Assembly (NCBI GenBank): GCA_963741525.1
Contig: CAVUIW010000002.1
Location: forward strand, 77,284 to 141,283
DNA from: an uncultured Alphaproteobacteria bacterium
Lineage (GTDB): Bacteria > Pseudomonadota > Alphaproteobacteria > Rhizobiales > Hyphomicrobiaceae
Direction: 5' to 3'
Length of the DNA stretch: 64,000 bases
The notes under the pieces: generated by a model
Told to the model about the DNA's origin: nothing
Seen by the model: only the letters and a program-made list of their open reading frames with translations
Databases searched by the model: none
Made by a program: the position numbers and the translations under genes
Part shown: positions 1 to 64,000 of the stretch, piece by piece
How positions within the stretch are numbered: position 1 is the stretch's first letter
How the letters are laid out: each line of letters begins with the position of its first letter

Positions 1-2005
1 TTCGTTTCCAGTACCGCCTGCAATCTGATCGTCAAGTATTGTACCCGTGACGGTTCCGCTTGCGCCTTCGATCTGGAGCGCTCGCTCTATACCATGGATA
101 GTGATGATGGCAGTCGCAATCGAGGTATGTCCCTGACCGTCAGAGATGGTGTAGGTGAAGCTATCGGTTGCTATTTGGCCCAACTCTAGGCCATCGAATG
201 CGCCATTAGGATCATATGCGAAGCGGCCGTCGGGGTTGATCGTGAGGAGAGCGCTGGAGGCGAGCGTGATTTGATGACCAACGGCTGTGCCCAGGCCGTC
301 GGCGGCTACTACGCTGATCTGGTCGCCATCGGGATCAGTATCGGTCCCGCGACCGTTGTCGACGAGGAGATTGCCGGAAAGGGTCTGGTCACTACTTGTC
401 GAGACGAGGTCATCCTGAGCAACTGGTGCATAACCGGACTGCGGCGAGGCGAGAAAACTTCTGTAAATACTCAACGCTTGATCATAATAATAGCCAACTA
501 TTTCACCAGCATCATTGATGCCTTGAGGAACGACATCTGCTGGAATATCGATCGTTGTGTACACGCCGTGGTCGTAGGTAAAGCTATAATTGGGTCCCCC
601 CGCCGGGAGTCGATAGTAACCAACGATCACGCCGAGATTATTTATGTCCGAAACAAAAGTAGCCGCCGCGGTCGGATAGTCGATGATCGTAAATATACCG
701 CTGTCGTCAACAAATCCCCGCTCGGCAGTCTGACCTGTGGTAGAGTCTACGTAAGAGAAATTTCCGAGAATTTCTCCATGATCATTGATTCTACTGACCC
801 CTGTTGAAACTAAGCTGGAGATATCGAGTCCCGATGTAATTGCGTTATGGATATCTGTATAAACTCCGCCACTATATAGAAATGGGTGATACAATTATGC
901 TAACGGAAGTAAAACCGTAGGCATACGATCCAACAATCTCACCAAGATTGTTAATTCCAGACATCCTGGTTTGAGCCGTTCCGCCGGACGAATTAGTAAA
1001 TCGAAAATCACTAAAAGTATCATTGGTATACAAAAAACTCAATGGGTAACCAAATGAAATATCGGTAGACCACTGCCCGATGATGTCCCCCATATCATTG
1101 ATCGACGAAGTTTGTCTGGCATAAATGCCAGATGGAACTGGCGTGAAAGTGCCAGTGTCAACGTCATAAATCGCACTGCCCCCGGCGTTTGTATTTAAGG
1201 CTATCTGCCCTGAATTATTTATGTCAGCCGCAAAAGTTCTATAAGGAAATGGATAGTCAAATATTGTGTAGTCGTAGCTGCGAGGCTGAAGGACATCATT
1301 CGCCGCTTTGATCACTCCGTCGCTGAACTCAAAATTCTCCACGTTGTAAAACCAGTCATCGCCGTCCGCCCCGATGATACGCATAGCATTGGCTGAGCCA
1401 GAGACCGTGTAGCCTACGCCGAAAGTGTAGGAGAGAACTGCAGTGTCGACGCCACCCAAGTCTTTGTATTTCCAATCGCCATAGATTTTGTCGCTGCCAA
1501 GACCGCCTTGCAGCGTATCGTTGCCTGGCCCGCCGCGCAGGTCATTGTCATTGCTGTCGCCGACCACCGTATCGTTGCCGGCGCCCATCCAGACGTTCTC
1601 GATGCTGTTGAGGATCTCTGTATAGAACCCATCGAAGAAGGCTGATCCAGTACCTTGGCCTGTGCCATCGTCGAGGCGCACGAGGCCCGGGACAGTGGCG
1701 GGTTGATACGAGTAGTCAACCGTGTCGCTGCCAAGGCCGCCATCAAAAGTGTCTTTGCCGGCATAGCCCGTCAAAACGTCATTGCCGCCCTTGCCAAAAA
1801 TCTTCTCTCCGAGATCGGTGCCATACAGCTGCTCGGAGACTTCCTTGCCGACTATGTCCGCACCTGCATAGCTCGTCGGAGGTGTTGCCTCGCTCCCTGC
1901 ATAGCCCCCACCAATCGGATTGACGCCACCGTCAGTAGTATATCCGCCGGGTTGGGTCCCTGCCATTGGGTCGACCTGATCAACGGTGACATCCCCCACC
2001 AACAT
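1..2005 (-). pseudogene. Large secreted repeat protein: RTX-type Ca-binding nonapeptides, HAF-type repeats, then a cadherin/VCBS-like segment. The frame is broken once and the 3' end lies beyond the window start.
   Basis: ORF 872..2005 contains GKGGNDVLTGYAGKDTFDGGLGSD and GAGNDTVVGDSNDNDLRGGPGNDTLQGGLGSD, then INNSGQIA / INDMGDIIG / INNLGEIVG repeats, and stops at TAG 872-874. The minus-strand frame read from 894 down to 1 is stop-free (checked triplet by triplet). It continues the same repeats (YHPFLYSGGVYTDI, RINDHGEILG, DINNLGVIVG, GINDAGEIVG) and ends with DSFTYTISDGQGHTSIATAIITI. The frame switch must lie in 875-894. Confidence 0.6.
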
Positions 2006-2472
2006 TTATTTCTCCGTCGGAAAATCTGAGACGTTCAACCTCGTACAGTGTATCCTTTCCGTCGCCCAGGAAGTGGGTGAGGTTATTAATAGATATAAAC
2101 TCTGGTTTGACTTCTACAGTAATAACACCGCCGCCTAACGGTTTCCATACATAGTGATCCGATCGACCCAGGTAAACGGCAGTATCAAATCCGGTCTGTC
2201 CATAAATAGAAATCGTCACCTCCATTGCCTGCGAGAAAATCATTGCCACTTCCGCCGAACAAGTTGTCGGCCGCCGATCCTCCAACAATCCAGTCTCTGC
2301 CTTGACCTCCCAGCAGGTGATATCCGCTGTCGCCTCCAACGAGGAGAACACCTCCAGCTTGTTGGTCAATAGTAGGAGGTGCATCCGTTGAGTGGATTGT
2401 AGTTAGTGGTGTATTTCCCGTAGAGACTACGATCTTGGTAATTCCGCTTGTGTCAATTGTAGAAATCGGCAT
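1980..2472 (-). pseudogene. RTX-repeat module ending in a ...DTLYEVERLRFSDGEI type C-terminus; the frame is broken near 2205-2215
   Basis: The frame of ORF 2185..2544 reads from ATG 2472: MPISTIDTSG...GGDSGYHLLGGQGRDWIVGGSAADNLFGGSGNDFLAGNGGDDF, then stops. The frame of ORF 1980..2384 continues with YGQTGFDTAVYLGRSDHYVW...GDGKDTLYEVERLRFSDGEI. The nonapeptide register continues across a T-run (tatttat). It could alternatively be the C-terminus of the upstream lipase, because the ATG overlaps the lipase stop by 20 nt. Confidence 0.45.
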
Positions 2473-3718
2473 CGGTAGGTAGAAGTCCGGCTCCAAAAAG
2501 CGCTGTGCTTGCCGACGCCTCCAATGAAGCGATGAGATCGGCAACGCCTACGATACGATGTAGTCCGCTGCCATAAGTAGCTGTCCATTTCGCTGGATCC
2601 AGGTCGACGATTATCTTGCCTGTCGTGTTATCGACAGAAATTATCCCTTGATTGCCGGCCTCCGCATCCTCGGAGCGGGCTTTTGCAAGGTCGCCCGCGT
2701 ATTGAACCAAAATCTCAGACAGCGCCCTTCTTACGCCAGCGTTCGCAAGCATACTATTGCCCACATTGGCAGCGTATAGGCGCCCGAGATCATCAGCGTC
2801 ATTAAACATTGCTTTGATGGCTTGGTCACCAAATGGACGGCCGCCTTCTTCTAATGCAGAATATGCAATTGCCTGGCTCAGTTTAGCTCCAGGGCTATCG
2901 GGACCAGAGATTGCGCTTAGACCGGCAGCAATTGCAACCTGATCGCTAGACAACGCATCGATCAAAGGGCGACCAATCAAGTGCCAGTCTGTAAGTCCCT
3001 TTTCACTGGCATAGAGTAGGGTAGTAAGCAGTGCAATACTATGGAGGTCCTTTGGATTTCGAGGTCCCCCAAAACTCGACAACTCCGTTAAAGGGGTATT
3101 TTGCAATGCTCTAGCAGGCAATACGCCCTCAAGTACTTCCCCCTTGACATAGAAACCGTATGTATTCGTGGGAGGCACAGAAGGGTCAGGGAGAATGGGA
3201 CCGCTAGTGAATACTGGATCGATGAAGAGATTACCGGGGATGGTTTGGAACAAAGAAAAGTTGTGCAAAGATAATTCAAAAGTCATATTGTCAAATAGCG
3301 TCGCAGATGAACCATACAGGCCAGCTATAAATCCAGCAATCCCTCCTCCAAGTGAGTGACCGGTTAAATGAATGAGTGCCGGTGAAGCAGTCGCCGCGAT
3401 AGTCTGATAAAAAGTTGCAGCAAGTTTGGCATGGGAAGAAAGGTGAAAGTCACCTGATCCAAGTGGATAACCATGCGTACTATCCTTAAAAAATAGTTCG
3501 TCGGTTCCCCTGAAAGAGATTATTGTCTGGAGAGGTTGGCCGTCGGCGTCATGAAGTATATATGATTGAGCAAAGAAACCTTCTGGGCCGTTAAAATACG
3601 ACTCGCTCAGAGTAGCAAATCCAAGTGTTGTCTGGTCGCGTAAGTCAACGCCAAAAACCGATCCTCTATTGTAGGCATCCATAGCTAGGATTGCTGACAG
3701 AATGTTGCTGGAGGTCAA
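2453..3718 (-). CDS. Class-3 (GxSxG) lipase / alpha-beta hydrolase
   Basis: 421-aa ORF with ISFRGTD and the nucleophile elbow HLTGHSLGGGIAG. The TTG start at 3718 overlaps the TGA of the upstream gene (TTGA). An alternative ATG lies at 3682. Confidence 0.75.
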   Translation of the reverse strand: MTSSNILSAILAMDAYNRGSVFGVDLRDQTTLGFATLSESYFNGPEGFFAQSYILHDADGQPLQTIISFRGTDELFFKDSTHGYPLGSGDFHLSSHAKLAATFYQTIAATASPALIHLTGHSLGGGIAGFIAGLYGSSATLFDNMTFELSLHNFSLFQTIPGNLFIDPVFTSGPILPDPSVPPTNTYGFYVKGEVLEGVLPARALQNTPLTELSSFGGPRNPKDLHSIALLTTLLYASEKGLTDWHLIGRPLIDALSSDQVAIAAGLSAISGPDSPGAKLSQAIAYSALEEGGRPFGDQAIKAMFNDADDLGRLYAANVGNSMLANAGVRRALSEILVQYAGDLAKARSEDAEAGNQGIISVDNTTGKIIVDLDPAKWTATYGSGLHRIVGVADLIASLEASASTALFGAGLLPTDADFYN

Positions 3719-4512
3719 AGGTCACCTCGTTGTCGGAAAGCCTCGTAATAAGTCCTGAAATGATCGGTGTGGACCGGTCTCTTGTCGACATGGGTCTTGC
3801 TTGGATCACCGTCGACGGAAATCCATGGCGTGTCAGGTTCTTCCAGCCATGGCAGGTGTTTCTCGATCTCCTGCACGACCTCATCAGTCGTCGGCTCAAG
3901 AAATACACCATGCATGCTGTATCCAATGCCGAATACATCTTCGAATTCGTCCGGGTTGACAATCTTGCCGCTGGTCAAATTCCGCAAGTCGGCAAATGTC
4001 ACAAAGAGAGGCAAGTTGTCGTCCATGAGGGTTACCGAATCGACAGCGTTCAACCGCTCGCGGACGTTTGCCAATGTATAGTCGAAACCAAAGGCCTTAT
4101 AGGTCATCTCCGTAAATCCGCCATCCAATCCTTCTGGTCCTGTTCCGAAAATCGCGAATAAGTTTTTCCCATCGCCAAGATCAACGTAAACAGCATCACC
4201 TTTCAGAGTCGACCACCGTTTGTCGCCTCGATCCATTGATGGAACTGTGCCGATCTTTTCCTTCAATATGCTTGAACCAGCTCGCAAGCCTTGCGGTGTT
4301 TGAACAGCGATTGTCAATCTATATCGGAATGTGTAGGAAGGGTATGCCAATTGATAGTACGCAAAGAAAAGCCCGGATAAGGTCAGAATAATTATCAAAG
4401 CTCGGCATTGTTTGAATGTCGAACGCCAATCGGGTCCGAAAGATGGTCGCGAACCTCGGTCATATCTGGTAGTTTCGCGTGATCCGTCTCCTTGTCGTAA
4501 GAATGAAGACAT
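3715..4512 (-). CDS. Single-pass membrane-anchored protein of unknown function, translationally coupled to the lipase
   Basis: Internal ATG at 4512 (MSSFLRQGDG...), followed by one hydrophobic helix (ALIIILTLSGLFFAYYQLAY) and a soluble domain of about 200 aa. The longer ORF up to 4875 lacks coding character. I recognised no motif. Confidence 0.55.
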   Translation of the reverse strand: MSSFLRQGDGSRETTRYDRGSRPSFGPDWRSTFKQCRALIIILTLSGLFFAYYQLAYPSYTFRYRLTIAVQTPQGLRAGSSILKEKIGTVPSMDRGDKRWSTLKGDAVYVDLGDGKNLFAIFGTGPEGLDGGFTEMTYKAFGFDYTLANVRERLNAVDSVTLMDDNLPLFVTFADLRNLTSGKIVNPDEFEDVFGIGYSMHGVFLEPTTDEVVQEIEKHLPWLEEPDTPWISVDGDPSKTHVDKRPVHTDHFRTYYEAFRQRGDL

Positions 4513-5340
4513 AATGTACGCGATTATTTGAATTAGAAGGATATTTGAGTTATACACGGTGCGGTACGGGGATTTTCGACCTCCGCAAACAAGCCCGGCC
4601 GCAGAGACGGCGCGCTCACGAGCCGAACTTGGAACCGCGATGTCCACCGCCCAGCCCCTTGCGCTTGAAAGGTCTTCCCCCAATGCGAAACAGTCGATGT
4701 CGCGGTGACATGCCCTGATAGGGCAAACGTTCAATTGGCTTCGAAAATCATGCCGCCCCAGTCGGCGCAAGCCGCGCGACCTTTTTTCCTTTACGAGCTT
4801 AACTTTCAAAATCGCCAGGTCAAGTTGTGAGTGTGGACAATTGGGCATTCCGATCGCGACCTGGAGCTCGCTCATCGCAGGTCGCCAAAGCGTAACGCAT
4901 TGATTTTATTGAACTGGAGGGCAGGAACCGTCGTTCTGATTCGTGCTGCCTGAGGACCTCAGCTAACCACCCCGAGGAGCGATGTGGCTTGAGCATCGCA
5001 TGGGTTGTCCGCCGACGGGTCTGCGCCCGTTCATCAAATCCAGAAAGGAGGAGAGGCGATGGTTAGGTCTCGGAGCGGTTGCTCACGGACGCGGGCGATA
5101 TGTGTCGATATGCTCTGAAGTGTTCGAAGCGTCTGTGCCTCACGAGATGCCTTACAGCAAGGCATGCGTGCCTCGGCCGTGAGGCATGGGTGCTAGGCAC
5201 GTGATTGAGACCATTGCTACAGCAGAGCCGGTGAGGCGGCTGTCGGAGCGGTCTTCCAGTCCGGAAGCGCTCCCGTTTGGGGTGTCTGAGGATATGTTGA
5301 GGATAGGAAGGTGGGGACTTCAGCTAAGTCATTGATTTTG

Positions 5341-5417
5341 TGGTACCGCCTCCCCGGATCGAACGGGGGACCCCTAGATCCACAATCTAGTGCTCTAACC
5401 AGCTGAGCTAAGGCGGC
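5341..5417 (-). tRNA. tRNA-His (anticodon GTG), alphaproteobacterial type without G-1
   Basis: Reverse complement folds as GCCGCCT TA GCTC AGCTGGTTA GAGC A CTAGA TTGTGGA TCTAG GGGTC CCCCG TTCGATC CGGGG AGGCGGT A CCA. The cloverleaf is complete, the anticodon loop gives GTG, and CCA is encoded. Position 1:72 is G:U, the discriminator is A, and the genomic -1 base is T. Confidence 0.93.
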
Positions 5418-5580
5418 AGCCGTATGGGCGGCCGATGTGGGCGCCTGAATGGCCCTAGATAGCGGTGGGGCCGGGGCTTGGCAAGGCATTGCGATCGGTC
5501 GGGGTTACCATCGGCCGATCTGCGGATCAGGGCACGCCGTCGGCGCCGGGGCCGGATAAGCGGCCGCCCGCACGGCCCGC

Positions 5581-7398
5581 TCAAACCTGCCGGCCGAGAT
5601 GCCGCTCGATGATGCGCAGCATGTCCGGCCATTCGCGGTAGAGGATCTGGCCGCGCTCCGGATACGCGACGAGCGTGATGTTGGGTATCTCGCCGGCGTA
5701 CTCGCGCACCGTCTCGATCGGCGAGAAAGGGTCCTCGATACCGTGGAACAGATGGATCGGCACCGGACACTGGCGAAGCCGCTCGCTCCAGTCCTTCGAC
5801 AGGTTGGCGACGATCTCGGCGGCCCAGGCCTCATGTGCGGTGAAGGAGGGCGAAACGGAAATCTCGGATCCGCGCAGCATCGCCGCGTAGACCTCCTCGT
5901 CCTTGATCGCCTCGAGGTCGGCCGCGGAGCTCCCCATGACGAGCTGGACGAAGCGTTTCTGCCCAACGCGGCGCGCGAGCCCGAAAAAGGCAAGCGCGAG
6001 GTATCGCATGGAGCGCGGCGCATAGCGGGCGTTGGCTGCGACGAAGCGCGACCATTTCGCCATGCGCTGGTAGTGCTTCTGCGTCCGCGCCGGCAGCTCG
6101 GCCCCCGAGCCGACGATGCCGCTGACGCGCTCCGGGTGCCGGCAGGCGATCTCGACGGCGATGCGGATGTCGTCGGCGAGCGACCAGATGGGCCAGCGCA
6201 AGATGCCCAGATGCGCCATCAGCTCCAGCGTATCGGCGACAGTGACATCGTGCACATGCCGGTTGGCCGGCAACGGCGAGGAGCCGCCGTAGCCGGCCCG
6301 GACTGGCACGATCATGCGCAGGTTCCGCTCCTCCAGCGCCCGCTCGGCGGCCGGCAGCATACGGGTGAAGCCGATGCCGCTCGGCATCAGCATGAAGGGA
6401 TCGCCGGCGGGATCGCCGATAACGAGATAGTCGAGCCGGCGGCCGTCCGTGAGTTTCAGGGTTTGATAGGTGTTGTCGGAGAGCGTCGCGTGCCGGCCGG
6501 GTACCTGGCCGGGCAGGGCCTGCTCGGCGACATCGAGTAGCCCGAGCGTCATCCGGACGAGTTCGATCTGGGAACGAGTTGCGGTTTTCTCGAGCAGCGA
6601 GGCGACGTGCGAGCGGATGGTGGCCTCCGAGCGGCGATTCCGCAGGGCGATCTCGCCGACAGCGTGCCCGAGGGCCAGCTCCTTCAACACTTCGGTCTCG
6701 GCGGCTGTGAGGTCGAAGGTCGATTTGAGCATCTCCGTCAGCGAAGGCGGCCAGGTGAGCACGGTCGTCATCAGGCCGATGTGGTCGTCGTTGCCGGCGA
6801 TGGCCCGGACGAGCCGGATGAGGATCGGCATCGGCTGTCCGGCGATCCTCAGGCGAAGCATGCGGGCGTCGCTTTTTTCCGCCCCGCCGAGGCGAAGGAC
6901 CTCGCGCGTCAGGATTTCGCCATCGGCGGGTTCGATCGGCAGATCGGCGAGTGTCTGGCCGATGTCGACGCCAAGCGAGGTGCGTGCGCCCGGATTGGCG
7001 GCGATGACGGTGCCGGCCCGCGTCACCACGAGAGCTGCCGCCCGCGCGGTATTGACCCAGTCGCCGGCGGCGCCGGAGGATCGGCCTTCGGCCGCCATCA
7101 ACTGGCGCAGCACGATCTCGGTTCGCTCGATGTGGGCGAGGACCCGAGGCTCCTCGAGGACGCCGTAGCGTCGCGCACTGCGCGTGGCGGCGAGCCTGGC
7201 ATTCCAGCTGTCGAGCAAATGCTCGAGGCGATCGGGAGCAACGACGATGTCGTAGATCCGCTCGACGAGCGTTTGCAGGTCACCTTGTGAATCGGGCACG
7301 GGCTCACTCTGCCTGAAAACAATACTCCAGCGGCTCGAGCCCGTCCCTGAGTCTCGAAGCGCCACGCCTCGATAGCACCGGACACGGAGGTTTCGCAA
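5581..7398 (-). CDS. LuxR-family HTH regulator fused to a C-terminal alpha/beta-hydrolase domain
   Basis: LTAAETEVLKELALGHAVGEIALRNRRSEATIRSHVASLLEKTATRSQIELV is a LuxR/GerE-type HTH. The C-terminal half of about 280 aa looks hydrolase-fold-like. The start is uncertain; GTG at 7299 is also possible. Confidence 0.7.
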   Translation of the reverse strand: MRNLRVRCYRGVALRDSGTGSSRWSIVFRQSEPVPDSQGDLQTLVERIYDIVVAPDRLEHLLDSWNARLAATRSARRYGVLEEPRVLAHIERTEIVLRQLMAAEGRSSGAAGDWVNTARAAALVVTRAGTVIAANPGARTSLGVDIGQTLADLPIEPADGEILTREVLRLGGAEKSDARMLRLRIAGQPMPILIRLVRAIAGNDDHIGLMTTVLTWPPSLTEMLKSTFDLTAAETEVLKELALGHAVGEIALRNRRSEATIRSHVASLLEKTATRSQIELVRMTLGLLDVAEQALPGQVPGRHATLSDNTYQTLKLTDGRRLDYLVIGDPAGDPFMLMPSGIGFTRMLPAAERALEERNLRMIVPVRAGYGGSSPLPANRHVHDVTVADTLELMAHLGILRWPIWSLADDIRIAVEIACRHPERVSGIVGSGAELPARTQKHYQRMAKWSRFVAANARYAPRSMRYLALAFFGLARRVGQKRFVQLVMGSSAADLEAIKDEEVYAAMLRGSEISVSPSFTAHEAWAAEIVANLSKDWSERLRQCPVPIHLFHGIEDPFSPIETVREYAGEIPNITLVAYPERGQILYREWPDMLRIIERHLGRQV

Positions 7399-7410
7399 AT
7401 GCCAGTCTTG

Positions 7411-7989
7411 CTATTTCTGTGGACCGGTCTGCTCGGCCTCGACGACCAGTCTCAGCGGGCCGTTCGTCACAGCATCGAGCGGCCAGCAGGTCGCGAGGAC
7501 GATGCGGCGGACGCCGGCGCCGGGGTCGATGCCGAAGGCATCGAAGCGGACGACGCGGCTGCCGGTGACGCGAAACCGCCCCGTCATGCCGTCCGCGCGC
7601 TCGACGGCGATCTCGTCGCCGGGCACGAGATCACCAAGGAAATTGAAATGCGTGTCGCGGTGAGCGGCGATGACCGACGTACCGCGATCGCCCGGCAAGG
7701 GCGTGCCCGTGAGATGGCCGGGGCCGAAGGCGAGCGCCTGGCCGCTGCCGCCCGCAAGCACGATGGTGCTCTCGTCGAGACGAGGGACGCTGATACGGGC
7801 GACCGGCCAGGTATCCGCCCAGGACCAAGGCTTTACCGGCTGGCCGGTGGCGAGGCTTTCGGCAAAGGCGCGCTCGAGCAGCACTTGCGCGACTTGGGCT
7901 TTGACGGGGATGTAGAGCGCGTAGGCCGTGAGCACCAGACCCGCCGCGGCCAAGAGGGCCGCGGCGGTGAGGCGGAGCGGGATCTGCAC
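7411..7989 (-). CDS. Class GN (proteobacterial) sortase
   Basis: 192 aa with an N-terminal membrane anchor, AAHRDTHF (His motif) and IVLATCWP (catalytic Cys). It lies directly downstream of an LPxTA-tailed protein. Confidence 0.8.
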   Translation of the reverse strand: MQIPLRLTAAALLAAAGLVLTAYALYIPVKAQVAQVLLERAFAESLATGQPVKPWSWADTWPVARISVPRLDESTIVLAGGSGQALAFGPGHLTGTPLPGDRGTSVIAAHRDTHFNFLGDLVPGDEIAVERADGMTGRFRVTGSRVVRFDAFGIDPGAGVRRIVLATCWPLDAVTNGPLRLVVEAEQTGPQK

Positions 7990-8024
7990 TCCGCCTCGAA
8001 GGGCCGCGGGAGGGGGGGACGGCC

Positions 8025-10280
8025 CTAAACCACATCAGCTTTGCGCCGCTGGAACATCGCAAGCATCAACGCTGCCAGCATCAGCATCAGACCCAGCATC
8101 AGCATCAGCTCGTAGTTGGTCGCCGTCTTCGGCAGGTAGACGACCTGTTCGGCAGCGATCTGCTGTAGGGACTTGGGCCGAGGCCGCGCATCGATGGCGT
8201 CGATGAAGCCGGCGGGCAGGCCCGGATCGGCGGGCATGGCGTCGGCGCGCTGCTGCATGGTTTCGCCCTGCGGCCCGAACACCTTGTCGAAATCCCAGCC
8301 GGCCGGGAGATTGAGCGGGACATCAGCGCGCGTGATTTTCTGACCCTCGGGCCGGACGGGCGTCTTGTCGATCGCAACCAGGCTCGTAAGGCGCGACACC
8401 AGGTGATGGGCAAGTGCGAGCTTCAGGATCGCCGCGTCCGCCGCCTCGCGCGTCATCGAGCCGAGCGTGGCGGCCACTTCGTGATCGCCGATCCGCCGCC
8501 GCGCCCAGACTTGCGAGATGCCGAGACCGGGCTTGGCGCCGGAGAGCGGCAGCTTCACGGCCCAGGGCTGCTGGCCGATGGTGCCGCCGATCTCGAGGAT
8601 GCCGTCGAGCGTGTCGAGCTTGGCCGCCAGCACCAGCGGCTCGCCGCGATAGATGTCGGGGAGGAGGGCGGGTGTCATGTCGGCTTTCGCTTTGTCGAAG
8701 CGGGCCGCAAGGCCCGTAACCGCCGGGCTCTCGAGCTTGGCGAACAGAAGCTTCATGCGCTCGGCCACCTGCGCCTCCGAGGCGATATGGGTGAAGGTGC
8801 CGCGGCCGAGCTCGGACGCGCGAGTCATGAGATAGGTGTTCGGCGCCGAGCCGATGCCGACCATGAAGATGCGGGAGCGGCCGCGCCCCGAGGCGATGAC
8901 GTCGAAGAGCTGCTGCTCGTTGCCGATGGCGCCGTCGGTCAGGAACACGACCTGGCGGAGGAAGCTCGCGTCCGTTGGGCGTGGATCGGCGAGCGCGCGC
9001 TGCATCGGCGGTACCATCTCCGTGCCGCCGGACGCATCGAGCCGATCGACGAAGAGACGGGCGGTTGCGAGGTTGTTGGTGTCTGCTGCCACCGTGTCGG
9101 GAAACAGTGTGTCCATGGTGTCGTCGAAGCGGATGACGTTGAAGCGGTCCTCCGGCTTCAGGCGGCCAAGCGCATAGAGCAGGCTCGCCTTGGCATCGAC
9201 GATGGAGGTGCCGCCCATCGAGCCCGAATTGTCGATGACGAAGACGACCTCGCGCGGCAGCGGCTTTTCGGCGGATGCAACCGAAGGCGGGGTCACGACG
9301 GCGAGCACATAGTCCTCGCCGCCGATCGTCTCGCGGAACAGGCCGACAGCCGGCGCGCCACTCGATAGCGGCTTCCAAGTGATCTCGAAGTCGCGGTCGG
9401 CCGGGGCGGCACCGTCAGCGAGTGTGATCGTGCGGCTGGCCTCGCCGTCTTCGACGATTTTCACCTCGTGATGGTGGCTCTTCACCTCGCCGAGCGCGAA
9501 GCCGGCGTTGAGATGCACGGTGATGGTCGTCGGGTTGACGGGAGCGTGTTTTCTCGGATCGAGCACCGGGCTTGCGAGCCGGTCGCGATCCGGCACCGGA
9601 TCGACGAGCGCGCCCCAGCCTCCGCCTTGGCCGCTGCCGCCGAAGTCGACGGTCTGCACGATGGGCTTTGGCGAATAGCGCGGTCCAACGACCAGCGGCA
9701 GGCGGAGGGAGAAGGTGGCGTCCGAAAGCTGCACTGTCTCCTGATACTCGATCTGCACGACGATGCTCTCATGCGGCCCGATGTTGGCAACCGCATTCGT
9801 GAAAATATTCGGTCGCTCCTGCTCGACGAGGCTCGCCTTCTGTCCGGCGGCCTTGGCCTCGTCGTAGATGCGCTTGGCCTCTATCCGCTCCTTGATCTCA
9901 GCCGTGACGACACGATCGCCGATCACCATCTTCAACGTGTCGACGGCCGACTCCGAGGGCAGCGGGAAAACATAGACCGCTTCGACCCAGCCGTTCGTCG
10001 GATTGTAAAATCGCTGCGTCAGGCGGGTACGCGCCGTCGGGCCGGAGACGGTCACCTCGTAGTCGGAGCCCAACCGGGGCGCTTCGACGTACTGGCCCGG
10101 CACCTCGCTCTCAAGGAGGAGGGTGCCCATCTTCGCGTCTTCGATGCGCAGCGTCGGCGCCTCGCCGGCCATCGCCTGGAAGGCAGTCAGGATCAGCGCG
10201 ATGTGCGCGACGAAGAGGCCGGTGATGAGGATCAAAGTCGGCTTGATGGCGGCGAAGGCAGGTCTCGGCATGGCGGGCAT
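8025..10280 (-). CDS. Proteobacterial sortase target protein (VIT + von Willebrand A domains) with a C-terminal sorting signal
   Basis: 751 aa with a signal/anchor at the N-terminus and a vWA MIDAS-like VFVIDNSGSMGG. The C-terminus is LPKTAT, then a hydrophobic helix (NYELMLMLGLMLMLAALMLAMF), then the basic tail QRRKADVV. Confidence 0.8.
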   Translation of the reverse strand: MPAMPRPAFAAIKPTLILITGLFVAHIALILTAFQAMAGEAPTLRIEDAKMGTLLLESEVPGQYVEAPRLGSDYEVTVSGPTARTRLTQRFYNPTNGWVEAVYVFPLPSESAVDTLKMVIGDRVVTAEIKERIEAKRIYDEAKAAGQKASLVEQERPNIFTNAVANIGPHESIVVQIEYQETVQLSDATFSLRLPLVVGPRYSPKPIVQTVDFGGSGQGGGWGALVDPVPDRDRLASPVLDPRKHAPVNPTTITVHLNAGFALGEVKSHHHEVKIVEDGEASRTITLADGAAPADRDFEITWKPLSSGAPAVGLFRETIGGEDYVLAVVTPPSVASAEKPLPREVVFVIDNSGSMGGTSIVDAKASLLYALGRLKPEDRFNVIRFDDTMDTLFPDTVAADTNNLATARLFVDRLDASGGTEMVPPMQRALADPRPTDASFLRQVVFLTDGAIGNEQQLFDVIASGRGRSRIFMVGIGSAPNTYLMTRASELGRGTFTHIASEAQVAERMKLLFAKLESPAVTGLAARFDKAKADMTPALLPDIYRGEPLVLAAKLDTLDGILEIGGTIGQQPWAVKLPLSGAKPGLGISQVWARRRIGDHEVAATLGSMTREAADAAILKLALAHHLVSRLTSLVAIDKTPVRPEGQKITRADVPLNLPAGWDFDKVFGPQGETMQQRADAMPADPGLPAGFIDAIDARPRPKSLQQIAAEQVVYLPKTATNYELMLMLGLMLMLAALMLAMFQRRKADVV

Positions 10281-10473
10281 GAGGCTCCTCCTGGACCCGG
10301 TCTTGGGATGGCCGGTGCCTCAACTCCTGCGACCAACCCCTTGATTTCGCGAGCGTCATCTTGGGCGAGTTCCCTCACCGCCCGGCCGGAATCCGTACTC
10401 CCCGCCTTGCTGATGCCACGCTCGACCGGGTATGTACGGATTTGTCCGGGGCTGCCGGGAGGGAATCCGTCCA

Positions 10474-11247
10474 ATGAGCGACCATGCGTTGACCGAGATT
10501 TCGGCGGAGGACAGCCGTGTCCTCGCTGGTGCCATCCGCGAGGAGATCGCACGCCGCCGCATCACCCGCCAACGATTGGCAGACGAAGCGCGCATCAGTC
10601 TCTCGACGCTCGAGAAAGCGCTCTCCGGCCGCCGGCCCTTCACGCTTGCGACCATCGTCCGGCTCGAGGAAGCGCTGAAGGTGCGGCTGCGGAAGAGCAA
10701 TGGCACGACGACCACCGGGCTTGCGGCTTCGCCGCCTGCCGGCCTCGCCTCCGACGATCTCGGCAACTACTCCCGGCCGGCCGTCCAATGGCTCGAGGGC
10801 GATTACCTGACGCTGCGCCCCTCCTTTGGCGATCCGGTTGCGATCTATGCCTATCGAACGGAAATCCGCTGGAGCGAGGAGGCGTCGAGTCTCGTCTTCC
10901 GCGAGGCCGACCGGATCGACGCGGAGTTCACGCAGGGCGGCCACGTCTCGGTACCGCATCAGTCGGGCTATATCTATCTGGTGACCAACCGGCACGGACA
11001 GTATCGGCTGGTCATCGTCTCGCGCCCGACCATTTCCGGGGAGATGTACGGTATTCTCACCACCTTGCAGGTCGGTCGCGGCGCGCAGCTGATGCCGGTG
11101 TCGACGCCGATCGCACTGGTGCCGATGGCCAAGGCGAAGGTATCGCGCTTCGGGCGTATCGCGCCCTCCGACCGCGAGTACGGCCGCTACCGTGGTTACA
11201 TCCGCCGCACCATCGACGAGCAGTTCGCGAAGTTTCTTGCCGGTTGA
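10474..11247 (+). CDS. XRE-family HTH protein with an uncharacterised C-terminal domain
   Basis: IARRRITRQRLADEARISLSTLEKALSGRRPFTLATIVRLEEAL matches an HTH_3 pattern. The gene is divergent from the sortase-target gene. The start was chosen at MSDHALTE. Confidence 0.6.
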   Translation: MSDHALTEISAEDSRVLAGAIREEIARRRITRQRLADEARISLSTLEKALSGRRPFTLATIVRLEEALKVRLRKSNGTTTTGLAASPPAGLASDDLGNYSRPAVQWLEGDYLTLRPSFGDPVAIYAYRTEIRWSEEASSLVFREADRIDAEFTQGGHVSVPHQSGYIYLVTNRHGQYRLVIVSRPTISGEMYGILTTLQVGRGAQLMPVSTPIALVPMAKAKVSRFGRIAPSDREYGRYRGYIRRTIDEQFAKFLAG

Positions 11248-11302
11248 GTTGCAGTCGGACGAGGCTTACGTCCATAACGGCGCCTTCGCCCGAGGACTAC
11301 TG

Positions 11303-11917
11303 ATGGATTTCCCTGCCTTCAATGAAGCGCCGATGACTTGGGCCATTTTGGTTCTGACGGTCGCAGTCAGCGTCTTCGCGTTTTCCCGGCCGAGCCTGAT
11401 CGATCGTCTCATCTTTGATGTCGGCGCGATCCTGCGCCACAAGGAGGACGACCGGCTCATCACCTCGGGCTTCCTCCATGGCGACGTCATGCATTTGCTG
11501 GTCAACATGCTGACATTGATCAGCTTTGGTCCGCTGCTGGAGAGCCAGCTCGGCAGTTTGAAGTTTCTGGCGCTCTATCTGGGTTCGATGATCGTCGCTT
11601 CGCTGGTGATGCTTTGGGCCAAGAAGCACAACATGACTTATCGCGCGCTCGGCGCATCGGGCGCGACCTGCGGCATCGTCTTCGCTTTCTGCCTGTTCGC
11701 GCCGTTCGCGGGCCTCTACATCTTCTTCGCGCCCGTTGCCGTCCCGGCGCTGCTCTATGCCGTGCTGTTCGTCGCCTATTCGAGTTTCGCCACGAGCGGG
11801 ATGGGCGATGGCATTGCACACGAGGCCCATCTGGGCGGCGCGGCCGGCGGCGTTCTGCTGACGATCCTGCTCGAGCCCACGGCGCTGACGAGCTTTCTCG
11901 GGCAGGTGTTTGGATAG
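11303..11917 (+). CDS. Rhomboid-family intramembrane serine protease
   Basis: Multiple TM helices, HGDVMHLLVNM, the catalytic GASGATCG motif and a downstream HLGG motif. The ATG at 11303 begins MDFPAFNE. Confidence 0.8.
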   Translation: MDFPAFNEAPMTWAILVLTVAVSVFAFSRPSLIDRLIFDVGAILRHKEDDRLITSGFLHGDVMHLLVNMLTLISFGPLLESQLGSLKFLALYLGSMIVASLVMLWAKKHNMTYRALGASGATCGIVFAFCLFAPFAGLYIFFAPVAVPALLYAVLFVAYSSFATSGMGDGIAHEAHLGGAAGGVLLTILLEPTALTSFLGQVFG

Positions 11918-11970
11918 TTCGTTCTTGCATTGCCCCAGGATAACCATCTCCTCGTGCTGAGGATCGAAGG

Positions 11971-12495
11971 ATGACGATAGACACCAGCAAGACCATCGAG
12001 GTCCGAGGCTCGCGGCTGAAGCTCGTGCTGCTCGGCATCCTCGGCACCGCCATGACGGCAGGATGCGCCTGGGTCGCCTGGGCCGGCCTCGCCAGTCCCG
12101 GCAGCTTCGCACAGCTGGCGATCTGGATCGGCGTGCCGTTCTTTGGATTGTGCACGCTGATTGGGCTTAGGCGCCTCTTCACCGCCGAGCACGTCGTGCT
12201 GATGCTTTCGCCTGAGGGAATCCGCGACACGCGTGTCGCCGCGGAGGTTATTCCCTGGGCAGCCGTGAGGGGGCTCGGCACCTGGGCAATGCAGGGTCAG
12301 AAAGTCCTCGTCCTCGATGTCGACCCGGAGGCGGAGAAGCGATTGACGTTGACTCGGATGGCCCGTTGGACGCGAGGCGCAAACGCGAAGCTCGGCGCGG
12401 ATGGGCTTTGCATCGCGGCAACGGGCCTGGAAATCGGCTACGACGCCTTGCTCGATGCAGCGACGGCCTACACCGAGGCCGCGCATCGGCAATAA
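11971..12495 (+). CDS. Hypothetical membrane protein (two N-terminal TM helices plus a soluble domain)
   Basis: 174-aa ORF with good coding character. No motif recognised. Confidence 0.45.
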   Translation: MTIDTSKTIEVRGSRLKLVLLGILGTAMTAGCAWVAWAGLASPGSFAQLAIWIGVPFFGLCTLIGLRRLFTAEHVVLMLSPEGIRDTRVAAEVIPWAAVRGLGTWAMQGQKVLVLDVDPEAEKRLTLTRMARWTRGANAKLGADGLCIAATGLEIGYDALLDAATAYTEAAHRQ

Positions 12496-12583
12496 ACTCG
12501 CCGGCGTCGAAGCAGAGACCTTAACTTGACCCTAAGCTCGCTTCGCTAGCTTCAGCCCCTCACAGCTTGCGCAGGGGTCAGCC

Positions 12584-13375
12584 GTGGAGCATCCGTTAAA
12601 ACTCGTCTCGGATCGCAACGATGCGGTCGCGGGGATGGCCGTCGCGCTCGACGGCGTCCGCAAGGCCTTTGGGCCGAAGCTCGCGGTCTCCGGCATGTCG
12701 CTCGACGTCCGGCCGGGCGAGCTTTATGCGTTGCTCGGACCGAACGGCGCCGGCAAGACGACAACGCTCAGGATGATCGCCGGCCTCATGCAGCCGGACG
12801 CCGGATCGATCCGCATCTTCGGTATCGACGCGCTCGCCAATCCGATTGAAGCCAAGCGCATCACCGCCTGGCTTCCCGACGAGCCAATGCTCTACGACAA
12901 GCTCACCCCCCTCGAGTATCTCGAGTTCGTCGCCGGCCTCTGGGGCGTGCCGCCGGACATCGCGCAACCCCGCGCCATCGAGCTGCTCGATGCCCTCGAG
13001 CTCGGTCCTCATCGCGACCGCCGCTCGGAAGGCTTTTCGCGCGGCATGAAGCAGAAGTTGGCACTCGCTGGCGCGCTCATCCACGATCCAAAGCTCATCA
13101 TGCTCGACGAGCCGCTGACCGGCATCGATGCGGGAGCGGCGCGGCAGGTCAAGGACCTCCTCAGGGCGCGCGTGGCGGCGGGCGCCACGATCATTCTGAC
13201 GACGCATATCCTCGAGGTCGCCGAGCGTATGGCCGACCGCATCGGCATCGTCGATCGCGGCCGGCTCGCCGCCGAGGGCACGCTGGATGAGCTCAAGTGG
13301 CTGGCCGGTCCCAACCAGAAAACGCTCGAGGACGTATTCCTGTCGCTGACCCGGCCCGGTGCGCTCGCGTCATGA
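12584..13375 (+). CDS. ABC transporter ATP-binding protein
   Basis: Walker A GPNGAGKTT, signature FSRGMKQKLALA and Walker B LIMLDEP. The start is GTG 12584 or ATG 12635. Confidence 0.85.
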   Translation: MEHPLKLVSDRNDAVAGMAVALDGVRKAFGPKLAVSGMSLDVRPGELYALLGPNGAGKTTTLRMIAGLMQPDAGSIRIFGIDALANPIEAKRITAWLPDEPMLYDKLTPLEYLEFVAGLWGVPPDIAQPRAIELLDALELGPHRDRRSEGFSRGMKQKLALAGALIHDPKLIMLDEPLTGIDAGAARQVKDLLRARVAAGATIILTTHILEVAERMADRIGIVDRGRLAAEGTLDELKWLAGPNQKTLEDVFLSLTRPGALAS

Positions 13376-14985
13376 AAGTCACGTCCGGCAGCTTTCCCTG
13401 GCTGGTCCGTCACGAGATGCGGCTGGCCTGGCGCGAGGTCGCAAGCCTCGTGGCGTTCTCGCGCCCGCGGCTGATGGTGCCGCTCGCGCTGCTCGGTATC
13501 GCTATCATTCACATCCTTGCCGTGCCGCTCGTGGAGGTGCTCGATCCCTATCTGCACGGCCGGGGCGTCAGCATCTCCGCGCTGGCCACGATCGTTGGCG
13601 CGACCTTTACATGGATGATGGCGCAAGGTGTCTTCGGCCTGACGCGAACCCTCTACAACCGGACGGATCTCGATCTGCTGCTGGGGTCCCCGCTCGATGC
13701 CGCACGGATCATCGCCGCGAAAGTCATGGCCATCGCGGTGGGCTCACTCGGCTCGGTCTCGCTGCTGCTGGTGCCGATTGCCAACACCGGTGCCATTACG
13801 GATGGCTGGCACTGGCTTGCCGTTTATCCCGTGCTGATCTCGCTCGCATTGCTGGCGACGGCGCTGGGATTGACGGTGGTGGTGACGCTGTTTTTCCTGA
13901 TTGGCGCACGCCGGGCGCGGCTCTGGTCGCATTTCGCCGCCGCCGGCATCGCCGGCCTCTTCGTGCTCGGCGCCCAGATCGTCGCCATGCTGCCGGAGCA
14001 CATCCGCGGCAGCATCACGTCGACGGTCGATGCCGCTATCTACCACCGCTCCGGCGTGTTCGGCGGATTCCTCGGTTTCATCGTTTCCGCCGTGCAGGCG
14101 GACCTCTTCGCGAGCGTCATGCTAGTGTCGCTCGCGATTTTGATTTTTGCTCTCGCCGTCATCGGGCTCGGCGGGCGCTTCGCGGCGGCCAACCTCGCGG
14201 CATCGGGCGTGGAGGCGGGCGGAGTACACCACGAGGCCCGGCCGCCGAGGGCGTTCCGCGGTGGCGTCGCCCGCACGCTCAGGATGAAGGAATGGCGGCT
14301 GCTGCTGCGCGATCCGAGCTTCTTCGCCCAACTCGCCATGCAGATTGTCTACACCATTCCGATCGCTGTCGTGCTGGTGCGCTCCGAGATGCTGTCGCTG
14401 GCGCTTTCGCTCGGACCGACCATTGTCATGATCGCGGCCCAGGTGTCGGGCGCCATCGCCTGGATCACGGTCTCGGGCGAGGACGCGCCGGAACTCATCC
14501 AATCGGCGCCGGTCAGCCGGACATCGGTCGACACGGCCAAGCTCGGAGCGGTGACGCTTCCCGTCCTGGCGATCCTCGCGCTGCCGATCGCGGGGCTGGC
14601 GATTGCCGCTCCGCTCTCGGCCCTCGTCGTCCTGGCTTTCGCGGCAATGGCCGGCACGACGACCGCCCTCGTCAACTTCTGGCATCCGCTGCCCGGCAAC
14701 CGCCGTGGCATGCTCCGCCGCCATTCCCAATCGAAGCTGATCGGGTTGATCGAGCACGGCCTCGCCATGCTGTGGGCCTTCGCGGTCGTCTTCGCGCTGA
14801 TGGGATCGATGGTGGTCGCGTGCCCTCTGGCATTGATCCTCATCGTTCTGGGGCTCAGCCGCCGGCTGGGCCCCAGACACCAGGATCGGACCGCGGTCCA
14901 ACCGCAACCGGTGACCGTCCTTGCTGGCCAGACGGCACAAGCACAGGCAGTCCACCGCCTGTGGAAAACCGCATTTGACCGTTGA
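13372..14985 (+). CDS. Large polytopic ABC-associated permease (putative exporter membrane subunit)
   Basis: The ATG at 13372 overlaps the ATPase stop (ATGA). About 537 aa and very hydrophobic, with 10 or more predicted helices. Confidence 0.65.
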   Translation: MKVTSGSFPWLVRHEMRLAWREVASLVAFSRPRLMVPLALLGIAIIHILAVPLVEVLDPYLHGRGVSISALATIVGATFTWMMAQGVFGLTRTLYNRTDLDLLLGSPLDAARIIAAKVMAIAVGSLGSVSLLLVPIANTGAITDGWHWLAVYPVLISLALLATALGLTVVVTLFFLIGARRARLWSHFAAAGIAGLFVLGAQIVAMLPEHIRGSITSTVDAAIYHRSGVFGGFLGFIVSAVQADLFASVMLVSLAILIFALAVIGLGGRFAAANLAASGVEAGGVHHEARPPRAFRGGVARTLRMKEWRLLLRDPSFFAQLAMQIVYTIPIAVVLVRSEMLSLALSLGPTIVMIAAQVSGAIAWITVSGEDAPELIQSAPVSRTSVDTAKLGAVTLPVLAILALPIAGLAIAAPLSALVVLAFAAMAGTTTALVNFWHPLPGNRRGMLRRHSQSKLIGLIEHGLAMLWAFAVVFALMGSMVVACPLALILIVLGLSRRLGPRHQDRTAVQPQPVTVLAGQTAQAQAVHRLWKTAFDR

Positions 14986-14986
14986 C

Positions 14987-15021
14987 GCCCATAATGGCCC
15001 ATTCTATCCCATGACAGCCCA
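14987..15021 (+). promoter_or_regulatory. Four direct (G/T)CCCA boxes at exact 10-bp phasing upstream of mraZ; candidate MraZ operator
   Basis: GCCCA at 14987, GCCCA at 14997, TCCCA at 15007 and GCCCA at 15017 (complement TGGGC/TGGGA), about 140 nt upstream of the mraZ ATG. A TTGACG -35-like hexamer sits at 14982. Confidence 0.45.
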
Positions 15022-15162
15022 ATGACGAACGGCGCTCCCCCGGGATCGGCCTGACAGCGTTGGGCTCCGGCTTGAGGGAGCCGGGCGGAGTTGCGCGGCC
15101 CGAGAGATCGGACCGGTCGGATCGTCCAAGCGTCGGGATCGGAGCGAAGGGCCTTCACGGGG

Positions 15163-15624
15163 ATGGATCGCTTTGTCTCGACATTCACGAACAAGATCGA
15201 CGCCAAGGGGCGGGTCTCGATCCCTGCCAATTTTCGCGAGGTTCTGGCCCGCGACGGCTATGATGGGGGCATCTACTGCTACCCCTCGCTCGACGCTCCG
15301 GCTCTCGATGCTGGCGGCGAGAGATTGGCGAAAAAAATCGACGGCCTCCTCGAAGGTCTCGAGCCGTATTCGGACGAGCGGGACGAGCTCTCTGTCGCGC
15401 TCTACGGCGATGTGCAAATTCTCAAGATCGATCAGGATGGGCGTATCGTGCTCCCCGATGATCTCAAAAGTCACGCCGGGATCGCTGCTCAGGTTACATT
15501 TGTCGGCATGGGTCAGAAATTCCAGATCTGGGAGCCCGGGCGCTTTGAAGCCTATCGCAACGCCGCGCGCGACAAGGTTCGCGATCACCGGCGGCTCCTT
15601 GGCGCGGGCGGAGCGACAGAATGA
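15163..15624 (+). CDS. mraZ: Division/cell-wall cluster transcriptional regulator MraZ
   Basis: [28 protein letters not shown] plus a second SpoVT/AbrB-like repeat ([12 protein letters not shown]). It overlaps the rsmH start. Confidence 0.9.
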
Positions 15625-16613
15625 GCGCACGCCACACGCCCGTGCTGTTGTCCGAGGTGATCACGGCGCTGGCGCCGATCGGGGCCCGAGACTTCATTGA
15701 TGGTACCTTCGGCGCCGGCGGCTACACGTCGGCGCTGCTCGATGCTGGAGCCGCGCGCGTCGTTGCCATCGACCGCGATCCGCACGCGATCTGCGGCGGG
15801 CTCGATCTGCTTGCCGCGAACCCCGGACGGCTGACGCTCCGCCAAGGCTGCTTCCGCGATCTCGAGCGCTACGCCGCCGAAGCCGGCCTCTCGGGCGCCG
15901 ACGGTGTGGTGCTCGACATCGGCGTCTCCTCCATGCAGATCGATGATCCCGAGCGCGGCTTCTCCTTCCAGGCCGACGGACCACTCGACATGCGCATGTC
16001 GGAAACCGGTCCTTCTGCCGCCGATGTCGTCAACACGGCAAGCGAGGCCGATCTCGCCGATATCATCTTTCATCTGGGCGAGGAGCGCCGCTCCCGCGCC
16101 ATTGCCCGCGCCATCGCCGCCGACCGCGTCGCCCAGCCATTCACCCGGACATCCGAACTCGCCGGCTTGATCGAGCGCATCATCGGCCGTGGCCGGGAGC
16201 CCGGCCGGCACCCGGCGACCCGCGCCTTCCAGGCGCTGCGCATCTTCGTCAACGACGAGCTCGGCGAGCTGGCGGAGGCGCTTGTCGCCGCCGAGCGGCT
16301 GCTCAATCCCGATGGCCGCCTCGCCGTCGTCACCTTTCATTCGCTCGAGGACCGCATCGTCAAGACGTTCCTCAAAGCACGCGCCGGTCTCGAAGCGGCA
16401 CCGTCCCGCCACGCCGTTCCCGTCGCTAGCGCCAGCCGGCCCCCGTCTTTCCGATTCGTTAACCATCGGCCTTTATCTCCGTCGGACGAGGAGATCGCGC
16501 GCAACCCGCGCGCCCGCTCCGCGCGGCTTCGGTGGGCCGTCCGGACGGCGGCACCGGCCTGGGGTGGGCCATTCAGGCCGCCGGGCACCGAATATGGGGC
16601 GGCAAGGGCCTGA
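15621..16613 (+). CDS. rsmH: 16S rRNA (cytosine1402-N4)-methyltransferase
   Basis: [31 protein letters not shown] and [14 protein letters not shown] motifs, positioned after mraZ. Confidence 0.9.
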
Positions 16614-16641
16614 AGCCCGCAGGCCCCCGGGAGTGAGGGGC

Positions 16642-16968
16642 ATGCAACGCCTGAAGCAGCTCTTGGCTTCGCTCTCGATCCTCGCCGCGGGGGCATCCGC
16701 CGTGGGCCTCTATGCGATCAAGCTGGAGACACGTGTCGTCGCCGCCGAGGTGGCGCGGCTCGAAGCTGCGATCGCCAAGCAGGAGGCCGAGATGGTGGTT
16801 CTCAAGGCCGAGCTCGCCAACCGCACGCGCCCCGATCGCATCGCCAAGCTCGCCCGCAAGCATCTCGGCATGAAGCCCGTGTCGCCGGCGCAGCTTGGCC
16901 AGCTCGACAAGTTGCCCTGGCGCGAAGGCGTGGTCGCCGAGGACCGAACCAAGACCGTGTCGCCTTAG
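16642..16968 (+). CDS. ftsL: FtsL-like cell division protein
   Basis: About 108 aa, with a single TM helix then a coiled coil (AAEVARLEAAIAKQEAEMVVLKAEL). The gene lies between rsmH and ftsI. Confidence 0.6.
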   Translation: MQRLKQLLASLSILAAGASAVGLYAIKLETRVVAAEVARLEAAIAKQEAEMVVLKAELANRTRPDRIAKLARKHLGMKPVSPAQLGQLDKLPWREGVVAEDRTKTVSP

Positions 16969-16977
16969 GAGGTCAGT

Positions 16978-18636
16978 GTGGCGTACTCTGCAGCTTCCCC
17001 GCCGCCCCGCAAATCGCCACTGCCGCTCGCCGAGCGCCGCCGGGTGCTCGTGGCCTGGCTCGGGCTGATCGTGTCTTTCGGCCTCGTCGCCGGGCAGTTG
17101 GGTCGGCTCGCCATGCACGGTCAGGGGGTGACGACGGCGGCGCCGATCCAATCGATCGGTGCGACGCTCAGCCGGCCCGACATCGTCGACCGGCGCGGCC
17201 GGCTGCTCGCGACCGACATCGCCGCCCCCTCGATCTTTGCCGATCCAAGCGCCATCCTCGACCTCGACGAAACGGTCGAATCCCTGGCGAGCGTGCTCAA
17301 GGGCCTCGACCAGAAAAGGCTTCGCAAGGAGCTTTCCGACCGCACGAAGCACTTTGTCTGGGTCCGCCGCGCCGTGCATCCGGGCGATGCCAAGCTGGTG
17401 CACGAGCTGGGGCTTCCGGGCGTCTTCCAGCGTGAGGAGCTGCACCGCGTCTATCCGGCGGCCGAGCTGACCGGGCATGTGCTGGGCTTCACCGACATCG
17501 ACAATCGCGGCCAAGCCGGCATCGAGCGCATGATCGACGAGAAGGGTCTCGCCGAGCCCGCCGGTCTCGCTCTGACGCGGGCGCATCCGCCCGTCGGCCT
17601 ATCGCTCGATCTCTCCGTTCAACTCGGCCTCAACGAGGTGCTGAGCGGCGCGATGGCGGACTATCAGGCGACGGGCGCGGCCGGCATCGTACTCGACGTC
17701 GAGACCGGCGAGGTGCTGGCGCAGACCTCGCTTCCCGATTTCGCGGCGGGCCAGGCCAAGGCCGCGCAGGATCCCAAACGCGCCGACCGCATTGCCGGCG
17801 GCACCTACGAGCTCGGCTCCGTCTTCAAGACACTGACGCTCGCCATGGCGTACGATGCCGGCACCGCGCGTCCCGACAAGCAATACGACGCGACACGCCC
17901 GCTGAAGGTCAGCCGTTTCGAAATCGACGATCTCCACCCACAGCGCAAATGGCTGACGCCGGAAGAGGTGCTGCTCTACTCCTCCAACATCGGCGCGGCG
18001 CAGATGGCGCTGGAAGTCGGCGAGGCCGGGCAGCGGCAGTTCCTGAAGCGGCTCGGGTTGCTCGATCCGCTCGTGACGGAATTGGGCACCACGCCCGCTC
18101 CACAAGTGCCGAAGCAATGGGGCAAGGCGAGCGTGGTGACGATCGCCTATGGCCACGGCCTCGCGGTCACGCCCCTGCAGTTCGCCGCCGCGATCGCCGC
18201 GATCGCCAACGGCGGCAAGCGCGTCGTGCCGACCTATCTCAGGCGCGACGGACCCACCACCGATGGCCCGCGCGTGCTGTTGCGCAAGGCGACATCCAAG
18301 GAGCTGCTGCGCATCCTCGGCCTCAATGTCACCGATCCGCGCGGCACCGGCGGCCGGGCGAAGGTCGAAGGCTATGCCATCGGCGGCAAGACCGGCACTG
18401 CCGACATCGCCGGCCGTGGCGGCTATGGCGGCTCGGGCGTCGTCACCTCCTTCGTCGCCGTCTTCCCAGCCGATAAACCGCGCTATGTCACCTACCTCAT
18501 GCTGTTCGAGCCGAAGGCGACCGAAGCCTCGTCGGGCCAGCGCACGGCGGGTATGAACGCGGGACCGGCGACGGGAAAGCTCATCGAGCGCATTGCGCCG
18601 TTGTTGGGGCTGGTGCCAGCGCACGACGGGCCGTGA
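16978..18636 (+). CDS. ftsI: Peptidoglycan D,D-transpeptidase FtsI (PBP3)
   Basis: SxxK (GSVFKTLT), SxN (YSSNIG) and KTGT (GGKTGTA) motifs, an N-terminal anchor and the dcw context. Confidence 0.85.
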   Translation: MAYSAASPPPRKSPLPLAERRRVLVAWLGLIVSFGLVAGQLGRLAMHGQGVTTAAPIQSIGATLSRPDIVDRRGRLLATDIAAPSIFADPSAILDLDETVESLASVLKGLDQKRLRKELSDRTKHFVWVRRAVHPGDAKLVHELGLPGVFQREELHRVYPAAELTGHVLGFTDIDNRGQAGIERMIDEKGLAEPAGLALTRAHPPVGLSLDLSVQLGLNEVLSGAMADYQATGAAGIVLDVETGEVLAQTSLPDFAAGQAKAAQDPKRADRIAGGTYELGSVFKTLTLAMAYDAGTARPDKQYDATRPLKVSRFEIDDLHPQRKWLTPEEVLLYSSNIGAAQMALEVGEAGQRQFLKRLGLLDPLVTELGTTPAPQVPKQWGKASVVTIAYGHGLAVTPLQFAAAIAAIANGGKRVVPTYLRRDGPTTDGPRVLLRKATSKELLRILGLNVTDPRGTGGRAKVEGYAIGGKTGTADIAGRGGYGGSGVVTSFVAVFPADKPRYVTYLMLFEPKATEASSGQRTAGMNAGPATGKLIERIAPLLGLVPAHDGP

Positions 18637-18796
18637 CCGGCGCCGCAGCGTCGGTGCTCGCATGGCAGGCGTCCGTCGATCGGGCGGCTTCCGACCGAGC
18701 AGCACCTTGCTTGCGCGTGGCTTGTCCGCATAGTTTCGCAGCGCTCGTGACGCTGGCGCGGGACACGCGCTCCGCAATGCGAAAAGGCAATCTCCC

Positions 18797-19867
18797 ATGA
18801 AGCTCGGCCTGTTCAGCTTGATGATCCAGCCGGATGCGGCGACGACCCCACGCCAGGTGCTCGAAAACACGCGCCTGATGGTCGAGGGCGCCGAGCAAGC
18901 GGGTTTCGACACCGCCTGGTTCGCCGAACACCATTTCACGAATTATTCGATCTGCCCCTCGCCGCTCATGATGGCGGCCTACGCGGCGGGTTTCACCTCG
19001 CGCATCAAGCTCGGCACGGCGGTGGTCGTGCTGCCGTTCTATCACATCCTGCGCGTCGTCGAGGAGATCGGCCTGCTCGATGTGCAGTCGAACGGCCGCG
19101 CCGTGATCGGGCTCGGCTACGGCTATCAGCAGCACGAGTTCGACCGCTTCGGCCGCCACTCGAAAGACAAGGTCGAGATCGCGCTCGAAGCCTTCGACAT
19201 CGTCGATCAGGCGCTCGAAACCGGCGAGGTGGAGTTCAGGGGCAAGCACTACGATATCCCGAAGTGCCAGCTCTCCATCCGCCCGATGCACGTGCCGGAT
19301 ATCTACGTCACGGGGCTCGAGCCGGTGATCCTGCAGCGCATCGCCAAGTCCGGCTATACGCCTTACTACAGCTACGGCAATGCCGGCATCGACTTCGCTA
19401 TTTCCACCCGCAAGCATATCGATAATCAGTACAAGATCGCTGGCGTCGATCCAGCGCGGTCGCCGCTCTGCGTCAATCACAGCGTCTTCGTCACCGAGGA
19501 CAAGGCGCTGGCTCTGAGGGCCACCGAGGGCGTGCGCGAGATCGCCCGGATCGTCAACGCCATGCGCGCGAACAATTTTGCGCTCGATGGATACTTCGTG
19601 AAAGCGCCGCCCTACAAGGACGAGCCGCCGCTCGATACCATGATGAGCAACGTCGCCGTCGGCGATCCTCACCATGTGGCCGAGGTGCTGGTCAACGCCA
19701 TCAAGGTGCTCGGCACCACGCATCTCGGCTGTTTCATGCTGTACCCGACCGTCACCGGCAAGCAGGCCCGCCGCTCGCTGGACTTGTTCGCGGAGAAGGT
19801 CGTGCCGCTGATGGAAAAGGCGCTGGGAAGGCCGTTGGCGGAGGTCAATGCGGAGCGGGAAGGTTGA
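18797..19867 (+). CDS. LLM-class (luciferase-like) flavin-dependent oxidoreductase
   Basis: MKLGLFSLM...AEQAGFDTAWFAEHHFTNYS is a typical LLM N-terminus. 356 aa. Confidence 0.75.
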   Translation: MKLGLFSLMIQPDAATTPRQVLENTRLMVEGAEQAGFDTAWFAEHHFTNYSICPSPLMMAAYAAGFTSRIKLGTAVVVLPFYHILRVVEEIGLLDVQSNGRAVIGLGYGYQQHEFDRFGRHSKDKVEIALEAFDIVDQALETGEVEFRGKHYDIPKCQLSIRPMHVPDIYVTGLEPVILQRIAKSGYTPYYSYGNAGIDFAISTRKHIDNQYKIAGVDPARSPLCVNHSVFVTEDKALALRATEGVREIARIVNAMRANNFALDGYFVKAPPYKDEPPLDTMMSNVAVGDPHHVAEVLVNAIKVLGTTHLGCFMLYPTVTGKQARRSLDLFAEKVVPLMEKALGRPLAEVNAEREG

Positions 19868-19937
19868 TGGCTAGCCACAAAGGAAATCGTTGCAAGTGCC
19901 GGCACCTGAAGGGCATCCTGCCAGTCGCCCACGTCAC

Positions 19938-20043
19938 CTAGAGCCCTTTCCGACCAAGTGGATACCGGTTGGTCGAAAGAAAGTGCTCAAAGCCAATAAC
20001 TTATACCGGCTTTCCGATTCCGAAGGATCGGAAAACGGTCTAG
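19938..20043 (+). repeat. CTAG-delimited double-hairpin intergenic repeat, copy A (diverged)
   Basis: ctagag...aagtggataccggtt...gtgctcaaagcc...ccgattccgaaggatcgg...ctag. The architecture matches copies at 23608 and 43149: two stem-loops, and one frame translates as ..KWxPVxRKxxLK... Confidence 0.6.
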
Positions 20044-20045
20044 CG

Positions 20046-20897
20046 TTACTTCAACAGCAGCAGCGGACACTCGAGCGTGCGGGCGAGCGTCTTCAGCTCC
20101 TGCTCACGGGCGCGGATCAGCCGGCCGAGATGGGCGATGGCAAACCCGCTGCCGAAGCGGATGACGGCCTCGGCGAGGATGCCGGCCGAGCCGCGACCGG
20201 CGGTGGCGCGCGAGATCAGCGCATGCGCAAACGTCACCGGCAACGCGGGATGCAGGAGGCGCTCGGCCCCACTGTGTAGGGCTTCGATGTGCTCCCGCGT
20301 ATCGGCGACAAGCAGCAGCACGATGCCTGGATGATGATCGAGCCGCAGCCGCTCGGCGTAGCCCAAGAGCGGCAGGATGCGCGCCGCCTCCTCGACCGCG
20401 ACGACGATCGGCCCGCGCGAACGCTGCGCCCGTGGCCCCGTGATGAGCACGCCGGCAACCTCGTCCACCTCGTTCAGGATGTGCGATAGGCGGGCCGCTT
20501 CGGTGGCGCTCAAGGGCTCGCCCGAGGCGATGAGCGTGCCTGCCTCGAAGGGACCAGAGATTGCCTCGTCGGCGTCGCCTGCGACGATGGCGAAATCGAG
20601 CTCGATGCCAGCCTGTCGCGCAAGCTCGCGCAGCTCGCGATGGACGGACGCCGTTGCCAATCTCAGGTCGTGCTCGAGCCGCTCGCGCGTGAGCTCGCCT
20701 CCCGGGCGGCCGGTCAGCGTCACTTCGCGCACGCAGGACAGCGCCGCGACCGACATCAGCTCGCTGCTCTCCAGAAAGACGCCGGAGAGGCGCTTGTCCA
20801 GCGCGCGCGCGGCATTGACCGCTGCCTCCAATGCCAACCGGCTCGGCGCGGCCGAGCGCAATCGCAAGACGATTTTCGTGGGTGTTGCCGTGCTCAC
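20046..20897 (-). CDS. Hypothetical 283-aa protein translationally coupled to the Lon-like protease
   Basis: The GTG start overlaps the Lon-like stop (GTGA at 20894-20897). Coding character is good and no motif was recognised. Confidence 0.55.
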   Translation of the reverse strand: MSTATPTKIVLRLRSAAPSRLALEAAVNAARALDKRLSGVFLESSELMSVAALSCVREVTLTGRPGGELTRERLEHDLRLATASVHRELRELARQAGIELDFAIVAGDADEAISGPFEAGTLIASGEPLSATEAARLSHILNEVDEVAGVLITGPRAQRSRGPIVVAVEEAARILPLLGYAERLRLDHHPGIVLLLVADTREHIEALHSGAERLLHPALPVTFAHALISRATAGRGSAGILAEAVIRFGSGFAIAHLGRLIRAREQELKTLARTLECPLLLLK

Positions 20898-23362
20898 GAG
20901 CTGTTCCTGTCGGTGTCGGACTTGGCGAGAAACTCGTGCCGGGCCAAGGCGAAGGAGCGCAACTTCGCCTCGACGCGGCCGTTGATGCTGTCCTTTGGGA
21001 ACTTACCATCTTTCTCGCGCTGGCCGGCGGGAAGGCCCGTCAGGATCTCGATGCCTTCGTCGATGGAGGCGACGGCATGGATGCGGAACTGGCCTTGGCG
21101 CGCCGCCTCGACCACATCCTCCCGCAGCATCAGATGCTGGACATTCGCCGCCGGGATCAGCACGCCTTGCTCGCCGGTCATGCCCTTGAGCTTGCAAACG
21201 TCGAAGAAGCCCTCGATCTTCTCGTTGGCGCCGCCGATCGCCTGCACCTCGCCCAGCTGATTGACCGAGCCGGTGACCGCATAGCCCTGCTTGATGGGGG
21301 TCTCGGCGAGCGCCGACAGCAGCGCATAGAGCTCGGCGGACGACGCGCTGTCGCCGTCGACACCGCCATAGGACTGCTCGAAGACGAGGCTCGCCGCCAT
21401 GGCGAGCGGCACATCCTCGGCGTAGCGGCCGGCCAGATACCCCCACAAGATCATCACGCCCTTTGAGTGGAGCGGACCGCCGAGCTCCACCTCGCGCTCG
21501 ATGTCGGTCACCTTGCCAGCCCCCAGGCGAACACGCGCCGTAATTCGGCTCGGACGCCCGAATGCGAAGTTGCCGACCGACAACACGCTGAGCCCGTTGA
21601 TCTGCCCGATTTTGGAGCCTGCCACATCGAGCAGCATGATCTCGCGCGCAAAGCCTTCCTGTGTCCGGTCGCGCGCCCTATCGGCCCGCTGGATCTGCTC
21701 GTCGACCGCCTGGCTGACGTCGGCGCGCCCGATGACGCTCCGCCCTGCTTCCGCCGCCCAGAAATCTGCCTCCCGCACGATGTCGGCGATCTTGCCGATT
21801 TCGATCGACATCTTCTCGCTGTCGTCGGCGATGCGGGAGGCCTGCTCGATGAGGCGGGCGACACCCGAGGCATCGACATGGCGGACGCCGTGCATGGCCA
21901 CGATCGAGGAGATCATACGGGCATAGTCGACGAAGTTCTTGTCGTTGCGGTCGATCGTCTCGTCGAAATCGGCCTGCACCTTGAAGACGCGCGAGAAGTC
22001 GGGATCGGCCTGCATCAGCATGTAGTAGAGCTGCCGGTCGCCGAACAGGATGACTTTCACGTTGAGCGGGATCGGGTCGGGCTGCAGCGACTGCGTCGAG
22101 ACGAGCCCCATGCTCTCGGCGGGGGCTTCGACTCGGATCTCGCGTGACTTGAGCGCGCGCTTCAGCGCCTCATAAGCGAAGGGGCTGGTCAGGAGCTTCC
22201 TCGCATCGAGCAGCAGATAGCCGCCATTGGCGCGATGCAGTGCGCCGGGACGGATCAGCAGGAAGTCCGTCAACAGCGCGCCCATGCGCGAGATGTGCTC
22301 GATCCGGCCGATGAGATTGCCGTGCGTCGGGTTGATCTCCTCGACGATCGGCGCACCGGGGCTGTCGTGGCCGTCGCCGACCATGACGTTCACCATGTAG
22401 CGGCGGAAGCGCACGTCGTGCTCGGCGTCGACGACCTGCGCCACCATCTGGCTCTGCTGCTCATCGTCCTCGCCATGGCCGAGGAACACGCCGACATTGC
22501 GGATGAAATCCTTGCGGACGCCAATCAGGTGGGCCTCGACCTCGTCGAGATCGGCGAACTCGTGCTCGACATCGCCGATGGCCTGGCGGACGACGATCTC
22601 GGCCATCTCCTCGTTGAGGGCCTGGAGGGCGCTGCGATGGTCCTTCTGGGCCTTCGGCATTTGCTCGAGGACGGCCTCGAGCTCGCGCTGGAGGGTTACG
22701 ATCTTTGCCTCGAAAGCGTCCTTCACCTCCTGCGCCAGGGTCTCGTAGACCTCTGGCTTGATGACCTTGCCCTCGTGCATCGGGGCCATGGCGAAGCCGG
22801 TGGGGGTGCGCAGCAGCGCGATCCCCTCGGCCTTGGCCTTCTCGTTGAGCGCGTCGAATGCCCCTTCCTGGCCGCTGCGGATGCGCTCGTCGATGGCCCG
22901 GCGGCGGCTCTGGTATTCGTCGCTCTCGAACATGGCGGGGAGAGCGGTTTTCAGCTCCTCGACCGTCTCCACCATCGTCCGGGCGAGGCGTTGCGCGCGG
23001 CCCGCCGGCAGGCGGATGGCTTTGGGTTTCTCCGGATCGGTGAAGTTGTTGACGTAAACCCAGTCGCCCGGTGCCGGCTCGCTGGCGGCCTTCTCCGTCA
23101 GGTAGGACTGGACGGCCGTGCTCTTGCCGCTCTCCGGGGGGCCAAGAACGAACAGATTGAAATCGCTTTGCCGGATACCGATGCCGAAGCGGATGGCGCG
23201 CAGCGCCCGGTCCTGACCGATGAGGCCGCGCACGGGCTCGACCTCGGCGGTCGTCTGGAAGCCGAGCTGCCCCGGGTCGAAAGTGCGGCGCAGCCTCTCG
23301 ACCGGTACGATGGTCGACTTCGCAGGGTCGCTCTTCTTCGTGCCGCGGTTCTTGAACAACAT
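20894..23362 (-). CDS. Lon-like (S16) protease with an AAA-like domain carrying a long helical insertion
   Basis: Walker A VLGPPESGKST. The Walker-B-like segment GGYLLLDARK has D-A rather than D-E. The C-terminal Lon protease domain has DGDSASSAE (Ser) and IGGANEKIEGFF (Lys). Confidence 0.85.
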   Translation of the reverse strand: MLFKNRGTKKSDPAKSTIVPVERLRRTFDPGQLGFQTTAEVEPVRGLIGQDRALRAIRFGIGIRQSDFNLFVLGPPESGKSTAVQSYLTEKAASEPAPGDWVYVNNFTDPEKPKAIRLPAGRAQRLARTMVETVEELKTALPAMFESDEYQSRRRAIDERIRSGQEGAFDALNEKAKAEGIALLRTPTGFAMAPMHEGKVIKPEVYETLAQEVKDAFEAKIVTLQRELEAVLEQMPKAQKDHRSALQALNEEMAEIVVRQAIGDVEHEFADLDEVEAHLIGVRKDFIRNVGVFLGHGEDDEQQSQMVAQVVDAEHDVRFRRYMVNVMVGDGHDSPGAPIVEEINPTHGNLIGRIEHISRMGALLTDFLLIRPGALHRANGGYLLLDARKLLTSPFAYEALKRALKSREIRVEAPAESMGLVSTQSLQPDPIPLNVKVILFGDRQLYYMLMQADPDFSRVFKVQADFDETIDRNDKNFVDYARMISSIVAMHGVRHVDASGVARLIEQASRIADDSEKMSIEIGKIADIVREADFWAAEAGRSVIGRADVSQAVDEQIQRADRARDRTQEGFAREIMLLDVAGSKIGQINGLSVLSVGNFAFGRPSRITARVRLGAGKVTDIEREVELGGPLHSKGVMILWGYLAGRYAEDVPLAMAASLVFEQSYGGVDGDSASSAELYALLSALAETPIKQGYAVTGSVNQLGEVQAIGGANEKIEGFFDVCKLKGMTGEQGVLIPAANVQHLMLREDVVEAARQGQFRIHAVASIDEGIEILTGLPAGQREKDGKFPKDSINGRVEAKLRSFALARHEFLAKSDTDRNSS

Positions 23363-23385
23363 ACCTTGTGCCCTTGGATGAGCCT

Positions 23386-23550
23386 GTGTGGCGTCGCGCC
23401 ATAGTTGACCACTATCGCTGCCCGGTCCCTAGTCAACAATGGCGCGATGAACGCCACACTAAGCCCATGATTTTTCTAGTGGCCCTTATGTAGCGCCAAA
23501 ATCGAACGGACGCCCGGCATGCATGCGATTTTGGCGCGACGGGCCACTAG
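23386..23550 (+). mobile_element. 165-nt MITE/REPIN-like composite palindromic element, copy i
   Basis: The termini gtgtggcgtcgcgcc ... ggcgcgacgggccactag are inverted repeats. Internally there are two hairpins: X at 23386-23459 and Y at 23476-23550 (ctagtggccc...gggccactag). The element starts 24 nt upstream of the Lon-like start codon. Confidence 0.7.
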
Positions 23551-23607
23551 TTGCCCGGCGACTTGCTCCCCACTAACGTTCGGGGGCGGGCCGGGCTCGC
23601 CAGCAGA

Positions 23608-23714
23608 TTAGAGCACGTTCAGGCAAAGTGGAAACCGGTTTGCCGCAAGAACGTGCTCAAAACCAAGACTTCTAGAGCGGGTTCTTGATTCCGGTCGGAC
23701 TGAACCCGCACTAG
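23608..23714 (+). repeat. CTAG-delimited double-hairpin intergenic repeat, copy B
   Basis: Stem 1 is gagcacgttc...gaacgtgctc and stem 2 is agagcgggttc...gaacccgc. By eye it is roughly 90 percent identical to the reverse complement of 43149-43252. Confidence 0.8.
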
Positions 23715-23729
23715 AAGTGTGGCCTCGCC

Positions 23730-24251
23730 TTGGAAAGCCGAGGTGTCGGAGCGGTTGTCATGGTCGTAATCAACACACCACGCGCTTCGCCGCTGATTGA
23801 TGGCCGCCAGTCGGAGCGGGCGCTCGCCATCTGCCGCGGCACCCGCCGTCTGTTGTCCTCATTCGGCATGGCAAGTCTCACGGAACTCGCGCTCGCCGGC
23901 GGCCGCCGGGCCGATATCGCGGCACTCTCATCCGCCGGCGACATCTGGATCGTCGAGATCAAATCCTCGATCGAGGACTTTCGCGCCGACCAGAAATGGC
24001 CCGACTATCTCGATTGGAGCGATCGCTTTTTCTTCGCGGTCAACCGCGAATTCCCAATCGACGTGCTGCCGCCCGACACGGGACTCGTGATCGCCGACGG
24101 CTATGGCGCCGAGATCATCCGCCCCGCGCCCGAGAGCCGGTTGGCCGGCGCCCGGCGCAAGGCCGTCACGTTGAGGTTTGCCCAGACAGCGGCCGATCGG
24201 CTGCATGTGATGTGGGACCCGGACGGGGGTCCGGCAGGCGGATTGTCTTAA
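23730..24251 (+). CDS. MmcB-like PD-(D/E)xK nuclease-fold DNA repair protein (DUF2161-like)
   Basis: GRRADIAALSSAGDIWIVEIKSSIEDFRADQKWPDYLDWSDRFFFAV resembles the MmcB family core (D..EIK). The start may be at 23760. Confidence 0.6.
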   Translation: MESRGVGAVVMVVINTPRASPLIDGRQSERALAICRGTRRLLSSFGMASLTELALAGGRRADIAALSSAGDIWIVEIKSSIEDFRADQKWPDYLDWSDRFFFAVNREFPIDVLPPDTGLVIADGYGAEIIRPAPESRLAGARRKAVTLRFAQTAADRLHVMWDPDGGPAGGLS

Positions 24252-24260
24252 GGCCGGCGC

Positions 24261-24328
24261 TTGAGCATGCTGCGATTAAATGGAATCCGGTTAATCGCGA
24301 AAGCATGCGACCAAACAATGACCTAGAG
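24261..24328 (+). repeat. Half copy (first hairpin only) of the double-hairpin repeat, copy C
   Basis: The stem is ttgagcatgctgcg...cgcgaaagcatgc, it contains aaatggaatccggtt, and it ends in cctagag. Confidence 0.55.
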
Positions 24329-24400
24329 CACTACACACATCGCCAAGGCCAAATGACACGTCACGTCCGCCGGCAAGCGGTCCGGTGCGTTCCCCACTTT

Positions 24401-24447
24401 TTGCGTTCCCGGAAGCCGCGCCACCGCGCGGCTATCCGGGATCTTCG
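24401..24447 (+). repeat. 47-nt GC-rich hairpin repeat, copy 1
   Basis: ttgcgttcccggaagccgcgccaccgcgcggctatccgggatcttcg is nearly the exact reverse complement of 41616-41662. Confidence 0.75.
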
Positions 24448-24520
24448 CCCCTCGCCGTCTGATGCGCGGCGGTAACCATTCATAACCCTCTGCCCGCATA
24501 AGCTCACCGAACAGATCGCG

Positions 24521-24959
24521 CTACGTCGGATTATCCTTCTCGATCAACTGGATTTTCCAATCTCGCCGCCAACGCTTCATTGCGCGCTCGCGCTGCGCGG
24601 CGACTACAGCATCATCATGTGCCTCGTAGTAGACTAGTGGCCCGTCGCGCCTAAATCGCATCATGGCCGCGAGCGCATTCAATTCAGGCGCGACAAAAGG
24701 GCCACTAGCACGTCCATAGGCTTAGTGTGGCGTTCATCGCGCCTTAGTTGACACGAGCCTAACCGCAGCACTGGTCAACTAAGGCGCGACGCCACACGAG
24801 CCGGTCGACCCAGTATTTCTTGGTGAAACCATCCATCAAGCGCTCTCGGTGCTGGGTGGCTCGGACGACGAGGTCGCTCGTCATGCCGACATAGAGCACG
24901 CGGCGCGGGCCACTCGCTGTGATGTAGACCCAGTAGGTCTTGGCGAAATCAGACTGCAT
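24521..24959 (-). pseudogene. Small GIY-YIG nuclease gene split by a 163-nt palindromic element
   Basis: The N-terminal part 24959..24798 encodes MQSDFAKTYWVYITASGPRRVLYVGMTSDLVVRATQHRERLMDGFTKKYWVDRL (54 codons). The C-terminal part 24634..24521 encodes VYYEAHDDAVVAAQRERAMKRWRRDWKIQLIEKDNPT plus a stop. Deleting 24635-24797 restores one in-frame 91-aa GIY-YIG protein. Confidence 0.8.
24635..24797 (-). mobile_element. 163-nt MITE/REPIN-like composite element, copy ii, inserted in the GIY-YIG gene
   Basis: It matches copy i (23386-23550) in the opposite orientation. The termini are tagtggcccgtcgcgcc ... ggcgcgacgccacac. The hairpins are Y at 24634-24708 and X at 24725-24797, and the spacer is similar (taagcc[c/t]atg). 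Confidence 0.75.
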
Positions 24960-25220
24960 CGGCATACCGACCCAATCCGTTCCAGATGAAGACCCCGGCT
25001 CTGCGCGCGGCCGGCGACGCCAGCTACGTTGCAGCCGGGGACGCAAGTGGGGAGGGTGGGGCAAGCCACGGATAGCGGCAAGTGTGAAGGCCGGGGACGG
25101 CGAGCTACGGCTTGCGAACCGATCCGCGTGTCCAAAGCCGGAGACCCTGCATTTTTCGCTCTTGGGGATGCAGGCTACGGGATCAGCTTGCCGACAGCCA
25201 ATGGTCGGAACACGGTCTAG

Positions 25221-25778
25221 TTACTTCGGCGCCCGCTTGGCGAGGATGCGCTGCAGCGTGCGGCGATGCATGTTGAGCCTTCGCGCCGTTTCCGAGACAT
25301 TGCGGTTGCAGAGTTCGTAGACGCGCTGGATGTGCTCCCAGCGGACCCGATCCGCCGACATGGGGTTCTCTGGCGGCTCGGCCTTCTGGTCGGTGCGCGC
25401 CAGCAGCGCGTTGCAGATGTCGTCGGCATCGGCGGGCTTCGAAAGATAGTCGACGGCGCCGATCTTCACGGCCGTGACGGCGGTTGCGATGTTGCCGTAG
25501 CCGGTCAGCACGACGGCCCTGGCCTCCGGGCGCGCACGCGACAGCTCCTCGATGACGTCGAGGCCGTTGCCGTCCTCGAGCCGCATGTCGACGACCGCGA
25601 AGGCCGGCGCTTTCTCGCGGATCATGGTGTGTGCCTCTGCAATCGAGGCCGCCATGCGCACGTCGAAGCCTCTCAGCTCCATGGCGCGCCCGAGGCGCGT
25701 CAAGAAGGGCCTGTCGTCGTCGACGAGAAGCAGGGTGTGGTCGGCCGGCAGATCGGCAATCGGGGTCACTTCACTCAC
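25221..25778 (-). CDS. regA: Redox response regulator RegA/PrrA/ActR
   Basis: A receiver domain (LLLVDDD ... VVDMRLEDGNG) plus the invariant C-terminal HTH NVSETARRLNMHRRTLQRILAKRAPK. The GTG at 25778 is preceded by AGGAGGA. Confidence 0.9.
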   Translation of the reverse strand: MSEVTPIADLPADHTLLLVDDDRPFLTRLGRAMELRGFDVRMAASIAEAHTMIREKAPAFAVVDMRLEDGNGLDVIEELSRARPEARAVVLTGYGNIATAVTAVKIGAVDYLSKPADADDICNALLARTDQKAEPPENPMSADRVRWEHIQRVYELCNRNVSETARRLNMHRRTLQRILAKRAPK

Positions 25779-25840
25779 GCGATCCTCCTGTTGCGCTGCA
25801 TCATAGCCAAGGCGGGGGCCCGTGGCCAAGGGGGGGCTCG

Positions 25841-27232
25841 TTAACCAATCGGCTGATCGAGGGCTCCATCCGTTGGTGACGAAGTCTCCACTGGGGCGGC
25901 AGCGCCCTCGGCGCGCTGCTCGAAAACAGCACGTGGCCAGGAGATCCGGACCATGGCGCCCGTCGTCGGCGGCTTCCGGTTGGCAAGCGTGATCTGGGCG
26001 CCGGAGCGCTCGAGCAGCGTCTTGGCGATGAAGAAGCCGAGGCCCAGGCCGCCGCCCTCTTGCTTTTCATTTGCTTTTCGCTCGCCGAGCGGCCGGGTGG
26101 TCACGTAAGGGTCGCCGAGCGAGCCGAGCAGATGCGGTGGAAAGCCGGGGCCGTCGTCGCAGACCACGATCGTCACCCGGTCGGCATCCCATTCAGCAAG
26201 AATATCGACGCTGTCCTGGGCGAAGTCTACGGCGTTCTCGACGATGTTCGTCAGCGCATACAGCGTGCCCGGCCGGCGCTGGCCGATCGGCTCCTCGATG
26301 GCATCGCCGGCCGCGCCCTTGGCCGGGCGCGAGCGGAAGTCGATGACCTTTTCGAAGACGAAGAAGGGCTCGATCGCCTCCTCGATGAGGTGGGAGACCG
26401 GTAGGTAGCGGTGCAGCGGGTCGCCTTCTTCGGAGCGTGCCGTCAGTGTCTTCAGGATCTCGCGGCAACGCTGGGCCTGGCTCTTCAGAAGCGCGATGTC
26501 TTCGCCGAGTGGTGTTTTCGGATCGACCTGTTTGAAGAGCTCGGAGGCAACGACCGTGATGGTCGCGAGCGGCGTGCCGAGCTCATGGGCGGCGGCGGCG
26601 GCGAGACCATCGAGCGCGTGTAGCTGCTGTTCGCGCGCCAAGACGTGTTCGGTCGCCGCCAGCGCCTCCGACATCTGCCGCGCCTCGCGGGCGAGCCGCC
26701 GCGCATAGAGGCCCATGAAGATGAGACTGCACAGAATCGAGAACCACATGCCGAGCCGGTAGAGCATCGGCAACTCGAAGGTGACGCCCGGAAGCCAGGG
26801 CAGCGGCTCGTGATGGTTCACCAGCAGGGCGGAGACGCCAAGCGTGGTGATACCGATGACGATGTTGCTCTCGTTTGGCAGCGTCGCGGCCGAAACGGTG
26901 AGGGGAGCGACCAGGAGAAAGGCGAAGGGGTTCTCGAGGCCGCCGGTCAAGTAAAGCAGCAGGCCGAGTTGGAGTACGTCGTAGGTGAGGAGAATGGTCG
27001 CGAACGGCATCGAGAGGCGATGGCGCGAGGGATAGCGGAGCTGGAGGAACAGGTTGACCAGCGCCGACATCGCAACGATGGCGACGCACCAGCCGAGCGG
27101 CAGATCAAAGCCAGCGAGATAGTAGGTTCCGAGCAGCGTCACGATCTGGCCGGCGACCGCGATCCATCTCAGACGGGCGATCGTCTGGAGCCGGAGGCGG
27201 CTCGGTGCGGTGCTGAAAAGCGTTTCGGCCAT
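25841..27232 (-). CDS. regB: Redox sensor histidine kinase RegB/PrrB/ActS
   Basis: Six TM helices, a quinone-site-like GGLENPF, the H-box AAAAHELGTPLATI, a Cys-containing segment (QAQRCREIL) and G-boxes. The start was chosen at MAETLFS. Confidence 0.88.
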   Translation of the reverse strand: MAETLFSTAPSRLRLQTIARLRWIAVAGQIVTLLGTYYLAGFDLPLGWCVAIVAMSALVNLFLQLRYPSRHRLSMPFATILLTYDVLQLGLLLYLTGGLENPFAFLLVAPLTVSAATLPNESNIVIGITTLGVSALLVNHHEPLPWLPGVTFELPMLYRLGMWFSILCSLIFMGLYARRLAREARQMSEALAATEHVLAREQQLHALDGLAAAAAHELGTPLATITVVASELFKQVDPKTPLGEDIALLKSQAQRCREILKTLTARSEEGDPLHRYLPVSHLIEEAIEPFFVFEKVIDFRSRPAKGAAGDAIEEPIGQRRPGTLYALTNIVENAVDFAQDSVDILAEWDADRVTIVVCDDGPGFPPHLLGSLGDPYVTTRPLGERKANEKQEGGGLGLGFFIAKTLLERSGAQITLANRKPPTTGAMVRISWPRAVFEQRAEGAAAPVETSSPTDGALDQPIG

Positions 27233-27338
27233 TGTCACTCTAAGGGCGAAGGCGCAAACGGCCGGATGCGACACCATCGCGGCCTGCTTGGCAGCTCGGG
27301 TGCTTGTCATACCGGCTGGGGGCGATCATGGATAGGCC

Positions 27339-27926
27339 ATGCGGTTGAAGCTCATTGCCATTATCGCCGTGGCTTTCCTGGCGGGAGGCGCGCTGGCCTT
27401 TGCTCTCCGGGGCCAGGGACCAAAGCCGGTGAGTGTTGGCACCGCGGCGATCGGCGGTCCGTTCTCGCTAACGAATCATCTGGGTCAGCGGGTAAGCGAA
27501 AAGGACTTCGCCGGCCGTTATCTGCTGGTGTTTTTCGGTTTCACGAACTGCCCCGACGTTTGCCCGGCCGGTCTCCAGGTGATGTCCGCCGCACTAGATA
27601 AGCTCGGGGCCAAGGCCGATGGCGTGATGCCGATTTTTGTCACCGTCGATCCCGCGCGCGATACGCCCGAGGTCATGAAAGCGTATGTTTCCGTCTTTCA
27701 CCCAAGGCTCGTCGGGCTCACGGGCACTGATGCCGAAATCCAGGCTATGTCAAAGACCTACCGGGTCTACGCCAAGCGCGTCGACGACCCCGGCAGCCCC
27801 GGCGGCTACACCATGGACCATAGCGGGTTCATCTACCTGATGGACAAGCAGGGCGTATACCTGTCGCACTTCAGCAACAGCGCAAACCCCGACGAAATCG
27901 CCAACCGAATCGCTGCGCTCGACTGA
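27339..27926 (+). CDS. senC: SCO1/SenC/PrrC copper chaperone
   Basis: FFGFTNCPDVCP contains the CxxxC motif, with a conserved downstream His (MDHSGFIYLMD). The gene is divergent from regB. Confidence 0.85.
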   Translation: MRLKLIAIIAVAFLAGGALAFALRGQGPKPVSVGTAAIGGPFSLTNHLGQRVSEKDFAGRYLLVFFGFTNCPDVCPAGLQVMSAALDKLGAKADGVMPIFVTVDPARDTPEVMKAYVSVFHPRLVGLTGTDAEIQAMSKTYRVYAKRVDDPGSPGGYTMDHSGFIYLMDKQGVYLSHFSNSANPDEIANRIAALD

Positions 27927-28111
27927 GCCCAACCGGTCTTGGGCACCAGCCGAATCGGCCTGTGGATATCCATTGGCGAATCGGTGGGTAACTGCTAGCG
28001 TACAGGGAGAATAATTCAGCGGATTCAAGCCGATCTTCAACGACGGCACGAGCGTGCTGCGTATCGACCAGTATTGTCTTGTTAAATCGCGGAAGCGGGG
28101 ACAGACGGGCG

Positions 28112-29422
28112 ATGCTCTATCACTGGTTCGAGCTCGGTCAGGCGGCCTGCCGGCCCGCTCGTGTTGCCGCCGACACATGCCGTCTGTTGCTCAATAACCC
28201 CTTCAATCCCGTCGGCCACACCGCCTTCGGCCGGAGTGTCGACGCGGCCTGCGAGGTCTTCGAGCGCACGACGCGACGCTACGGGCGGCCAACCTTTGGC
28301 ATTCAAGAAACGGCAGTCGATGGCAAGCCGGTCGCGGTGCGCGAGGAGGTGCTGCTCGAGCGCCCCTTTTGCCGTCTCGTCCGTTTCGAGCGCGAGATCG
28401 ACGATGGAGTGTCGCGCTCGCAACCGCGCGTACTGATCGTCGCGCCAATGTCCGGGCACTTCTCGACGCTGCTCCGCGGCACGGTGAAGGCGCTGCTGCC
28501 GTACGCCGATGTCGCCATCACCGACTGGCAGGACGCGCGCGGCGTCGCCTATTCGGCCGGTCCCTTCGATCTCGCGACTTACACCGATTACATGATCGAC
28601 ATGCTGCGTCTCTTCGAAGGCGATGTGCATGTCCTGGCGGTTTGCCAGCCTTCGGTGCCGGTGCTGGCCGCCGTGTCCCTCATGGAGGAGGCCGGCGATC
28701 CCGACGTACCGCTCTCCATGACGCTGATGGGTGGCCCCGTCGACACGCGCATCAATCCGACGGCCGTCAACAGGCTTGCGGAAGAGCGCGGGATCGACTG
28801 GTTCGAGCGCTCGGTGGTGACAAGCGTGCCGTGGGTTCACGCCGGGCGCGGGCGCTCGGTCTATCCTGGGTTCCTGCAGCTCTCGGGCTTCATGACGATG
28901 AACCTCGATCGTCACATCCGCGCGCACAAGGATCTGTTTCTGCATCTCGTGCGCGGCGATGGCGATTCCGCGCTCAAGCACAAGGAATTCTACGACGAGT
29001 ATCTGGCCGTCATGGATCTCGCCGCGGAGTTCTTTCTTCAGACCGTCGATACCGTCTTTATCCGGCACGCACTCCCCAAGGGCCTGATGACCCATCGCGG
29101 CCAGCCCATCGACGCACGGGCCATCCGGCGTGTCGCGCTGATGACCATAGAAGGCGAGAAGGACGATATCACCGGCGTCGGCCAGTGCCATGCCGCGCAT
29201 GTGCTCTGCGGCTCGCTCGACAACACGAAACGCCGGCATCGCGAGCAGATGGGTGTCGGCCACTACGGCATCTTCAACGGCTCGCGCTTCAGCGCCGAGA
29301 TTTTGCCCGACATGCTCGATTTCATACGCCAGAACGATCGGCGTGCGGGCAATGCCGTCAGTGCCGGATGGACCGGCTGGCGGGCCGAGCCGGCCGATAC
29401 GGGGCCGCCGATGGTCGCATAG
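28112..29422 (+). CDS. phaZ: Intracellular polyhydroxyalkanoate (PHB) depolymerase
   Basis: MLYHWFELGQAA...NNPFNP is the N-terminus typical of intracellular PhaZ. About 436 aa. Confidence 0.75.
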   Translation: MLYHWFELGQAACRPARVAADTCRLLLNNPFNPVGHTAFGRSVDAACEVFERTTRRYGRPTFGIQETAVDGKPVAVREEVLLERPFCRLVRFEREIDDGVSRSQPRVLIVAPMSGHFSTLLRGTVKALLPYADVAITDWQDARGVAYSAGPFDLATYTDYMIDMLRLFEGDVHVLAVCQPSVPVLAAVSLMEEAGDPDVPLSMTLMGGPVDTRINPTAVNRLAEERGIDWFERSVVTSVPWVHAGRGRSVYPGFLQLSGFMTMNLDRHIRAHKDLFLHLVRGDGDSALKHKEFYDEYLAVMDLAAEFFLQTVDTVFIRHALPKGLMTHRGQPIDARAIRRVALMTIEGEKDDITGVGQCHAAHVLCGSLDNTKRRHREQMGVGHYGIFNGSRFSAEILPDMLDFIRQNDRRAGNAVSAGWTGWRAEPADTGPPMVA

Positions 29423-29489
29423 AGTGCTTTACGGAAAAGCCTGTCCCGGCGAAGGCCGGGATCCGAAGCGGTTTTCCGATGAGAAGCAC
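29420..29489 (+). repeat. Single-hairpin relative of the CTAG/TAG-delimited repeat family, copy E
   Basis: tagagtgctttacggaaaagc...cccggcgaaggccggg...gcggttttccgatgagaagcac. Its first three bases are the TAG stop of phaZ. Confidence 0.5.
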
Positions 29490-29582
29490 GAAAAGCCAAG
29501 TAAGGGCGGCACGAAATCAGCCGCGTCGAAACGATGGTTCGTTACGGACCGCCAACAAGAAACGTCAGAATGGGAAGTCGAC

Positions 29583-30401
29583 ATGCGGCGCAATCTGAAG
29601 TCTCGCAAGCCCAGGGAGCAGAATCTCAAAGTCGCGGGGCTTGCCGAGCCGATCGTCGTGAAGCGTCATCCGGGCGCGCGGCGGTTGACGCTGCGTGTCT
29701 CGCACACGCGGCGCGAGATCGTTCTCACGATGCCGAGCTTCTCCAACCTGTCGGAGGCCGGCCGCTTCGTCTCGGAACATATGGGTTGGCTGAAGCGGCG
29801 CCTCGAAGCCGTGCCGCAGCCTGTCGCCTTCGCGAACGGTATTGTATTGCCGTACAAAGGTGATCCGCACCTCGTCTGTTTTCTAGGCCCGACACGGCAT
29901 CGCCGCGTCGCCTGGATCGAAGGGACGCGCGCGGCCAAGGAAGCGCAACGTTTCGCCGACGAGGAGGGAATTCCGCCGTCGCGCCGCCGTCCGCTCGACC
30001 GCTATCTACCGGTGATCTACGTGACGGGCGAGGAGGCGCACGCGCCGCGCCGGCTGCGCGATTGGCTGACCGAGCGGGCCCGCGAGACGCTGGTCGCCCG
30101 CGTCGCCTTCCATGCCGAGCGGCTCTCGCTGAAACCGCGCCGGATCGTCATCCGCGACCAGTCGAGCCGCTGGGGTTCCTGCTCATCCTCGCGGGTACTG
30201 TCATTCTCCTGGAGGCTGGTGCTGGCACCGCCGCCGATCCTCGACTATGTGGCGGCCCACGAGGTGGCGCATCTCAAAGAGATGAACCACGGGCCCCGGT
30301 TCTGGCAGACGGTCGAGCGCACCTTGCCGCGCATGGAGGAGGCCCGCCTCTGGCTGCACCGCAACGGCGTCGAGCTGCACCGCTACGGGCCGGGGGAGTA
30401 G
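29583..30401 (+). CDS. M48/YgjP-like (DUF45, SprT-like) zinc metallohydrolase
   Basis: The motif AAHEVAHLKEMNHGPRFW contains HExxH. About 272 aa. Confidence 0.8.
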   Translation: MRRNLKSRKPREQNLKVAGLAEPIVVKRHPGARRLTLRVSHTRREIVLTMPSFSNLSEAGRFVSEHMGWLKRRLEAVPQPVAFANGIVLPYKGDPHLVCFLGPTRHRRVAWIEGTRAAKEAQRFADEEGIPPSRRRPLDRYLPVIYVTGEEAHAPRRLRDWLTERARETLVARVAFHAERLSLKPRRIVIRDQSSRWGSCSSSRVLSFSWRLVLAPPPILDYVAAHEVAHLKEMNHGPRFWQTVERTLPRMEEARLWLHRNGVELHRYGPGE

Positions 30402-30445
30402 AGTGCTTCCGGCGGCATGGTGGCCGGTTCGGCGTGAGAACGTGC
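30399..30445 (-). repeat. Single-hairpin relative of the repeat family, copy F
   Basis: tagagtgcttccggcggcatggtggccggttcggcgtgagaacgtgc. Its reverse complement aligns with the second hairpin of 43149-43252. Its first three bases are the TAG stop of the M48 gene. Confidence 0.5.
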
Positions 30446-30452
30446 GGCAAGC

Positions 30453-32510
30453 CTACCAGAGGCTGTTGAACAGCTCGGCCAGCGGGTTCGAGGTATCGGG
30501 CGGCTGAGCTTGAGGAGCCAGCGCCAGCTCTTTGCGTGGCGCCACCATTTCCCTCCGCGACACATCTTCCCCACGCGCCATCTCTTGCCCGAGCGGCTCC
30601 GGGCGCGTCCATGTGGGAAGCGGCTCGGTTGGGATGTTCGCGTGCGCCGCGAGCATCACCTCGCGCCAGATTTTGGCCGGCAGCCCGCCGCCCATCACCT
30701 TGCGCATCGGGCTATTGTCATCGTTGCCGACCCACACGCCCGCTGTCAGCGCCGACGAGTAGCCGATGAACCAGGCGTCGCGATAGGACTGGCTCGTGCC
30801 GGTTTTGCCGGCGAGATCGAGACCGTCGATTTGGGCCCGCATCGCCGTGCCTTCGGTGATGACCGCGCGGAGCATGTCGTTCATTTCGCCGAGGACGTCC
30901 TCGCGGATGACCTGCCTCGGCTTTGCGGACTTATGGCGGTAGAGCACCTTGCCCCTGGCGGTGACGATCCGGCTGATGATGAAGGGCTCGGCTTTGCGTC
31001 CGCCATTGGCAAACGGCACGAAGGCCGAGGTCAGCTCGAGCGGCGTTACGACGGCCGTGCCGAGCGCGAGGGAGGCATCGCGGCCGAGCTTCGAGGTGAT
31101 GCCGAGCCGGCGCGCCGTCTTGATGACGGCGGCGGGCCCTGCCGCCAGCATCAGGCGGACGGCCGGTGTATTGATGGAATGAGCGAGCGCCTCGCGCATC
31201 GTGATCCGGCCGCGATATTTGCCGTCGTGATTTTCGGGTTTCCAGGAGCCGACGCGGATCGGCGCATCGTTGATTTTGGCCTCTGGCGTCTCGCCGAGCT
31301 CGAGCGCCGTGAGGTAGACGAAGGGTTTGAAGGCCGAGCCCGCTTGGCGCTTTGCCTTGACGGCGCGATTGAACGGGCTCGTCGCATAGTCGCGGCCGCC
31401 GACGAGGGCGCGGATCGCGCCCTTGCCGTCGAGGAGGACGACGGCCGCCTCGCTGGCGTCGAGCTTGCTGCCCTCGCCGGCCATGACGGTCTCGACCGCC
31501 TCGGCCGCCACCCGCTGTACATCCCGGTCGAGCGTCGTCTCGACGACGATGTGCTCGCCAGCCGGGGCGACGAGGTCAGGCAGTTGCTCGTAGATCCAAT
31601 CGATCGCGTGACCCGCGCCGATCTCTGAAGCGAGTGTCGTCGTATCGCGCAGGCCCATCGACTTCTTCTTGGCCTTGCCGAGGAGATGGCGATCGAGCAT
31701 GCCGGCGGCCGCCATGCCCACGAGTACATCCTCGGAGCGCTGGCGCGCGAGGTTGCGATCATTCGTCGGCGCAAAGCGGCTCGGCGCCTTGAGCAGCCCG
31801 GCGATCAAGGCCGACTGGCGGAGCGTCAGTTCCTCTGGCTGCTTGTCGAAATAGGTTTCCGACGCGGCGGCAATTCCGTAAGCGCCGGAGCCGAAGTAAA
31901 CGCGGTTGAGGTAGAGCTCGAGAATCTCGTCCTTGGTCAGCCGCCATTCGAGCGCGAGTGCGATCAGCGCCTCGTCGACTTTTCTGGCGAGTGTGCGATC
32001 GGGCGACAGGTAGAGGTTTTTCGCGAGCTGCTGGGTGATCGTCGAGCCGCCCTGGACGACGGCACCGGCCCGCCAGTTCGTGGTGATGGCGCGCGCAAGG
32101 CCGATCGGATCGACACCGAGGTGATAGTAGAAACGGCGATCTTCGGTCGCGAGCACGGCATCGATCAGATGTTGTGGCATCCCGGCGATAGCGACATAGC
32201 GGGCGGTCGCGCCACGCGAGGCGAGCAGCGTGCCGTCGGAAGCCAGGATATCGATCCGCTGGGTATCGCCGGGGACGGTGCCAATGGCGGACAGATCGAG
32301 GGATTGCGCTTTGTGCGCGACGGCGAGGCCGAGCGGAACGAGCGCCAGCAACGGCAGCACGAGGAGAGCCGCAGCGGCCCGCCGCCAGACCGGCCGCTTG
32401 CGAGCCCGGCCACGACGCGCATTCGTGGTGCGCGATTTGCCGGACGCGCCGGTCCGCTTCACGGCGGAGGGTTTCCGCCTGCGCGAGCTACTCATCGACC
32501 TGCCAACCAA
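30453..32510 (-). CDS. mrcA: Bifunctional class A penicillin-binding protein (PBP1A family)
   Basis: GT51 motifs [12 protein letters not shown] and [12 protein letters not shown]. Transpeptidase motifs SAFKP, SIN and KTGT. Confidence 0.9.
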
Positions 32511-32590
32511 CCGGACAACGCAACGCGCCGCTCCCCGCGACGTGCCCGAACGCTAAGCGCTCATGCTTAACGGCGCGTAAATTTGGCCGG

Positions 32591-34252
32591 CTACGGGTTC
32601 TTGTAGCGATTGCGCAGCGTCTGATCGACCTTGTCGAGGAGCCCGGAGGCGGCGATGCCCGACTGGAGTCCGACACCGGTGTTGACCGTCACGGGCGGCG
32701 GCCTGATGACAACCGGAGCTACGGGAACCGTCATCTGCTGGCTCGCCTTTTCGATGGTGGCGAGGCGGTTCGAGATGACGCTCAAGTCGCCCGAATTGTT
32801 GAGGCGCCATTCGTCGATCGCGGTCGAGAGCGTCTGCTGGGCGTGTCCGAGTGCAACGAGCGCCTTGCGGATCTGCTCCAATTCGTTGTCCAGCGTCTGG
32901 TGGATGTTGAGCACACTGTCGCCCTGGCCCGCGAGCAACTCCTCGAAGGAGCGAATTCGCTCGATGGTTTCAGGATCGTAGCCGCCACCGCCAGCGAGCT
33001 GGATGCCGCCGACGCGCTCGACGAGGGTGCGGGTCTGGCCTTCGAGCAGGCGCTCGACCGACTTCATGCGGTCACCGACGAGGCCCTCGATCCGCTGCAT
33101 GTCGAGACGTTGCGCATCCATGTTCTTCTGGACGACCTTGACGTGCTCGTCGAGGAGCGAATGGACGCTCGAGCCGTCGAGCGGGTCGCCCGTCATCAGG
33201 TCCTCGACGAGGGTCAGCCGCTCGCCGAGCTTGCCGATGCCCTGGGTCATCGAGGTGAGCTGCGTTTCGAGCAACTTCTCGAAGGTCTTGAAGCGCTCGA
33301 CGAGGCCGGTATCGATCCGCTGCATGGCGGCGATGCGCTCGTCCATGGCGGCGGTCGACTGGTTGTTGCTCTGAGCCGGCAGTCCTTCCGTCAACATACG
33401 TTGGAGGGCGGCGATGTCGGTGCGCTGGGCCGTCACGGCCTCGGCGATCGAGCGCACGCGCTCGGCGACCGAATAGCGGTCACCGGCGATAGACATGTCG
33501 CCAGTGAATGCGGAAACCGCGCGCTCGAGTTGGCTCAAGCGCAGATCGATGGCGTTCTGAACCGAGATGCCCTGGCTCGCCTGGCTCGTCTTGATGTCGG
33601 CGGCGAGCAGCCGCACTTCGCGCATTTCGCTGGTGTAACGCTCCATGGCCGAGCGCATCTCGAGCATAGGGTCGGGCGCCGCCTCGAGATCGCCGGCGGA
33701 ATGCTTGCGGATCAGCCGCACGGCGCGCGAGCGGGGATCGTATTTGAGCAGTGCATCGAGCACGTCGCGCACGCCCGTCGCCTTCTCGTCGCGATGGCTG
33801 GCGCCGGCGGCGGCCAGGAACATGACGGTGTTGAAATCGCGCGACGCCTTGAGCTGGCCGAGCTGGACATTGTTCTCGACGGGTATCTCGCTGGCGAGAA
33901 CCTGCGCGCTCTCGCGCCGCAGCGCCTCGACGTGGATGCCGCGATCCTCGAGCACGGCGGCGGCGGGCAGCACCCGCGCCATCGCATGCACGAGATGCTC
34001 GAGCATGACCTCACGGGCGCCGTGCGCGCGGGCGACCTCGTGGGCGTGATGGCAGCATGCCAGCACGATATCGTCCTCGTTGAGATAGGCCGGGCGGTAG
34101 GTCATGGCTGTCCGCTTGGCGATGCCGGCGCCGATCGGGTAGACGGGCGCATCGAACTCGGTGGCGTCCAGCGTGGGATTGGTCAGATCGAAACCACGAT
34201 GGGCATTGCGGGTGTTCGGCAGGGAGACGCCAAACTCTTCGACTTTGCTCAC
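32591..34252 (-). CDS. Clp_N-like double-repeat domain fused to a coiled-coil region of about 350 aa; function unknown
   Basis: The GTG at 34252 is preceded by GAAGGAG. The N-terminal segment (HHAHEVARAHGAREVMLEHLVHAM ... SRDFNTVMFLAAAGA ... VRDVLDALL) looks like Clp N-terminal repeats. The remainder is heptad-rich. Confidence 0.55.
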   Translation of the reverse strand: MSKVEEFGVSLPNTRNAHRGFDLTNPTLDATEFDAPVYPIGAGIAKRTAMTYRPAYLNEDDIVLACCHHAHEVARAHGAREVMLEHLVHAMARVLPAAAVLEDRGIHVEALRRESAQVLASEIPVENNVQLGQLKASRDFNTVMFLAAAGASHRDEKATGVRDVLDALLKYDPRSRAVRLIRKHSAGDLEAAPDPMLEMRSAMERYTSEMREVRLLAADIKTSQASQGISVQNAIDLRLSQLERAVSAFTGDMSIAGDRYSVAERVRSIAEAVTAQRTDIAALQRMLTEGLPAQSNNQSTAAMDERIAAMQRIDTGLVERFKTFEKLLETQLTSMTQGIGKLGERLTLVEDLMTGDPLDGSSVHSLLDEHVKVVQKNMDAQRLDMQRIEGLVGDRMKSVERLLEGQTRTLVERVGGIQLAGGGGYDPETIERIRSFEELLAGQGDSVLNIHQTLDNELEQIRKALVALGHAQQTLSTAIDEWRLNNSGDLSVISNRLATIEKASQQMTVPVAPVVIRPPPVTVNTGVGLQSGIAASGLLDKVDQTLRNRYKNP

Positions 34253-34485
34253 TAGAGGCACTCCTTCACGCCGAACGAAACCCCGCCCCGCCCTCCAGCC
34301 CCCTGGTGGCCGGACCCTAGCGGAGGAACGGGTGCAAGGGAACACCCTTGCCGTCCTGGGAACCTGAGTAAATCCGCCAACGTGTTAATCTATTTGGCGA
34401 AATTGCGATGATGTCGCGGCAAGCGTGATCGCCCGCCCCCTCGGCCCAGAGCGGCTTGCATAGCATGTTTCGGGAGCCGCGGTAT

Positions 34486-34513
34486 GGCCGGTAGCGCGCC
34501 ATGGCTACCGGCC
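34486..34513 (-). terminator. Perfect 10-bp stem hairpin 14 nt downstream of the M24 peptidase stop
   Basis: ggccggtagc gcgccatg gctaccggcc. There is no U-tract, so intrinsic terminator function is uncertain. Confidence 0.3.
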
Positions 34514-34526
34514 AGAGTAAACGTGA

Positions 34527-35748
34527 TCAATCCCACCATTTGGTTGGGCAGGACCGCGTCAATATCTCGTTGCCCTTCTTCTTGATGATGACGTCCTGCT
34601 CGAAATTGGCGGCGCCGATCCTGGCCCGGCCGACCAGCGCCTCGATGCCCACGACCATGTTCTCCTTGAGAACCTCCTTGGCGCCTTTGACGAACCAGGG
34701 TCCGTCGATGCCAAGACCGATGCTGTGGCCATAGCAGGGGAACTGGAGGCTGAAGGCGTTGCCGCCCTCTTCGGGCTTGCCGAGCGGGGAGGGGAGGCCA
34801 TTGTCGGCGAGCCACTTGGCGCCGGCGTACCAGACCTCGCCGAAGGTCACGCCGGGCTTCGCCACCTCGATCATGTGATGGACGACGGCTGCCGATCCCT
34901 GCAGCAGCTCGAGCTGTCCGGCATTGGGCTTACCGCCCACGACCGTCGAGCGGGCGAAGTCGGTGTAGTAGCCATCGACCGGCCCCCACTGGTCGCAGTG
35001 GACAAGATCGCCCTTCTTGAGCTTGCGCTTGGAATTCCAGTGCGGCACGCCGGAGGAGCCGAAATAGTTGCCGGCATTGGGACCACTCGCGATCGCCACG
35101 TCTTGCTGCACACCGCCATTGGCGCAGAGCACGCGCATGCCCTCGCCGACGATCTCGCCCTCCGTGCGGCCTTCCGCGATGGCGCCCATGGACGCCTTCA
35201 TCCATTTGACGCCGACGGTGGCGGCATGCCGCATCATGTCGAGCTCGGCCTCGCTCTTGACCCACCGGAGCTGATCGATGACGTCGTCGGCGGGCGCGAA
35301 TTTGAGCGCCTTGCCCGCGACCTTCTCCATGCGCTCGTAGGCGCTGTGCAGCAGCGAGTTCGCGGCCCGCAAGGCCGGCCTTGCCGCTGAGAAGCCCGCA
35401 TTCCTTCATGGCATTCACGGTCGCCTCGGCGATATCGAGCGAGACGCGCACGTCCTTGACGGCGATGCGGTCCTCCGGATCGTCGAGATAGTCGGTGACG
35501 AGGATCGGATCGCCATCGACCGGAAGCACGAGGGCGGCGTGGCCCCGGCTGACCCAGGGTCCGTCACCGGCGACGATGGGAAATAGCGAGTGGAAGTTCG
35601 TCAGGTAGTAGACATGGCCATAGGCCTCGACGGAATTGCCGCCGCGCGACCACACGACGAGGCCCTTGAGGCCGCGGTCGGCCGCGGCCTTGAGAGCCGC
35701 CCGCCGGCGCGACGCGAACTCGCGTGGTGAAATGCCGTCCGTTGCCAT
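34527..35748 (-). pseudogene. M24-family metallopeptidase (Xaa-Pro peptidase/creatinase-like) with one frameshift
   Basis: The N-domain in ORF 34930..35904 runs from ATG 35748 (GGGAGGAAA upstream): MATDGISPREF...NAMKECGLLSGKAGLAG. The C-domain in ORF 34527..35372 reads ...ANSLLHSAYERMEK...LRWVKSEAELDMMRHA.... The two join near 35360-35375, giving about 406 aa. Confidence 0.7.
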
Positions 35749-35926
35749 GTGCGTTTTCCTCCCGATGCAGCTTATCGATGTTTTTTCGGCCGCTCGCCTG
35801 CGGTTAGCCCGGGCGGCAAACGGCGGCAACGAGTAATGCCACTCAGAAACATTCGGCAAGCACCAATTGCTCCTATGACCATGCATGCAGGACCGGGCTG
35901 CCATTCGGGAAGCGCGCTGGGACGGC

Positions 35927-36748
35927 TCATGCGATGTTTACAAAGCAACTCCCCAGCCTCTCGAACCGCGCTTCGACCATTGCGGGCTCCGCGATGTAGG
36001 TTCCCGGCGAGATCGATCCGAGCGTGACGATGTCGCCGGCCGCGAGCGGCGTGCCGCGCGCCACCAGATGATTGGCGAGCCAGGCGAGCGAGATCAGTGG
36101 ATGGCCGAGGATGTCGCGGACATGGCCCGCAAAGACTTGTTTGCCGTCGACGAGAATCTCTCCGGCGGCGGCGCCGGATGGATCGAGCGAAGCCGCCGGA
36201 TGCTCAGGGCCGATAACGGCGCCCGCCGAGTAGAAGTCGTCAGCGATATGCGTTTCCGCACCCACGGCGCGGACATCCGTGAAGCGGTGCTCGACGATTT
36301 CGATCGAGACGAAGACGGTGGCGATGCCTGGAACCACGCTGTCGCGGTCGTAGCCGCCGGTCTTGCCCGGCAACCCTGCGGCCATCCTGACGCCGACCTC
36401 GCACTCGACTCCGAGATGCCGATAGCCGGCACGGGAGAGGGTTGCGCCGCTCGGATAGATGCGATTGGCGAACAGCGTTCCCGCACACGGAAAGTGAATG
36501 CCGAGCCGCTCCTGCATCACCTTGGCCGTCGCGCCGACCTTGTAGCCGGCGGGTGCACCGAGGCCCTCGGCTATGAATGGCCGTGCGAGTTCCTGGATGG
36601 CATAGGCGACGTCGAGCGTGCGCGGGCGGCAGTCATCGGGAAGGCCGGCGATGGTGTCCGCGCAGTCGTTCCGCCGCAGACGCAGATCAGCGACAATGTG
36701 GGCGGCCTTGTCGATAGCGCTCGCGCTCAAGCTGCCATCAGATGCCAT
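35927..36748 (-). CDS. FAH-superfamily hydratase (2-keto-4-pentenoate hydratase-like)
   Basis: AYAIQ..., GYKVGAT, ECEVGV, and LANHLVARGTPLAAGDIVTLGS at the C-terminus. The start was chosen at MASDGSL. Confidence 0.6.
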   Translation of the reverse strand: MASDGSLSASAIDKAAHIVADLRLRRNDCADTIAGLPDDCRPRTLDVAYAIQELARPFIAEGLGAPAGYKVGATAKVMQERLGIHFPCAGTLFANRIYPSGATLSRAGYRHLGVECEVGVRMAAGLPGKTGGYDRDSVVPGIATVFVSIEIVEHRFTDVRAVGAETHIADDFYSAGAVIGPEHPAASLDPSGAAAGEILVDGKQVFAGHVRDILGHPLISLAWLANHLVARGTPLAAGDIVTLGSISPGTYIAEPAMVEARFERLGSCFVNIA

Positions 36749-36785
36749 CGAACGTCTCCACCAAGCCAAGGGACTGACGATAATG

Positions 36786-38018
36786 CTACTCTGACCCACG
36801 TCGATGGGCGAGCCAGGCCATCGCCCCCTCAGCAGCGGCCACCCCCGTCGCCAGACACGCCTGCAGCAGATAGCCCCCTGTCGGTGCTTCCCAGTCGAGC
36901 ATTTCGCCGGCGAGGAAGACGCCCGGGCGTTTTTTCAGCATCAGACGGCCGTCGAGTTCGTCGTGGCTGACGCCACCAGCGGTCGAGATTGCGCGCTCGA
37001 GGCCGAAAGGTTGCCCGAGTGTCAGCGGTACCGCCTTGACCGCGGCGGCGAGCGCGAATGGCTCGCTTGGGAGCGAGGCGCACATTTCGCGCAAAATGCC
37101 GATTGCAGCCGGTGTCAGGCCGGCCGATTTGCGGAGGCGATTGGCCAGGCTCTCCTTCGATCTTGCCTTCGCGAGCTTGGCGGCGAGCTGATCGAGAGAA
37201 AGATCAGGTCTGAGGTCGATCGTCACCTTCGCCGCGCCTTCACGTACAACGGCATCGCGCAGTCTGCCCGACAGCGCATAGATCGCGCCGCCCTCGATGC
37301 CGCGCGCCGTGATCATCGCCTCGCCCATCACGGTATAGCCGTCCAGCGCGATGCGGATGCGCTTCAGCGGCTGTCCGGCAAAGCGGCTGCGGAAAATCTC
37401 TGACCAGACAACCTCGAAACCCATGTTGGCAGGCGCGAGCGGCGTGACGGTTATGCCGTCTCTGGTAAGAAAGTCCGCAAATCCCCCATCCGAGCCGAGC
37501 CGCGGCCAGCTCGCGCCACCAACCGCCAGGATCGCCGCGTGGTGCAGATGCTCGGCAGGCCCGTCGGGTGTCTCGAAGCAAAGCGCGCCGTCCGCGCCGA
37601 AGCCGATCCAGAGATGCCTGAGCCCCACCTCGACTCCGAGCTCGCGGAGGCGTGCGAGCCAGGCGCGCAACAGCGGTGACGCCTTCATGCGCTTGGGAAA
37701 CACGCGCCCGCTCGAGCCGACGAAGGTCTCGGCGCCGAGCCCGTCGGCCCAGGCGCGCACGGCGTCTGGTGGGAAGGCGCCGAGAATGGGATCAAGCCAG
37801 GCGGACGCGGCGCCGTACCGCGTCAGGAAGGTCGCGAGCGGCTCGGAGTGCGTGAGATTGAGTCCACCACGCCCGGCCATCAGCAGCTTGCGCCCGAGCG
37901 AGGGCATGCGGTCGTAGATCGTGACGCGCTTGCCGGCCCTCGCCAGCACCTCGGCGGCCATCAGGCCCGCGGGGCCGCCGCCGATGATGGCGATGTTTCC
38001 GTACTTGGCATCGTTCAT
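36786..38018 (-). CDS. HI0933/BaiN-like NAD(P)/FAD-binding flavoprotein
   Basis: IAIIGGGPAGLMAAEVLARAG...GRKLLMAGRGGLNLTH. 410 aa. Confidence 0.8.
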   Translation of the reverse strand: MNDAKYGNIAIIGGGPAGLMAAEVLARAGKRVTIYDRMPSLGRKLLMAGRGGLNLTHSEPLATFLTRYGAASAWLDPILGAFPPDAVRAWADGLGAETFVGSSGRVFPKRMKASPLLRAWLARLRELGVEVGLRHLWIGFGADGALCFETPDGPAEHLHHAAILAVGGASWPRLGSDGGFADFLTRDGITVTPLAPANMGFEVVWSEIFRSRFAGQPLKRIRIALDGYTVMGEAMITARGIEGGAIYALSGRLRDAVVREGAAKVTIDLRPDLSLDQLAAKLAKARSKESLANRLRKSAGLTPAAIGILREMCASLPSEPFALAAAVKAVPLTLGQPFGLERAISTAGGVSHDELDGRLMLKKRPGVFLAGEMLDWEAPTGGYLLQACLATGVAAAEGAMAWLAHRRGSE

Positions 38019-38096
38019 GCTAGTGGCCTATTCCACCGCCGCTCGACATTTGCAACCAATCGCTGGGCTGGATCGCCAAGGAACCCCTATCTTGTC

Positions 38097-38233
38097 ATGC
38101 CTGCGGAGGCAGGCATCCATCCAAGCTTGTTTGCTCCAGGTTAGCGCCGGGTGGCGAGCTCAAGTCTTCGCTGATGGCTGTTTGGATTCCGGCACATCAT
38201 GGCGGAGCCATGCTCCGCATGGACGCCGGAATG
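38097..38233. repeat. Cluster of GC-rich intergenic hairpins
   Basis: atgcctgcggaggcaggcat at 38097-38116, and attccggc...catggcggagccatgctccgcatg...gccggaat at 38186-38232. Confidence 0.4.
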
Positions 38234-38313
38234 ACGGGTTTGAGATACCGCTCGAAAACCAAAGGCCCGAGACGATGCCGTCCCGGGCCTCCGCAGATCA
38301 GCTTCAAGCAGAC

Positions 38314-39468
38314 TCACTCGTCCGTGAACGGGCCGATGACCAGCTGCTCGATCTTCATCCAGTTGGCGAGCTGGGCGTAGTTCAAGCCGACCGCCTTTAG
38401 ATCATAAGTGATGACGGAAAGGGTCGGGCCGACGCAACCCTCCTTGCCTTCCTCGTCCTTCACCGTCCGGCAGTTGTCCTCGACGTCCTGGAAGTAGACG
38501 CGGCCGTAGATGCCGGGCTTCGTCTGGTCCTCGGTCGAGAAGAAGGCGTCGACCTCGGCATCGCTGTTCTCGCCGTCGAAGAAGGCTTCGTCCGCCTTCG
38601 CCTGGGTCTCGTTGAAGCGCAGGCTGTAGTCGTAGTAACCGGTATAGGGGATCGACTTGCCGTCGACCTGGGCCGTGCCCTCTTCCTCCGCGAAACGGAT
38701 CGAGCCGGCGATCTTGTCGATCTGCGCCGCGTCGCCGACCTTGTAGGTGAGCTCGATGCCGGCGTTGTCGGTCAGCCAGTTGCCGAGCTCGTAGTCGTAG
38801 TCGAGGCTGCCGCGGACCGTCGTGTCCGGCAGATAGCTGAAGGGGCCGGCGGCCAGCACCAGTCCGTCGAAGCCGAGTGGGTCGGCGTTCTTCACCTGGA
38901 TGGTGATGACCTTGCCGTCGACGACGCGGGAGTAGGCCTTGGCGGCCTGGTTCTTCGCCTTGGCGAGCTGCTCCTTGATTTCCCACCAGCGCGTGACCTC
39001 GCGGCCCTTCAGAACGCCGCCGAAGTTGGCGGACGTCTTCGTACCCTTGACGATGTCGATGCGAAGCTTGCCGTTGCCGGGCAGATAACGGCCGGCCTCG
39101 TCGATCAACACGTCGCCGCGCAGGATGGCCACGTCCTTGGCGATCTTGGTGCGGTCTTTCGGATTGTTGACGTCGAACTTGACGCTGTAGGCGAGGCTCT
39201 TCTCGGGCGTGCGCTGGATGGTGCCGGTCATGATCATGAGATCGGCGACTTTGAGGCCGTTGATCGTGTAGACATCGATGCCGGTGGCGCCACTGGCGCG
39301 CCGCGAGCCGAAATCGGCGACGATCTGGCCGGTCACCCGGTTCTGCCCCTCGGTGATCGGCTGTAAGCCGGGACTGGTCTGGGCGTTGGCGGGAAAGGTC
39401 GAGATGGCGAGCAAAGCAGCAACACCAGCTGCCTTCGGCAACCGGTACGACGACAACGGATAGGTCAT
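38314..39468 (-). CDS. Secreted protein of unknown function
   Basis: The signal peptide is MTYPLSSYRLPKAAGVAALLAISTFPANA-QT. About 384 aa and acidic. No motif recognised. Confidence 0.55.
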   Translation of the reverse strand: MTYPLSSYRLPKAAGVAALLAISTFPANAQTSPGLQPITEGQNRVTGQIVADFGSRRASGATGIDVYTINGLKVADLMIMTGTIQRTPEKSLAYSVKFDVNNPKDRTKIAKDVAILRGDVLIDEAGRYLPGNGKLRIDIVKGTKTSANFGGVLKGREVTRWWEIKEQLAKAKNQAAKAYSRVVDGKVITIQVKNADPLGFDGLVLAAGPFSYLPDTTVRGSLDYDYELGNWLTDNAGIELTYKVGDAAQIDKIAGSIRFAEEEGTAQVDGKSIPYTGYYDYSLRFNETQAKADEAFFDGENSDAEVDAFFSTEDQTKPGIYGRVYFQDVEDNCRTVKDEEGKEGCVGPTLSVITYDLKAVGLNYAQLANWMKIEQLVIGPFTDE

Positions 39469-39559
39469 GGGAATCTCCGTCAAGCGGTCAGCGGCATCGG
39501 GCCGCCCGCGCCGCGATAGATGGTGTGCGCTGACGGCTTTGTGAAGGGAGGCACCGGTG

Positions 39560-39638
39560 ATCAGGCATCAGGCATCGGGCATCAGGAGGTTAAAATCTCA
39601 CTTGATGCCCGATGCCCGGCGCCCGATGTCCGATGCGG
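39560..39638. repeat. Inverted arrays of tandem heptamers: 4 x ATCRGGC, a 16-nt spacer, then 5 x GATGCCC-like units
   Basis: Left array: atcaggc atcaggc atcgggc atcagga (39560-39587). Right array: gatgccc gatgccc ggcgccc gatgtcc gatgcgg (39604-39638). The arrays lie in the divergent intergenic region. Confidence 0.75.
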
Positions 39639-39742
39639 CTCGAGCACATAGTCTCTCATTCGCCACGCGCAGGATAGCAGTTTTGCTGCTCTTGCTTGAC
39701 GGGAGGCTGCCAATCGCGCCATGGCGGGCGGAATTGAACGAT

Positions 39743-40651
39743 ATGAGAACCACCTTGCCCCGGTCCGCCTACCTCGCCGCAGATGGTTTCGTGTCCGAGC
39801 TCCTCGAGGAGCTTGGGCGTGTGGATGCAACCGTGCATGGGCGGCTCGTGGTGTCGGAGCAGGAGCCGCAGCCGATGGCCTGGGCGGCGAATGCGTGGCT
39901 CGAACCGCAATTGCTGCCCATCGCCTCCATCAAGGATGCGGCTCGGCAGCTGAAGGCCATCCAGCGAAATTGGTCGCTCTACTCCTTCGATCACCATCGC
40001 CGCGCCGCGCTCATTCAATCAGAGCTGCCGCATGTGAGCGCCAAGCCGCTCGTTTTCGGCGAGCCGGCGCCGAAGGCTCCGCTCGGTGCGTTTACCTTGC
40101 TGGAGCCCAATCTGGTGCTCGCCTCGTCGCGTTGCTCGAGTCCGTTCCCCAATGGCGAGGCGGGCTTCATCGAGGACAAAGCCGGGCCGCCCAACCGGGC
40201 CTACCTCAAACTCTGGGAGGCGCTGACCGTGATCGGCGTGCAGCCCCAACCCGGCGAGCTTTGCCTCGATCTCGGCGCGAGCCCCGGTGGCTGGACCTGG
40301 GTGCTGGCGGGCCTTGGCGCCCAGGTCATCGCCGTCGACAAGGCACCACTCGATCCGAAGATCGCCGCGATGCCGGGCGTCACCGAGCGGCGCGAGAGCG
40401 CCTTCGGCCTTGATCCGAAGTCCGCCGGTCCGGTCGATTGGCTGTTCTCGGACGTGATCTGCTATCCTTCACGACTGTTGGCGTTGGTCCAGCGTTGGAT
40501 GGACGCTGGCGCCGCGCGGCGTTTCGTGTGCACTGTCAAATTTCAAGGCGAGACGGATTTCGATGCCGTTCGCGCCTTCAAGGCCATTCCGGGATCCCGG
40601 CTGATGCATCTCAATCACAACAAGCACGAGCTGACCTGGGTGAAGCTGTGA
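39743..40651 (+). CDS. FtsJ/RlmM-like SAM-dependent rRNA 2'-O-methyltransferase
   Basis: LDLGASPGGWTWVL, WLFSDVICYP and CTVKFQG motifs. The start is uncertain; an ATG at 39605 lies inside the heptamer array. Confidence 0.6.
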   Translation: MRTTLPRSAYLAADGFVSELLEELGRVDATVHGRLVVSEQEPQPMAWAANAWLEPQLLPIASIKDAARQLKAIQRNWSLYSFDHHRRAALIQSELPHVSAKPLVFGEPAPKAPLGAFTLLEPNLVLASSRCSSPFPNGEAGFIEDKAGPPNRAYLKLWEALTVIGVQPQPGELCLDLGASPGGWTWVLAGLGAQVIAVDKAPLDPKIAAMPGVTERRESAFGLDPKSAGPVDWLFSDVICYPSRLLALVQRWMDAGAARRFVCTVKFQGETDFDAVRAFKAIPGSRLMHLNHNKHELTWVKL

Positions 40652-41439
40652 AGAAGCGTCCGCCACCAAGATCAGGCCGAGGCCGGCCCGCCGCCATGGC
40701 GGACGAGCGCAAGCTTCGCCGCGTCGCCGGGATCGCTTCCGTGACGGCGCTGTTCGAGCGTGCGCCCGAGACGGTGACGCGCCTCATGTTGTCCGAGGAG
40801 ATGAAGCAGTCAGCCAATCCGTTCTGCCTGGAGCTGACCAAGGCGCGCAAGCAGTTCCGCCTCGCCAGTCAGGCCGAGTTGACGCGGATCGCCGGCACGC
40901 CGATGCATGGCGGCATCGTCGCGCTTGCCGAGCCGCGTCCGGTCAGACCATTCGACCTCGGCGAGGCCCAGCGCTGGGCGCGGACGAGGGCGCCGCTCCT
41001 GATGCTCGATGGCGTTTCGAACCCCCACAATCTGGGCGCCATCGCCCGCACCGCCGCCTTCTTCGGCATCGAGCGGATCGTGCTCTCGGACCACCCCCAG
41101 CAGGCGATGCCGTCGGATGCGAGCGCGCGTGTCGCCGAAGGCGGGCTCGAGATCATCGAGGTCTATCGGGCGCACCGCTTTGCCGATGTTCTGCTGCGGC
41201 TCAAACCCTACTACCGGATCGTGGCGAGTGCGCTCGAGCGGGGATTTCCGGTCGAGGACGTCAAGCTCGACGACCGGCCGCTGGCGATCCTGGTCGGCAA
41301 TGAGGAGGCGGGGCTCGGCAAGGCGACGCTCGATGCCGCCGAAACGATCGTCACCATTCCGGGCTCGGGCGCCGTGCAATCGCTCAACGTGGCCTCGGCC
41401 ACTGCGATCCTCATTCACACGCTGTTGCTCCGACGGTAG
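40648..41439 (+). CDS. TrmH/SpoU-family RNA 2'-O-methyltransferase
   Basis: LDGVSNPHNLGAIARTAAFFG, LVGNEEAGL and IPGSGAVQSLNVASATAILIH. The GTG overlaps the upstream stop (GTGA). An alternative ATG lies at 40696. Confidence 0.8.
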   Translation: MKKRPPPRSGRGRPAAMADERKLRRVAGIASVTALFERAPETVTRLMLSEEMKQSANPFCLELTKARKQFRLASQAELTRIAGTPMHGGIVALAEPRPVRPFDLGEAQRWARTRAPLLMLDGVSNPHNLGAIARTAAFFGIERIVLSDHPQQAMPSDASARVAEGGLEIIEVYRAHRFADVLLRLKPYYRIVASALERGFPVEDVKLDDRPLAILVGNEEAGLGKATLDAAETIVTIPGSGAVQSLNVASATAILIHTLLLRR

Positions 41440-41615
41440 ACGCTTGCCGAGCGTTGGCCGGAATCTGCGAGTGGGCACACGAGTAGCGCTTTGAGGCCTC
41501 CACAAGTCTCCCCATTTTGCGTCCCCGGCCGCAGCGTGGCCGGCCTCGCCGGACGCGCGTAGAGCCGGGGTCTTCAGCATAATGTGGCAAGCACAGTGGA
41601 CCCGGCGGCGAGAGT

Positions 41616-41662
41616 CGAAGATCCCGGATAGCCGCGCCGGGGCGCGGCTTCCGGGAACGCAA
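41616..41662 (-). repeat. 47-nt GC-rich hairpin repeat, copy 2
   Basis: cgaagatcccggatagccgcgccggggcgcggcttccgggaacgcaa is the reverse complement of 24401-24447, differing at only a few positions in the central loop. Confidence 0.75.
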
Positions 41663-42042
41663 GAGGAGGGGGACGCGCTCGGCCGAGAGCCGCCAAGCGC
41701 CCAGGCCGGGCGGAGACATGTCCGGCGCCGGACACGCCTCCGCCCTTCCGCCCGCGACGGCCTTGGACTTATTGACGATGTCAAACAGCGGACGTCCGTC
41801 CGGCGCACCCAGCGGCCGATCGAGGTCATGGGCGGAAGTGTAAGGTCGCCCGACACTGCGGGGATTACTTTTTTTCAGATGGTTACCAGGGTGTGGTGTA
41901 CCGGGAGACCGATCCTCCCCATCAGGCGATCGCCGCCACTTTCCGCACCGATCCGCACGTCTATGCCGAACTTGCCCGGTTCACGCCGGAGGCTTCGTCA
42001 GGCACGCTTTGCCTGCGAAGTTGTGAGAGGGAGCGCGCGACC

Positions 42043-43198
42043 AATGCCGAACGAACAAGCCGATTTCGACCTCATCGTCGTCGGCGCGAGCTTCGCGGGG
42101 CTGGTCGCTGCCAGGACGGCGGCGATGCGCGGCTTGCGAGTGGCGGTCGTCGAGGCGAAGCCGTCTGCCGGCTCACGGGTGGCAACGACGGGCATCCTCG
42201 TCAAGGAAGCCGCCGAGGAGCTCGATTTGCCGCACGGCCTGACACGTCGCGTCCACGGCGTCCGGCTCTATGCGCCCAATCTGAAGTCGATCGATCTCTT
42301 CGCGCCGGGCTATTTCTTTTTGACGACCCGCACGGGTGCACTGCTCGACTGGCTCGCGGGCGATGCGCTCAGAGGTGGCGTCAGGCTCTACTTCGGACAT
42401 CGTTTCACGGGCGCGGAGCGGCGAGGCGACCTCATCCATCTCGGCGGTCTCGACCTGTCCTGCCGCTATCTGATCGGTGCCGACGGCGCGCGCTCGGCCG
42501 TAGCGCGAGCCTTCAGCCTCGGCCGCAACACGCGATTTCTCACCGGCGTCGAGGCCGAGTATGACGGTCTCGGCAAGGTCGATCCTCGGTTTCTGCATTG
42601 CTTCATCGATAGCCGCCTGGCGCCAGGCTATCTCGCCTGGGTTGCGCCGGGTCCGGCGGTGACGCAGGTGGGCTTGGCGACGAATGGATCGGTCAAGCCC
42701 GATCTCGAACGCTTTCGATCAAAGACGCGCGGCCTGTTCGATTTCGAGGCTGGACGCATCGTCGAGCGCCGCTCAGGCCGGATTCCTGTGGGTGGGCTGG
42801 TCCGGCCCTTCGCGGCGCCGGGCGTGCTCCTCATCGGCGATGCCGCCGGTCACGTCTCGCCAGCGACCGGCGGCGGCATTCGCCTCGCCTTCCATTTCGG
42901 CCGCCGGGCCGGCCAGCTCATCGCCGACCACTTGATCCATCTGGGCCCGCCACCGGAAGCGATCCTCGATCGTGAGCTGCCGAGCCTTGCTTTGAAGAGC
43001 GTCTTTCGCGGTTTGCTCGACTTGGCCCCCGCGAATTCGTTGATTGATCTCGGCCTCGCCACCGCCCCGATGCGCCGGATCGCCGAGCACATCTACTTCC
43101 ACCGCCGCCGCAGTGGCCGCATGTCGTTCGGCGAGTTCTCGGCCGCTATAGAGCGGGTTCAGACCGACCGGAATCAAGAACCCGCTCTAGATTCTTGA
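42043..43198 (+). CDS. FAD-dependent oxidoreductase (geranylgeranyl-reductase-like)
   Basis: DLIVVGASFAGLVAARTAA is a GxGxxG motif, with GDAAGHVSPATGGGI downstream. The last ~16 codons (ERVQTDRNQEPALDS) and the TGA stop lie inside repeat copy D. Confidence 0.75.
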
Positions 43199-43252
43199 TT
43201 TTGAGCACGTTCTTACGGCGAACCGGTCTCCACTTCGCCTGAACGTGCTCTC
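43149..43252 (-). repeat. CTAG-delimited double-hairpin intergenic repeat, copy D
   Basis: Reverse complement of copy B with few mismatches. It lies between the convergent FAD-oxidoreductase and bolA genes. Confidence 0.8.
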
Positions 43253-43276
43253 GAGCGAAATCACAGCGAGATGCGC

Positions 43277-43537
43277 TCAGGTCCCCTCGGCCTTGATGGC
43301 GAGCGCGTGAATGGGGCCGGCTAGCTCGTCTTTCAGCACTTCGTTGATCAGCCGGTGGCACTCGACCCGGGACTTGCCCGCGAAGCCGCCGGCCACGATA
43401 TGCACGCGGAAATGGCTTTCACCCGTGCCCGGCGAGCCATGATGGCCGTGATGCAGGTGCAACTCGTTGATCACATCGAGCTTGGCCGGCTGGAATGCGG
43501 CGGTCAGCTTCGTGCGAATGTCGGCCTCGACAGACAT
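43277..43537 (-). CDS. bolA: BolA-family protein
   Basis: MSVEADIRTKLTAAFQPAKLDVINELHLHHGH...FRVHIVAGGFAGKSRVECHRLINEVL. Confidence 0.85.
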   Translation of the reverse strand: MSVEADIRTKLTAAFQPAKLDVINELHLHHGHHGSPGTGESHFRVHIVAGGFAGKSRVECHRLINEVLKDELAGPIHALAIKAEGT

Positions 43538-43652
43538 TAACGTGCCCCTCATCTGATTTCGGTGATAGTTGATGGTTGCGGTATGGCCGTGATGCAACGG
43601 ACGGCCTGCCCCGGCTTGTCGTTGCGGCTGGAACTCCACATACTTAGTGAAC

Positions 43653-44271
43653 ATGAAGCTCGATTCAAAATACTTCGAACTCGATCCGCAGCCGCTCCAC
43701 CGCGGCGAAACCGGCGGCGCCCCGGCATGCGCCCTGCAATTGGCCGGGTTGCGAGTTGGTAGGCGAGTTTCGCGCGCCGCAGGGCCGAGGCCGGGAGGGT
43801 AAGTTCTTCCTGTTCTGCCTTGCGCACGTGCGCGAGTACAACAACACCTACAACTACTTCTCGGGCATGAGCGATGCCGAGGTGGCGGCCTTCCAGAAGT
43901 CCGCCCTCACCGGACACCGGCCGACCTGGGCGATGGGTGCGCGCGCGGCCGGCGAAGACCCCGGAGAGCGCCTCAGGGCCGCGGCTGGGCAGTTCGCGCA
44001 GCAGGACCCCTTCAATCTCTTTCCCGACGGACCAGGCACCGCGAAATCCGCCGATGATCCCGCGCGAAAGCCCGTGGGCAAGCTCGCCCGCAAGGCGCTC
44101 GCCGATCTGCATCTCGAGCCAGGCGCCACGAAGCCCGAGATCAAGGCCCAGTTCAAGGCTTTGGTTAAGCGACACCATCCGGATGCGAATGGCGGGGATA
44201 CCGGATCCGAGGACCGGTTGCGCGAGATCATCCAAGCCTATAATTACCTGAAGCAAGCGGGGCTGTGCTGA
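43653..44271 (+). pseudogene. J-domain (DnaJ-like) protein with a CxWPGC...FC..H motif; apparent frameshift after codon 9
   Basis: ATG 43653 gives MKLDSKYFE, then the frame goes off. The frame of ORF 43756..44271, extended upstream, reads SIRSRSTAAKPAAPRHAPCNWPGCELVGEFRAPQGRGREGKFFLFCLAHVREYN and has no start codon before the TTG at 43756. The C-terminal J domain contains HHPDANGG. The break lies near 43677-43683. Confidence 0.55.
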
Positions 44272-44346
44272 TCTGCCTCGCGCCGGTCCGCAGGGCCGGG
44301 TGCTAGCCTTTCCCGACGCCAACGATCCCCATTTGGAACGCGCCAG

Positions 44347-45336
44347 ATGTCAAACGCGACTGCAAGCGGCACGCCCGGCATGCCGGATATGAAGGTTTCT
44401 GTTCGGCAGGTCTTCGGCATCGATAGCGATTTCGAGGTGCCGGCCTACTCGAAGTCCGACGCGCACGTGCCCGATTTCGATCCGGACTACCTGTTCGACA
44501 AGCAGACGACCTTGGCCATCCTCGCTGGTTTCGCCTACAACCGGCGCGTCATGGTGTCGGGCTATCACGGCACCGGCAAGTCGACGCATATCGAGCAGGT
44601 TGCGGCGCGCCTCAACTGGCCCTGCATCCGCGTCAACCTCGACAGCCATGTGAGCCGCATCGACCTGATCGGCAAGGACGCCATCGTCGTCAAGGACGGC
44701 AAGCAGATCACCGAGTTCCGCGAGGGCATCCTGCCCTATTGCCTGCAGACCAACACGGCGCTCTGCTTCGACGAGTACGATGCGGGCCGGCCGGACGTCA
44801 TGTTCGTCATTCAGCGCGTGCTCGAGACCTCGGGCAAGCTGACGCTGCTCGACCAATCGAAGGTTATCCGCCCGCACCCGGCCTTCCGGCTGTTCTCGAC
44901 CACCAACACCATCGGTCTCGGCGACACCTCGGGCCTCTATCACGGCACGCAACAGATCAACCAGGGCCAGATGGACCGCTGGTCGATCGTGACGACGTTG
45001 AACTATCTGCCGCACGACGCCGAGGTGAAGATCGTCCTATCGAAGGTGAAGAGCTTCAACAAGAAGAACCGCCAGGGCATCGTCTCGAACATGGTGCGCG
45101 TCGCCGATCTGACACGCAACGCCTTCATGAACGGCGATCTGTCGACCGTCATGAGCCCGCGCACCGTCATCACTTGGGCCGAGAATGCCGACATCTTCAG
45201 CGACGTCGGCTTCGCCTTCCGGATGACCTTCCTCAACAAGTGCGACGAGCTCGAGCGGCCCTTGGTCGCGGAGTTCTATCAGCGTTGCTTCGGCGAGGAG
45301 CTGCCGGAGAGCGCGGTCAATGTCGCGCTGAGCTGA
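44347..45336 (+). CDS. cobS: Cobaltochelatase subunit CobS-type AAA+ (MoxR-like) ATPase
   Basis: [33 protein letters not shown] and [14 protein letters not shown]. 329 aa. Confidence 0.9.
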
Positions 45337-45369
45337 CAGCGGCTTCCGGAACGATCAAGGAGATGTGCG

Positions 45370-46100
45370 ATGGCGTCGCCGCTCCTCAGATTTCACACCA
45401 AGCTCGCCGAGCTTAGGGGCATGAAGCCGCTGACCGAGCCGCCGCCCCGCTATGCCGAGTGGATCGACTTCTGCTTCGGCCGGCTGCATCGGTTGGGCGC
45501 TGGGGCCGACCTTTGGGATGAGCGATTGAGCCATGACTACATAGACCTGACAGATGAGGAACTCGTTCCGCTCTTCGAGGTGACCATGCGCCGCTCGGGA
45601 GCTGACTTGGCGCCGTTTCCCGACGAGGCCGTCGGCGGTGGCCTTTCGCTGATCTTGAACGGCGCTCTGTCCGATTTCGGTCATCGCATTCGCAGTGGAC
45701 GGGTGGCCACCGAGCGCAAGGTGAATGCCATCGCAGCAATGAAGTCGCTTTACGACGATGTTCTGACACCACGGGCCCGCCGTGCCTCGGGCATCTGAAC
45801 GAGACCGGACACGATCGCCTTTCCATGTTCTGTTACATGCTGTGGGACGTCACCGGACTCGCCTATTGGTCAGAGGGCGACGAGGCGGACGCCGTGCCTC
45901 AAGCGATCCTCGATGTGCTGGAGCACGCACTCCTGAGCACGAACGATGCGGTTATCGAAAGTGGCCTGCACGGGATTGGCCATCGGGCCTCGCCCGAGCG
46001 AGCCAAGCAGGCAGTCGGCAAGCTCCTCGCGCGACGACCCGATCTAAGGCCGGAGCTCAAGAAGTACGCCGAGGCCTGTTCCCAGGGTTGCATCCTGTGA
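45370..46100 (+). pseudogene. Hypothetical protein, probably one gene split by a frameshift near 45770-45800
   Basis: ORF 45370..45798 ends ...YDDVLTPRARRASGI. The frame of ORF 45825..46100 is open upstream through ...TTGPPCLGHLNETGHDRLSMFCYMLWD. The overlap runs through a cgggcccgccg tract. Confidence 0.4.
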
Positions 46101-46298
46101 GGTGCGCCCGTCCCAAATGTTGCTGGTCAACCCCGATAATCGGCGAGTTCATCAACGGCGAGCTGCACGGCATGACCAAAGCCAAGCTCGATCTGTCGGT
46201 AATGCTGACGGATTGGGCGGCACTATTCGCCATGCTCGCCAGCCGGGGCGGGCTGCGGTAGTCTACAAGCCAGTCGCGCCCCAACCAGAGACTTTGCC

Positions 46299-46853
46299 GT
46301 GACCACGCAGCCAAAACCGCGCATGACCGTCGACGAGTTCCTGGCTTGGGCCGAGGGCAGACCCGGGAGGCATGAGTTGCACAACGGCCAAATTGTCACG
46401 ATGTCGGCCGAGCGTACTTCACACCTCGAAATGAAGGGGAGAGTGTACCGCTCGCTCTTTGGAACAATTGAAAAGGCGAAGCTACCTTGTCATGTGCTCC
46501 CGGACGGGGCATCGGTGCGGATCTCGGAGACGAGCTGCTACGAGCCTGATGCGTTGGTCTATTGCGGACCAAAAGCGCCGCCCAACACGATCGAGATTGG
46601 CAACCCAGTTGTCGTCGTTGAAGTGACCTCACCCTCGACCGCACAATTCGATGCCGCCCGGAAGCTCGTGGGTTACTTCAAGGTGCCCTCGGTAGTGCAC
46701 TATCTCATCTTCGATCCAGAGGAGCCGCCCGTTGTCCATCATCAGCGGCAATCGGACGGCACAATCCTGACCCGGCTCGTACCGGGTGGAGAAATCCGGC
46801 TTGATCCGCCGGCCCTGGTGCTCGATACGACTAACCTCTATCCGTCAACCTGA
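46299..46853 (+). CDS. Uma2-family (DUF820) PD-(D/E)xK putative endonuclease
   Basis: MTVDEFLAW...HELHNGQIV...YEPDALVY...PVVVVEVTSPST...VHYLIFDP matches the Uma2 pattern. Confidence 0.75.
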   Translation: MTTQPKPRMTVDEFLAWAEGRPGRHELHNGQIVTMSAERTSHLEMKGRVYRSLFGTIEKAKLPCHVLPDGASVRISETSCYEPDALVYCGPKAPPNTIEIGNPVVVVEVTSPSTAQFDAARKLVGYFKVPSVVHYLIFDPEEPPVVHHQRQSDGTILTRLVPGGEIRLDPPALVLDTTNLYPST

Positions 46854-46866
46854 TTGCATCCCCAAA

Positions 46867-48755
46867 ATGGCCCAATCCCCCAAACGCAAGGAAGCCCCGG
46901 TCGAGCCGTTCAAGCGGGCGCTCGCCATTTGCGTGCGCTCGATCGCGGCCGACGACAAGGTCGAGGTATCCTACGCCTCCGGCCCGCCTGCCATGGACGG
47001 CAAGTCGATCAAGCTGCCCGAGCCGCCGCGCATTCCGAGCAAGAACGAGATCGCCGTACTGCGCGGTCAGGCCGACAGCCTGGCGCTGACGGCCGCCTGC
47101 CACGATCCCAAGGTACATTCTCGTCTCGCCCCCGGCTCGGGCCCCGCGCGGGCCGTCTTCGAGGCCGCCGAGCGCGCCCGCATCGAGGCGCTGGGCTCGC
47201 TCCGGATGCCCGGCATGGCCAACAACATCGCCGCCAAGATCGAGAGCCACTACGGCACGCGCTATGCCGATGTTTCGGAGCGCGCGCAGGCCCCACTCGA
47301 GGACGCGCTGGCGCTGCTCGTGCGTGAGCGGCTGACGGGACGCGAACCGCCCAAGGGCGCCAAGAAGCTCGTCGAGCTTTGGCGCGACTTGGATCGAGGA
47401 GCGCGCCGGCGACGTGCTCGACGAGATGGAAACCCTCGCCGAGGACCAGCGGCTGTTCGGCCAGCGGCTTTCGGAAGTCCTGAAGCGCGCTCGACCTCAA
47501 GCCCGAGGATGCCGATGGCGACGGGGAGGGTGACGACGGCGAGCCCGAGGCCGATGCCGATCAGGAAAACTCGGAAGGCTCGGACGAAGGCGAGGACGAG
47601 GCGCAATCGGATCGCGCGAGCCAGCAGGAGATGAGCGAGGGCGAGCAAGGCGAGGACACGGAGATGTCGGAGGAAGGCCAGACAGAGGCCTTCGATGTCG
47701 AGGCCGACGGTCTCGAGGACGCCGACAGCGAGGAGCCGTGGCGGCCGAACTTCTCCGTTCTCGATAACCCGGCGGCCTTCGGCTACAAGGTTTTCTCCAC
47801 CAAGCACGACGAGGAGCTTGCCGCCGAGGATCTCTGCTCGGCCGAGGAGCTCGAGCGGCTGCGCGCGTTCCTCGACAAGGAGCTGAAGGCGCTTTCGGGC
47901 GCGGTCGCGCGGCTCGCCAACCGCCTGCAGCGCAAGCTGCTCGCCCAGCAGAATCGCGCCTGGGACTTCGATCTCGAGGAGGGCACGCTCGACGCGGCCC
48001 GCCTGACCCGCATCATCACCGATCCGATGCATGCGCTCTCCTTCAAGCACGAGCGCGACACCGATTTCCGCGACACCGTCGTGACGCTGCTGCTCGACAA
48101 TTCGGGCTCGATGCGCGGCCGGCCGATCATGGTCGCCGCCTGCTGCGCGGAGATCCTAGCGCGCACGCTCGAGCGCTGCGGCGTCAAGGTCGAGATTCTC
48201 GGTTTCACGACGCGGGCTTGGAAGGGTGGTCAGGCGCGCGAGGAATGGCTCGCCAAGGGCAAGCCTGCCAGCCCCGGCCGTCTCAACGATCTCCGCCACA
48301 TCGTCTACAAGACGGCGGATAGTCCCTGGCGGCGGGCGCGGCGCAATCTCGCCCTCATGATGCGCGAGGGGCTGCTCAAGGAGAACATCGACGGCGAGGC
48401 GCTGACCTGGGCGCACAAGCGCTTGCTCGGCCGGCCCGAGCAGCGGCGCATTCTAATGATGATCTCCGACGGCGCGCCGGTCGATGATTCCACCCTTTCG
48501 GTCAACTCCGGCTCCTATCTCGAGCATCACTTGCGGCAGGTCATCCACGAAATCGAGAACCGCTCGCCGGTCGAGCTCATCGCCATCGGCATCGGCCATG
48601 ACGTCACGCGCTATTATCGCCGCGCCGTCACCATTACGGATCCTTCCGAGCTCGCCGGCGCCATGACCGACAAGCTCGTCGAGCTGTTCGAGGAGAAGGC
48701 GCCGGCCAAGAAGCCCGTATCGGCGCCGCCGCGCCGGGCCAAAGCCAAGAAGTAG
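46867..48755 (+). pseudogene. cobT: Cobaltochelatase subunit CobT-type vWA protein, read through three frames (two +1 shifts)
   Basis: Frame 1 reads MAQSPKRKEAPVEPFKRAL...KKLVELWRD. Frame 2 reads [34 protein letters not shown]. Frame 3 reads [16 protein letters not shown]...MSEGEQGED...[12 protein letters not shown] (vWA MIDAS) through to the end. The breaks lie near 47386-47392 and 47487-47495. Confidence 0.8.
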
Positions 48756-48770
48756 CCGCCATTTTCTGGA

Positions 48771-49829
48771 ATGCTCGAAACGATGCGATCGCCAACGATC
48801 AAGCTCGCGCGAATGGTGGCGACCGGCGTGGCCGTGTCGCTGGGACTATTGACGCCTGTCGCGGTCGAGGCCGGCAAACCGAACATCGTCAGTCTCGTCG
48901 ATGGCGCCATCGAGATCACAGCCTCGCCGATCAACTCGTTCGACGGCGGCTCTGCGGCCCGCTTCGGCCGGTTCGACTGGCGCGGCGGATTGAAACTCAC
49001 CTCCGCCTCCGATTATTTTGGCGGCTTCTCCGGGCTGGCAGTCATCGACAAAGGACGCGTGCTGGTCACGGTCTCGGACGCTGGCTTCTGGATGACGGCC
49101 CGGCTCGCCTATGCCGACGGGCGGCTGAGCGGCCTCGAGAGCGGCCGTGTCGGGCCACTCCGGGCGCTCAAGGGCAAAGTGCTCGAGCGGCGAAGAGATC
49201 GCGATGCGGAGTCCATTGGCGTCATCTCCAGCAACGGCGCATCCGCCGGGCTCATCATCGGTTTCGAGAACAATGCGCGGGTTGGCCGGTTCGACCTCAG
49301 GCCGGAAGGAGTGTCGCCGCCCAGCGCCTATGTCGATCTGCCCAAGGCCATGGGAGCACTCAGGAGCAACAACGGCATCGAGTCGATCGCCCGGCTCGAT
49401 GCGGGGCCGCTATCCGGCAGCTATGTCGCTTTCGCGGAAACCAAAACCGACGACAGCGGCAAACGCGTCGGGTGGGTATTTTCCGGCAAATCGAGCCGGA
49501 CCCTCAAGCTCGCGCCGATCGGCAACTATGACATCTCGGATATCGCCGCGATGCCGGATGGCGGAATTCTCGTCCTCGAGCGGCGGTTCCGCTGGTCGGA
49601 AGGGATCAATATCCGAATCCGCCGCGTCTCGCCAAAGGCCCTGCAGGACAGCAGCCCGATCCTGGGGGAAACGTTGTTCGAGGCGGGCTCCGGCACGGTC
49701 CTCGACAACATGGAGGGGATCGCCGTGCACCGCTCGGAAGCGGGCGAAACGATCGTGACCCTCATCTCGGACGACAATTTCAACTTCTTCCAGTCGACGG
49801 TGCTTCTGCAATTCGCTCTCGTCGAGTGA
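48771..49829 (+). CDS. Secreted esterase-like-activity-of-phytase family protein
   Basis: Signal peptide, then FGGFSGL, DAESI, GMEGIAV and LISDDNFN motifs. Confidence 0.55.
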   Translation: MLETMRSPTIKLARMVATGVAVSLGLLTPVAVEAGKPNIVSLVDGAIEITASPINSFDGGSAARFGRFDWRGGLKLTSASDYFGGFSGLAVIDKGRVLVTVSDAGFWMTARLAYADGRLSGLESGRVGPLRALKGKVLERRRDRDAESIGVISSNGASAGLIIGFENNARVGRFDLRPEGVSPPSAYVDLPKAMGALRSNNGIESIARLDAGPLSGSYVAFAETKTDDSGKRVGWVFSGKSSRTLKLAPIGNYDISDIAAMPDGGILVLERRFRWSEGINIRIRRVSPKALQDSSPILGETLFEAGSGTVLDNMEGIAVHRSEAGETIVTLISDDNFNFFQSTVLLQFALVE

Positions 49830-49964
49830 CGGTTTCGAGCGCGGTGAATATTTCGCAAACGCCAATCTTCGCGCTCAACTTTTCCGCGTAAGCCTAACGG
49901 GATGTGAAGTCTTTCCTGTTATGGTCCCGGCTAATCAGTGCCAAAAGAGCCGCCGGGGTGGGGT

Positions 49965-50783
49965 ATGCGCGTAGGGGTGAAAGCCGGTCTTGGATTGTCG
50001 ATGCTGGTCGCCTTCGCGGCGCCGGCCTCGGCCAAGGAATGCGTCGAGCCTTATGGCGAGCTCGTGCAGGTGAGCGAATTCGAGACGGTCGTCCGCGTCA
50101 AGCCCGAGTGCGAGGCCATGCAGCGCGCCGCCATCGCCACCAGAACTGGCCAGAAGCCGACCGAGATTACGCTCGGTTCCTCGATGGTCCTCGGCGAGAT
50201 GACCAAGTCGAAAGCGTCGCTCTTGCCGGCCCTGCCCGAGAGCGGTGAACTCTCCGTGAGCCGCCGCCCGGCCAGGCGCACGGTCTCGTGCAGCGATCCC
50301 GCTGTTTGCGGCCGCAGCCGCGTTGCCGTCGTCAAGAAAGCCTTCGATTGCGAGGGTGGTCGGGGCTATCTGACCGGCACCTCAACCGCCGTGACCGAGG
50401 TCATGATCGCCGACCAGTGCCGGCATCTGATGAATCCGAAGGGTTCGGTCGTGACGTCGACTGTACCCAGTGTCTTGGCGCCCGATTGGGAGCTTGATCA
50501 GACCCCGGAGCCGAAGACGCAAGTGCGCCGCGGCCGCAGTCAGCAGAACAGCTGCGCTCAAGGCGGCGATTGCCAGGGAACTGGTGTGGCACCGCAAGGC
50601 GACAACGCCAGTCCGACGCCGGCCGAGCAGCCAACGTCCGGTGGGTTCATCGACCCGGTTCAGGCAGGTGTGGATCTGGTCGAGTGGCGTGCCGCCAATC
50701 TCTATCTCGGCGGAGAGTTCAAGCTCATCGCGACGCGCAGCCGACGCTATCATCCCGCGGCTCGTCCGGCGTTGATCGGTTAA
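49965..50783 (+). CDS. Secreted Cys-rich hypothetical protein
   Basis: Signal peptide MRVGVKAGLGLSMLVAFAAPASA. There are 10 Cys after the predicted cleavage site. Confidence 0.45.
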   Translation: MRVGVKAGLGLSMLVAFAAPASAKECVEPYGELVQVSEFETVVRVKPECEAMQRAAIATRTGQKPTEITLGSSMVLGEMTKSKASLLPALPESGELSVSRRPARRTVSCSDPAVCGRSRVAVVKKAFDCEGGRGYLTGTSTAVTEVMIADQCRHLMNPKGSVVTSTVPSVLAPDWELDQTPEPKTQVRRGRSQQNSCAQGGDCQGTGVAPQGDNASPTPAEQPTSGGFIDPVQAGVDLVEWRAANLYLGGEFKLIATRSRRYHPAARPALIG

Positions 50784-50789
50784 CGCGAC

Positions 50790-51083
50790 TTAAGAGGCGG
50801 CAACAACGGCCTTCTTCGCGATTTCGCGCTTGAGCTTCAGAGCCCGCGGCGACAGCTCGTCGGCCTTGGCCTTGGCAAGAAATGCGTCTAGGCCACCCCG
50901 ATGCTCGACGGTCCTCAGTGCATGGGCAGTGATACGAAGGCTGACCGACTTGCCCAGAGAATCAGAAATCAGCGTCACGTTGCAGAGATTGGGCTCCCAA
51001 CGGCGGCGGGTCTTGTTGTTGGCGTGACTGACCAGGTTACCGTACTGGGCATCACGTCCGGTCAGCTCGCAACGGCGCGACAT
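50790..51083 (-). CDS. rpmB: 50S ribosomal protein L28
   Basis: [33 protein letters not shown]. Confidence 0.92.
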
Positions 51084-51381
51084 GGCAATGGCTCCCGCCT
51101 GAATGAGTTCGCTCGAAATCGGGTATTCCGTCCCCCGCGCCGGCAGGGCCGCCTGAAGCAGCCGCCCGAGCCGATGGGCGAACATCTATAGTGAAAGCCG
51201 TGCCCCGACGTCAAGCCGTTCGAGCTCCGGCCCGAGCGTGCGTTCCGCCAGCGATGCCGTGTTTACCTGCCATCAATCCTTGGGTCAGCGACCGCTTGCC
51301 GGTGACCGAAGTCATACTTATATCAAACGTCGTTCAATAAAGGATGCTCGCGCCAGTTAAGATCGTTTGCGGAGTTAAGCC

Positions 51382-52398
51382 ATGGCAGTTGTCGCGTTCA
51401 AAGCCCAAGAGGCCGTCCACCGGCCGGCCATTCCGGTTTACAACGTCGACCCGGAGTTGGCCCTTTCGACGCTCCGCGCTGATCCAGGCCGGGCCCGCGC
51501 CCTGCTCGATGCGGCGGCTGGCCATACGCCCGAACTGCTGCTGCGCCTGGCCGACCGCATCTCGCGGCAGTGGCTCGCCCGGTCTGAAAACCTCTATCTC
51601 AATGAAATCGACGCCATGGCCCGAGAGCTCGGGCGCCCGGGCGGGCATTTCTTCAACGTCCACTACGAGTGGGGCTGTACGACCGGCGTGAAACCCGCGA
51701 CGGGAGGCGGCAGCGCCCGGCTCGTGCGCGTGCTCGACTGGCGCACGCCCGGCCTCGGCCGCCATGTCATGGCCGCGCGCGTCGATGGCGGCGCCGGACC
51801 TTGGGTGACGCTGACCTGGCCGGGCTTCGCCGGCGTCCTGCAGGCAAGTGCGCCAGGCCGGTTTTCGGCGGCCCTCAATCAGGCGCCGATGGAAATGCCC
51901 GTCGGCGTCATGCCGGCCGATTGGGCGGTCAATCGCACGCGTGTCTGGCGCAAGACCTATCTGCCGCCGGCCCATCTGTTGCGCCGCGTGTTCGAGGAAG
52001 CCCGGAGCTATGCCGAGGCGCTCGCGATGTTGACCGAGACGCCGGTCTCGGTGCCGACCATTTACACGTTGGCTGGATTGGAGGCGGGCGAGGGCGCCAT
52101 CATCGAGCGGCGCGAGACGTCCGCGCGCGTGCATGAAGGCAGCATCTGCACGGCGAATGCCTGGACCGCCGACGATTGGACCGGCCGTCCGCGCGGGAAG
52201 GAGAATGCCGAGCGTGTCGCGATGCTGCGCGGCATCGCTGGCGAAATCGGCGATGATCTCCGCTGGCTGAAGTCGCCGGTCCTCAACGACACGACGCGCC
52301 TTGTCATGGTCGCCGATGCCAAGGAAGGCTGGATCGTCGCGCAAGGCTATGAGGCGGATGGGCCGGCGACGGAGGAGCTGAGGGTGAGGTGCCACTGA
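51382..52398 (+). CDS. Possible C45-type Ntn (autoproteolytic Gly-Cys) acyltransferase/hydrolase
   Basis: The YEWGCTTG motif resembles the Gly/Cys-Thr-Thr self-cleavage site of the C45 family. The rest was not recognised. Confidence 0.4.
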   Translation: MAVVAFKAQEAVHRPAIPVYNVDPELALSTLRADPGRARALLDAAAGHTPELLLRLADRISRQWLARSENLYLNEIDAMARELGRPGGHFFNVHYEWGCTTGVKPATGGGSARLVRVLDWRTPGLGRHVMAARVDGGAGPWVTLTWPGFAGVLQASAPGRFSAALNQAPMEMPVGVMPADWAVNRTRVWRKTYLPPAHLLRRVFEEARSYAEALAMLTETPVSVPTIYTLAGLEAGEGAIIERRETSARVHEGSICTANAWTADDWTGRPRGKENAERVAMLRGIAGEIGDDLRWLKSPVLNDTTRLVMVADAKEGWIVAQGYEADGPATEELRVRCH

Positions 52399-52659
52399 GG
52401 ACATCTCGACGGAGCAGTTTCGCAACAAGAGCCTACTCGCGGATCACCTCGCGATCAGTCACGGCCGAACGCTCCACTGCGGCAAACAGGATGTGGGCCG
52501 TTTGTTGCGTGGGCTAGGGGCCTATGCTAGACGGAGCCCGACTTTCCGGGGATTTGGGCGGTTTTTCCGCCTGCCTTCACGAAATGCACAGGGTTTTCAA
52601 CAACCTGGCTGTTCGCCGCACGCGGCGAGCGCCATCTGGCAGGGCGAGAGCATTGCATC

Positions 52660-53219
52660 GTGGCTGGTGACGACTCAATCGTATCTGGAGCAGCCGGCCG
52701 CTATGCGACCGCCCTGTTCGATCTGGCGAAGGACGAGGGCGCGCTCGACGCCGTCGCCGCCGACCTCAATCGCTTCGACGGCATGCTCGCCGAGAGCAAG
52801 GATCTGGAGCGGCTCGTCCGCAGCCCCGTCTTCTCCGCCGACGACCAAGGGCGCGCGTTGACCTCGCTGCTCTCAAAAGCCGGCATGTCGCCGCTCGCCG
52901 TCAATTTCTTCAAGCTGCTGGCCGCCAACCGGCGGCTTTTTGTTGTCCGCGACGTCATCAAGGGCTTCCGGGCGCTGCTCGCCCGCGAGCGCGGCGAGGT
53001 TACTGCCGAGGTGACGTCCGCGCATGCGCTCTCCGATCAGCAGCTCTCCGAGCTCAAGTCCGCGCTCAAGGCCACCGCCGGCCGCGAGGTCCGCGTCGAG
53101 ACGAGTGTCGACCCGTCGATCCTCGGCGGCCTCGTCGTCAAGCTCGGCAGCCGCATGATCGATTCATCGCTCAAAACCAAGCTCAACAATCTCAAGTTCG
53201 CCATGAAAGAGGTCCGCTG

Positions 53220-53220
<1 letters not shown>
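52660..53220 (+). CDS. atpH: F1 ATP synthase subunit delta (OSCP)
   Basis: [11 protein letters not shown]... 186 aa, with a 1-nt overlap with atpA. Confidence 0.9.
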
Positions 53221-54752
<1,532 letters not shown>

Positions 54753-54772
54753 GCCTCCAAGGATTTGCAATT

Positions 54773-55186
54773 GTGACCTCGACCCGTCCACCCGATTACG
54801 GCATGCCCATCGCTCTCGGCGATGCGCTGCGTGTTGTCGCGGCCGCGGAAGTGCAGGCACGCAAGATGGATCTTCAGGTCACGGTCGCCATCGTCGATCC
54901 GGGCGGACATCTCGTGTGTCTGCATCGTATCGACAACTGCCAGTTCGGCAGTGTCGAGGTGGCGGAGGAGAAGGCCCGCACAGCGGCGGCCTTCAGACGC
55001 CCGACGAAAGTTTTTCAGGATGCGCTCGCGCAGTCGCCGCGCGTGCTGGCGCTGCCGGGAATGCCGATCGACGGCGGTCTACCGATCATCGTCGGCGGCA
55101 AGATCGCTGGTGGTATCGGGGTTTCGGGCGCGAAGTCGGAAGAAGATGCCATCATCGCCGAGGCGGGCCTCAAGGCGCTGAGTTGA
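54773..55186 (+). CDS. GlcG/HbpS-like (DUF336) heme-binding-type protein inserted between atpA and atpG
   Basis: [20 protein letters not shown]...[13 protein letters not shown]...[20 protein letters not shown]. The start is GTG 54773 or ATG 54803. Confidence 0.7.
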
Positions 55187-55223
55187 GAAACAGGTCGAAC
55201 GCCGAGCAGTCGGGAAGAGCGGA

Positions 55224-56114
55224 ATGCCGAGCTTAAAAGACCTACGCAATCGCATCGCCTCCGTGAAGGCGACGCAGAAGATCACCAAGGCCATGCAGAT
55301 GGTGGCCGCGGCGAAGCTTCGCCGCGCGCAAGAGGCGGCGACCGCCGCGCGTCCCTATGCCGAGCGCATGGGGCGCGTGCTCACGAACCTGGGCACGAGC
55401 GTAGCCGATCCGGCCGGCGCATCGCCCATCCTCGTCGGTACCGGCAAGGAACAAGTGCATCTCCTCATCGTCTGCACGGCCGATCGCGGCCTGTGCGGTG
55501 CGTTCAACACCAATATCGTGCGGCTTGCCCGTGAGCATGCGCGCCGGCTTGTTGCCGATGGCAAGACGGTCAGGATATTCACCGTCGGCCGGAAGGGCCA
55601 GGATCAGCTGAAGCGCGATCTGTCCCGTAACCTCGTCGAGAGCGTCGAGCTCAAGGACGTGAAGCGCGTCGCCTTCGAGAATGCCAAGGCGATCGCCGAC
55701 AGGGTGCTCGCCATGTTCCAAGCCGGCGAGTTCGACGTGGCGACGCTGTTCTACGCCGAGTTCAAGTCCGTCATGACGCAGAAGCCGACGGCGCTGCAGC
55801 TCATCCCGGCGCGCGTCGCCGCGGGCGAGAGCGCGGCGGCCGGCCAGACCATCGCCGTCGCGGCGCCCGAGTACGAGCCGGAGGAGGGCGAGATCCTCGA
55901 CTACCTGCTGCCGCTCAACATCTCGACGCAGATTTTCCGTGCGCTGCTCGAGAACGCGGCCTCCGAGCAGGGCAGCCGCATGTCGGCGATGGACAATGCG
56001 ACCCGCAACGCCGGCGACATGATCAACAAGCTCACCATCACCTACAACCGCTCGCGCCAGGCGCAGATCACCAAGGAGCTGATCGAGATCATATCGGGTG
56101 CGGAGGCGGTGTAG
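55224..56114 (+). CDS. atpG: F1 ATP synthase subunit gamma
   Basis: [36 protein letters not shown] ... [15 protein letters not shown]. Confidence 0.95.
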
Positions 56115-56119
56115 ACGGG

Positions 56120-56428
56120 TTGAGAAGTCAGTTTAGTCAAGGGAGACTGCGAGCCGTGCGAACGAACATCCTGATATGTGTAGTGTTCGCAACATCGTTA
56201 GCTGGTCGCGACTACTTCACCAGCAGTGGGCCGTCTTCGGAACAGAAGACAAGCGCACTGAAGGGTTTTGGAGGGGGGCAAGCAGAGAGATTGTCGTGCA
56301 CGAGCGCCGGTGAAGGCAAGTTTCTCGGCAAGGTGAACGTTGTCGGCGCTCTTGCAGGTTTCAATGGCAACCGCGATATATGCTTTCAGTTAAACGGCTC
56401 AGGGTGGTCGCCGTTGCCCTTCTGCTAA
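56120..56428 (+). CDS. Small hypothetical, possibly secreted, Cys-containing protein (lower GC)
   Basis: The GTG at 56156 is preceded by GGGAGA and gives VRTNILICVVFATSLAG..., which looks like a signal peptide. Support is weak. Confidence 0.3.
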   Translation: MRSQFSQGRLRAVRTNILICVVFATSLAGRDYFTSSGPSSEQKTSALKGFGGGQAERLSCTSAGEGKFLGKVNVVGALAGFNGNRDICFQLNGSGWSPLPFC

Positions 56429-56446
56429 ATTGGTGCGGCAACCGGA

Positions 56447-56680
56447 GTGTGCATCATGACGGCGCTGGGATTTGGGGAAACGGAGCAGGCTGGTTTGTCG
56501 GTCAATCCAGAGCGTTTGGTCGGTCAAGTCAGGCGAATTGCAGGCGTGGGGCCGGCTTATTCGGTCGTCAGGCTCGTCGGCACGTCGAAAGCTTTAATCC
56601 ACGTGTTCCAGTCCGGGGAAGAAGTGGAGCTTGAGGTCGCGGATATCTTGAAGGACCCAATCACGGAGACTATCCCCTAG
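56447..56680 (+). CDS. Small hypothetical protein upstream of vapD
   Basis: 77-aa ORF (or 74 aa from ATG 56456). Its TAG stop lies inside the CTAG terminus of the palindromic element. Confidence 0.4.
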   Translation: MCIMTALGFGETEQAGLSVNPERLVGQVRRIAGVGPAYSVVRLVGTSKALIHVFQSGEEVELEVADILKDPITETIP

Positions 56681-56845
56681 TGTCCCGATCGCGAAGTTCG
56701 TCTCTGTCTGCAGCAGGCTCCGTGCGAACTTCGCGATCGATAAGGACACTAGGCAAGTCAATAGCTTAGTGTGGCGTCATGTTCGCAAGTCCGCTCGATG
56801 AGCAAGCAGCAAGGAATGAAGCGGACTTGCGAACCGCCACACTAG
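56677..56845. mobile_element. Composite two-hairpin element, copy iii, with the same outer stems as copies i/ii but different inner arms
   Basis: Hairpin Y is ctagtgtcc-cgatcgcgaagttcg...cgaacttcgcgatcg-ataa-ggacactag (56677-56752). Hairpin X is ttagtgtggcg-tcat-gttcgcaagtccgct...agcggacttgcgaac-cgccacactag (56766-56845). Confidence 0.7.
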
Positions 56846-56854
56846 CGAGACACC

Positions 56855-58632
<1,778 letters not shown>

Positions 58633-58654
58633 CTCAAGCGAGGCAAGTGAGCCG

Positions 58655-58915
58655 ATGGCAACCTCGAACACGGCGGGCGGAGCCAAGGGCTTCGGCTCCT
58701 GCTGCCGCGACTTGAACGAGGTGCTCGGCGCCGAGGACTTCGAGCCGCTGCTCTATGTCGGCGACGACGGCGTGCTCTACATGTCCGTCGGTGTCGTCGA
58801 CATGGAGAGCGAGGACGAAAGCGGCTTCCTCGATCATCCGATTTACCACTGCCCCTTCTGCGGCACGCGCGTGCAGACGGCGGAAGAGGTCGAAGCGAAG
58901 GCGGTTGAAGAATGA
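58655..58915 (+). CDS. Small acidic Cys-rich (CC...CPFC) protein between atpD and atpC
   Basis: 86 aa, starting 22 nt after the atpD stop. Its TGA overlaps the atpC ATG (ATGA). GC content matches the host. It ends in HCPFCGTRV, which resembles a zinc-ribbon knuckle. Confidence 0.55.
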   Translation: MATSNTAGGAKGFGSCCRDLNEVLGAEDFEPLLYVGDDGVLYMSVGVVDMESEDESGFLDHPIYHCPFCGTRVQTAEEVEAKAVEE

Positions 58916-59307
58916 CGACGTTCAAATTCGAGCTGGTTTCGCCCGAGCGGCTACTGCTGTCGGAGGATGTCGAGCAGGTCGTCGTGCCGGGCTCCGAGGG
59001 CGATTTCACGGTGCTCGCCGGTCACGCGCCAGTGCTCTCGACGCTGCGCCCCGGCGTCATGGACGTGAAGCTGCCGGGCGGCAAGGCGAAGCGCCTCTAT
59101 GTGAAGGCGGGCTTCGCCGAGGTCGATCCTTCGAGCCTGACCGTGCTCGCCCAGCAGGCGATCGATGTCGACGACATCGACGCTCAATGGCTCGCCCAGT
59201 CGATCAAGAACGCGGAAGAGGACCTGGCCGACGCCAAGACGGATGCCGCGCGGCTGAACGCGAACTCGGCGCTGTCGCATCTGCGGGCGTTGGAAGCGGC
59301 GAAGTAA
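58912..59307 (+). CDS. atpC: F1 ATP synthase subunit epsilon
   Basis: FKFELVSPERLLLSEDVEQVVVPGSEGDFTVLAGHAP. Confidence 0.93.
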   Translation: MTTFKFELVSPERLLLSEDVEQVVVPGSEGDFTVLAGHAPVLSTLRPGVMDVKLPGGKAKRLYVKAGFAEVDPSSLTVLAQQAIDVDDIDAQWLAQSIKNAEEDLADAKTDAARLNANSALSHLRALEAAK

Positions 59308-59310
59308 GAC

Positions 59311-60900
59311 CTACCCCTTCCCCACCAAGTCCGCGGCCTTCTCGCCGATCATGATGCAGGGCGCGTTGGTGTTGCCGCTGACGATCTCGGGCATGATCGA
59401 GGCGTCCGCCACCCGCAAGCCCGACAATCCCCTCACCCGAAGCCGGTCGTCGACGACGGCGAGCTTGTCGTGCCCCATCTTGCAGGTGCCGACGGGGTGC
59501 CAGACGGTGTTCGAGGTGCGGCGGATGTAGCTTTCGAGCGCCTCCTCGGAATCAACATCCGGCAACGGATATGCCTGCCGGCCGCCGACTGATTCAAAGG
59601 CCTTCGAACGGCAAATCTCCAACGCCTGCCGCAAGCCCCGCTTCGTCAATTCCAGATCGCGCGGCGCGGCGAAGTAGTTGGGATCGATGAGGGGCTTGGC
59701 CAGCGGATCGGCGGAGAACAGCGTGAGTGCCCCCCGGCTCTGTGGCCGGCAGACATTGGCGAACAGCGAGTAGCCGTTCTTCTCGGGCGGCGCGCCGTCG
59801 AAGAAGCTCACATTGTAGGTCGGCTCGAAATGCCATTGAACGTCGGGCCATTCGGAGGCCGGATCGGTTCTGAGGAAAGCGCCCGCCTCGTCGAAGTTGG
59901 TGGCGAGCGGGCCTGTGGCCTCGCGCAGGTATTGTTCCTGCGCCGCCGCGAATTCCTTTTCGCTCAACGCCGAAACGCCGATCGGCTTGTCGATGGAAAA
60001 TCGGCAGATCGCATACATGTGGTCATGCAGGTTCTTGCCGACACCAGGGAGGTCGTGGACGGCCGGGATGCCGAGCGCCCTCAACTCATCCGCCGGGCCG
60101 ATACCGGAGAGCAGCAGCAGTTGCGGGCTGTTGATGGCGCCGCCCGAGAGCACGATCTCTGCGCTGGCGTGCGCCGTCTCGAGCTTGCCGTGGCGAAGAT
60201 ACTCGACGCCCGTGACGCGACCCTTCTCGACCAACAACCGCGTCGCCTGCGCGTGCGTCACCACCTCGAGGTTCCGGCGCCCGCGATTGGGATGCAGGAA
60301 CGCCACCGCCGTGCTGCAGCGGCCCGTCTTGCCAATGGTCGCCTGGAACCAGCCATAGCCTTCCTGTGTCGCGCCATTGACGTCGTCGTTGCGCGTCATG
60401 CCGGCGGCGGCGCAGGCCTCGAAGTAGAGCGAGGTCAGCGGGGAGCGCGACTTCTGATCGGCGACCGTCAGCGGGCCGGAGGCGCCATGAAACTCGTCCT
60501 TGATGCGCTCGTTCGTCTCCGACTTCTTGAAGTAGGGCAGCACGTCTTCATAGCCCCAGCCCTCGTTGCCGAGCTGGCGCCAATGGTCGTAGTCGCCGCG
60601 ATTCCCCCGCATGTAGACCATGTAGTTCATGCAGCTGGTACCGCCGAGGACCTTGCCGCGGTTGAGCGCGATCTTGCGGCCGTAGAGGCCCGCCTGCGGC
60701 ACCGTGCGATAGCCCCAGTCGTAGGGGCTATCCATGATCGTATCCATCATCGCGGGGATGCGGATGTTGATCCAATCGTCCTCGCCGCCCGCTTCAAGGA
60801 GAAGCACCTTGGCGCCCGCTTCGGCGAGCCGCGCCGCGACGACGCAACCCGCCGAGCCGGCGCCGATGACGATGTAGTCGTGCATTTCGATGGTGCTCAT
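59311..60900 (-). CDS. GMC-family FAD oxidoreductase (choline-dehydrogenase-like)
   Basis: YIVIGAGSAGCVVAARLAE, the NYMVYMRGN motif, and C-terminal VWHPVGTCKMG. The stop lies 3 nt from the atpC stop (convergent). Confidence 0.88.
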   Translation of the reverse strand: MSTIEMHDYIVIGAGSAGCVVAARLAEAGAKVLLLEAGGEDDWINIRIPAMMDTIMDSPYDWGYRTVPQAGLYGRKIALNRGKVLGGTSCMNYMVYMRGNRGDYDHWRQLGNEGWGYEDVLPYFKKSETNERIKDEFHGASGPLTVADQKSRSPLTSLYFEACAAAGMTRNDDVNGATQEGYGWFQATIGKTGRCSTAVAFLHPNRGRRNLEVVTHAQATRLLVEKGRVTGVEYLRHGKLETAHASAEIVLSGGAINSPQLLLLSGIGPADELRALGIPAVHDLPGVGKNLHDHMYAICRFSIDKPIGVSALSEKEFAAAQEQYLREATGPLATNFDEAGAFLRTDPASEWPDVQWHFEPTYNVSFFDGAPPEKNGYSLFANVCRPQSRGALTLFSADPLAKPLIDPNYFAAPRDLELTKRGLRQALEICRSKAFESVGGRQAYPLPDVDSEEALESYIRRTSNTVWHPVGTCKMGHDKLAVVDDRLRVRGLSGLRVADASIMPEIVSGNTNAPCIMIGEKAADLVGKG

Positions 60901-63314
60901 CCCCGCATCGCCTTCCCCTCAGGATCATACGGCGATGCTGCAATCACCTTCGCCTTCCGCTCCACTCCCACGACATGCACCGAAAGCGCCGTCCCTGGCG
61001 TAGCCAGCTTCGGCTCGATCAGCGCCATGGCAAGCGACTTCTTCACCGTGTGGCCCCAGCCGCCGGAGGTGACGTAGCCGACGCGCTTGCCGTCCGACCA
61101 GATCGGCTCGTAGCCGCTGGCGTCGGCATCGCCCGCATCGACCTCGATGGTCGCCTGCACGAACTGCGGCGCCGCCCCATCCCGCTCCGCCATCGCCGGC
61201 TTCCGGCCGATGAAATCCTGCTTCTGCCAGTCGATCCAGCGATCCATCGCCGTCTGGCGCGGCGTGTATTGCTGGCGGAACTCGGTGGTCCAGATGCCGA
61301 AGCTCTTTTCGAGGCGCAGGCTCAGCATGGCGTTGAAGCCGATCTCGCGGAGACCCAGATCCTTGCCGGCCTCGAGCAGCGTCCGCCGTAATGCGATGTG
61401 CTCTCCCGCCGCGCAGTTGATCTCGTAGCCGAGCTCGCCGCAGACCGACAGTCGCCCGACCTTCGCGCGGATCAGCCCCACGTCGATCGCCTGCAGGCCA
61501 TGAACGGGAAGGCGGCATTCGAGACGTCGGCATTCGTCACCCGCGCCAACACGTCCCGCGCCTTCGGCCCATTGAGCGAGAAGCCAACCGTCGCATCCGA
61601 GATGTCGCGCACCGTGACGCCGTCGCTCAGATGATCCTGGAACCAGCGCATGTGCCATTGGCGCAGATAGTAGCTCCCCATGATCCACCAGGTGCCGTCG
61701 CCCCAGTTGAAAACCGTCAGGTCGCCCTTGAGCTTGCCGTTCTCGCCCAGCATCGGCGCCAATCGCGCGCGGCCCGGCTTCGGGAGCTTGCCGGCCATCA
61801 GATGGTCGAGCCAGGCTTCCGCGTTCGGCCCCGTCACCTCGTAGCGCGAGAAGCCCGAGATATCGAGGAGCCCCACATCGTTGCGCGCCGTCTTGCATTC
61901 GGCGGCGACGATGTCGAAGGCATTGGAGCGCTTGAGGGTCGGCGTCTCGACGAAGTCCTTCGGCGCGAAGTAGAGCGGCACTTCCAGGCCCCAGGAGCAG
62001 CCCCAGCGGCAGCCGGCTTCCGTCATGGCGTCATAGGCCGGCGCCATCTTCAAGGGACGACCCGCCCAGAGCTGCTCGTTCGGATAGGTCATGACGAAGC
62101 GGCGGGAGTAGAACTGGCCGGTCGTCTGCCGGATGTACTCCTTGTTGGAGGCGAAGCTGCCGTAGCGGGCGATGTCCATGGAGTAGGCATCGGCCTCGGT
62201 CTCGCCGTGGATCATCCACTCGGCGAGCGTCTTGCCGACGCCGCCGCCCTGCAGGAAGCCCGCCATGACGCCGCAGGCGAGCCAGTAGTTCGGGATGCCG
62301 TGGATGGGTCCGACGAGCGGATTGCCGTCGGGCGAGAAGGTGAAGGCGCCGTTGACCCATTTGCGTGATGCCGACGCGGTTTCGAGCGCCGGATAGCGCT
62401 TGAAGACATGCGCCGAGCTCGTCCGAGATGCGGTCGACATCCTCCTGCAACAGCTCGATGCCGTAGTCCCAGGGCGCGCCGTCCATCATCCAATGCGCGG
62501 TGTTGACCTCGTAGATGCCGACGAGGACGCCCTTCAGGTCCTGCCGCATATAGGTGAAGCCCTCGAGATCGATCATCATCGGGATCTCTTGCGAGCCCAT
62601 GGCGGCGACCTCGGGGATCGTCTCGGTGAGCAAATAGTGATGCTGCATCGGCGAGACCGGCAGCTCGAGCCCGACCATGCGCCCGACCTGCTTGGCCCAG
62701 AGGCCGGCCGCGTTGACGACATGCTCGGCGGTGATCGTGCCCTTCTCGGTGACGACCTGCCATTCGCTGCCCTTCCAATGCAGCTCGAGCACGCGGTTGT
62801 GCTCGATGACCTCGGCGCCGCGCATGCGGGCGGCCTTGGCATAGGCGTGCACGGTGCCGGTCGTGTCGACATAGCCCTCGCGGTCGGCCCACAGGCCGCC
62901 GATGACGCCATCGGTGTTGAGGATCGGGCAGGCCTTCTTCATCTCCGCGGGCGTCATGAGGTGGCAATCCTCGATGCCGATGGTCTGGAAGATGCGATAG
63001 GCCGATTGCAGCCACTCCCAGCGGGCGGGGGCGGAAGCGAGCGTGATGCCGCCCGTCAGATGCAGGCCGATCGACTGCCCGCTCTCCTTCTCGATCTCGG
63101 AGAGGAGGTCGATGGTGTAGGCCTGGAGCGCCGCCATGTTGGGATCGGCGTTGAGCGCGTGCACGCCGCCCGCCGCATGCCAGGAGGAGCCGGCCGTCAG
63201 CACATTGCGCTCGATGAGCGCCACATCCTTCCAGCCGAACTTGGCAAGGTGATAGAGCACGGAGGCGCCGACGACGCCGCCGCCGATGACGACGGCGCGA
63301 TAGTGGGATTTCAT
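60897..63314 (-). pseudogene. Dimethylglycine/sarcosine-dehydrogenase-like protein (FAD DAO domain + GcvT domain) read through three frames
   Basis: Part 1 is MKSHYRAVVIGGGVVGASVLYHL...LLQEDVDRISDEL. Part 2 is AHVFKRYPALETA...VNGAFTFSPDGNPLVGP...AAFPFMA. Part 3 is LQAIDVGLIRAKVGRLSVCGELGYEI...PYDPEGKAMRG. The breaks lie near 62410-62420 and 61490-61500. The total is about 805 aa. Confidence 0.75.
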
Positions 63315-63389
63315 GGGGCATGCCTCCCGCGATGATCCGGTCGCGGGGAGCCTATCGACTAGACTCCGGCGCGGTCAATCGCGAGGGGT

Positions 63390-63741
63390 TTACTGCAGGT
63401 CGTTGACGGTCGCCTGCAGCTTCTTCAGCGCCTTCCGGTTCCGGGCTTCGGCCGCCTTGTAGCAGTCGCGCTCGATCTCGATGCGGGCGATCTCGAGGAG
63501 TTTCGGATCAGCGAGCTGTTCCGGGCCGGGTTTGTCGCTCGCGATCCGTGCTCGGCGTCTTGACCGCGCATTTGGCGCTGGCGGTGCCTTCAGGAGCGCC
63601 GGATCGATTTCCGGCAGCATCGGCTGGGCGATTGGCGGCGGGCTGGAGCGGTGCCGCTTCGACGCGTGGGGGAGCGCAGCCCTTGATGGGCAATAGCGCA
63701 AAAACAATCAGCAGTAAGGGCTGCACTGGTACGCGGAACAT
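63390..63741 (-). CDS. Hypothetical small protein; a lipoprotein-like N-terminus and a coiled C-terminus lie in different frames
   Basis: ORF 63508..63741 starts MFRVPVQPLLLIVFALLPIKGC (signal plus Cys). ORF 63390..63707 ends in LEIARIEIERDCYKAAEARNRKALKKLQATVNDLQ. This is possibly another frameshift. Confidence 0.3.
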
Positions 63742-64000
63742 AGCAACCGCCTAACGCACGCAGTGACAACGAACGCGGCCCCAGGCGGGGAATGGCAGGT
63801 TCCATGCCAAAGGCAGCGCAGCGTGAGTTTCGACGGTTGAGGGTGAACGAGCGGTGAAGGTTAGATATAGATTGTTGAGCACAATCAATCGCATGGATGG
63901 TGGAGGATGCAGTTAATCGACCGCAGGCGACTACTGGCCAGAGAGCGTCAAGGCCCGCTTGTACCAGAATCGCGCAAGCTTCGTATCGGCACTTGTCCCA

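Follow-up and report, generated by a model that had tools for sequence, protein, structure and literature searches.

The segment at positions 24635-24797 of the 64,000-nt window (the whole stretch of DNA that we analysed) is best explained as a copy of a non-autonomous mobile element that inserted in a GIY-YIG gene on the minus strand, a reading to which we assign a probability of roughly 0.8. The element, the interrupted gene and a second copy of the repeat family occupy the following positions.

24635-24797, plus strand: one copy (subfamily 1) of a non-autonomous element of 163 nt with a TAG tag and two hairpins, which separates codons 54 and 55 of the gene.
24635-24709, plus strand: hairpin A (element bases 1-75), in which the 5′ TAGTGGCCCGTCGCGCC pairs with GGCGCGAC-AAAA-GGGCCACTA, the AAAA being a 4-nt bulge.
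24723-24797, plus strand: hairpin B (element bases 89-163), in which TAGTGTGGCG-TTCA-TCGCGCCTTAGTTGAC pairs with GTCAACTAAGGCGCGACGCCACAC, the TTCA being a 4-nt bulge.
24798-24959, minus strand: GIY-YIG gene codons 1-54 (MQSDF...WVDRL), with the ATG at 24959-24957.
24524-24634, minus strand: GIY-YIG gene codons 55-91 (VYYEAH...EKDNPT).
24521-24523, minus strand: premature TAG replacing the invariant Trp92 codon, which is TGG in the paralog.
24473-24520, minus strand: former C-terminal tail, codons 93-107 (RDLFGELMRAEGYEW), with TTA at the original stop position (24475-24473).
23386-23549, minus strand: second copy of the 163-nt family in the window (subfamily 2), common to the congener G003 at an orthologous site.

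A BLAST search of the assembly (5.1 Mb, 28 contigs, 90% complete) with the 163 nt gave 76 HSPs with E-values down to 1e-70, 57 of them full-length copies, with alignments running from base 1-3 to base 157-163 of the segment. Because these copies have the same ends, the boundaries at 24635 and 24797 are exact, and the claim of the initial annotation that a MITE-like element cleanly splits a GIY-YIG gene holds; the element is also not unique to this locus. The copies form two subfamilies (23 and 34 members) with consensus sequences that are 82.8% identical, and most copies are 96-99% identical to the consensus of their own subfamily. The window copy has 90.8% identity to the consensus of subfamily 1, groups with two copies that are 95% identical to it, and lacks several pairs of the distal arm of hairpin A.

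When 24635-24797 was deleted in silico, the minus strand read in frame through the junction to give a 91-aa protein (MQSDF...KKYWVDRL joined to VYYEAHDD...EKDNPT and a stop), just as had been predicted, with GTAGTAGAC followed directly by GAGCCGGTC at the rejoined flanks. The rejoined ORF matches Pfam PF01541 (GIY-YIG) with an E-value of 2.2e-10, and its Y..Y, Arg and Glu motifs occur in the expected order and align with those of 37 homologs. In its present state the N-terminal frame continues for 12 codons inside the element before reaching a stop, which yields a 66-aa product. The uninterrupted gene that the initial annotation had proposed to look for is present in the same genome (G000) as a paralog at positions 10841-11161 of contig C8, where the junction is intact (...WVDRLVYYEAH...) and the predicted protein is 95.6% identical to the rejoined window ORF over 91 residues. 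The 37 aligned homologs from other genomes are likewise all unbroken at ...RLV[YW][FY]E... and do not contain the 163-nt segment as coding sequence. We considered the possibility that the segment is native to the gene, as an intron or intein-like sequence, or that the paralog lost it secondarily. Beyond the clean boundaries nothing favors this idea, which appears close to untenable given that 163 nt is not a multiple of three, that the frame stops 12 codons into the segment, that the homologs lack it throughout, and that 56 other copies lie in unrelated places. An Rfam search with the element also identified no intron family and returned only a chance-level match to mir-124 (E 0.99).

The element is not the only lesion in the gene. 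The paralog and the close homologs are ∼107 aa long with the C-terminal end ...NPTWRDLFGDLMRSDGYDW, and the Trp of their NPxWxDL motif is invariant in all homologs that reach that column of the 37-homolog alignment. In the assembly sequence the window codon for this Trp has changed from TGG to TAG (24523-24521); the 15 tail codons past the TAG can still be made out, and TTA now stands where the TGA stop had been. Thus, of the proposed 91-aa layout of a small stand-alone GIY-YIG protein, the domain assignment stands, but the 91-aa length does not, since the rejoined ORF ends at a premature TAG and the true product would have been ∼107 aa. Excision of the element would not restore the gene because of the TAG at Trp92, the loss of the last 15 residues and the loss of the stop codon. 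The insertion between Leu54 and Val55 in addition parts the N-terminal half from the half with the conserved Glu, presumably the catalytic residue. No NCBIfam model names this GIY-YIG family. As assembled, the window gene is a pseudogene disabled twice, by the element insertion and by the TGG to TAG change at Trp92.

A comparison of the rejoined window ORF with the paralog gave a pN/pS of 0.10 (pS 0.40, pN 0.04), and the ratio was low in both halves of the gene and in the tail. These values indicate that purifying selection acted on the window copy during most of the period after its divergence from the paralog, and that both lesions are late relative to this old split. The insertion nevertheless does not look fresh, because the element has only 90.8% identity to its consensus and has lost pairs of hairpin A, and because the gene carries a second lesion. 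The earlier description of the insertion as recent is therefore not demonstrable, given the 96-99% consensus identity of most other copies.

The 163-nt element consists of two long, imperfect hairpins joined by a 13-nt spacer, each footed by TAG/CTA. After the bulge, hairpin B reads TCGCGCC...GGCGCGACGCCACAC. The terminal inverted repeats and two hairpins described by the initial annotation are both present, and the repeats (CTAGTGGCCCGTCGCGCCT and AGGCGCGACGCCACACGAG) span 19 nt with 79% complementarity; the hairpins, however, are terminal rather than internal, and the repeats are their outer arms, each of which pairs with an inverted copy that lies inside the element. The element has no coding capacity, as had been noted, the longest ORF inside it being 30 aa. 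The predicted DNA fold of the 163 nt has a free energy of −54.7 kcal/mol, compared with −28.5±3.2 kcal/mol for shuffled sequences (z-score −8.2), and the RNA fold of the gene strand has a z-score of −8.7. Across the alignment of the 57 copies, 91.9% of the cells at the 61 predicted base pairs are paired, and eight of the pairs show compensatory changes on both sides. Two of these swaps define the subfamilies: pair 18:52 of hairpin A is A-T in 34 copies and T-A in 22, and pair 110:148 of hairpin B is A-T in 34 copies and T-A in 23. At pair 2:72 one copy has a compensatory change in which the 5′ TAG has become TCG and base 72 has changed to match. Because base 2 covaries with base 72, the 5′ TAG is structurally part of the element, and the pattern of substitutions shows that the fold, including the 5′ TAG, is maintained.

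The sequences at the borders of the 57 copies are also conserved. The base preceding the element (position −1) is C in 52 copies, the 5′ TAG of the element is well kept (T in 52, A in 56 and G in all 57), the 3′ end is CAC, and the three bases that follow the element resemble TAG as well (T in 42, A in 48 and G in 56 copies). No correlation between the variants of the left and right triplets was found among the 57 copies. Read on the other strand, the target is CTA^G, with insertion after CTA, and the element also ends in CTA. The tetranucleotide CTAG is depleted seven-fold in this genome (2,397 occurrences compared with 16,784 expected from base composition). Targeting of TAG stop codons was considered and rejected, since ORFs of at least 100 codons end at the TAG of the element about as often (8 cases) as in two control frames (7 and 8 cases), an absence of enrichment over controls. 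ORFs that appear to span the excised site were found for 36 of the 57 copies, a measure too noisy at 64% G+C to count in-gene insertions.

G003 is the nearest congener in the sample, and between it and this genome we compared 12 pairs of alleles, one filled and one empty, with flanks that are 92-97% identical. Four of the pairs are G003 copies that are empty in G000, and eight are G000 copies that are empty in G003, the latter picked for having a right flank other than TAG. In all 12 pairs the empty allele consists of the left flank followed directly by the right flank, apart from changes within the 3 nt beside the element, and a target-site duplication was found in none. TAG is present at the junction in 0 of 12 empty alleles and TA in only one (as part of a TAA stop codon), while the filled alleles carry TAG at the 5′ end of the element. 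Because the rejoined empty alleles lack the TAG that the filled alleles have, we conclude that the mobile unit is the 163 nt from TAG to CAC. The triplet following the junction is identical in both alleles in four pairs (tgg, cag, ttg and gag); in the other eight the 3 nt on the 3′ side of the element differ between alleles, far above the level of the surrounding flank. Such differences could mean that the triplet changes once the element is in place, perhaps through conversion towards TAG, or that the 3′ boundary is fuzzy by 1-3 nt. Taken together, the alleles show that the element inserts at C^TAG-like sites without duplication, bringing its own 5′ TAG and 3′ CAC. For the window copy the target was a degenerate site, GAC^GAG. 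This GAG is the complement of CTC, the codon for Leu54, and Leu is conserved at that position (TTG in the paralog); the match implies that excision of the 163 nt regenerates a plausible original sequence.

These empty sites bear directly on another explanation, namely that the element is a DDE-type MITE derived from an IS630/Tc1-like element (with TA duplication in CTAG) or an IS5-group element (with CTAG or TAG duplication) and is moved by the IS630 elements of the genome. IS630 prefers CTAG as its target and duplicates TA, most copies have CTAG-like flanks on both sides, and the element has the imperfect terminal inverted repeats, small size, high copy number and lack of coding sequence expected of such a MITE in a genome with 21 DDE_3 (IS630-family) matches. 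However, 11 of the 12 empty alleles lack TA and none has TAG, despite the left TAG of the filled alleles, and a duplication is hard to reconcile with left and right triplets whose variants are uncorrelated among the 57 copies. Furthermore, element-like ends were found at none of the 21 IS630-type loci, and the only separated pair of element ends in the genome encloses an IS256 nested in a copy. The lack of target duplication disfavors an origin of IS630 or IS5 type and is consistent with REPIN- or IS200/IS605-like behavior. The DDE-type explanation is thus largely refuted by the empty sites, and we regard it as very improbable; the IS630-like mobiliser suggested in the initial annotation is contradicted by the missing TA duplication.

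The copies often adjoin other TAG-delimited repeats at their right flanks, which raises the possibility that recombination or gene conversion among intergenic regions rich in hairpins, rather than transposition, spread them and that the copy in the GIY-YIG gene is a patch left by illegitimate recombination. The 3-nt differences in eight of the 12 allele pairs could mark conversion tracts under such a scenario. Yet all 57 copies share the same unit length and the same ends to the base, the sites of insertion are unrelated unique sequences for which the congener has clean empty alleles, and the unit is 163 nt across eight genera, so that spread of this kind seems scarcely credible. Insertion of a discrete mobile unit remains our preferred reading.

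The initial annotation proposed that the family is or was mobile, and its distribution agrees with this proposal. For at least 11 copies, G000 and G003 differ at the same site, with the element found in one genome only and differences in both directions, which shows that the family has moved since the split of the two genomes; four copies, including the one at 23386-23549, are at orthologous sites in both. A search of 40 relatives found many copies in G003 and in G020, which belongs to another genus, a few in G001 at 70-74% identity, and essentially none in G002. Full-length 163-nt copies with 78-88% identity occur in 14 genomes from 8 of 51 genera in an evenly drawn sample of the taxonomic family (151 genomes). 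The distribution is therefore patchy but wide, and the unit length is conserved. A search of a plasmid collection with the element gave no match.

We next considered which enzyme might mobilise the family. A whole-genome search with the two 15-nt ends of the element, allowing up to two mismatches, found no separated pair that encloses a transposase of its own. A region of contig C28 (175606-177240) was tried as a parent element and rejected, because the two element halves there, 1.46 kb apart, enclose an IS256-family element that had inserted in a copy with a 9-bp duplication. TnpB and IS110-type transposases were searched for in the genome and none was found. Two credible Y1 (HUH) transposase genes are present, each with palindromes of its own:

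C28, 518813-519262: IS200-family TnpA (NCBIfam NF033573), flanked by its own GTAG-tagged palindromes GTAGCCACGGGT, which are present in 17 copies.
C2, 54845-55444: RAYT-like Y1_Tnp gene, flanked by GGGGTCAGACCC palindromes.

Among the 40 relatives the IS200-like TnpA of C28 occurs only in G003, and the RAYT-like gene of C2 was not found in G003 or G020. A Y1_Tnp gene is present in four of five other element-bearing genomes examined; the fifth, G157 (99% complete, 10 contigs), gave no match. In G020, G097 and G135, classical IS200 copies lie directly after CTAG (CTAG, then CGTAAGCGGGAGACC...GATACTTAC), and one G020 copy sits exactly at the CTAG that ends a copy of the element; the hairpins of these IS200 elements (CCCCGGCTnTGCCGGGG) are unrelated to the arms of the element. 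A RAYT or IS200 partner with matching ends, as had been suggested, was thus not found, and no cognate transposase with the ends of the element was detected in the 90%-complete assembly.

The interrupted gene is part of a larger mosaic, which lies in the spacer between an MmcB-like gene and a response-regulator gene.

24260-25221, no strand assigned: mosaic block of ∼0.96 kb comprising half of a ∼100-nt repeat, the D module, the GIY-YIG gene with the 163-nt element, and the U module.
24993-25040, minus strand: U hairpin (CCCCGGC...GCCGGGG), upstream of the gene within the repeat module at 24971-25178.
24407-24441, no strand assigned: D hairpin (TCCCGGAAGCCGCGC-CACC-GCGCGGCTATCCGGGA), downstream of the gene within the repeat module at 24332-24478.

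The half repeat, at 24259-24329, belongs to a ∼100-nt TAG-delimited family. The block 24260-25221 is absent from the syntenic spacer in three congeners (G001, G002 and G003), where the flanks are only 5-40 bp apart. Because the whole block is absent from G003, the arrival of the window copy at this place is younger than the split of G000 and G003. We infer that the gene itself arrived at the site after the congeners had diverged, within a nest of TAG-delimited repeats.

The U and D modules also occur elsewhere. At ∼25 other sites in the genome U adjoins D directly without an ORF, and these ORF-less units retain the last codons of the ORF (TGG TGA) and lie within a 473-nt element with the termini TAGTGGCC...GGCCACTA, which share 8 nt with the 163-nt element. 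The order U-ORF-D recurs at homologous genes in other Hyphomicrobiaceae genomes, and the locus of the paralog has a short U-D unit in G003 compared with U-ORF-D in G000. The clade to which the window gene belongs has no close ortholog in the congeners (the best matches are ∼50% identical); several Hyphomicrobiaceae genomes have more than one copy of it, and at two loci congeners differ in whether the orthologous site has it. The presence/absence at these two loci, the multi-copy state and the ∼25 ORF-less U-D derivatives raise the possibility that the GIY-YIG clade forms the core of a selfish, hairpin-flanked cassette (U-ORF-D), a counterpart of the RAYT/REP system, although we consider this unlikely. 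If it were true, the cassette, together with at least four TAG-delimited, no-duplication hairpin families that lack an identifiable transposase, would suggest that this bacterial family has a mobilisation system not yet described.

A related idea is that small GIY-YIG nucleases themselves move TAG-footed hairpin elements, in which case the window insertion would count as a self-hit or would serve to control copy number. This idea draws on the position of the ORF between conserved U and D modules here and in other Hyphomicrobiaceae genomes, on the ORF-less U-D units within a 473-nt element that shares terminal nucleotides with the 163-nt element, and on the failure to find any other mobiliser. 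The distributions of gene and element disagree, however. Relatives of the gene with >60% identity are present in G021, G018, G007 and G023; the 163-nt element was not found in the first three by the 40-relative search or in the 151-genome sample, and G023 had no match to it in the 40-relative search. Conversely, the element-rich genomes G003 and G020 have only GIY-YIG genes that are ∼50% identical. Nor do TAGTGGCC termini bracket the GIY-YIG genes of other genomes, the sole two TAGTGGCC matches there being 9 nt upstream of the ATG without a GGCCACTA partner. Because the distribution of the gene does not follow that of the 163-nt element, the gene is unlikely to encode its mobiliser, and we give this idea little credence.

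For the preferred reading, insertion of a non-autonomous element, we suggest that an enzyme acting in trans would recognise the TAG-footed hairpins, most likely on single-stranded DNA, and mobilise the element by 'peel and paste', as would the TnpA of IS200/IS605 elements or RAYTs. By analogy with these systems, assignment of the mode of mobilisation to the REPIN/RAYT or IS200/IS605 class is tentative, somewhat short of an even chance. One observation against it is that copy orientation matches the sign of local GC skew in 25 of 57 copies, with no trace of the strand bias that single-strand transposition should produce, although the test is weak on unordered contigs with little skew.

The disabling of a small accessory gene by a miniature element is an ordinary event, and the value of the locus is in the element family, a 163-nt double hairpin that is kept at unit length in at least eight genera and inserts at C^TAG without duplication. 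Several other TAG-delimited repeat families show the same behavior. Once found, the enzyme would add to the small set of REPIN- and PATE-like systems a new tag specificity, or a new mechanism should it prove to be something other than a Y1 transposase. For annotation, the lesson is that the locus should be treated as a doubly disabled pseudogene in a nest of repeats, not as a gene that a single excision could restore. Literature searches for GIY-YIG with REP or MITE, and for Hyphomicrobium with REPIN or RAYT, returned nothing relevant, and the repeat family was not found described in the literature searched.

Among known systems, the element invites comparison with REPINs, which are REP doublets that form hairpins and are mobilised by RAYTs (Bertels & Rainey 2011, PMC3116915), and with tagged palindromes, of which Di Nocera et al. 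(2013, PMC3733652) describe GTAG- and CGTC-tagged but no CTAG-tagged ones. Like REPINs and GTAG palindromes, it is short, non-coding and high-copy, has two inverted arms that form a long hairpin with an xTAG word at the foot of the stem, lacks a target duplication, and persists across related genera at a conserved unit length with compensatory changes in the stems. Unlike the palindromes, its tag is CTAG/TAG rather than GTAG. It also differs from REPINs in that two unlike hairpins in a fixed 163-nt arrangement make up the mobile unit, that no single-copy RAYT is flanked by its arms (the two Y1 genes of the genome carrying GTAGCCACGGGT and GGGGTCAGACCC palindromes instead), and that the element-bearing G157 is without any Y1 transposase.

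The resemblance to bacterial MITEs derived from IS630/Tc1-mariner elements lies in the size, the imperfect terminal inverted repeats, the CTAG-like context and the many IS630 elements of the host, whereas the element lacks the defining TA duplication and no IS630 shares its ends. A closer parallel may be drawn with the IS200/IS605 family, which reportedly transposes by single-strand 'peel and paste', and with its non-autonomous derivatives, the PATEs. Like these, the element has hairpins at both ends and inserts by a short conserved word without duplication, leaving an empty allele that equals the rejoined flanks except for 3 nt beside the element, and the classical IS200 of three element-bearing relatives also inserts right after CTAG. 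In contrast, the CCCCGGCTnTGCCGGGG hairpins of that IS200 are unrelated to its arms, no TnpA or TnpB has its ends, and the weak test of orientation detected no bias. Because a cognate transposase is lacking, we have not filed the element as a member of the REPINs or PATEs, despite the match in structure and insertion features.

Finally, the interrupted gene resembles small stand-alone GIY-YIG proteins (PF01541), presumably the COG2827/UPF0213 YhbQ-like group, in its length of ∼100 aa and its single GIY-YIG domain. It differs from them in that the window copy is split and truncated. In addition, its clade occurs in multiple copies between conserved hairpin modules, and orthologous sites may either have it or lack it.

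The GIY-YIG gene interrupted by the 163-nt element is flanked by the U and D hairpin modules, and the 0.96-kb block that contains it (24260-25221) is wholly missing from the syntenic spacer in three congeners. U-D copies without an ORF number ~25 in the source genome (G000), where they lie within a 473-nt element with termini TAGTGGCC...GGCCACTA. The same genome carries an intact relative of the interrupted gene:

G000:C8:10841-11161 (= L138:1842-2162), intact 107-aa paralog of the interrupted GIY-YIG gene

In the closest sampled congener, G003, the paralog locus consists of just a short, ORF-less U-D unit; the two genomes thus differ in whether the ORF module occupies this orthologous site. 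Several GIY-YIG homologs of relatives contain in-frame stops, and small GIY-YIG genes of this group seem commonly to decay. In another Hyphomicrobiaceae MAG (L091:3001-3200), the homologous gene is truncated near residue 62 (...VYFEPHDDMP*), beyond which the DNA is unrelated.

A shorter TAG-delimited repeat was also found in the window:

23610-23712, ~100-nt double-hairpin element, TAGAGCACGTTCAGG...GAACCCGCAC followed by TAG
24259-24329, half copy of this element

Like the 163-nt element, the full copy starts with TAG, ends with CAC and has TAG directly after it, and the orthologous site in G003 lacks it and reads GATTAGAAG. This copy overlaps an Rfam match to the Brucella sRNA BASRCI27 (23602-23762) that, at 41.3 bits (E 7e-7), falls below the gathering threshold of 59.8.

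CTAG is scarce in G000, with 2,397 occurrences observed genome-wide versus 16,784 expected from base composition (GATC, for comparison, occurs 44,283 times), and 127 of the 2,397 sites lie inside or border the 57 copies of the 163-nt element. Three relatives that also carry the 163-nt element have classical IS200 copies (L140, L141 and L142, from G135, G097 and G020, respectively), and in all three the left end of the IS immediately follows CTAG and the IS ends in GATACTTAC; at L142, IS200 is placed exactly at the CTAG bordering a copy of the 163-nt element.

Two further copies of the 163-nt element were examined in G000. One (C28:175606-177240) is interrupted by an IS256-family element of ~1.46 kb, which is flanked by a 9-bp duplication, CACTAGCAA, and whose transposase ORF is now split over several reading frames. 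Another (C28:350298-350460) coincides precisely with the stop codon that closes an FtsX-like gene, where G003 reads GAC TAA; in G000 the ORF is closed by the element's own TAG and the former stop position is now CAG. A genome-wide test in G000 showed no enrichment of stop codons as a general insertion target.

Two Y1 genes of G000 are flanked by palindromes:

C2:54845-55444 (L002:1261-2112), RAYT-like Y1 gene, GGGGTCAGACCC palindromes on its flanks
C28:518813-519262 (L001:1405-1899), single-copy IS200-family TnpA, GTAG-tagged palindromes GTAGCCACGGGT on its flanks

An IS630-type transposase adjoins the RAYT-like gene directly upstream. The GTAGCCACGGGT palindrome has 17 exact copies in G000, and G003 is the only carrier of the IS200-family TnpA among 40 relatives. 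This TnpA and its GTAG palindromes resemble a REP/RAYT system in layout and seem to be distinct from the 163-nt element.
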